Assembly (NCBI RefSeq): GCF_004010195.1
Contig: NC_057752.1
Span: 10,551,830 to 10,599,048 of the forward strand
DNA from: Chiloscyllium plagiosum
Taxonomy: Eukaryota
Direction of reading: 5' to 3'
Length of the DNA stretch: 47,219 nucleotides
In this document: positions 1 through 47,219 of the stretch, piece by piece
Layout: the number at the start of each line of letters is the position of its first letter
Numbering within the stretch: the first letter of the stretch is position 1
Notes under the pieces: generated by a model
What the model was told of the DNA's origin: nothing
Databases searched by the model: none
The model's input: the letters and a program-made list of their open reading frames with translations, nothing else
Position numbers and translations under genes: made by a program

Positions 1-300
1 CAACAAGATGTGAACAATATCCAGGCTTAGACTGAAAAGTGCTAAATAATATTCATGTCACACAAATGCCAGGCAATAACCATCCTAAATAAAAGGCAAT
101 CTAACCACCAGCTCTTGACATTCAATCACTTTACCATCACTGAATCCCCCACTATCAACATCCTGGGGTTACCATAAACCAGAAACTCAACTGGATTTGC
201 CACATACACAGTGAGTAGAAGAGCAGGTCAGAGGCTAGGAATACTGCAGTGAGTAACTCACCACCTGACTCCCCAAAGCGTGTCGCCCATCTAATGTCAG
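1..300 (+). mobile_element. Decayed LINE (CR1/L2-group) ORF2 fragment just C-terminal to RT
   Basis: Frame 1 reads QQDVNNIQA*TEKC*IIFMSHKCQ...ESPTINILGVTINQKLNW, typical post-RT LINE sequence with stops. Confidence 0.7.
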
Positions 301-320
301 GAGTGCCCACCTCTCTCTAC

Positions 321-520
321 CTGTGGATTCCAGAACATTTTGTGCAGAAGGTGATGCCTAGATTGATGCTGGTCCATTCTGACTGGTGTTCATTGCAATC
401 ACAGCAATGAATGTTCCCTAGGATGCATTGCACCTGGTATAGACCCTTTTCCTTTCCGGGTTTTTCCTTGTCAGGGAGATCCAAGACCCCTGTAGATATA
501 GACAAGGTCCTTTCCAACTT
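321..520 (-). pseudogene. ACAP (centaurin-beta) family exon: linker plus ArfGAP zinc finger
   Basis: Translates KLERTLSISTGVLDL...VQCILGNIHCCDCNEHQSEWTSINLGITFCTKCSGIHR with an intact C-x2-C-x16-C-x2-C-x4-R ArfGAP motif. GT donor at 320-319 (CACAG|GTAG). The expected acceptor before the K codon reads TTTTCCG instead of YAG; the AAG 3 nt downstream could substitute. Paralog (ACAP1/2/3) not resolved. Confidence 0.85.
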
Positions 521-704
521 CGGAAAAGACACCAAGCTGAACACTAACAAATATAGATAACAACAGCAAGAAATTCTTTTAACAAAGTATAGTTCATAGC
601 TCAGCAGAGTCAGGATAGGTTTCAGGAAGGATGCTGAACAGTTTCCCTGAAGCTGGTGACATCTGTTAATCTCGCAAGACCACGGATCTGCACCTGGGAA
701 GTCT

Positions 705-1240
705 TGCTTCAATCTCTATTGGTAGAGCACTGTCTGTTGTAGCTGTAGAGGCCCACATGGGAGTGGCAGTCTCGGCTGTAGTCACTACACTTGAAGGCGC
801 TGTCCTCCGGTGTTGTCTTGGTACTGTTTTTTCGCCGAGTGCGCTTTTCTTCAGTTAGCCTCAGCGTCTCTTCTCTTTTTCGAAGAGTGCATAATTCTAG
901 CCTCCAGCAGAGCGATCACTTGCAATGTCCTCCCAGCTCTCCACATTCATGTTCAGTGACTTCAGGTCTCTCTTGCAGACATCTTTGAGACGAAGATGGA
1001 GCTGCCCTTGTGCTCTCTTGCCAGAGGCCAGTTCCCTGTATAGCAGGTCTTTCGGGATCGTTCCGTCTGACATGGCCCAGCCAGTAGAGGCAGCATCGTT
1101 GGAGCACTCTGAAAAGGCTGGGCATCTGGGCGCAGACCAGGACCTCGTTATTGGTGACTTGGTCAGTCCACTTGATGTCCAGGCTGTGAGGAGTCAGTGC
1201 CTTCACAACCTGGAAGTCACTGGGCATTGAACCACACAAA
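705..1240 (-). mobile_element. RTE-clade LINE ORF2 3' fragment
   Basis: IKWTDQVTNNEVL...PSLF...WLGHVRR followed by RLKDVCKRDLK and a terminal Cys/His motif; frameshifted. Confidence 0.8.
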
Positions 1241-1531
1241 CCAAATTCCACCCTCTGTCTGATCATTGATTTCGATTTGGAAGAGGGTAATCAAGGGACC
1301 ACAATTAAATTCTTGCAAAGAGAAGTGTAAAAACCAGCTGGGTTACCGTTTCTGATCACAGGCCAATAGTCACTATGGAAATGTACAGCTGTGTAATGTC
1401 AGGCTGAAATAACTGCACAGAGGCTGGTATCCCATCACCAGGTCACAGTTTATTTACATGTGCATAGTACATTGGCTGTGGCCAGCCAACTCGGAGTCAG
1501 TCCCCTGAACTGACAGGATTCGAAATTCCCT

Positions 1532-1534
<3 letters not shown>

Positions 1535-1568
<34 letters not shown>

Positions 1569-1581
1569 TATTATATATATA
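1535..1581. repeat. (TA)n microsatellite
   Basis: Direct reading. Confidence 0.95.
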
Positions 1582-2486
1582 TTTTCTTTTTTACAATCCA
1601 CCACCAGAAAAGGCACCCGTGTGACCAATGAACTAGTGACAAGCAAAGCCCAGAGCGAGCAGTGCTTACGTGAAGAAGGAGAGGGTAGGGACTCAATCAA
1701 AATAGAATTGAAGGGGGAAATAAAACATTTCATGTTCTGTGGTGCTCATCTCTCCCTGAGAACCTTGAGGGTGTTGGTGCACACCGCGTGATCCTTCTGC
1801 AGAGACACCCGGGCTTGAACATTAACACGGAAGAGGGGCAGGCAGTCAGCCAGAATGACCCCCTCCACAACCTGCTGCGTGGACCTGTTAATGGTCAGCC
1901 TGGTCAGGCCCAGAGGCAGACCCGTGAGGAGATCCTCTGACCTGCCCTCTCCCCTCTGCACTGGGATTTATTTTTTTTCCCCATCTTTCCTACACTACCA
2001 CCTAACTGTGTTAATGCTTATTTTTTCCCCAGCACCCATGATGTGTGTGTGTGCAGGTGTGAGACACAGTAAGAGACACAAGGTGCACGAATCTTTATTC
2101 AGTTTCCACCAGCAGGAAGATAGGAAAACACCCGAGTGGCCAGTGACAAACACTGCCCTTCACATCAAAGGGCAGTGCTGTGTGATCAAAACAGTGAAAG
2201 GGAGGGTAGGGACTAAATCAAAATAGAGTTGGAGGGAGAAATAATGCACTCCACTCCCTGCGGCGCTCAGCTCTCCCTGAACAACTCCAGGGTGTTGGTG
2301 GACACTGCGTGCTCCTTTTCCAGAGACACCCGGGCCCTAACGTAACCACAGAAGAGGGGTGGGCAGCCAGCCCTAACAACCCCCTCCACTACCCGCACCT
2401 GCTTATGACCAGCCTGGTCAGGCCCAGGAGCAGACCCCCGTGAGGAGATCCTCTGACCTGCCCTCTCCCCTCTGCACTGGGTGATC
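1582..2486 (-). mobile_element. Two tandem L1/Tx1-type LINE 3' ends (about 1582-1964 and 1965-2482)
   Basis: Both encode a Tx1-like ORF2 C-terminus (LGLTRL.INRS.Q..VEGV..ADCLPLFR..V.ARVSLEK.HAV.TNTL..FRE) and end in A-rich tails on the minus strand. Confidence 0.75.
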
Positions 2487-2956
2487 CCCTGTTTATTTTG
2501 GTTGGCCAGTGCCTCCTGATTGGGGTTGTTAACCTGGGCCAATCACGGACCCCGTAGTCAATGAGGTCAACCTGGTTCCAGTCACTACACAAGCATTCAG
2601 CTTGGCTGTGGTGAACAACTGTGTTGAATATTTTATAGTCTATGGGGCCATAATGAATGAAAACCATTTTGTTGATATAATGGAAAACAAATGCAGCATT
2701 GCTCCCCACCATTGTGAACAGTACTCAGTGCCTCTATAATTATATCCCAGAGTCATTGTGCGTGGAACCCAAATTCTAGTGAGTCAGTTTGTGTATAACC
2801 TATACCCCAGTGGAAGTCAGATTGTATGGAATCTGTACTCTACTGAGAGCTAATGTGTTGGAACTGTACCTCTGAGTGTCAGTATGCATGGGACCCATAC
2901 TCCAGTGAGATTGTGCGTGCGTGGAACTTGTAATTGTGAAGTTTAGATGAATATAC

Positions 2957-3072
2957 CTGTACCGAATAATTGTCTTCTCGTTTTTCATTAAATGCTGTTG
3001 CAATACTTGATTGTACTTCCCAGGATCCGGGTTTGCTGGTGTTTCTCAGAGTGAGCCTGAAGCTTGCAGCTC
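2957..3072 (-). pseudogene. ACAP family exon: C-terminal helix of PH domain, frameshifted
   Basis: Acceptor ttccttctgtcctagcag|G and donor CAG|GTATAT. Reads SCKLQAHSEKHQQTRIL then +1 shift to EVQSSIATAFNEKREDNYSVQ (ACAP: SCMLQADSEKLRQAWIKAVQTSIATAYREK). Length is 116 nt where 115 is needed for frame; the invariant PH Trp is CGG (Arg). Confidence 0.85.
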
Positions 3073-3584
3073 CTGCTAGGACAGAAGGAAACCACAAGCA
3101 TAGGGAACTTGTATCAAGTCTGCAAGTCTTGTAAATATTGAAGCAGTCTACTATACAAAATTGTGTTCTGATAGCAGTACTCATGTTGTGTGTATGTGAA
3201 GGGAAACATGAGGTGTATGTCAGTCAAACATTGCCTTTTGTGGAGTTTGAGGCTGTAATTGCAGTATATTGTGGGATGTGAGGCCAATTGACAAGGTGCA
3301 TATTTATTGTCCATAGTAGCTTTTTAGGTACCGTTTGTTATATAGTTCCACAGACACTGACCCTCACTAAACACAAGAAGCGAGAGCCTGGAGGCCAGAC
3401 CAAAATGGGTAAGGATTACAAGTCTCCTTCATTAAAAGGTCATTAATGAAGTGTTTAGGGTTTTATGACTGACTATTTGACCGATTGTGGTCACTTTTCA
3501 TTTTCAGATTTGTTAAATTGAATTCAGATCTTTAAACAGCAATTTGAAATCGTGCTTTCTGGGTTACTAGTTCAATAATACAAG

Positions 3585-3875
3585 GAAATCATAACTCAAA
3601 TTCGGATTAGGTGAGAGGAGAGCAACTTAAAAAAGACATGAAAGGCAATTTTTTTTATACAAGAGGTTGGGTTCGTGTGTGGAGTGAACTTCCTCAGGAT
3701 GTGGTGGATGTGGGCACAATTACAATGTTTAAAGACATTTGAATGAGTACATGAATAAGAAATATTTGGAGATTTATGGGCCATGAATAGGCAGGTGGGC
3801 TAGTTTATTTTGGGATTATGTTCGGCATGGACTGGTTGGACCAAAGGGTCTGTTTCTGTGTTGTATGACTCTGTG
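3585..3875 (+). mobile_element. CR1 LINE 3' end fragment
   Basis: Typical CR1 tail (ggcaattttttt.tacaagaggttg...ggactggttggaccaaagggtctgtttctgtgttgtatgactct). Confidence 0.75.
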
Positions 3876-3884
3876 AGTACTCTC

Positions 3885-4020
3885 TAAAGGCACCAAGAGT
3901 ATTGGTGTATGCTGCAAGTTCCCTCTCCAAGGACCCCTGGTTTGAACATAGCCACAGAAGAGGAGCAGGCAGCAGCTATCATCCCCTCCACAGCCCTTTG
4001 CCTGGACCTGTTAATAGCCA
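3885..4020 (-). mobile_element. Tx1-type LINE 3' fragment
   Basis: LAINRSRQRAVEG motif shared with the copies at 1.6-2.5 kb. Confidence 0.65.
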
Positions 4021-4237
4021 GGAGAAAGTGAGGTCTGCAGATGCTGGAGATCAGAGATGGAAATGTGTTGCTGGAAAAGCGCAGCAGGTCAGGCAGCATC
4101 CAGGGAACAGGAGAATTGACGTTTCGGACATTAGCCCTTCTTCAGGAATGAAGAAGGGCTAATGCCCGAAACGTCGATTCTCCTGTTCCCTGGATGCTGC
4201 CTGACCTGCTGCGCTTTTCCAGCAACACATTTCCATC
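4021..4237. mobile_element. Fold-back (palindromic) Penelope-like terminal element with 14-bp TSD
   Basis: About 90-bp near-perfect inverted arms centred near 4147; TSD cctgttaatagcca at 4007-4020 and 4238-4251; same terminus as the GIY-YIG-bearing copies at 16.1 and 39.8 kb. Confidence 0.85.
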
Positions 4238-4251
4238 CCTGTTAATAGCCA

Positions 4252-4467
4252 AAAGAGCCAAAGAGCTGCAGAAGTTGGAAATCAGAAACAAAAACAGAAA
4301 TTGCTGGAAAAACTCAGGTCTGGTAGCACCTGTGGAGAGAAAGCAGAGTTAAAATTTCAGGTCTGGTGACCCTTCTTCAGAACTGGAAAAGGGCTTAAGA
4401 ATGGTCACTGGACCTGAAACATTAACTGCTTTATCTCTACAGATGCTGCTGGACCTGCTGAGTTTTT
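4252..4467. mobile_element. Older, second-family fold-back PLE terminus
   Basis: Imperfect inverted arms with CTGAAGAAGGGTC..GACCTGAAA; followed by a third target copy cctgttaatggcca at 4468-4481. Confidence 0.7.
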
Positions 4468-4504
4468 CCTGTTAATGGCCAACTTGACCAAAGCAATTTC
4501 TCTT

Positions 4505-6235
4505 TTTTTTATATTCAATAATAGGATTGAGATGTCACTGTCTGGAGCAGCATTTATTGCCCGTCCCTATTTACTCTGGATAGATGGTGGTGAGCTGCCT
4601 TTTTGAACCTTTGTGGTCCATGCAATGTAGGGACACCTACAATGCCATTAGAGAGGATGCTGTAGGATGCAGACAAAACAAAGCAGCGGTGATATGTTTG
4701 CAAGTTAGATAGAGCCCAGCATGGAAGGAAGCTTGTGGTATGGGTCTTCTCAGCAGTAGGGGTCGCAAATTTGAGAAAGTATCTACCCTGAGGAACTTTT
4801 CCAGAGAGGTCCTGGAGCTGAGATGACTGACCTCCAACCATCTTCCTTTGTGCCAGGTATGATTCCAACCTCTGATTTTCATATACTTCAGTTTTGCTAG
4901 GGCTGCTTAATGCCACACTCAGTCAAGTGGCCATGATGCCAAGGACAGTCACTCTCACCTCACTTCTGGAACTTAGCTCATTTGTCCATGTTTGAACCAA
5001 GGCTATAATGCACTCAGGAGCTGAATGACCTGCTCACTGATGCTCAGTTTGGGTCTATTAGGACATAACATGAAATAAGGCATAAGAATCACATGATTGC
5101 ATTGCCAGCTGTCCATTCTTTTATAAGTGATCAAAAGTAGGCTTATGGGACAACAATTATCTGGGTTGAATTTGTTCTTTTTTTCTGTACAGGGCATATC
5201 TGGGCAATTTTCCACATTGTCAGCAGATGCCAATGTGTAGCTGTACTGGGACAGCTTGATTATGGATGCAGCAAGTTCAAGACCACAAGTCTTCAGTATT
5301 ACTGCTAGAATGTTGTCAATGCTCATGTCGCTTTGGAGTATCTCGTCCCTTCGGCCATTTCTTGATATCACGTGGAGTGAATCAAACTGACTGAAAACCT
5401 CCAGAGATGCTAGGGATCTCTGGAGGAGGCCAAAGTGGATCATACACTCGGCATTTCTGGCTGAAGATTGTTGTGAATGCTTCAACCTTATTTTTGCACT
5501 TGTGCTGGGCTCCCCCATAATTGATATTTGTGGAACCTCCTCCAGTGAATTGTTTAATTGTCCACCACTATTCATGACTATTTGATGTGGCAGGACTGCA
5601 AAGCTTAGCTCTGATCTGTTCATCTCTTTCTAACACTTGCTGCTTATGCTGTTTGGCATGCATGTAGTTCGATTTTGTAGCTTCACCAGGTTAACACCTC
5701 ATTTTTAGGTATGCCTTGTGCTGTTCCTGGTATCCTCTCCTACACTCCTCACTGAACCAGAGTTGATCCCCTGGCTTGATCATCATGGTAGCTTTGGGGA
5801 AATGCTGTTCCATGAGGTTGCAGATTGTATTGGAGTATAATTCTGTTGCTGATAACCCACAATGTCTCATGGATGCCCAATCTAGGTTGCAAGATTTGTC
5901 CTAAATCCATCTTATTTAACACAGTGATAGTGATAGTGCTACACTACAAGATGAAGAGTATTCTCGGTGTGAAGACAGGACTTCATCTCTACAAGATCTG
6001 AACAGTGATCTAGTGCTAACCAATGCTTTCATGGACTGATACATCTTGACTGATAAGGATAAGCTAATTCTTGCTGGTTCTCAGCGGACCTGGTCTTACA
6101 TAAATGTCCCTTAGGAGTTACCCAGCTTAGTCATCAGAGGCGCTCTTAACAATGGACTTTGATCCTCCCAACCATAGTACATTCTGTGCCCTATCCATAA
6201 TCGGTGCTCCTTTCAAGGGTTGCTCAGAATGGAGG
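4505..6235 (-). mobile_element. Decayed LINE (CR1/L2-group) with internal deletions
   Basis: ILKTCGLELAA..KLSQYSY, NPDNCCPISLL and LQRFKKAAHHHL-type ORF2 remnants; T-run tail near 4503. Confidence 0.7.
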
Positions 6236-6479
6236 AGGACTGATAGAACTGCATAGTGCATGCAGAACAGTATTCAAAAATTCAGGGAACACTCTGAATG
6301 TACAGAGACCAAAATTCTATATTTTGAGAGTACTGTTAGTATTCCTTTGTTTGAATGTCATCGGAAATACATACCTTGCTCTTAAAATCCTACAGTATGT
6401 TGAAGAACCCCAACCAGCTCAAACGACAAATACCAATGATCAACATAACTAGCCTTAATACAAGGAAAACATCATTGTT

Positions 6480-6705
6480 CTCTGCTGAATGTTCACTGAA
6501 GCTGGGGCAAGCACAACTATGAAAGATTGGAAAGCAGCCGTCAACAAATCCTCTCCACAGTCTGCTGTAGGGATCTGTTAAATGACCACCTTGGCCAGGC
6601 CCAGGAGCAGAGCCATGAGATGGTTCTATGATCTGCCTGACCCCCTGTGCTCCAGTTGACCAAAGATCCAGAGTTTCATGGCACTGAACTGACCCCTTTT
6701 CACAC
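6480..6705 (-). mobile_element. Highly decayed Tx1-type 3' fragment
   Basis: ccttggccaggcccaggagcag...tctgcctgacccc resembles the 1.9 and 2.4 kb copies. Confidence 0.5.
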
Positions 6706-7429
6706 ACTTCAAGTATTTTCCTAATTAACCTCTTCAGATATGCAATATTCTGACATATATCTGGAACAGTTGGGACTTGAACCCTGGGCCTGATGGCTCA
6801 AAGGTATAAACGCTACCACTGCACCTCAGCAGCCCTCTTGTATGTGCTCAAAGACAATGAATTAACACTCATCAGCTGTTTCCCCTTAATCATGTCATTG
6901 ACATGAACAACTCTCATTTTCTAGTTTAGCATGAGCTATTTAAAAAAAACTTTACATGTCTCTATTGTCATAACTATACCATCCCACAGGAGTGGCAGCT
7001 TTGATTATGTGCTCATCAGTGGAAGTTACTCTGTTCACTGTAGGATGACCATGGCAGTGTGACAAGAGTGATTGATTCTAAAACAGTGTTGAAACCCAGA
7101 GTGCAGAGCACCCCAAGTATTCAGGAGAACGCAGATCTTATGAAACCGTCATGTTGGGGATCGTACTGATATCTGCACTGTCTGAAATGATGTTCACATT
7201 TGAGTTCTGAGGATACTACTGGTTACATGTTTCACATTGTTACAAGCTTCCTCATTTTTCACTTGCCAGAGATTAATTCCCCACAAGTGCAGGGATTCCA
7301 TTCTCAGAGTGATCACATAATGGCATTGTCCTGAAGCTGCACGTAATGCACATCCATTAGCGTGGCAATTACTCCCCAGAGATGTCATTGTATAAACACT
7401 TAACACACTTTTATTGATCATAAAATCAC

Positions 7430-7840
7430 AAATCATAGAACTATACAGTATAGAAGAGGCCCTTCAACCCATTGAGTCTATGCTGCTAAAACTATCCTGC
7501 TATCTGCACTAGTCCCACTTTCCCACACTAGGGTCATAGCCTTAAATGTTATGCTCATCCAAGTACTTTTTAAAGGTAGCACGGTTTCTTACCTCAACTA
7601 CCCTCCCAGGCAGTGCATTCCAGACCTCCACCATCCTCTGGGTGACAAGACTTTTCCTCAAACCCCCTCTAAACCTCCTCACTTTCAAATTAAAATGATG
7701 CCCCCTTGTTATTGACCCTTTGACTAAGGGCAACAGCTGCTTTCTATTCACCCTGTCCATGCCTCTCAATCTGAAACATCTTTATCAGGTCTCTCCTTCA
7801 ACTTTCAACTCGAAAGAAAACAACCCAAGCTTGTCCAGGC
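7430..7840 (-). mobile_element. CR1 LINE 3' fragment
   Basis: MRGMDRVN...TRGH.F....RRFRG..RK...TQRMVEVWNALP motif. Confidence 0.85.
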
Positions 7841-8594
7841 TACTGGTTTGCATATTCAATGCAATGTTGAACTGTCACAGGAATCCATGCTCGATCAAAT
7901 TCTCAAGCTTTCACCTAGGTGTTGCCTATTTGTTGAAATAGCTGGATGATCCTACACAGGAAAATCTTCCAATATTTGACCTGAGCTTTAATATGATAAT
8001 AGGTATACTGAGCCCAAACACTGACCAACGTGCATATCAATTGGGGCAGGATATCCCATTGCAGATACTCTACATATCCTTCAGTCCTGAGCTGGATGGT
8101 AGGAGTGGGGATGGGGAGTGGAAGTTTTTTTTTCCAATCCAAAACTTCACTCAAAATGTTTCTTGTGTGAATTGAACAATTGCAAGCGTTGCAAGTCAGT
8201 ATGAATTCAAATTATGAGGTAAAGCTAAGGAAGCTTGGGATTATATTCTTCAGAAAACAGGAATGATCAACGTAGCCTAATTGAATTTTTCAAATTTCTG
8301 AGGTAAGTTGGTGAGACTAACTCAGGGAAATTGTTTTTTTCTGGAAAATTGTTCCCTGTGGTGAAAGATTCAAATCCCACGGGACATTAAGTTAAATGTT
8401 TTGAATTAGGGGCATGATGGGAATTTAAGGGAGGGGAGACTTAATTAACATCCCTCAATAACTCATTTGCTCACTTATATCACCATTATTTGTAGAATCT
8501 TACTGTGTGCAAATTAGCGTCACATTTCCCTCCTGTGAGGCTACACTTCAATTAATTTACTGAATTAGTGGCAAAGTGCTTCTGAAGGAAATCT

Positions 8595-8975
8595 GATTAA
8601 TGTGTATAAAATTCTAATAGAGCTGGCCAGATGACATGCAGGGAGAAAGTTTCCCGTGGTTGGGGAAGTATAGGAGCATAGGACACAGTCTCAGGATGTG
8701 GAGTAGGCCATTTAGGAGTGAGATGAGGAAATATGTGATCACTCAAAGGGTAGTGAACCTGTGGAATTCCCCACCACAGAAGGCTGCCAAGGCTGAATCA
8801 CTGACTGTGTTCAAGAGATAGAAAGATAAATATTTAGATATTAAAGGCAACATGAGTTATGGCGAGAAAGCAGGAATATGGCATTGAGGTAGAAGATTGG
8901 CTATGATCATATTGAAGGGTGGAGCAAGCTTGAAGAGTCAAATTGCCTACTCATACTCCTAGTTTCTATGCTTCT
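8595..8975 (+). mobile_element. CR1 LINE 3' fragment
   Basis: GHSLR...PFRSEMRK..ITQRVVNLWNS.PQKA. Confidence 0.85.
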
Positions 8976-9789
8976 AGAACATTCTGAGTTTGTAAAAGCC
9001 ACTACATAAATGCAAGACCAAGGGCTGTTGTGGCATAGTGGTTGTGCCCCTGCCTCTGAGCCAGAGTTCTGAGTTCAAATTCCATCCGCACTGGTAATTT
9101 GTCACAACATATCCAAACAGGTTGATTCAAAATACTTATAAATGCAATTCTTTACTTTCAAAGGAGCACAGGTTTCTGGAATACATTTCCAAAAACGAGC
9201 AAATCATCCAAGTGAGTTGAAGTGACAGCAGTCAGAATTTGGGCCTGGCTGCTAGAAATCTAGGCTGAAGTGTTAACCTGTTCCAAATAGCAAGTAGTTT
9301 GAAATTGTAGGAGGTCTGGCAAAACAAATACTGGTGCAGGACCAGTTCACAATGTCCATATTTAACTCAAAAAGTGCATTTACTAATAAATGGAGCACCT
9401 GCATGGGACAGACACCTTCGAATAGTTGACAATTAAGTGGAGTTTAACCCTGGATTCTGGATTGGACTTCAAACACACGCCTTGTCCAAGCTTCCTCCAA
9501 CTCACCAGGTTAAACTAGACAAGTGAAGAATGGAAAAAAAACCTGACATGTTGAAATCGGTTGGCAGTTGCTTACCTCGGTCAAAAGCATCTGCTGACAA
9601 GGCTTGCTCTGAAAGTGTGCTTCCACTTCTTTGGGAGCAATGTCCAACAGTCAGGATGTGTTTCTGCTGCCTTAGAATGATTTTGTCATTGCTCTGCATG
9701 ACTGCAGTGTGGAAGCTGCTTCTGAAGATCTTCCTTGCACATCTGAGAAGGAACAAGAGGAGAAGTGCCAACACCAACAACAGTTTCAT

Positions 9790-10190
9790 CCCTCCTTAGC
9801 CACAGTCCACACCGCAAAGTGCTGCAGCAAACTCTCAGCAAATGATCCCTTCCCCACTCTCCAGCACTGGTTCTACAGCGTTTTTTGGGTGACTGAGCAC
9901 CAGCTGGCCCAGCTAGTTCAGTCACACCATCACATTGTTGCCACTTGCAGCCACAAAAGGCTTCCTTTCAAGTGGGTGACCATTGCCAGTGGTGCACAGG
10001 GTCAAAATGGCTCTGCATTTCTTCACCTCCGATTATGTCGAGTATTCTGCCAATAATATTTCAGAATCTCCTCATCTTCTGCCTACAAGTGTATCTCCCA
10101 TATTTCTTACTTGCCATGCCACTCCAACTGTTTTGTCACAGATGAATGCAATCGGAAAAACAGGATCCTTGGATTGGCCGACGCTGGCTA
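9790..10190 (+). mobile_element. PIF/Harbinger transposase N-terminal relic
   Basis: LPVVHRVKMALHFFTS and SSAYKCI remnants resemble HARBI1-type LPVAVKVT.ALNFFASGSFQ...SQSAAHKCI; lies convergent to a Myb-like gene as in Harbinger elements. Confidence 0.55.
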
Positions 10191-10202
10191 GATCCTGATC
10201 CT

Positions 10203-10333
10203 GATTCCTGAAGAAGGGCCTGTGCCCAAAACGTCGAATCTCCTGTTCCCTGGATGCTGCCTGACCTGCTGTGCTGTTCCAGCAATAAAGTTTCAACTTT
10301 GATCTCCAGCATCTGCAGACCTCACTTTCTCCT
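10203..10333 (+). mobile_element. PLE terminus with mutated hammerhead core
   Basis: GATTC-CTGAAGA-A-GGGC-CTGT-GCCC-AAAA-CG-TC-GAATC; core GAAA changed to AAAA. Confidence 0.8.
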
Positions 10334-10442
10334 GAGCAGTACAGCCAATCGCAGACTGCACACATATGACACTTGAGGGTCCCGCTGATTACCCAGCAGC
10401 ATTGAACAATGGGAAGAGCTTGCACTCCCTCAATGTTCAGCT

Positions 10443-10737
10443 GCAGCATGGTGACTCAGTGTTAGCATTGTTGCGTCACAGCACCAAGGACCTGGGTTTG
10501 ATTTCACTGTAGGATGACTGTGTGGAGTTTACATATTCTTCCCATGTCTGCGTGGGTTTCCTCCCATAGTCCAAAGATGTGCAGGTTAGGTGGTTTGGCT
10601 ATGCTAAATTGTTCATAGTGCTCAGGAGGTGGATTAATTATGGGAAATGTGGGGATAGAGTGTGGGGCTAGGTGGGATGCTGTTCGGAGGGTCAGTGGAG
10701 ACTTGATGGGCCGAATAGCCTCTTTCCACATTGTAGG
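10443..10737 (+). mobile_element. tRNA-derived SINE (HE1-like); duplicate at 11670-11964
   Basis: Decayed A box (tggtgactcagtgttagc), B box (gggtttgattt), SINE core and CR1-like tail. Confidence 0.75.
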
Positions 10738-11406
10738 CGCACTGTGATTCTATATTTGTCAGCCACCAAAAGATCATCATACCAGCCTGATCAAGGTACA
10801 TGGCAAGCTTGCATACTTCTTCAATTCTGCTCCAGTCACTCCACTCTGAGTCAGTAGATGATCCTTGGCGCCAGGGCCTACTCTCCAGTGAGTTGCTCAG
10901 CAAGGTACAGTCCGCTACCCTCTGTTCACAGAGACAGAGTGAGTGTGCTGGTTAATGATCAGCTGCATCTGAGGATTGAGCTGCATCGATTGACCATGCC
11001 ACTAACTGCTCTTGGCATGAGGCTGGACATCAGTGCCGAGGGTCGAAACATCATGGCACACATGGTCGAGAAAGCCACCTCCAATCTCACTTCAGTGGGC
11101 CAGTATCTCTGGAAATGCTGACAGAAACTTACTCAATTCACCCTGCTGCTCCAGAATAGTCTGTTTGTCAACAACTGTCAAGGCTCAGCTCCTTCATCCA
11201 GTTCAGCAGAGCCTGGAAGATCCTGAGCACTCTGTGGCTCTCCACTGCTGGACCTGTCTTCACCTCCTGCTGTTGCTCCCTTGTGACGTGTAATTCACCA
11301 TGTGTGCCCCCACCTGAGGTATGTGCATCCGAGCTGGTGGTGGTCACCCATGTCTGTATTTCTTCAGAGCCCAAAGGTATGTTTGCTGGGCTTATGGGAG
11401 ATTCAG

Positions 11407-11499
11407 AGCTGGAAATGTGTTGCTGGAAAAGCGCAGCAGGTCAGGCAGCATCCAGGGAACAGGAGAATCGACGTTTCGGGCATAAGCCCTTCTTCAGGA
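11407..11499 (-). mobile_element. Young PLE terminal arm at the duplication junction
   Basis: Matches the left arm of the 31733-31950 element; intact minus-strand hammerhead core. Confidence 0.85.
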
Positions 11500-12394
11500 G
11501 CTGTTCCAGCAATAAAGTTTCAACTTTGATCTCCAGCATCTGCAGACCTCACTTTCTCCTGAGCAGTACAGCCAATCGCAGACTGCACACATATGACACT
11601 TGAGGGTCCCGCTGATTACCCAGCAGCATTGAACAATGGGAAGAGCTTGCACTCCCTCAATGTTCAGCTGCAGCATGGTGACTCAGTGTTAGCATTGTTG
11701 CGTCACAGCACCAAGGACCTGGGTTTGATTTCACTGTAGGATGACTGTGTGGAGTTTACATATTCTTCCCATGTCTGCGTGGGTTTCCTCCCATAGTCCA
11801 AAGATGTGCAGGTTAGGTGGTTTGGCTATGCTAAATTGTTCATAGTGCTCAGGAGGTGGATTAATTATGGGAAATGTGGGGATAGAGTGTGGGGCTAGGT
11901 GGGATGCTGTTCGGAGGGTCAGTGGAGACTTGATGGGCCGAATAGCCTCTTTCCACATTGTAGGCGCACTGTGATTCTATATTTGTCAGCCACCAAAAGA
12001 TCATCATACCAGCCTGATCAAGGTACATGGCAAGCTTGCATACTTCTTCAATTCTGCTCCAGTCACTCCACTCTGAGTCAGTAGATGATCCTTGGCGCCA
12101 GGGCCTACTCTCCAGTGAGTTGCTCAGCAAGGTACAGTCCGCTACCCTCTGTTCACAGAGACAGAGTGAGTGTGCTGGTTAATGATCAGCTGCATCTGAG
12201 GATTGAGCTGCATCGATTGACCATGCCACTAACTGCTCTTGGCATGAGGCTGGACATCAGTGCCGAGGGTCGAAACATCATGGCACACATGGTCGAGAAA
12301 GCCACCTCCAATCTCACTTCAGTGGGCCAGTATCTCTGGAAATGCTGACAGAAACTTACTCAATTCACCCTGCTGCTCCAGAATAGTCTGTTTG

Positions 12395-13370
12395 TCAACA
12401 ACTGTCAAGGCTCAGCTCCTTCATCCAGTTCAGCAGAGCCTGGAAGATCCTGAGCACTCTGTGGCTCTCCACTGCTGGACCTGTCTTCACCTCCTGCTGT
12501 TGCTCCCTTGTGACGTGTAATTCACCATGTGTGCCCCCACCTGAGGTATGTGCATCCGAGCTGGTGGTGGTCACCCATGTCTGTATTTCTTCAGACCCCA
12601 AAGGTATGTTTGCTGGGCTGATGGGAGATTCAGGGTGAGAGAGTTCTGAGTCATTCTGTATTGAGCATTGTAATGCAGTGGCTGCTGATATCAAGTCAAT
12701 ATGAGTGAGTGCACTCTGCCAAATGACTGATATTTCCTTCTGGCATTGTGTAGTTGGGGGATTGCCATCCCTGCACGGCCAAGACTCAACTTGTCTCTCA
12801 TGCACCCTCCTCCACAATGATCCCAATGCGATGAGGATTGCAATGCCATCCCAAGTTCTGTGTCTCATCCTACCCTTCTGTGCTGTCTTCTCCTGCAAGT
12901 AATGAACGAGGAGACTACTGGGTTGGAGAAATGGAAAGGTTTAAGTGGATTTGTGGAGCATCGCTGTAAGGATGGGTGGTGATATGGTAAGAAGATATGG
13001 TGTCAACACTGGTTGTTCACATGGGATATACTGGGGTTGGGGTGGGGTGCGGTGACTTGAGAACATGGAATGGGTGTACCTGCAAGGTTTGTTGGTGTGA
13101 GGAGTGGGGAAGACGACTTGGGAAGCCAGAGTGAGAGGGATTTGTACTTGATTGTCACACACCACAAACTGATCCTGATCAGCTCCTTAAATCTCTTGCA
13201 GCTCTGTATTCAGGAATGAGCACCACTCTTTGGCTTTCAGTTCTTCAGCCATTTCCAACCATGCCTGCTTGTTCTGTACCTCTTCCTTCTTCCTGCTGTC
13301 TGCAGAGAACTGGATCTCCCTGTGGGCCCTTACAGCCCACAGCCTGATGTCCCAGGCTGCATCTAAACAC
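12395..13370 (-). mobile_element. Harbinger Myb/SANT-like gene relic (two exons)
   Basis: Exon 1 DAAWDIRLWAVRAHREIQF...KQAWLEMAEEL...*IQSCKRFKELIR (Myb/SANT W..QC.KRF..LIR); exon 2 begins ttgcag|EKTAQKGRMRHRTWDG (EK.A.N.....RTGGG). Frameshifts and a stop. Confidence 0.75.
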
Positions 13371-14229
13371 TCTCCTGCAGTCTATCCTCATGGCCTCATT
13401 ATTTGTCCAGCTACTGACTCAGTTCTTGGCACTTCTCGAATACTGGAGCTTAAACAGACTGCAGTGGATTGTGATCATGCTCACTCTGCTTATTTGGCTG
13501 CTGAACCCAGAGCTCCAATACAAAAACTGTGGCTGAGATAAATGCATTTGGCGAGTGGGCTGCTGAAACTAAAATTAAAAAGAACAGAAATACTCATTGG
13601 GTTAGGTATGGAGAGAGAAACAGAGCTAAACTTTCAAGTCAGTGACCTTGCATCAGAATTAAAATTTTAACTCTGCTCCTCTTTTCACAAACTGAGCTCA
13701 CCTACTGAGTATTTCTTGTTTTTATTTCAGATTTCTAGCATCTGGGTTTGCAGTGGTCTCCATGTTTAAATTCAGCTCAGATCAATGAGATGGAGATGCC
13801 AGGAGGAAGAAAAAAACCCAAGTGAATGGGAGAGGTGAGAGGAATGAAGGACAGGGTGAAATCAATGTGAGGGGTTTGCACAGGGATGATGTTGAAAATT
13901 TCAAGGGAAGTAATATCTCTCCCTCACCATAATTCCTGTCACACTTCAAAGAATTACATGTGTGCCTCTCTCTCTTCAAACCAGCCATTGATTTGCAGCC
14001 ATTGTTCTGAGCTATTTAGTTTTTCTCATAACCAATTGCTGTTCACCTTCCTAATGTGGGTGTTGAGCCTACAGTCCTCAGGGCTGAACTGCTCGCACTT
14101 ATATTGAAAAATCAGAACAATATGAGCTGTGTCCTGATTATCATGTTCAGCTTCTTGCTTCACTGGGATAGGTTTGTCTTGTTGTCTCCCTTCTGAACAC
14201 TTATGAAAACCTCATTTTCTGTTACTCAT

Positions 14230-14610
14230 AGAGGGAGAGCAGCAAAGGTTCTCCAGACTGATTCCTTGGCTGGCAGGTTTGAGGAGAGATTGGGTTGACT
14301 GGGCCTGTATTCACTGGAGTTTAGAAGAGTGAAAGGGGATCTCATTGAAACAGCTGAAATTCTGACAAGGCTAGACAAGATGCGAGGATGATGATACAGG
14401 GGTCCCAGTCTCAGGGTACGGGATAGGCCATTTCAGATCCATGAGGAGAAAGTCTTCACACAAAGGGTAGTGACCATGTCACCGAAAGTTGTGAAGGCCA
14501 AAATTTCTCAAGACTAAAGGTGTCAAGGAGTATGGTGTGAATTAGAGGTTCAGCTGTGATTATTGAACTCAGTGGGCTGAATGGCCTACTGTCGTTTCTG
14601 TTTTCTATGT
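14230..14610 (+). mobile_element. CR1 LINE 3' fragment
   Basis: ggcctgtattcactggagtttagaagagtgaaaggggatctcattgaaac (GLYSLEFRRVKGDLIE). Confidence 0.75.
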
Positions 14611-14929
14611 CTCTACATCTCTCATTTCTCCAGGAACCCAGATGCATCATTTATTGCCCAATTATCAGGTAGGGGTGTGAGAATTGGAACTGGAATGTTT
14701 GCAATGGCTCACATCTCCATCCTCTTATTCAAAAGCAAAGGGGTGAAAATTTATATAGCATCTTCTACAATCTTTGAAAGACTCAAACTGTTTTACAGCC
14801 AGTGACATACTTCTGCAGTGCAGTCACTGTTTCAGCATAGTAAAGGTGACACACTTTCATGATTATTAAAATATGTTTCGAGGGCTGATTTCAGACTAGC
14901 TTTGAGCTGCTGGCACAGGTTTTCAGCAT

Positions 14930-15340
14930 GCTGCCTACTCTTTCAATCCACAAAAATTGGCCGCAACCAATTTTGAACTCCCTGTGACAAATTATGTGAA
15001 GTTCTTTGGAAAAGGCCCACAGCCTCGGGTTGAAAATCAGTTGATAATACTGATGCTGTTTCTCATTCTGATCTTCTCTTCCTGCCAATAGTAAACACTT
15101 ACTACAAACACTATATGATCTTTAAAGGCTAAAATAGGGAGCCTATAATGTTGAAAATTGTGAAGATTAGATCTTTTTGTGCCACTTCACGCATTATCCG
15201 CTGTTGTCTGATCTCGAATATAGTAGATGTCACAGTGAAAAGGTTGCTTTCATTTACAACTGTGATTGAAGTGAGCAGGGGAAGCCAGGTCAAACTAGAT
15301 GTAGTTAAAAGGAATTACGACAACGAGCACTGAAATATTT
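14930..15340 (+). mobile_element. Ancient hAT (Charlie/Buster-type) transposase C-terminal relic
   Basis: Across frameshifts: RVENQL (WVRNPF), SLKAK, HYPLLSDL, VKRLLSFTT, SEQG, VVKRNY, in the order of the hAT dimerisation domain. Confidence 0.45.
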
Positions 15341-16146
15341 GGACTTTTATGAGCTCCTCATTCTATAAAACTTAAAAAAAAGCAAGTGTGGTTTCAGTCA
15401 GTTAGTTTTCCTCAGATCATTAAAATTGGTCAATCACTGCGGTGGGCTGTTTCCAGTTTATTTTAAAATCACCAGCAGAATTACGATGCCAACATTGAAT
15501 GACAAGGGTGGATGTAAGGATCAAATAATCAGACTTGAGGAAGCCATATACAAGGCTTTGATGACTCTGCACATGATTTGTATTCTTTTCAAGCATTGAT
15601 TATTCCTCAACAATGCGCTCATATTCTTTTCATCTTTCATCTCCTGGTAAACAATAAAGACAAAAATGTTGTATGCCTCTAGTAGGGCCATTGGACTGGC
15701 TTTCTCTTACTATACCCAGTACATATGCTGGAGCAGGATTTTTCTCACTGCATCCTATATATGTTCTGGAGCAGAATATCACTCCCTGCACCTAGTACAT
15801 ATACATCCTGAAGTTTAATATCTCTCACTGTACCAAGTATATATCTCAATGTAACCATTATATATGTGGAACACAGTACTCAGCATGATATCTCTCACTG
15901 TACTCAGTATATATCTTGGGGCAGCATACCTCTCACTGTACCAGGTATATATAATTGAGCAGGATACCTATCACTGGTGCAGGATATCTCTGACAGTACC
16001 AAGTATATATTCTGGAGCAGTAAATCTCTTGCTGTTCCCAGTATATTTCATTCATTAGAATATCTCTCATTGTAGTCAGCATTTATCCTGGTGCAGGTTA
16101 TTTCAAACAGTACCCAGTATACATCTCAGCAAAGGATATTTCTCAG

Positions 16147-16577
16147 AGCTGAAAATGTGTTGCTGGAAAAGTGCAGCAGGTCAGGCAGCATCCAAGGAGC
16201 AGGAGAATCGACATTTCGGGCATGAGCCCTTCTTCAGGAATGAGGAAAGTGTGTCCAGCAGGCTAAGATAAAAAGTAGGGAGGAGGGACTTGGGGGAGGG
16301 GCTTTGGAAATGCGATAGGTGGAAGGAGGTCAAGGTGAGGGTGATAGGCCGGAGTGGGGGTGGGGGCAGAGAGGTCAGGAAGAAGATTGCAGGTTAGGAA
16401 GGTGGTACTGAGTTTGAGGGTTGGGACTGAGACAAGGTGGGGGGAGGGGAAATGAGGAAACTGGAGAAATCTGAGTTCATCCCTTGTGGTTGGAGGGTTC
16501 CTAGGCGGAAGATGAGGCGCTCTTCCTCCAACCGTCGTGTTGCTCTGATCTGGCGATGGAGGAGTCCAAGGACCTGC
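16147..16577 (-). mobile_element. 5'-truncated Penelope-like element (GIY-YIG C-terminus plus terminus), 9-bp TSD
   Basis: MQVLGLLH...RRLEEERLIFRLGTLQPQGMNSDF is a PLE endonuclease C-terminus; TSD atttctcag at 16138-16146 and 16578-16586. Confidence 0.9.
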
Positions 16578-17059
16578 ATTTCTCAGTGTACCTAGTATAT
16601 ATCCTGAAGCAGAATATCTCCCTGTACCCAGGATATATATTGAGCAGGAGAACTCTCACTCTACACAGTGCATATTCTGGTGCAGGATATCTCTGACAGT
16701 ACCCAATATATATGCTGGAGCAGTGAATCTCTCACTGTTCCCAGAAAAATTATTCATCAGGATATCTCTCATTGTAGCCAGCATTTATCCCGGGGCATGC
16801 TATTTCAAACAGTACCCAGTATATATCATGAATCAGGATATATCTTACTGTACACAGGATATATAATTGAGCAGAATATCTCTCAATATACCCAGTGTGT
16901 AAGTATAAGCAGTTTATTACTCACTGTACTCAGTATATATCCTGGAGAAGGATATCTCTCATGTACCCAGTATATATTATAAGCAGACTATTTCTCACTA
17001 TATCTACTATATATAAGTACATATTACTCAGTCGAATATTTTTCTCTATATTTAATTTG

Positions 17060-17322
17060 TGGGAGGCATGGTGGCACGGTGGTTCGCACTGCTGCCTAAC
17101 GGCGCCAGAGACCCGGGTTCAATTCCTGCATATTCTCCCCGTGTCTGCGTGGGTTTCCTCCGGGTGCTCCGGTTTCCTCCCACAGTCCAAAAATGTTCAG
17201 GTCAGGTGAATTGGTGTAAATTGCCCGTAGTGTTAGGTAAATGTACGGGGGTGGGTTGCACGTGGGTGTGGACTTGTTGGGCCAAAGGGCCTATTTCCAC
17301 ACTGTAAGCAATTTAATCTAAT
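17060..17322 (+). mobile_element. tRNA-derived SINE (HE1-like)
   Basis: A box tggcacggtggtt, B box gggttcaattcc, conserved core, (aatct)-type tail. Confidence 0.85.
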
Positions 17323-17696
17323 GTATCCTGGAGGAGGATATCTCTTCCTGTATTTAGATATACCTTTGAGCAGGATGTCTCACTTTACCCAGTATATATC
17401 CTGGAGTGAGATATCTCTTATTGCACTTAATATACCAGGTTGTCGGTTTGTTCGCTGAGCTCACTAATTATGTTACCTAACATCAGGGAGGCTTACTGAT
17501 GATTTTACCGAGCATGATGATGAAACTTCTGAAAACAAACCCACCAGCGAGCAGACTGACAACCTGATCCACTACCAGAGCTGAAAATCTTCTCCAAAAT
17601 CTCAAACACCCAATATAAATGATTAAGCAGGCGATCTCTCAGTACACCCAGTGTATATCAATGTGCAAGATATCTGTCAGTGCGCCCATTATCTCT

Positions 17697-17986
17697 AAAA
17701 ACAGAAATTGCCGGCAAGGCTCAGCGGGATTGGCAGCATCTGTGGAGAGAAATCAGAGTTAACGTTTCGGATCCAGTGATCCTTCTTTAGAACCCAAAAG
17801 AGAAAATGCTGGAAAATCTCAGCAGGTCTGGCAGCATCTGTAAGGAGAGAAAAGAGCTGACATTTCGAGTCTAACTGACTCTTTGTCAAAGCTTTGTCAA
17901 AGGGTCAGTTAGACTTTTCCAGCATTTTCTCTTTTGGTTTCAGATTCCAGCATCTGCAATAATTTGCTTTTACCCTTCTTTAGAAC
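17697..17986. mobile_element. Nested PLE termini; inner fold-back element 17794-17973 with 13-bp TSD
   Basis: TSD ccttctttagaac at 17781-17793 and 17974-17986. Confidence 0.75.
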
Positions 17987-18099
17987 TCCAGTGTATCCAG
18001 TATATACTTGGAGTAGAATCTTCACTTGAGCAGGTTACCTCTTATTAAACCCAGTATGTAAATATAAGGGGGAAATCTCTTGCCTTTCTGGATACATCA

Positions 18100-18528
18100 C
18101 AGTGTAGTATGGCAACTGGTCTTCCTAAGACCACAATCATGAACGTAGTCCAATCCATCATGCAAACCAGCCTTCCATCCATTGACTCCATCTAGACTTC
18201 CTGCAGCCTCAGGAAGGCAATTGACATAACCAACAGCCCTCCCACCCCAGTTATACTCTCTTCTACCCTCTTTTGTTGTGCAGAAGATATAAAAGTTTGA
18301 ATACATGTGCAAACAGATTCAAGAACAGCTTCTTCTGTGCTGTTATCAGACTTTTGACTGGGCCTCTCAAATGTTAATTCTGATCTCTCTCTCTGCAGCT
18401 ATAACATTGTATTCTGCACTCTGATCTGCTACCTGATGCATTTTGTATGCTACGATCTGCCTGTAGATCACACAAAGCATCCCTTTCACTGTACCTCGAT
18501 ACATGTGACAACAATAAATCAAATCAAA
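18100..18528 (+). mobile_element. Rex1/Babar-like LINE 3' end
   Basis: LPSIDSI and RFKNSFF.AVIRLL remnants; aataaa followed by a (tcaaa)n tail. Confidence 0.65.
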
Positions 18529-19589
18529 TATATGCTTCAGCAGGATACCTCTCACTGTACCCAGTATATATACCATGGAGCTGGATGCCTCTCAGTCTAG
18601 CTGGTATATATCTTTGAGCAGAATATCTCTCACTTTCTTTCCGATATCCATAAGTAGGAAATCTATCACTGTACTCAGTGTATATCATTGAGGTAGATAT
18701 CACTTACTGTACCCTGTATATATTCTGGACCATGATATCTTTCACTGCAGCTAATATATGTTCTAATGGAAGATACTTCTCACTGTAACCAGGATATATC
18801 CTGGAGCAGGGTATTGTTGTCTCTACCCAGTATTTATTATGGAGCAGGATATCTCTCACTTAGTGCATATCATTGAGCAGGATATTTCTCACTGTATCCA
18901 ATATAAATCATGGAGCAGGATATTGATCAATAAATGCATTATATATCATGTAGATGGATATCTCTCAATTTTTCCTGTGTATGTCAGTGAGCAAAGTATC
19001 TCTCACAGTACCTCCTAATAAAAGTCCTGAAGCAGGATATTTCTCAGAGTACAGTGTACATTCTTGAGCAGGTTATTTCTCACTATACCCAGTGTATATC
19101 ATTGAGTGTGATATCTCTCACAGTGCCCAGTATATATATCCAGGAATGGGGTGTCTCTCACTGTATCCAGTAAATATCATGGAACAGGCAATGTCTCCCT
19201 GTACCTAGTACTTATCATTGAATAGGATATCTCTCATTCTACATTATATATATTATACCTAATGTCAGGTAATCCTTCACCTGTATGGGCTTGCTATGCT
19301 CTGTTATGGACTACCTTGTCTTGTAATAAGAGAAAGGAAGGGATTGAGTGAGGTGAAAGTAGGTGCCAAGGCTGTTTAAAGTGGTGCAGGTGGTTGAAAA
19401 GTGTTGAGCTATTCTGTGAGAGTGAAGAGGGCGTGCACCATTAATGGTGTGGCAATCTAGTTGGGAAGGAAGGGAGGGAAGGATATGAGAGTGGGTGAGC
19501 GAAGATGTTTCAGGTAACAGTGGAAATAATAGTGCATGGGCCTTGGTGGGAAGTGGATGCAGTAGGTGGCAGAGAGAAGCTGGTAGCAC

Positions 19590-19800
19590 TTACCTTGGCT
19601 CAGTGGAGAAGGTCATTGATCTTTTTATGGCACCACTGGCTACTCCTCCGGACTGTCTTGATGGCATTGACCTGGGTGGTGACCACGAACCTGGCTGCAA
19701 GGATCAAGTCCTTTTCTGGTCATCTGGGGAGAGGACAGCCCTCCTCTGTACCAGACTGTCCAGAACGTGTTGGAGAATCGCAGCACCATCTTCCCATCTC
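19590..19800 (-). mobile_element. Harbinger Myb/SANT-like exon relic
   Basis: VLRFSN and QWCHKKINDLLH*AK|gtaagt donor. Confidence 0.6.
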
Positions 19801-19949
19801 TGATATGTTCACAATCTGTCCTTGAGTGAGCAAGGCTGCTTTGGAATTCCTTGCGCTCATCTGGATGCTCAGCAGTGTTTTTAAAATGACACAGGCGCAA
19901 GGGCTGCCAGTCATTTGGCAGATATCTGGTGAGTGATAGGTTGTTCTGG

Positions 19950-20065
19950 GAACGAAGGGTTACACCTGAAACGTTGACTTCTCCACCTCCTGATGCTGCC
20001 TGTGTTCTTCTAGTCTCCTGCCTGTCTACTTGGGATTCTAGCATCTGCATTTTTTTTGTCTCTGG
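19950..20065 (+). mobile_element. Decayed PLE-type terminus (other family)
   Basis: gaagggttacacctgaaacgttgacttctcc...gatgctgcctg...ctagcatctgca layout. Confidence 0.55.
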
Positions 20066-20339
20066 CATGTAAGATTAGACTGGAGTCAGGATGCCATTGT
20101 GTCATAGTAAGTATTTCATGAGCTGGGTTTGATCAGATGAAGTGAGAGATCTCACTAGGCCTTCCAGTGAAAAACCCTCCAAACATTTTGACAAAACTGT
20201 CACCTAGCCAAACAAAATTGAGGTACATCCCCTCTGTTCTTCAAACAGCCAAAATCTGTGCGTGCTTATGCACTTGAGATGATGCTGAATTTCAGTGACA
20301 AGGTGAAGGAAAGCTACCATTATATGAGAACTGATGAAT

Positions 20340-20760
20340 ATTGTCTGGTAGCTCACTGTGGATCTCGATAATTGAGGGCACAGTGTTGTTGGGTAGGAGC
20401 AGTCTGATCGAGGACCTCTCAGGTTGTGGGTTGTGCATTGATGACTGTGGTGCTCTGTTTCTGAGTTTGGGTGAACTGAATGATTACAAAAGCAGTCTCA
20501 CTGAGGTGGTCAACAAGTTTGTTTTCATGACAAAACCAATCCCGAGGAGTCTGCATTCTTCCTAGGGTTAACCCTTCCAAAAGAAGTTGTATCCGCCACT
20601 TTGTTCTTTGAGCTGACTCTGATCCCTGTCTTACTCAGACCAGTAATGTCAAGATCATAAAATCGAAGTTCGCGGGCTGTGAGTGCAGTACAATATTCAG
20701 GTCTGTCACTGCTGGCATTCTCATGGTAATCCAATTCGCAAGCTTCATTTTCAGAGTTTA
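20340..20760 (-). mobile_element. RTE LINE AP-endonuclease fragment
   Basis: SDRPEYCTALTARELRFYDLDITGLSKT resembles RTE RPERRTAL.ARELARY.IDIAALSET. Confidence 0.75.
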
Positions 20761-21879
20761 GAGGATGCCTGTGCATGGGCTGTGAATGTTGCTCACACAG
20801 TGTTGGTGGGGCAAGGTCTTTATCCAATGGCATGGATAACTGAGACAGTGAAAGAGCAGGCTCGGCTGCATTGAAAGGAACTAACACACACATATGTTAT
20901 CCCGAACCTCTCTCCCCATTCCAGGAGACGGCAGTATTGCTTGCTTGTGAGTACACATCAAGGAAAATAATCTGAGTTCAAATTATTTATATTGTATGAG
21001 AAGACAATGTGATTGGTTGGCGTGTCACTTTTGATTGGTAGAGATGTTGCCATGGTGAATGCACCAGTTAATGATGACTGACAGTTAACTGCTGAGCTCT
21101 GTTTAAATGGTAAACCGGGTAGATTGACATAGATTGGTCAATAGTCCACATGCCAAACAATTAGTAATCTCCTCTCATACAATATAAATGTTGGGTTTCC
21201 CCTTGAGTTGCTATTCTTCCAAATGGTGCTGATGAGTGCAAGATGAAACGTTTTACAAAATATGTAGTTTTTAAGAAATGCTTGCATTTATCTTGCACCT
21301 TTTTGGTCACAGGATATTCACCATAAATAAACTATTTTTGAAGTGCAGTCACTGTTTTATAACATGCAGTTTGATCCCAAATATCAATGGGCTTTTGATC
21401 AGCTGATACTGGTTGAAGGAACAATATTGCCATTAGTAATTATGGCAGGACCTTGACCTCATGCTGTGGATTCTGAGAGATCTTAGAGCGATTCAGTTTA
21501 ATGTAATCTAAAAGATGGCATTTCCAAGAGGGAAACAGTCCTTCCATTGGAGTGCCAGCCTGCATTTTGTGCTTAGGTCTGTGTGAAACTGAAACCCATA
21601 ACCATCTGCTTCAAATATGATAAGTCTGACCATTAAGTTAAAAGAAACTCACCCCTGAAAACAACGGTGAGATTTATCCATGAACTAGAAAGCATTTCCT
21701 TCTTTAAGTTACAATAAAGGCAGAGACCACACACTGTTAGCAACCAGAAAAATAGTTTAATGAGTGGGGTAGGTACTCCTCATGAAATACCACCAAAAAG
21801 AAGATGAAGGACTGAGTATGGTCTTCAGCCAGTTCAACTTTGATTTGGCTGCTGCAGCTTCAAGGACCCACCTGATTCT

Positions 21880-22190
21880 GAAGTGGGGGAATTCAAACCT
21901 AGAGGGCTTAGGTTTAAGGTGAGAGGGGAGAGATATAAAAGGGACCTGAGGGGCAATATTTTCACACAGAGGTTGGCATGTGTTTGGAATGAGCTGCCAT
22001 AGGAAGTGGTGGAGGCTGGTACAATAACAACATTTAAAAGGCATCTGGATGGGTCCATGAATAGGACGGATTTAGAGGGACATGGGCCAAATACTGGCAA
22101 ATGGGACTAGATTAATTTAGGCTAGATGGTTGGCATGGATGAGTCGGATTGAAGGGTCTGTTTTTGTCCTGTACAACTGTATGACCCTAA
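21880..22190 (+). mobile_element. CR1 LINE 3' end
   Basis: Typical CR1 tail ending gtctgtttttgtcctgtacaactgtatgac. Confidence 0.8.
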
Positions 22191-22314
22191 TTGCCAGCTG
22201 CAGTTAATTTTCTGAGTTGAAAGTGAGCTTTGTGATGAATCGTAATTAACTCACACCATTAGCTAAATTTATTCCAGGTTGACACTGAAGGTGATAGGGT
22301 TTAATTATGTTTAT

Positions 22315-22841
22315 AAACATAGGCAATGGGAGCAAGGCGAGGCCATTCAGCCCTTCAATCCCAATCTGCTGTTCAATGAAGTCATAGCTGATCTTTTACT
22401 TCAGCACCATTTTCTTGCAAGATCCCCATGCCCTATATATCCCTAATACCTAGAAATTAACATCAGTTTCTGTCTTGAAATTCTCATTGACTGAGCTTCA
22501 ACAGGCATCTGGGTGGAGAATTCACCTACCCCCAAGAGAATAAATACTTCATCTTGGTACTGACTGGGTTTCCCCTTTATCCTGAGACTTTGTCCCTTGA
22601 TTCAAGGGCCCACAGGCAGGGAATATTTCCTGCATCTACTCTGTTGACTTCTGTAGGAATGTTCAGTGTTTGAGGACAATCACCTCTCATTCTTCTAAAT
22701 TTCAGCGAATATAGACCCATTTTATTTAATCCTTCACTATAGGATAATCCCCCCATCCCAGGGATCAGTCTTCGCTGTACTCCCTCCATGGCAAACAGAC
22801 TAAAACTCTCACAATATTCCATTCAGATGTGGTCTCACCTT
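22315..22841 (-). mobile_element. CR1 LINE 3' fragment
   Basis: AMEGVQRRLIPGMGGLSYSEGL..MGLYSLKFRRMRGD. Confidence 0.8.
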
Positions 22842-23797
22842 TGTTATGAATACCAGATATTTAAGGAACATGGGAAACTGGAATTTGGAAAGGTTTGGAC
22901 ATTTCTCGATTGAAGAGGTGTAATAATGTGATTTCTTGGAAACGAAATATTGAAAGGTCAGAGAGAGGTGTGGCTTACCTACTGTTCACAAAATTCAAGT
23001 GACTTTGTTAAAGCAGAGAGACCGTGCTTTTAAAAAGAAATAAGGAGGGGGCAGGGTTATACCTTTATTGCAGAATATAGAGACTTGAAAAAGTCTTGAG
23101 TTTAAGCTGTTCACTGCCGAGCAGCAGTCTCTGGGACCAGGTTGCTGTGCGTTTTCACATCCACGGGATTTGAATTGTAGGAGAGGCGTGCATCAGAAAG
23201 CCATTCTCTTTCTCTCTCTCACCCAAGAAGAGACAAAAGCAAAGACAGCGAAAAGCATACTCCCTTAGTGAGGTGGTTTGAAAACCTAATAAAGTTTAAA
23301 GTATCAAGATTCCCAAGAGTTTCCCAACTGAATCTGAAATCTTCCTGAAGATCTTCTATCATTCTGTGACTGTCAGCAATTTTATCTCATTGACAAGAAA
23401 TTGAAGGAACTGTGAGAAGTCAAAACTAAAATCAGTATCCTTGACCTTGTTCACTTTTTGCCTATTTTGTACCCAAACCCATGATATCATTACAGATCTG
23501 TGTTGTTTATGTATGAATGTGTATTTTTAGATTAAGGGGATATAGCTTAATTCTGCACAGTAGCATAATTGATAACCACTTTTGCCATGTCTCTAAAGAA
23601 TTGATTTGTTTCTAATAAACAACTTATTTTTGAGTATATTGAAAAACACCTGGTGAACTTCTCTTTTGTTTAAGGTAACAGCAATAAACAGAAGTTTATT
23701 GACTATATTGGTGATAAATTAAATGTTTACAGCTTGCGTACTGCTCATGGAGTTAGAGGGTTTGATTACCAGCACACTTCTTCAGTCAGTCACAGCA
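22842..23797 (+). mobile_element. Probable solo LTR (956 bp)
   Basis: TGTTATGA...TCACAGCA termini, 4-bp TSD cctt (22838-22841, 23798-23801), AATAAA near 23614; abuts the CR1 remnant. Confidence 0.55.
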
Positions 23798-26034
23798 CCT
23801 TTAAGGGAAATTTAAAGGGGGAAGGAAAATTAAAGGAACATAGCCTCTGCCAAGATTGAATCGGCAGAGGATACAGCGAATAAAAAGATTCCTCAAGGTT
23901 GGAATCAGATCATTCTAAAAAGCCCAGGCTCTTCTGCAACATGTAGCAAGACCCAAAATTAATGCGATTCCCATGAAGGCTGAAAACCCGATTGGTGGAT
24001 GTGCTACAGTGACATGGGAAGTTCAGTCTCTACTTCTATCCCAACCATCACCAACCTGAACCTTCCCACTCTCTGCACTTCTGGCGGTCGCTGCTTCAGT
24101 CTCACTTCCTGGACTGGCTCAGCCTGATGAGACCCAGTGCCCCCATTGGGACCTTGCAAGCAGTCAGTTTTGATCTGCAGGGCCAAGCTCCCCCAGTGCT
24201 CCTGCAACACCCCGGAACACAGGCTTGGTGTTGGATCTCACAAACTTCGCCTGTGCACTTCCCTGCTTTCCACTTGGCAAACAGCAGCCCTGCAATCTGC
24301 CAGCAAGGCACCCGCTGTCTGCTGGCTTATTGGCTAAACTAGAAAACAAGTTGGGAAATAGAGAGACCAGCATACAAGTGATATATTAAAGAACGATTTT
24401 GTTAGCCTCTGACGCACAAATGCTTTCTGTTTTTTTAAAAAAAATGACTTTCACAGGCACTCTGGTAAGCAATCCAGCCAGGCTGGAGGTTTAGCGAGCA
24501 TCTACACACACAATTACACACACACAGTGCTCCCTTCTATGTGTGAACACTGATGTGCCTACATTCCAAACAGCTCTGCCACTGTGTGCTGAGGATCTAT
24601 GGGGCTCGGAGGTGCTCAGGTATCAGGTGTCCCTTCATGCAGAGAAAATGGCTGCGTCTTCTTGGATCAAGAGTTTGTCTTTTTAAAATAATTTAAAAAT
24701 GGTTTCTTGTCATGGACCAGAACCTCTCTTACTCTGTGTTTTCTTTAATCCTGTCCTTCTCCGCAGGTAATCAGACTGCCATCTCATTACAGGATTGGTT
24801 CAGTAGTTGGTTGCTCACATAGGTGTCTGTTCATCATAAGTCAACACTGGAAAGTGAGTGTCAGCAGGCTATTTGACCATAGCGGGCCTCACGACATAGC
24901 CAGATCCTGTCTCCATTTGATCCATTTACACACTGTGTGTATGTAATACTTAGCTGTGCTTCAAAGTCCTTCATCTTGCCATTCCTTCACCATATCCTCA
25001 TGGGCTCCTTGCTATTGATTTGTGTAAATGAAGAACTGAGGCTGTTTTGTTTTGGTCCTGTTTCTGGGCTGAAGTAATAACGCAGATGCAGCAAGGACAG
25101 GGCAGTTGGGCAAGGTTATTACTGGTTATTTCCTAGCTTTTATTCCCTCTGGATAGATCTTAATTTGATATCTTGTTCAAAAAACAGCACTTCTAACAGG
25201 TAAAGACAAAATAACTGTGGATGCTGGAAATCTGAAACAAACACAGAGTGCTAGAGAAACTCAGCAGCATCCATGGAAAGTTAATATTCTGTATCCGATA
25301 TGGTTCTTCAGAACAGTGTGCTGTCAGACTAGATTATGTCTCAATGATGTACTCTCCAAATGTTTTACACAGTGTGGGCAATTAGTTAAAGTGGGGGAGT
25401 AATTTAATTTTTTTGGCATGCAGCTATGCACACACTAACTTAAAGGGGCAACTAGTGCATGGCCTGTATGGGAGCCTTAATGTGCAACTTAGAGGGAATA
25501 TTGGTGCTCGGGCTTTTAGTGGTGTTTGAATTCATAGCCTGTGACACAGAGAGGAGACTGCTACACCAAGCCTCCAGTGAATCCTGATGAGAGTTGATAG
25601 TCATTTGATAAAGCTTGTTAAAATTAGGACCAGATAGAACAGTTTAGAAATAAACAGATTGCTGCCAGTGATAAGGAGGTTATCAGTATGAGATAAAATG
25701 TGAGAAATTCAGGAGAGTCAGCAAGCGAAAATGATTTACTCAGGATTTTGAGGCTGTGAAATGCAGCAGTTTAGTTTGTGTTTGAAAGAAGATTGGCAGA
25801 GTTTAAGAATAGGTTAGATAACTGTTCAAAGGAAGGGAGGATAAAGGGGTTAAGAAAAAGGAAGACTTTTGTGACCATAGGATATTTAAATGTTTTTGCA
25901 GCCAACTAATTTCTTTTGAAGTGTAGGTACTGTTGTAATGTAGGTAATGCAGCAGCCAATTCATGCACAGCAAGCTCCCACAAACAGCAATGCAGTAATG
26001 GCCAGATAATCTCTTTGTGATGTTGATTGAGGAC

Positions 26035-26327
26035 CTAAGAACTACGAGCAGGAGTAGGCAATTTAGCTCCTCAAACTTGCTCCGCTATTTGATATGATCA
26101 TGGCTGATCTCATTTTGGCCTCCATTGCACGTTCCTGCCCGCTCTCCATAATGCTTCAACCCAATACCATTCCTGATGAAGGGCTTTTTCTTGAAACATC
26201 GATTCTCCTGCTCCTCGGATGCTGCCTGACCTGCTGTGCTTTTCCAGCACCACACTCTGGACTCTAATCTACAGCATCTGCAGTGCTCACTTTTGTCCAA
26301 TTAAAGATCTTCCTATCTCCTCCTTAA
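26035..26327 (-). mobile_element. 3' end of a long CR1 LINE that resumes at 29144; contains an older PLE terminus at about 26168-26295
   Basis: CR1 tail; the sequence continues in register after the duplicated tcctatctcctccttaa. Confidence 0.8.
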
Positions 26328-26509
26328 CTGAAAATGTGTTGCTGAAAAAGCGCAGCAGGTCAGGCAGTATCCAAGGAGCAGGAGAAGCGACGTTTCGGGC
26401 ATGAGCCCTTCTTCAGGAATGAGGAAAGTGTGCCAAGCAGGCTAAGATAAAAGGTAGGGAGGAGGGACTTGGGGGAGGGGCGTTGGAAATATCAACACTA
26501 TCCATATGA

Positions 26510-26775
26510 CATGCAGCACTCCCTTAGCACTGACCCTAGGACAGCATGACACTCCCACATCACTGACCTTCTCATAATGTGGCACTCCCTCAGCACTGAC
26601 CCTCCGACAGTGTGGCTTTGCCTCACCACTGACTCTCCGACAGTGGGCACTCCCTCTGTGCCAACCCTCCCACAGTATGATACTCCGTCAGCACTGACCC
26701 TCCAACAATGCAGCGTTCCCGAAGCACTGACCCTCTGATAGAACGCTCTGACAGAGTTGCGTTCCCTCAATTATT
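26510..26775. repeat. 33-bp minisatellite (about 8 degenerate units)
   Basis: Unit about ggcactccctcagcactgaccctccgacagtgt; units start at 26581 and 26614. Confidence 0.9.
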
Positions 26776-27274
26776 GTCTCACATCCCTGTACTTATTCTA
26801 GAAACGTTGGAGCAGGAGGTGTCGGTTCAGTTGAGGTGTGTGTGTTTGTAGGGGGCAGAGATCGGATCCTGTCCAGGGATATGCAGAAAATCCACTTCTC
26901 TCCCTTTCTCTCTGATCTGAGTGGAGAGACGATTTGCTCCCTGATCCCGAACGCACGGGAATGCTCGAGCCCCGAGAGAAGATCATTTTAGAAAACCTCT
27001 CTGTGTGTCGACCTGGTGATCTGAGTTGTGTATTACCGAGTGTTAAGTAACTGGGAGAGACGGAGTTTCATAAATGAACATTATTATTTCACGGAGGCTT
27101 GAGTGCAGAGTGGATCACACTTTCATGTGCAAAACTGGTGATTCTGACTGACAGACAGCAAGATTAAGAGACAGAATGAATCCCACTTTCAATATATAAC
27201 TAGACACTAAGTTCCACATTTCCAGAGATTCAAGAATCTGACAGTGAGAGTTGGGGAGAAACTGAGAGGTTCTT

Positions 27275-28120
27275 GGTCACATGCATTACCAGGCACTGGA
27301 TAATGCAGAAGGAATTCAATACTCTCTTACATCCTCGGAGATTGAGACGATGTATCAAACACAGGACGTTTTCACAAACGTCAATCAACAATCATTGAAG
27401 TACTGTCTGAATTACTGTTTATTTTGTATAAAACCGGTCAATCAAGAAGGAAACCACCATCAAACGATATTGAAACAGGCATTTAATTGAACGACATGTA
27501 CCTAGAACTCGACTCCACCTTTATCATTCCCTAAATGACCTGTCTAAGATAATCACAATTCATTTGCATGCAACGTTCTCTACTCTGTAAATGTCATCGT
27601 TCAAGATTGTGAGGGCAATTATTGGCCAGAGTTAAGGCCTGTAACACAGTTGGTCAAATTTATATTTACTCTCAGTAACATAGAAACAGAACAATGTATA
27701 ATTTGAGCATGGATTCTGGCATACTTTTGCCGTTTATTGATGAGAATTGCTGAGAGAAACAACAGACGATTCGAGAAACAATACAAGACTCGTTCCATGG
27801 TTGGTAATTTTATGTGTAGCTTGTAATGACGATGAATCAAGTTTTCTGTCAGATTTCTGCCAGAACAGGCTTAACGTTATCTGAAATAATCCAATGACAA
27901 ATATCAATGAAAGCTGATGGCTAGACCGCAAGTTTCACAGATACTAAAACTTGTATACGGCTCTGGTGTGCCATAAAAGAAGAATACCATTTCGAATGAG
28001 AAAATGTCGAAATAATGGAGTGTCGAAGCAGATTCTGTGTTATATTCGTGGAAAAGTTATCATCAGGGAAACAGCTGCATCTGGGAATTGTCCTGTTTGA
28101 AGATGCATCCTCAGAGCATC
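27275..28120 (+). mobile_element. Ancient hAT (Charlie/Buster, ZBED5-like) transposase relic
   Basis: Across many frameshifts, in order: HYQAL (HRQAL), EFNTLLH..R...TGRFHKR (LLHTEVRWLSRGKVLKR), SLNDL, VRAI, LWCAIKEEY, C-EA-F-V, KQLHLG. Confidence 0.55.
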
Positions 28121-31100
28121 AGCATGGGATCTCTGAGTTCAATGACGTTTCCACAAGGACACTTGTTGCTACTTTCATTCAGAAACAAATACATTCATAT
28201 TATCTTCACTGTCATTTTAGATTCCAGTTCTGTACACCTATCTCACCCAGTCCGGTTAGTGCTTAGACATTGCAGAGACCCTGCACGCCCTCGGACAAGA
28301 CCCAATGCACAAAAGCCGAAAGTACTCCAATACCGTTTTCGCGTTTTGACCATTTTTCCAGCAATTTGTGCAATTGCTGAAACATCCTCCGTCTGCAACT
28401 CACCATCATGTGAAACTTTGGGGCGGTTTCATGTGAGAGAATTGGAATCCTGCACTTAACCCTCCGCTCAGCACACTTTACCATTTGGAAGAAATGCGAA
28501 GTGAACCACTTCCTCCCCCATTGTGCACAATTCTCACTGTCAACCAATTCCCAGATATCATTATTCAACCCTATGTATGTAAGATTGTAATGAATCACTG
28601 TATGGATTAGCTTCCCCCAAACCCCCACCCTCTCAGTATTCAAATGACGTGAAGACAATACTGAGAACCGTGATCAAGTGAAGGATATCCAGTGATATTT
28701 GGATAACTGCTTTATCAGGAGCTGAATGCCTAACGACACTACTTAAACTTATGTATCTCCGGGCAGAACCTGGCTCTGATGCAAAAATGTAATTTGATAA
28801 AAAAAAGTTCCACCAGTTAAATTCCTGCTCCATTGGTTGAGAATCTCACGTATCGTTCAAGCTGGACCAATCCGAGCAAATCTGCGAGTATTTCATTATA
28901 TTTCAGACGTCTGCGTTCAAGATGATGGATGCACATTTTGGGGAGTGGCGATGAGTTCCTCACCATGGAAACCATTGCATCTAGTCTCCCTGTATCAATG
29001 GTTCCTGAAGAAGGGCTCATGCCCGAAACGTCGCTTCTCCTGCTCCTTGGATGCTGCCTGACCTGCTGCACCTTTCCAGCAACACATTTTCAGCTCTGAT
29101 CTCCAGCATCTGCAGCCTTCACTTTCTCCTATCTCCTCCTTAAATTTACTCTATGTCCCAGCATTGACTGCACTCCGGGGGAGTGAATGCCATAGATTCC
29201 CGATCCTTTAACAAAAGTAATTCCTCCTCATCTCTGTTTTAAATCTGCTACCCTTTATCCTAAAACTGTGCCCTCTTGTTCTAGGTAGCTGCAAAAGAGG
29301 AAACATCCTTTCTGTGTCTACTCTGTTAATCCCCTTTAGCATTTTACAGACCACAGTTAGAGTTCCTCTCGTTCTTCTAAACTCCAGAGAGTGTAGACCT
29401 AAACTGCCCAAACTCTCTCTATAAGACAAACCCTTCTCCTCGGGAATCAATGTAGGGAACTATCTCTGAACCGCCTCCAATGCAACTGCATCCCTCCTTA
29501 AGTAGGTGGACCAAAGCTTTATGCAGCATTCCAGGTACGGCTTCACTAATGTCTTATGCAGTTGCAGCAACACTTCCCTACGTGTATACTCAATTCCTTT
29601 AGCAATAAGTGCCAAAATTCCACTTACCTTCTTGCTGGACTTGGAAAGTTAACTCTGCTTTCTCCTCGCAGATGCTGCTGGACCTGCTGAGTTTCTTCAG
29701 TAATTTCTGTTTATGTTGCATCTTCATACTAGTTTTCCACAATTCAAGCTAGAAGATACCCAATTCCTCTGCACTGAAGTTCCTCTCCATTTAGACAATA
29801 AGTTGCCTTTCTATTCCTCTGGCCAAAACGGATAACCTCACACATTAAACTTTATCTGCCACATTTTAGCCCAATCACCTAACCTATCCATATCCATTTG
29901 TAAAGTTCTTATTTCCCACCTATTTTAGTGTCATCTGCAAGTTTGGCTATAGTCTCTTCTATCCCAGCATCCAAGTAATTAATATAGATTGCAATTAGTT
30001 AGGGCCCAAGGACTGAACCCTATGGTACCCCACTAGCCAACCAGAAAGGAGACAGATTTACCCCAACTCTCAGTTTTATGTTGGTTCACTAATCCTCTAT
30101 TCAAGCAAATAAATTACCCATAACCCCATGGTAGCTTTCTGTGCAGCATCTGATGAAATGCCTTCCAGAAGTCCTGATATACAACAACTACAAGGATCCC
30201 CATTACCATTTTTTAAATTCCTTCATCGGATGAGGCTAGGCTAGCATTTATTGTCCATCTCTAATTGCCCAGAGAGCAGTTAAGAGTCAGCCACAATGCT
30301 GTGGGTCTGGAGTCACATATAGACCAGACCAGGTTAGGATGGCAGTTTCCTTCCCTAAAGGACATTAATGGCAGGATTCAAACCTGGGTGCCCAGATCTC
30401 TGGATTAACAGTTCAGCGATAATACCACCAGGATGTTGCCTCCCTGCACATTGCTTATTATATCTTCAAAGAACTCTAGCAAATTAGTCAAACATGATTT
30501 ACCCATCATAAAATCATGCTAACTCTGATGAATTATATTTTGACTTCCCAAATGTCCTGTTATCACTTCCTGAAGAGTGGATTCTAACAATTTGCCAACA
30601 GCAGATGTTAAACTAACTGGTCTATAATCTTCTACTGTCTGTCTCCTTCCCTTTTAGAACAAGGGTGTTATATTACCATTTTTCCAATCCACTGGAACCT
30701 TCCCTACATCCAGAGAATTTTAGAATATTATAACAAGTGGATCCGCTATCTCTGTTGCCACATCCTTTAAGACCCTAGGGTGTAGCCCATCAAGCCCTGG
30801 GGACTTGTCTGCCTTCAATCCCCATACTTTATTCAGTACTTTTTTCCTTGTGATGATAATTGTTCTAAGTTCCTCCCTCTTTATAATCTCTGCATTATTT
30901 GTAACTACTGGGATGGTACTAGTATCCTCTACCACAAACACTGAAATAAAATATTGATTTAGTCACTCTGCCATTTCTGTGTTCTGCAGTATGAACTCCC
31001 CAGTCTCATCCTCCAAGTGGCCAACATTCACCTTAGCTACACTCTTCCTGTTTATATACCTATTGAAGCTTTAGCTATCCATTTTTACATTTTGTGTGAG

Positions 31101-31256
31101 TTTTCTTTTATAGTTTACCTTTACTCTTTTTAATGACATTTTTAGGAACTTTTTGTTGATCTTTAAATTTTTCCCAGTCTGCCATTTGCCTTTGCAATAT
31201 GGTATGTCTTAGTTTTTATCTTTATATTAACTTTAATTTCCTGCTTAGCCATGGAT

Positions 31257-31485
31257 TTCAAAGTTATTGAGAAGATTTGTAGCTCGGGTGCTCGTTGTTG
31301 TGGTTCTGTTCGCCGAGCTGGGAATTTGTGTTGCAGACATTTCGTCCTCTGTCTAGGTGACATCCTCAGTGCGTGGGAGCCTCCTGTGAAGCGCTAAGAT
31401 CACAGAAGCGCTTCAGAGGAGGCTCCCAAGCACTGAGGATGTCACCTAGACAGAGGACGAAATGTCTGCAACACAAATTCCCAGC
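31257..31485. mobile_element. Third-family fold-back PLE-type element with 11-bp TSD
   Basis: About 80-bp inverted arms; GCA-CTGAGGA-TGTCACCTAGACAGAGGAC-GAAA-TGTC-TGC hammerhead-like motif on both strands; TSD tagccatggat at 31246-31256 and 31486-31496. Confidence 0.8.
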
Positions 31486-31825
31486 TAGCCATGGATGTTT
31501 TATGCTCCTCCCTTACAATCTTTCTTCTTTTCTGGAATGTATCTTAGTTGGGAGCAATTGAGTATCTCCTTCAACATCTGCCACTGCTCATCAACTGTCC
31601 TAACTTTTAGCCATCCTGCCCAGTCCATTAGGGCCAGATCTGTCTTCATGCCTTTGTAATTATGTTTGGTTAACTCTAGAACATCAGTTTAGATTAGATT
31701 AGGTTCTCTACAGTGTGGAAACAGGTCATTTGAGGAGAAAGTGAGGTCTGCAGATGCTGGAGATCAGAGCTGGAAATGTGTTGCTGGAAAAGCGCAGCAG
31801 GTCAGGCAGCATCCAGGGAACAGGA

Positions 31826-31864
31826 GAATCGACGTTTCGGGCATAAGCCCTTCTTCAGGATTCC
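31826..31864 (-). ncRNA. Minimal type I hammerhead ribozyme motif
   Basis: Minus strand GGAATC-CTGAAGA-A-GGGC-TTAT-GCCC-GAAA-CG-TC-GATTC: stem I, CUGANGA core, stem II, GAAA, palindromic ACGU stem III, GUC cleavage triplet. Confidence 0.75.
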
Positions 31865-31896
31865 TGAAGAAGGGCTTATGCCCGAAACGTCGATTC
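31858..31896 (+). ncRNA. Minimal type I hammerhead ribozyme motif
   Basis: CTGAAGA at 31864-31870, GAAA at 31884-31887, predicted cleavage after C31891; stem I has one T.T mismatch. Confidence 0.7.
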
Positions 31897-33769
31897 TCCT
31901 GTTCCCTGGATGCTGCCTGACCTGCTGCGCTTTTCCAGCAACACATTTCCAAACAGGTCATTTGGCCCAACAAGTCCACACCGACCCTCCAAACAGTAAC
32001 CCACCCAGACCCATTCTTCTACACTTACCCCTGACTAATGTACCTAACACTGTGGGCAATTCAGCATGGCCAATTCACCTGACGTGCACATCTTTGGCTT
32101 GTGGGAGGAAACCAGACCACCCGGAGGAAACCCACACAGACACAGGGAGAATGTGCAAACTCCACACAGACAGTCGCCCAAGGATGGAATTGAACCCGGG
32201 TCCCTGGCACCGTGCGGTAGCAGTGCTAACCACTGAGCCACAGAGCACAGATCAAAGGATAAATGGGGTTAGTATTGGCACTAGTGTGGGACTCCAGTTT
32301 CTCACTGTCCAAATGAAATTGAAATTCTAGCATGCTACGATCACTCTTCCTGAGAGGATCCTTTACTATGAGATCATTTATTAATCCTCCATTATACAAC
32401 ATTAAATCCAGAAGAGCCTGCTCCAGGTTTGTTCCCAGCATATGCTCCAAGAAACAATCTAATGTATTCAATGAATTCTCCTCAAGGCTACCCTTGCCAG
32501 TTTGATTAATCCAGTATATGCATATTAAAATAACCCATGTTTATTGTTGTACCCTTCTTAAAAGCCCCCAGCGTTTCCTGGTTTTTACTGTGCCCCATTA
32601 TGGGACTACTGTTTATTATAGTTCACTCCCACCAGTGACTTATTTGCCTTGTTATTTCTTATTTCTACCCAACGGACTCTATGTCTTCATTTTGAGTGCT
32701 GATATCGTTTTTTACTGCAGCATTGATCTTATCCTTTACTAATAAAACTGCACCACCACCTTTTCCTTCTGCCTATCCTTCTGAAACACTGAATGCCCTT
32801 GAATATTTAATTCCCAAACCTGCTCTTTCTGCAACCATGTCACAATTGTTGCCAGTAAAACACACCCATATATCTCTATTTGTGCTGTAAACACATTCTT
32901 TTTATTTTGAATGCTTCATGCATTCAGATACAAAGCCTTTAAGTTTGTTCTATTAGCAAATTTCCCTATTCTTGTATGATTACTTGATATGATATGACAT
33001 CACACACTGATTGAGGGACAAGTATTGACCAGAACACCAGGGGGAGCTCATGTGCTTGTCCTCTGAATGCTGATAGGGGCTCCTCAGCATCCACCTGAGA
33101 TGGTGTCACATTTTAACATGGGGGCTGGCACACAACTATTTGACAGAGCAGCACTTCCTCAGGACTGCACAAGACTGCCAGCCTGGATTTTTACACTTAA
33201 ATCCTTGTAGTAGGATTTGAACCAACAAACTTCAGATTCAGGTGCAAAAGTGTTGCCAAATAAGTGGTAACAACATAGGTACAGATTAGCTCACTGCTTT
33301 TAGATAGGATGAACAGTAACAGGGACTGGTTATGCTGACCACTCTGATTTGGTGTTGTAATATCCATACAGTTCAATGACCAATTGTGCATTTGATATAA
33401 CCTGCCTGAATTTAGATATTTGTGTGACTTGCACATCGTCTTCAGCTTCTCAATGCTATTGACCAACATTTCCTTATCTTTCAAGTCTTCTTCGTTAATT
33501 CATCTCCCTTTTCTACCCATGAGACATGTCAAGCTGTATTTTAACTGTTGGAGCCCAGCAATACTCGGGCATGTCTGCAGCACTTTTCTCATAGCTTTTG
33601 CATCTGCTTTCCAGTGATTCTGATGAATTACTGACAGCGGATGCGATGACAACACGATAACCACTTTCAGCTCCTGCACCTCAAGGACCCAATTGTGAAT
33701 GTCAGTACAAAGCTTTCGAGACATGTCAAACCAGCCAAACTACTTGACTGATAGGTAGGTGCCAGTTTG

Positions 33770-34762
33770 GCAGAGTTCGCACCTGGACCTCAGATGCAGC
33801 CTGGGACATCAGGCTGTGAGCTGTAAGGGCCCACAGGGAGATCCAGTTCTCTGCAGACAGCAGGAAGAAGGAAGAGGTACAGAACAAGCAGGCATGGTTG
33901 GAAATGGCTGAAGAACTGAACAGCCAAAGAGTGGTGCTCATTCCTGAATACAGAGCTGCAAGAGATTTAAGGAGCTGATCAGGATCAGTTTGTGGTGTGT
34001 GACAATCAAGTACAAATCCCTCTCACTCTGGCTTCCCAAGTCGTCTTCCCCACTCCTCACACCAACAAACCTTGCAGGTACACCCATTCCATGTTCTCAA
34101 GTCACCGCACCCCACCCCAACCCCAGTATATCCCATGTGAACAACCAGTGTTGACACCATATCTTCTTACCATATCACCACCCATCCTTACAGCGATGCT
34201 CCACAAATCCACTTAAACCTTTCCATTTCTCCAACCCAGTAGTCTCCTCTTTCGTTACTTGCAGGAGAAGACAGCACAGAAGGGTAGGATGAGACACAGA
34301 ACTTGGGATGGCATTGCAATCCTCATCGCATTGGGATCATTGTGGAGGAGGGTGCATGAGAGACAAGTTGAGTCTTGGCCGTGCAGGGATGGCAATCCCC
34401 CAACTACACAATGCCAGAAGGAAATATCAGTCATTTGGCAGAGTGCACTCACTCATATTGACTTGATATCAGCAGCCACTGCATTACAATGCTCAATACA
34501 GAATGACTCAGAACTCTCTCACCCTGAATCTCCCATCAGCCCAGCAAACATACCTTTGGGGTCTGAAGAAATACAGACATGGGTGACCACCACCAGCTCG
34601 GATGCACATACCTCAGGTGGGGGCACACATGGTGAATTACACGTCACAAGGGAGCAACAGCAGGAGGTGAAGACAGGTCCAGCAGTGGAGAGCCACAGAG
34701 TGCTCAGGATCTTCCAGGCTCTGCTGAACTGGATGAAGGAGCTGAGCCTTGACAGTTGTTGA
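33770..34762 (+). mobile_element. Harbinger Myb/SANT-like gene relic (inverted copy of 12.4-13.4 kb)
   Basis: Same translation as 12395-12898; acceptor gcag| at 34264. Confidence 0.75.
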
Positions 34763-35017
34763 CAAACAGACTATTCTGGAGCAGCAGGGTGAATTGAGTA
34801 AGTTTCTGTCAGCATTTCCAGAGATACTGGCCCACTGAAGTGAGATTGGAGGTGGCTTTCTCGACCATGTGTGCCATGATGTTTCGACCCTCGGCACTGA
34901 TGTCCAGCCTCATGCCAAGAGCAGTTAGTGGCATGGTCAATCGATGCAGCTCAATCCTCAGATGCAGCTGATCATTAACCAGCACACTCACTCTGTCTCT
35001 GTGAACAGAGGGTAGCG
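33792..35017 (-). repeat. Near-identical inverted repeat of 12140-13364
   Basis: Several identical ORF translations on opposite strands; only a few substitutions or indels noticed. Confidence 0.95.
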
Positions 35018-35589
35018 TATTTTGCTGTGCCTGCTGAGCAACTCACTGATGTCCAGCTTGGAAGTAGGGATGAGCTAGGACAGGCAATGTTGAGAAAGGG
35101 TTCATAGAAGTGAGAAAGGGTCCTGGTCAAAGTGTTTCTATTCATGATCCCCAGTCAGAGCCACATAGTTTGTCTCCTGCTGCCCATGCACAGAGCAGTT
35201 TTAAGTCGGGGCCTCACAGGCTCCAAAACCAAGAGACACTCAGCCAGAGCAACCGAGCCCTCAAGCAGGTTTCTAAGGAGCCTGTGCCGAGCTCACCTGA
35301 TATCACAGGGATTGTGTATGTTGGACTTGAGGTGCAGGATGTATGGTTGTACAAGATTGTACACTTGTTTGTTTAATGCTGTGACAACACGATTATTGTG
35401 TGAAACCTTTAATGAATTTTGTTTCAAAGCACTCCATTGTCCTGTCCTCACTACTGTTGCAGCTGCTTGCCAAGGGGGTCTTCTGCTTTTGAAGAATGTG
35501 ATGACAAGAGTGAACAATAAACGATGGATGGCTGAGATGGGGCTGGATTGTTTGTTGTGTGACTGCTTTGACCTGGAGGCTAGCAGAAG

Positions 35590-35820
35590 CTGGATGACAC
35601 AGTGGCTCATTGGTTAACACTGCTGCCTCACTGTGCCAGGACCCAGGTTCGAATCCAGCCTCGGACAACTGTTTATGTGCAGTTTTCACATTCTCCCTGT
35701 CTCTGGGTGCTCTGGTTTCCTGCCACAGTCCAAAGCTGTGCAGGTTAGGTGAATTGACCATGCTATGGTGTGTGTAGACTTGATGGGCTGAATGGCCTGC
35801 TTACATACTCTGGGGATTCA
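35590..35820 (+). mobile_element. tRNA-derived SINE (HE1-like), decayed
   Basis: gtggctcattggttaacactg...ggttcgaatcc. Confidence 0.75.
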
Positions 35821-35859
35821 ATGGCACGATGGGGACACAATGGGTTCAGAATTGGGGTG

Positions 35860-37185
35860 CTAGATGGCTGTGCCTGCAAATAAATCCCTGGAGCCTGATG
35901 GCCTGCACCCTAAGGTTTTAAAAGAGGTGGCACTAGCGATAGTGGATGCATTAGCTATGATTTTCCAAAATTCCCTGGATTCTGGTCTGGTGCCAGTGGA
36001 TTGGAAACATGCTCAAAAAAGAAGATCGGCAAAGAGGGATCTGAGTGCTTTTGTGCATGAATCACAGAAAGTGGGGGTGCAGGTGCTGCTTATAATAAGA
36101 AAGGCAAATGGTATCCTAGCATTTATTGCAAAATAACTGGATTATATAAGGCATTGGTGAGTCCACATCTGGAATATTGTGTCCAGGTTTGGTCTTCTTA
36201 CTTGAAGGAGGATGTGGTGGCACTGGGGGCAGCTCAGGGGAGGTTCACCAGGTTGATTCCAAGGATGAAAGGGCTGTTGTACAAGGAGCAGTTGAATTGC
36301 CTGGACTTCTACTCGCTGGAGTTCAGAAAAATGAGGTGGGATCTGATGGAGGTATAGAAAATGCTAAAGGGGATTGATAAGATGGACATTGAACAGATGT
36401 CTCGAATAAGACATCATAGATATAGACTGAGTGGAGGTAGGTTCAGAACTGAGATATGGAGAAACTATTTCTCTCAGAGGGTTGTGTATCTGTGGAGCTC
36501 ACTACCCCAAAGTGGGACAGAATCAAACTACAAATTCAAAAAAGAAACAGATATAATGAAAAGCAGGACAAAGGGCTATGGGGAGCAGGCAGGAGAGTAG
36601 AGTTGAGACCAGGATAAAATCAGCCATGATCATGTGAAATGGCAGAGTAGGCTTGAAGGGCTGAATTACCTTCTCCTGCTCCTAATTCCTATGCTCCTAT
36701 GTGCAGCCTCAGATTAGCTGAAGCCTGAATCAGTCTATCCCTGGTAGCTAAGTGAGTCCTTGCCACATCAAGCTTGTCATCCTTTTTTTCCTCCCACTCC
36801 AAAGATGTAGCACAGTTACTACATTCCCCTTCTCCTACCAGCATATTGGAGAAACTAGGTCAGCTAGGACTATCTTCACTGGAGTTTAGAAGAATGAGAG
36901 GGATCTCATAGAAACCTATACAATTCGAACAAGATGAGACAGGGTAGATGCAGGAATAATGTTCTTGATGGCAAGGGAGTCCATGGGATAAACCATTTAA
37001 GACTGTGATGAGGAGAAATGTCTTCACCCAGACAGTGGTGAGCCTGTGGAATTCTCTGCCACAGAAAGTAATCAAGGCCAAAACATTGTATGATTTCAAG
37101 AAGAATTTGAATTGGCACTTGGGGCTAAAGGCATCAAAGGATGTGGGGAAAAGTAGGAACAGGCTATTTAGTTGGATGATCAACC
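35860..37185 (+). mobile_element. Two CR1 fragments (about 35860-36700 and 36855-37185)
   Basis: NKSLEPDGLHPKVLKEVA, PHLEYCVQVWS, RRNVFTQTVVSLWNSLP. Confidence 0.8.
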
Positions 37186-37299
37186 AAGTGTTTGAATTAA
37201 ATATAGAGGTTTCTGCTGGTGTACTGACAAACCAGAAATTTTAACCTGCATCCTGTGCAGAAACCCATCTGACCTGGCAGATTAAAATTCAGCACTTTG

Positions 37300-37700
37300 T
37301 CCGTTATTCCCTTTGCATTTCTCTCTGTCTCTGACTTTCTCATATATTTCTCTCTGCTTGTCTTTCTGTTCTATCTTTTTCTCTTTTTCACCTTGTGGTT
37401 TTCTCTGTCCTCTGTCTCTTCTGGCACATTGTTCCTCTCAGACTCTCATGGTCTTTTTATATTTATCTCCTATCTTTGTTCTGTCATTCTGTCTTGTTTT
37501 ATCTGTATGTGTCTCTGTCTCGCTTCTCTCTCTCTTTCTGGATCATTAGATCTTTCTATCTCTGGCTCTGCTTGTCTGAATCTCCTTCTCTCCTTATTTC
37601 ATCTCCTTATGGCTCTTTCTCTGAAACCCTCTCTCTCATTCTCCCTTTTGGCTCTGTTGATGCCATCCCGTTCCCTCGCTCTTTGATTTCCTTTGTGCTC
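37300..37700 (+). repeat. Pyrimidine-rich (CT/TCTG) low-complexity tract
   Basis: Direct reading. Confidence 0.8.
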
Positions 37701-39790
37701 CCCATCACTGCTCCTTATTGTTATTTCTCAAATGCCTCGCTGACCTGGGTGTTCTTCCCATCCAGTCATTTCATACTCCAGATGTTACCACTTTACCAGC
37801 AAGCTACATCTGCTGTTCATTTCTTTTGTGAAGAAGACAATGTGTCAAGCTAACCCCAGCCTGAGGGCAATCCTGAATTTACAACTGTCTTCACTGCAAG
37901 GAAATTGTACGAGACAAAATGGTCAGAGCAAATATCCCAGAAGAAAAGACCAGTAAGACTCATGAATGACACATACTGGTCTGACTGGTCATATTGGAAC
38001 TCCATTTGACCAATCTGTTCATTTCAAAGTTATTGCTGGCTTTTCACTGGGTATTCCATCTGTGATACCAGCATTCCATGATGCATCAGTTTAAGCGTTT
38101 TGTCAGGGAATATCCAAAGTTGCAGAAACACTGTCAGTCTGCCTGACTGTTCCCTTTCTCATGTTACACCTCCCATCCCCGTAGCGTCATTCTCCTTCTT
38201 CTCTGACATTCTCTCCTTTGCTCCCTCTCTCTTTTTCACAATTTGCCACGAGAATCCCCAGTTTGTCTCCCCTCCCATTTTCTTATTACTTTCTTACCAC
38301 CTTTTGTCTGGCTTGCCCCCTCCTCTGTGTCTCCCTGCTTCTTGCAAATTTATTACAATCTCACGTTTCGTGTCCTCTTAGCTTTCTCTTGCCTCCCCAC
38401 TCACTGCTGCACCTTTTTGTTCCCCAGGGTCTCGCTGTCTGCCTTCCTCCCTCACTCACTATCATTTTGATTCTAGAAGTGAAAAGCAAGAATAAATTCC
38501 AAAATTGGAACTGGTTGAAGATGGAAGTTATAATTCGGCAACACATAAAGGAGTGAAGGCTGAGAATGATTAGTCTGGGCTGTCAGTTCCTTCCCCATTT
38601 GACTTACACTGCAGCTGCTGTGGTTGGTGTTTGTCCTCCCCTCCCCTCCTTCCTCCCTCACATTTTCTTTTGCTGTTTATTTTTTTAAGCTTCCTATTAC
38701 CTTCCCATGGCCCCTGCAGCTCCAAGGAGCGGATGAGATGCAATGTCAGGAATGTGGCGGTTTCTTGACTGACACCATCACACTGTTTAGCATTCCTCAC
38801 TTCTGCTCCACAACTGCTGTTCTGTTAGGATTCAGATAAATGACTCCAATTCTTTGAAAGAACGGAAGGCATTTGCATTTCTACAGCTTCTTTCATGAAC
38901 TCAAGCCATTCCTACATGCTTTGCAGCCAGTGAAACACTTTGTGAAAGTGAAGCCAATTTGTGGAAGTGTGGCCAATGTTGTAATATAGGTGCTGTGGCA
39001 GCCAATCTGCACAAGGCAAGGTCCCAACAACAGCAATAAGACAATCAAAAAGAAGAGTATGGGCTCTTTAAATGCAAGATGTAAAATACTCAAAAGTGAG
39101 TCACAGGCTGGAAACAAATAGATGGGTCAGTAGTTTGGGGTGCAGGTGGGATTTACATATAGAGTAAGAGATACCTGGAAGTGAACTACAGACTGGAATG
39201 TATTGAGGAGTGTGGGTGGAGTTGACATTTTGAGCAACACATACCCGAGTGTGAGTTACAGACTGGAATCTAATCAAGGGGTTCAGCGTGGTTTATAGAT
39301 AGAATAACTCGTACCCGGGAGTGAGTTATAGACTGGAATCTAATTGAGAGGCTCATGGGCTTATGAATAGAATTAAAAAAACGAAGAATATGTTACAGAT
39401 ATCCGAGAGTGAGTTACAGACTGGAATCTCATTGAGAGGTTTGAGTGGTTTACCTATAGAATAACAGATGCTTGAGAGTAAGTGAAAGACTGAAGTTTAA
39501 TTGAGGGGTTCGAGTGAGAACCGAGAGTGAGTGACAGACTGGAATCTGCTTGAGTGGTTTAGGGTGTATATACATAGAATGACAGATTCCCAGGAATGAG
39601 CTACAGACTGGAACCTAATCTAGGGGGTGCAGGGGACTTGTTCATAGAATAACAGATATCCAGGAGTGAGTTACAGCCTGGAATCTGATGGAGGAGAGTG
39701 TGTAGTGTATACATATAGAAAAACAGATACTGTACGTGGGAGTGTGTACGTGGGAGTGTGTTGCAGAGTGGAATCTAATCAAGGGGTTCA

Positions 39791-40443
39791 GCAACCGCAA
39801 GAAATGCAAAACTTGCGCTGCAACCGCAAGAAATGCAAAACTTGCGCCCACACCTCCCCCCTTACTTCCTCCACACCCCCCACCAACCCAACCTCCACTC
39901 CCGGCACCTTCCCCTGCAACCGCAAGAAATGCAAAACTTGCGCCCACACATCCCCTCTTACTTCCCTCCAANNNNNNNNNNNNNNNNNNNNNNNNNNNNN
40001 NNNNNNNNNNNNNNNNNNNNNNNNNNNNNNNNNNNNNNNNNNNNNNNNNNNNNNNNNNNNNNNNNNNNNNNNNNNNNNNNNNNNNNNNNNNNNNNNNNNN
40101 NNNNNNNNNNNNNNNNNNNNNNNNNNNNNNNNNATCCCTCGAACTCAGCACCGCCTTCCTAACCTGCAATCTTCTTCCTGACCTCTCCGCCCCCACCCCA
40201 CTCTGGCCTATCACCCTCACCTTGACCTCCCTCCACCTATCACATTTCCAAAGCCCCTCCCCCAAGTCCCTCCTCCCTACCTTTTATCTTAGCCTGCTGG
40301 ACACACTTTCCTCATTCCTGAAGAAGGGCTTATGCCCGAAACGTCGATTCTCCTCTTCCTTGGATGCTGCCTGACCTGCTGCGCTTTTCCAGCAACACAT
40401 TTTCAGCTCTGATCTCCAGCATCTGCAGCCCTCACTTTCTCCT
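39791..40443 (+). mobile_element. 5'-truncated Penelope-like element spanning an assembly gap
   Basis: PGTFPCNRKKCKTCAHTSPLTSLQ (Cys-rich linker before GIY-YIG); 3' part matches the 16.1-16.4 kb copy; hammerhead CTGAAGA at 40318-40324 and GAAA at 40338-40341. Confidence 0.85.
39972..40133. other. Assembly gap (162 N)
   Basis: Run of N. Confidence 1.
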
Positions 40444-41339
40444 TATGTATAGAATAACAGATACTCAAGAGTTAGTTACAGACTGGAGTCTAATGGGGGG
40501 GGGGGGGTTCATGGGTTTATAAGTAGAATAACTCTTAAGGGTGCATTACAAACAGAATAACAAATAAAAAAAGAGATTGAATTTAAACAAGGGGCTCAGG
40601 ATGATTCATAAATTGGATAACTTATACCAAGAATGATATATAACAAGAATGAGTTACAGTCTGAATCTAAATGAGGCTTCAGGGGATTTATATATACAAT
40701 AACATATTCCTGGGACTGAGTTACAGAATGGAATCTAATCAAGGAGTTTGGGTTGTTTAGTAATAGAACCATAGATACTCAAGTGTAAATTACATATTGG
40801 AATCTGATGGAGGGCTGCAAGTGGAATTTACATATACAATTACAGATATCTGAGAGTGAGTTACAGACTGGAATCTAATCAAGAGGTTCAATGAGGTTTA
40901 GATATAGAATAACAGATATTTGGGAGTGAGTCACAGACTGGAGTTTAATCATGGGATTCATCAGTTTACATATTGAATAACATATTCTCAAGAGTGAGTT
41001 ACACACTTGAATGTAATCAATGATTCAGAGTAGTTTATATATAGAGTGACAGATACTTAGGAGTGGGTTGTAGACTGAAATCTAATCAAAGGGTTTCAGG
41101 GGTTTTATACATAGAATAACAGATACCTCAGAGTGAGTTAAATCCTGGAATCTGATCAAGTGATTTGAAGTGTTTTATATATAGAATAACAGATACCTGG
41201 GAGCCACTTACAGACTGGAATCTAATCAAAGGATCCAGGCATGTTTATGTAGAGAATGACACATACACTGGAGTGAGTTACAGATTTGATTCCAATTGAG
41301 GGGTTCCTTGGGGTTTATGCAGAGAATAACAGGTACTGA

Positions 41340-42665
41340 GGGATAGGATCTATTTATATTTAGAAAAGAATGGGCTTATCACTGATAGGCAACATGGTTT
41401 TGTGTGGGGGAGATCATGCCTTACCAACTTAATAGAGTTCTTTGAGGAAGTGACCAAGTCGATAGATGAACGAAGGGCTGTAGATGTCATATACATGGAC
41501 TTTAATAAGATGTTTGATAAGGTTCCCCATGGTAAACTAATAGAGAAAGTGAAGTTACATGGTGTGCAGGGTGTTCTAGCTAGGCGGATAAAGAACTGGT
41601 TGAGCAACAGGAGACAGAGAGTAGTAGTTGAAGGGAGTTTCTCAAAATGGAGAAAGGTGACCAATGGTGTCAGTGCTGGGGCCACTGTTGTTTGTGATAA
41701 ATATAAATGATCTGGAAGAGGGCACTGTTGGTATGATCAGCAAGCTTGCAGATGACACGAAGATTGGTAGAGTAGCCGAAAGCATAAGGGACAGTCTAAG
41801 AATACAGGAGAATGTAGATAGACTGGAGAGTTGGGTGGAAAATTGGCCGATGGAGTTCAATTCAGACAAATGTGAAGTGATGCATTTAGGCAAGTCAAAT
41901 TCTAGAGCGAATTATACAACGAATGGAAGTGCCTTGGGAAAAGTTAATGAGCAGAGAGATCTGGAGTGTGGGTCCATTGTACCCTGAAGGTTGCTGCACA
42001 GGTGGATAGAGTGGTCAAGAAGACATATAGTATGCTTGCCTTCATTGGACGGGGTATTGAGTATCAGAGCTGGCAAGTCATGTTAACACTGTACAAGACA
42101 TTGGTTTGGCTGCATTTAGAATACTGTGTACAGTTCTGGTCGCCACATTACCAAAAGGATGTGGATGCTTTGGAGAGGGTGCAGAGAAGGTTTACAAGGA
42201 TGTTGCCTGGTATGGAAGGTGCTAGCTATGAAGAGAGGTTGAGTAGGTTAGGTTTGTTTTCATTAGAAAAAAGGAGATTGAGGGGGGACCTGATTGAGGT
42301 TTACAAAATCATGAAGGGTATAGACAGGTAGCTAGTGATAAGCTTTTTCCCAGGATGAAGGATTCAATAATGAGAGGTCACGCTTTCAAGGTGAGAGGTG
42401 AAAAATTTAAGGGGGATACACGCGGCAAGTACTTTACACACAGGGTGGTGGGCGTTTGGAACGCGTTGCCAGCAGAGGTGGTAGAGGCAGGCATGGTAGA
42501 TTCATTTAAGATGCGTCTGGACAGATGCATGAGTAGGTGGGGAACAGAGGGATACAGATGCTTAGGAAGTGGGTGACAGGTTTAGACAGTAGATTTGGAT
42601 CGGCTCAGGCTTGGTGGGCCGAAGGGCCAGTTCCTGGGCTGTAAATATTCTTTGTTCTTTGTTCT
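41340..42665 (+). mobile_element. Relatively young 5'-truncated CR1 LINE (RT to 3' end), frameshifted
   Basis: QHGF..GRSCLTNLIEFFEEVT, VDVIYMDFNK.FDKVPHG, SVLGPLLF, LADDTK, HLEYCVQFWSPHY; (ttctttg)n tail. Confidence 0.95.
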
Positions 42666-44661
42666 CTTTATATCCAAGAGTGAGTTACATACTGGATTCT
42701 AATCAAGGGATTCATGGCATTTATATATAGAATAACAGATACCCAGGAGTGAGTTACGGGCTGAATTCTGATCAAGGGTTTCAGGGGAGTTTACATATAG
42801 AATAACGACTTTTCTGGTACAGTGGTAATGTCTCTGCATCTGAACTAGAAGACCCAGGTTCAAGACCTACCTGTTCTCGGGGCATATCATAACATCTCTG
42901 AACAGGTTGATTAAAAATACTTGGGAATAAGTCACAAGCTAGCATCTGTTTGTGGGTTTCAGGGAGATTTATATATTGAATAACAGATACCCAGGAGTGA
43001 GTTACAGACTGGAATCTATTGGAGGGGTTCGGGATGGTTTATATATAGGATGACAGATATCCGGGAGTGAGTTACAGATTGGAATCTAATCAAGGTTTCA
43101 GAGTACTTTATTTGTAGAATAACAAATACTCTGCAGTGAGTTATAGTCTGGAATCTAATCAAGGGATTTCAGAAGGCTTATACACAGAAAAACAGATGCC
43201 CAAGAGTGAACTACAGACTGGAATCTAATCAAAGAGTTTGGGGATTTTATGTAGAGAATAACAGATACTTGGCAGTGAGTTATAGACTGGTATCTAATCG
43301 AGGAGTTCAGGTGCTTTATATATAGAACAGTAGGCACCTCAAAGTAAATTACAGATTGGAATCTGATTGGGGTGTTTGCGGGGCTTCATAAATAGAATAA
43401 CAGATTGCCAGTTGTGTGTTATAGACTGGAATCTAATTAAGGCATTTTACCAGGTATATATATGGAAATACAGATACCTAGGAGCGAGTTGCTGACTAGA
43501 TTCTCATCAAAGGTTCAGAAGTCATTATAACTGGAATAACAGATACCCAAGATTGAGTTGCAGACTGGAATCTAATTGAGAGTTTCAGTGGTGGGTAGTT
43601 TATACAAAATAACAGACTTCAAGAAGTAAGTTACAGACTGGAATGCAATCAAGGGGTTCAGTGTGGTTTATATATAGAATATCAGATACCCAGGAGTGAG
43701 TCATAGACTTGAGTCTAATCAAAGTGTTTGGGTGGTTTATATATTGAATAGCATATGCCCAGGAGTGAGTTATAGACTGGAATCTAATTGAGCGGTACGG
43801 GTGTTTTATATATATAGAGTAACAGGTATCCAGAAATGAGTTACAGACTGAAATCTCATCAAGGGGCTCAGGGTGGTTAATAAATAGAATAACACATACC
43901 CGGGAGTGAGTTACAGACTTGACTCTAACTGAGGGGTTTGGGTGGTTTATATATAGAATAATAGATTTCAGGGAGTGGGTTACAGACTGGAATCTAATCG
44001 AGGGATTCAGGAGGTTTATATATAGAATAACAAGCACCTGGGAATGAATTACAGATAGGCATCGAATAAGGAGGTTTATGTGATTTATGAATTGAATAAC
44101 TGATATGGAGAGTGAATTACGGACTGGAATCTAATTGAGGGGTTGGAGTGGTTTGTATGTAGAATAACAGACGCCTGGTAGTGAGTGGCAGGTTGAAATC
44201 CAATCGAGGGGTTCAGGTGATTTATATATATTGTAACAGATACATGGACGTGAGTTACAGGCTAAAATCCAATCAAGGGGTTAGTGGGCCTTTACACATA
44301 AAATAACAGACACTCAGGAGTGAGTTACGGACTGGAATCTAATTGAGGGGTTCATGGGTTTTATATGGAGAATAGCAGATGTGTGGAAGCGAGTCAGAGG
44401 CTGGTATACAATCAAGGGGTTTCACAAGGTTTATATAGAGAATATCAGATACTTCATAGTGAGTGTCAAGCTGGAATCTAATCGAGGGGTTTGGGGTGTT
44501 TTCTATTTAGAATAGCAGCTTCCTGAGAGTAAGTTACAGATTGGAATCTAATCGAGGGGTTCAGGGTGGTTTGTATATAGAATAACAGAATACCGGGAGT
44601 GAGTTACAGACTGGAATCTAATTGAGGTGTTCATGGTGGTTTATATATGGACTAATAGACA

Positions 44662-44935
44662 GATTCCAGCTTTGGGTGACTGTCTGCGTGGAGTTTGCAC
44701 ATTCTCCCTGTCTCTGCATGGATTTTCTCTGGGTGCTTCAGTTTCCTCCCAAATTCCAAAGATGTACAGCTTAGGCGGCTTGGCCATGGGAAGTTGCTCT
44801 GTAGTGTCCAGAGATGTGCGGGCTTGGTGGATTAGCCATGGTAAATACAGGATCTGGGTGGGTTCCTCTTCGGTGGATCAGTGCAGATTCAATGTGCTGA
44901 ATGGCCTCTTTCTGCACTGTAGGGATTCTATGAGT
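44662..44935 (+). mobile_element. 5'-truncated HE1-like SINE
   Basis: SINE core gactgtctgcgtggagtttgcacattctcc and CR1-like tail. Confidence 0.7.
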
Positions 44936-45224
44936 CTAGGTGGTTAACATACATTTTGCCACTGTTGAGAATATAAATATTCACTGTTGGCTGAAGTGGA
45001 TTGGGATGGCGACTTGTAGGAAAACCCACACCAGAGCAGTGGGAGACAGTCTAAAGGATAATAGTGAGAGTTTCCATAAAGGTGAAAGGTGGAACCAACA
45101 AATCCACAGAACCCTGGATGTCATGGGATGTTTTGGATCAGATAGTAAAGAAAAGGAAGCTTATGTTAGACACCGAATACTCAAAACTATGAATGCCCTG
45201 GAGGCATATAGAAAGTTCAGCAGA

Positions 45225-45800
45225 GTCATACAGCATGGAAACAGACCCTTTGGTCCAACCAGTCCATGCCAATTATCATCCCAAACTAAACTATCCCACC
45301 TGCCTGAGCCTGGCCCATATCCCTCTAAACATTTCTTATTCATTTACTTATCCAAATGTCTTTTAAATGTTGTAACTATACCCTCAACCATCACTTCCTC
45401 TGGAAAGTTCATTCCACACACGAACCACTCTCAGTGTAAAATAATTGTCCCTCATGTCTTTTTTAAATCTTTCCCCTCTCACCTGAAAAATATGACCCCT
45501 AGTCTTGAAATCCCCCACCTGAGGGAAAAGACATCAGCCATACCCTTCATAATTTGATAAATCTCTATAAGGTCACCCCTGAAAAAGTCCCAGCCTATCT
45601 AGCCTCTCCTTATAACTCAAACCCACCATTCCCAGCAACATCTTGGTAAATCTCTTTTGAACCCCCTCCAGTTTAATATAACAGGGTGACTACAACTGGA
45701 CACAGTACTCCAGAAGAGGCTCATCAACAAACTGTACAACCTCAACGTGATGTCTCAACTCCTATGCTCAAAGGTGTGAGCAATGAAGGCAAGTTTGCTT
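45225..45800 (-). mobile_element. CR1 LINE 3' fragment
   Basis: CR1 tail and PHLEYCVQ-type remnant on the minus strand. Confidence 0.8.
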
Positions 45801-46760
45801 CAAAAAGGAGTTAGGAGGCCGAAGGAGGAACTTGAGAAAACATTGACTGGTAACTTAAAGAAAATCCAAAAAATGGTTTAAAATTATATTAACAACAATG
45901 GAATAACCAGGAAAAGAATACTTGGGACCAAAGTGGCAATCTGTGTGGAGCTGAAAGATTTAGCTAAGGTTTTAAATGAGGTACTTTGCATCTGTATTCT
46001 CAGTAAAGAAGGATGATATAGGTCTAGAAACCAGGGAGGGTCACAGGAAGGGTGCCAGAGGACTGGAGGATGGCTAATATAGTAGCATTCTTCAAGAAGG
46101 GCTTTAGAGATAAACCATGAAACTACAGGCCAGTGAGTCTAACATGAGTGGGAGGGAAACCATTGAAAACAGAGGATGATGGTCTAGGGTGTTTTTGTGA
46201 CTGGAAGACTATGTTCAGTGGCACATCACAGGGTTTGGTGTTGGGTCCGTTGCTGTTTGTTGTGTTCATTAATGATCTAGACATGAATGTGTGATCAGTA
46301 AGTTCACAGATGACATGAAAACTGGTGTAAGCTAAATTATGAGGTGGGGAAAGCCTTAAACTACAGGACGTTATAGATGGACTGGTCTGGTGGACTGAAC
46401 AGGGGCTAATTAAATTTAATCCTGAAAAATGTGGGTGATGCATTTTGGGAGGACTGACAAAAAGTACCAACAAAAATAGCAGGATGCTAGGAAGTACAGA
46501 GGATCAGCGGGATCTTAGTGTGCATGTCCATAGATCCTTGAAGGCAGCAAAGCAGGGACACAAGGTGGTGAAGAAGGCACATGGGATTAGTCATTGACTA
46601 CAAGCACATGGAGGTTGTGATGGAGCTGAATGAAACATTAGTTAGGCCACTACTGGAGGACTGTGTAGGTTCTAGTCACTGCACTATAGGAAGGGTATGA
46701 TTGCATTTGAGAAGTTGCAGAAGAGATTCCTCAGGATGCTGCCTGGGCTGGAGTGATTGG
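45800..46760 (+). mobile_element. Decayed CR1 ORF2 with deletions
   Basis: NYRPVSLT, QGLVLGPLLF and FTDD remnants. Confidence 0.75.
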
Positions 46761-46779
46761 GAGGTGGGTGAACTTAAGG

Positions 46780-47219
46780 CATGGATCGGTACCTGGGACT
46801 ACGATGTTGTGGCCATCACTTAAACGTGGATAGAAGAGGGACAGAAATGGTTGTTTGAGGTTCCTGGTTACAGATGTTTCAGTAAGATTAGGGAGGGTGG
46901 TAAAAAAGGAAGATGTTTCAGTAAGATTAGGGAGGGTGGTAAAAAAGGAGGGGGGTGGCGTTGCGAATTAGAAATGGTATAACGGCTGCAGAAAGGCAGT
47001 TCGAGGGGGATCTGCCTTTGGAGGTAGTATGGGCTGAAGTCAGAAATAGGAAAGGTGCAGTCACCTTGTTGGGTGTTTACTATAGGCCCCCTAATGGCAG
47101 CAGAGATGTGGAGAAACAGATTGGGAAACAGATTTTGGAAAGGTGCAGAAGCCACAGGTAGTAGTCATGGGCGATTTCAACTTCCCAAATATTGATTGGA
47201 AGCTCTTTAGAGCAAGTAG
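46780..47219 (+). mobile_element. CR1 AP-endonuclease region running off the window; internal 39-bp tandem duplication (46872-46949)
   Basis: EVVWAEVRNRKG..TLLGVYYRPPN and VVMGDFNFPNIDW. Confidence 0.9.

Follow-up and report, generated by a model that had tools for sequence, protein, structure and literature searches.

Host DNA between inverted Penelope-like arms in a LINE of Chiloscyllium plagiosum

The window analysed here, a stretch of 47,219 nucleotides from Chiloscyllium plagiosum contig NC_057752.1, contains a CR1-type LINE interrupted by an insertion in which two arms of a Penelope-like element (PLE), placed head to head inside one target-site duplication (TSD), enclose 2.5 kb of non-PLE DNA related to the flank of a receptor gene cluster. 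The locus is likely a repeat-guided duplication of a known kind, as in Alu-bounded duplicative transposition, and not a new composite transposon. Our preferred reading, to which we give a probability of about 0.45, has two steps, in which an ordinary fold-back insertion was later broken and then repaired off a PLE stub at the donor; whichever route was followed, it is very probable that such a resident stub fixed the right edge of the cargo. A preliminary description of the locus had seen in it a fold-back PLE that took up foreign DNA in one event; its observation is partly confirmed, in that arms, cargo and TSD do form one locus with related arms, and its interpretation is partly supported.

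Anatomy of the insertion

The split LINE was recovered by tblastn as minus-strand RT fragments between 29202 and 30536, and its flanks, once joined through a single copy of the 17-mer, give alignments that cross the junction in 15 further LINE copies, the best at 70.9% over 385 nt. The two flanking 17-mers are 100% identical (17/17), and the first 4 nt of the 17-mer overlap the PLE end, which leaves a TSD of 13-17 bp. Just inside it are two PLE termini in inverted orientation, as first described, with 26328-26419 and 29002-29093 forming a 92-nt pair that is 96% complementary. The 37-nt tail is present on one arm and absent from the other, and the left arm has a 5' extension of 71 nt beyond both the right arm and the stub at the donor cluster. 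The PLE arm that lies outside the TSD is a separate insertion in the same LINE; this third, older arm and the orphan half of an older TSD (Table 1) were both overlooked in the first reading.

Table 1. Features of the insertion and its surroundings, in window coordinates
Feature	Position	Strand	Basis
Older PLE arm from a separate insertion into this LINE, beyond the TSD, 81-85% against the two young arms	26168..26293	+	
Left TSD copy, 13-17 bp, within the CR1-type LINE	26311..26327	+	17-mer identity; joined empty site against 15 LINE copies
Left PLE arm of 163 nt, ending without a tail at family position 92, candidate minimal hammerhead core with gC	26328..26490	-	
Start of the cargo, a truncated terminus of the 33-bp minisatellite of the donor	26491..26745	+	
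Cargo, non-coding DNA from downstream of a cluster of 7TM-receptor genes (on C49 and unplaced contigs)	26746..28984	+	
Orphan left half of an older TSD, from the resident stub's insertion at the donor cluster	28985..29001	+	
Right PLE arm, 129 nt, candidate hammerhead core with gC, 37-nt tail	29002..29130	+	Same position as the resident stub of L002
Right TSD copy	29127..29143	+	17-mer identity
CR1-type LINE, decayed C-terminal part of RT, host of the insertion	29144..30536	-	tblastn; joined-flank alignment

A canonical EN+ PLE unit, as far as the text available from two sources describes it (PMC8557442, PMC11167929), comprises an inverted 5'-truncated copy and a tail of 30-40 bp. The window insertion resembles such a unit in its TSD, its inverted partner in head-to-head arrangement, its hammerhead-bearing end and its tail at one end only (arms of 92 vs 129), and departs from it in having 2.5 kb of non-PLE DNA at its centre. 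The claim of an intact hammerhead holds for the core letters, which are present in both arms and match the description of a minimal hammerhead ribozyme with its terminal repeat and palindromic stem III, but not for folding, since the folding of the monomers does not exceed that of shuffles (z -0.14 to 0.31). By our own reading the gC variant carried by both arms would disrupt one stem of the hammerhead as we pair it. An Rfam search gave no hammerhead match and returned only sub-threshold matches to miRNA and RRE families.

The cargo runs in the orientation opposite to the receptor genes, and its joint with the left arm is blunt, with zero microhomology. It opens in the minisatellite noted earlier, present as 6.7 copies at 26516-26735, which at the donor and its paralogs reaches a length of at least about 3 kb. 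The segment that follows had been called CpG-containing and unique; the first term is apt, with an observed/expected ratio of 0.48-0.69 in 26501-29000 vs mostly 0.05-0.4 elsewhere in the window, but the second is not, as the segment has 51 matches, mostly in the C49 cluster. Nor did a supposed very old hAT relic withstand scrutiny, there being 0 hAT family matches in 27 ORFs of the window and 30 of the paralogs, and tblastn with the ORFs of 8 hAT loci reached only chance level (best E 0.013, for a frame running opposite to the hAT ORF, vs 0.11 for the control with reversed sequence). The event moved non-coding DNA only, with no sign of function. A single-cell poly(A) run from unspecified tissue, of which about 2 in 100 reads were sampled, a basis too small for inference, had zero depth over 26783-28924.

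Donor lineage and the resident stub

The nearest donor, contig C101060, differs from the cargo at 9 of 885 nt (99% over 26491-27375), continues as minisatellite and has no left arm, and it groups with the window in the tree with support of 99/98; the branch of this donor lineage is about 3%. The paralog L002, which with L003 is 90-91% identical to the cargo, aligns to 26491-29129 at 90% with the arm included and has a PLE stub at the identical cargo-arm junction, inside its own duplicated 11-17-mer. PLE-free paralogs have one copy of this older target sequence, L003 retains a remnant of the tail, and L002 has both halves of the duplication, of which the window keeps one orphan half. Because the 90% paralog already holds the stub at the same junction within its own TSD, and because the window keeps the orphan half, we consider the stub to have set the cargo edge. 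In the window the copied DNA stops precisely where the canonical tail ends, and nothing of the downstream flank of the donor came with it. That the right arm and the stub of L002 begin at one 5' position was not taken as evidence on its own, since 23 of 63 arms start at -1 to 3.

The stub is seen in the 90% paralog; that of the true donor is missing from the assembly, in which the right half of this donor is not contiguous. That half is plausibly C89640, which begins 22 nt beyond the TSD of the stub and is 97% identical to the L003 flank (tree placement unresolved). A contig of organism C reaches 22 nt into the right arm, which falls below the 31-letter rule for bridging and is a hint only.

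In the preliminary description the arms would act like a composite transposon that moved host DNA, and the centre would be unrelated DNA taken up with no earlier PLE at the donor. The single TSD, the related arms and a donor without a left arm agree with that account, but a paralog whose stub lies at the same cargo-arm junction inside a TSD of its own contradicts the uptake of arbitrary foreign DNA, and the whole unit has no second copy in the genome: the left junction has 1 genome match and the right junction 2, the window and the stub of L002. The insertion is thus single-copy, which argues against a composite transposon, and the account as a whole is very improbable.

Routes to the present locus

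The gC variant is uncommon: exact 29-mers with gC number 17 genome-wide, 2 of them in the window, vs 8765 with gA, and the background of gC among other copies is 0.17%. For the 8 other gC copies with a readable fold-back partner, the partner has gA in every case (8/8, read by eye). The variant was rejected as a subfamily marker, the 15 other gC copies looking like independent single-arm mutations, and T at position 75, which L002 has in common with the left arm, was likewise dismissed as a sign of lineage, being present in 5/31 copies. The window arms differ at 4/92 positions (4.3%) and lie 1.2% and 3.1% from the subfamily majority, where the median is 2.5% in a sample (n=31) enriched for gC loci; five other pairs of the same broad subfamily, assigned by eye, show 2.8-7.8%. 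Judged by these letters, the window arms look like sister copies of normal age. The right arm has 5 departures from the majority in 129 nt, with private letters at family positions 69, 71, 115 and 117, and the left arm lacks those at 69 and 71. The cargo differs by 5 letters and 1 gap in 2203 nt from contigs of sample S2, so that the arms are more diverged than the cargo when compared with C101060 (4/92 vs 9/885, Fisher p 0.027) or with S2 (Fisher p 0.0004); the Fisher p becomes 0.093 once a single CpG site is dropped. On this comparison the cargo appears younger than the arms.

Because the arms share the rare gC and differ at 4/92, as expected at normal age, while the cargo is younger, we favor insertion and later repair as separate steps. 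In the first, one gC-bearing RNA would have produced an ordinary fold-back insertion with both arms and the 13-17-bp TSD, and the tail on one arm only, together with a TSD of this length, is as in ordinary insertions in our sample and supports such a beginning. Palindromes are fragile. In the second step, the inverted repeat may later have broken at its centre, and the right-hand broken end would have paired with the homologous stub beside the 7TM-receptor gene, whereupon repair synthesis would have run through the 5' edge of the stub, the old TSD half and the 2.5-kb flank into the minisatellite, after which the newly made DNA would have been blunt-joined to the left arm. A homologous repeat does lie at the donor-acceptor junction, as stub and orphan TSD half, both seen in the 90% paralog, and no more than 129 nt of homology, a short stretch, is on offer for pairing. 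It is established that dispersed repeats can recombine ectopically while a break is being repaired (PMC7407515). The repair of a broken hairpin had been one option of the preliminary description, and it comes close to the reading favored here, except that the DNA taken up was not arbitrary, the paralog stub having set its edge.

The main rival, which we regard as possible though on the unlikely side, is a PLE 5' transduction in one step. A read-through RNA antisense to the receptor gene would have covered the flank and, beyond it, the resident stub. PLE protein acting in trans would have primed internally at the tail site of that stub and copied it together with the 2.5 kb upstream, and the left arm would have come from the other DNA end, primed on a second PLE RNA at its tail-less site; gC would then have come to be shared by a short conversion or a template switch between the arms. 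The copy does stop exactly at the canonical tail end without the donor's downstream flank, the divergence of the right arm is compatible with a resident copy, and a pair with 0/90 mismatches, the youngest sampled, attests to young PLE activity. One source reports that reverse transcription by an anole PLE begins internally, at two sites, with extension of both strands in vitro (PMC11167929), and another describes pLTR-framed host DNA with TSDs in Adineta vaga (PMC3846280); as PLE-driven capture at integration is thus published, the prior of this rival is raised. It needs, however, an extra event to place gC on the left arm against the 0.17% background, the left arm includes 71 nt for which the resident stub has no counterpart and does not share the letters of the right arm at 69 and 71, the youngest sampled pairs belong to a subfamily other than that of the window arms, and the promoter and transcript for the read-through RNA remain hypothetical. 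Since the 5/129 departures of the right arm would equally fit an old resident stub, it is only the shared gC and the age of the left arm that separate break repair in two steps from transduction in one.

A single event with a homology-guided template switch, in which both arms derive from one gC RNA and the right-hand cDNA jumps to donor RNA or DNA at the stub, is improbable. With no need for a second event, it would account for the one TSD, for the orphan half of the older TSD and for arms that have gC and their subfamily in common, but derivation of both arms from one RNA fits poorly because the arms are more diverged than the cargo, with 4/92 differences accumulated while the cargo gained <=1% (Poisson p 0.015, besides the Fisher values above).

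We see a slim chance that the assembly has mis-joined an ordinary fold-back on C43 and one donor haplotype through the PLE arms. Sample S2 shows about one dose of the cargo (depth 18.8-20.9 vs 19.6 and 22.3 for diverged paralog contigs), all its contigs carry a non-window letter at 27931, 28760 and 28942, and none spans the locus; in 4 runs PLE copies swamp the junction signal, with >130,000 repeat contigs per DNA run, and neither an empty site nor a cargo-free fold-back was seen in them. The assembly is gappy at PLE bodies. Against this, the left junction offers no homology for joining, the insert has zero Ns, and private letters of the right arm no more than 44 nt apart chain the cargo to the LINE. 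The break of the donor contig falls within the part that is shared, which is what two collapsed copies would predict, and one dose in S2 also fits polymorphic cargo, S2 contigs dropping rare variants.

Related systems and a survey of PLE pairs

The closest published parallel is the PLE-mediated mobilization of host DNA in the rotifer Adineta vaga (Arkhipova, Yushenova, Rodriguez 2013, PMC3846280). Insofar as the available text allows comparison, the two are alike in having unrelated host DNA between pLTR ends, one TSD, a kb-scale cargo and a multigene-family source located elsewhere, and non-coding cargo is reported there too. The window differs in being from a vertebrate-type genome, in that its donor lineage is identified and a pre-existing stub with its own TSD fixes the edge, in that its arms are apparently older than the cargo, in that no gene was moved, and in being known here without an allelic empty site. 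Ectopic recombination repair involving Alu or LINE copies (PMC7407515) is like the window locus in that a repeat supplies homology at one junction, the second joint is blunt and non-homologous and the source lies far away, whereas in the window the repeat is a 129-nt PLE stub in a fold-back and the intermediate allele is inferred. SVA 5' transduction and L1 twin priming, from the accessible part of PMC3287187, are similar in that an upstream flank is carried and two opposed pieces lie in one TSD, and dissimilar in that the window has no poly(A), involves a different enzyme with the internal RT start of PLEs, and has an RNA intermediate that is hypothetical. A literature search, with most subscription papers and supplements outside its scope, returned nothing describing such PLE capture in sharks or other vertebrates.

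As a case of host DNA within a PLE insertion the locus is resolved unusually well, with donor lineage, pre-existing stub and fossil TSD half all readable. It suggests that the combination of PLE arms, a TSD and a foreign centre can arise by a route other than capture at integration, a point that matters for the reading of published cases of PLE transduction. The repair reading predicts three alleles, namely the empty site, a plain fold-back and a fold-back with cargo, and so makes a PLE route to host DNA testable.

We surveyed 647 kb from four places of the genome, not a random sample, in which 96 PLE arm matches were found. Other TSD-flanked PLE pairs with a non-PLE centre numbered 0 of 14 (upper 95% bound 19%), one of the 14 centres being about half N and another, of 254 nt, being a high-copy repeat read as the start of a PLE ORF. 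A candidate pair 2.4 kb apart on C1 was rejected, having no shared TSD and an N-filled centre. The count of stubs extrapolates roughly to several hundred thousand genome-wide. It is conceivable, though doubtful, that PLE stubs serve as portable duplication handles, with fold-backs as fragile acceptors and stubs as landing pads or internal RT starts, and that by this means chromosomes routinely receive copies of kb-scale segments of gene clusters from one another. If so, they would be an unrecognized engine of segmental duplication in cartilaginous fishes, and an orphan TSD half combined with arm-versus-cargo age would be a genome-wide signature telling DNA-repair from RNA routes. Arm ends in the survey (n=63) fall mainly at two places, 30 at family positions 83-98 and 28 at 124-129. 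A longer PLE copy on C20, whose frameshifted 424-aa frame has no Pfam match, shows by eye candidate RT and GIY-YIG endonuclease motifs, including two cysteines between GIY and YIG.

Insertion anatomy and host LINE

Positions of the target-site duplication (TSD) and of the head-to-head Penelope-like element (PLE) arms
Feature	Position	Strand	Remark
Left TSD copy, 17-mer	26311-26327		exact match to 29127-29143
Left PLE arm	26328-26490	minus	
Right PLE arm	29002-29130		
Right TSD copy, 17-mer	29127-29143		exact match to 26311-26327

The preliminary description placed a 17-mer TSD around inverted PLE arms within a CR1 LINE, and this is confirmed by the exact 17-mers, by the inverted match of the arms (92 nt, 96%) and by the flanks, which are a decayed CR1-type LINE with RT fragments between 29202 and 30536. 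With the flanks joined through one 17-mer, and an older PLE arm at 26168-26293 taken out of the query first, 15 other LINE copies aligned continuously across the joined site, at up to 70.9% identity. That older arm, 81-85% identical to the young arms, lies in the same LINE 17 nt to the left of the TSD, and it and the young insertion are two independent PLE insertions within about 150 nt.

Both arms were also said to carry a variant unlike that in other copies, and indeed the genome holds just 17 instances of the gC form of a 29-mer, including the two at this locus, compared with 8765 of the common gA form. Because gC is this rare, and because the partner is gA in 8/8 of the other gC copies with a readable fold-back partner, the two arms are related beyond chance.

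Cargo and the resident stub

The minisatellite and raised CpG reported for the non-PLE cargo between the arms (26491-29001) are both real, while a hAT relic finds no support and the label "unique" fails, since 26740-29001 has at least 51 matches in the genome (40 of 93 candidates scored), mostly in C49:6.8-9.2 Mb and unplaced contigs. Past the right end of the cargo the paralogs reach a 7TM gene of the rhodopsin family, encoded on the other strand (each half matches Pfam 7tm_1 at E about 4e-7, just under the cut-off) and presumably GPR139-like, and three of three translated receptor copies are frameshifted. The C49 region and unplaced contigs (L002-L020) hold dozens of single-exon-like 7TM receptor copies with a common 2-kb flank, and the 33-bp minisatellite lies near 5 of the 19 copies examined.

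The closest source among the scored matches is C101060:1-884, with 9 differences in 885 nt and no PLE left arm: its minisatellite goes on past the equivalent of 26491, it has a 17-bp deletion in common with the window, and the two group in the tree with support of 99/98. The contig end falls inside the part common with the window; the right half of the true donor is non-contiguous in the assembly, with C89640 as a candidate. Elsewhere on C101060 (21005-21734) is an array of 84-bp period, which we take to resemble a C2H2 zinc-finger gene.

Paralog L002 (C49:7.475 Mb) matches 26491-29129 at 90%, right arm included. The PLE stub of L002, some 0.5 kb beyond the receptor stop codon, is bordered by its own duplicated 11-17-mer, of which PLE-free paralogs have a single copy. 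In the window the left half of this older TSD is present at 28985-29001 and the right half is absent. The junction between cargo and right arm is found in the genome only in the window and L002, and the left junction only at this locus; taken with the older TSD half, these patterns point to a resident stub, seen in L002, as what fixed where the cargo ends on the right. The private left junction indicates that arms and cargo have not moved again as a unit. In another paralog a deletion of ~370 nt (L003:3521-3540) took most of the stub together with flanking sequence upstream of it, and a short piece of the tail survives. L002 also carries a 39-bp insertion (3689-3724), a 36-nt inverted copy of adjoining sequence, which is a small fold-back templated insertion.

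Routes to the present structure

We infer a two-step origin in all its steps, at a probability of about 0.45. An ordinary gC-bearing fold-back would have inserted and later broken, its right end would have been repaired off the homologous donor stub with 2.5 kb copied, and the copied DNA would have been blunt-joined to the left arm, where the joint has no microhomology. This reading is favored because both arms would come from one gC fold-back, so that gC needs no coincidence. The other reading that remains, somewhat less probable, is a one-step 5' transduction, in which the resident stub itself, copied from a read-through RNA with an internal RT start, would form the right arm, and the left arm would derive from a second RNA; the divergence of the right arm fits a resident stub equally well, but gC must then have crossed over to the left arm, which has 71 nt absent from the stub.

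That one RNA gave rise to both arms in a single event is improbable because the arms differ more from each other (4/92 nt) than the cargo does from C101060 or from six contigs of the sequenced sample S2 (5 letters and 1 gap across 2203 nt), with Fisher p = 0.027 and 0.0004, respectively, and 0.093 with the one CpG site dropped. The arms are 1.2% and 3.1% from the subfamily majority, against a median of 2.5% for 31 copies in a gC-enriched sample, and their distance from each other resembles that of further pairs within this broad subfamily (2.8-7.8%). The earlier reading, that a fold-back PLE took up foreign DNA, stands for the anatomy, which is real, and is reinterpreted in mechanism, a resident stub having set the edge. 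An assembly mis-join is just as improbable, given that the left junction shows no homology, the insert contains no Ns, and gaps between private letters in the right arm never exceed 44 nt. Counting against our two-step reading, S2 has about one dose of the sequence, at a depth of 18.8-20.9 where paralog contigs have 19.6 and 22.3. At three sites the letters of the window are absent from S2, and no piece crosses the locus, the joint tables being swamped by repeats. These results would fit a cargo that is polymorphic, a donor that is missing, or such a mis-join.

Comparison with other PLE insertions

A 647-kb survey (the window and stretches of C43, C5, C20 and C1) gave 96 PLE arm matches, and a TSD was present in 15 of 59 head-to-head pairs tested, typically of 13-17 bp with one arm tailed and one tail-less, so the ends of this insertion are ordinary for the genome. 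Centers of the 14 other TSD-flanked pairs are at most 32 nt in 11 and PLE body or high-copy repeat in three, one about half N; none in these 647 kb is foreign (upper bound 19%). Visual inspection picks out RT and GIY-YIG motifs in a longer copy, for which Pfam gives no match.

PMC8557442 and PMC4209133 already describe the PLE tail, inverted partner and minimal hammerhead, and PMC11167929 reports RT starts at two internal sites for an anole PLE, with both strands extended. Our locus resembles cases from Adineta vaga, where host DNA, at times non-coding, lies between pLTRs within a TSD (PMC3846280; summarized in PMC6431247). SVA 5' transductions (PMC3287187) and ectopic repair between repeats (PMC7407515) are documented as well. 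Neither shark nor transduction nor capture comes up in the main text of a 2026 retrozyme preprint, and the main texts of the literature searched yielded no vertebrate account of stub-guided PLE capture.

Elsewhere in the window, a very young PLE fold-back of another subfamily lies at 31733-31951 (0 mismatches in 90 nt, 14-bp TSD), and a near-perfect inverted repeat outside the PLE arm family at 31316-31486 (80-nt arms at 98%, 11-nt spacer). Long 38-bp and 70-bp tandem arrays occupy 18539-19236, 40646-41340 and 42954-44659, and immediately upstream of the arm at 40244-40443 is a PLE fragment that contains an N gap. On C5 (L099:6476-8154; 40.116-40.118 Mb), six mirror-symmetric PLE arm matches suggest a 1.7-kb inverted duplication centered between two fold-back insertions.
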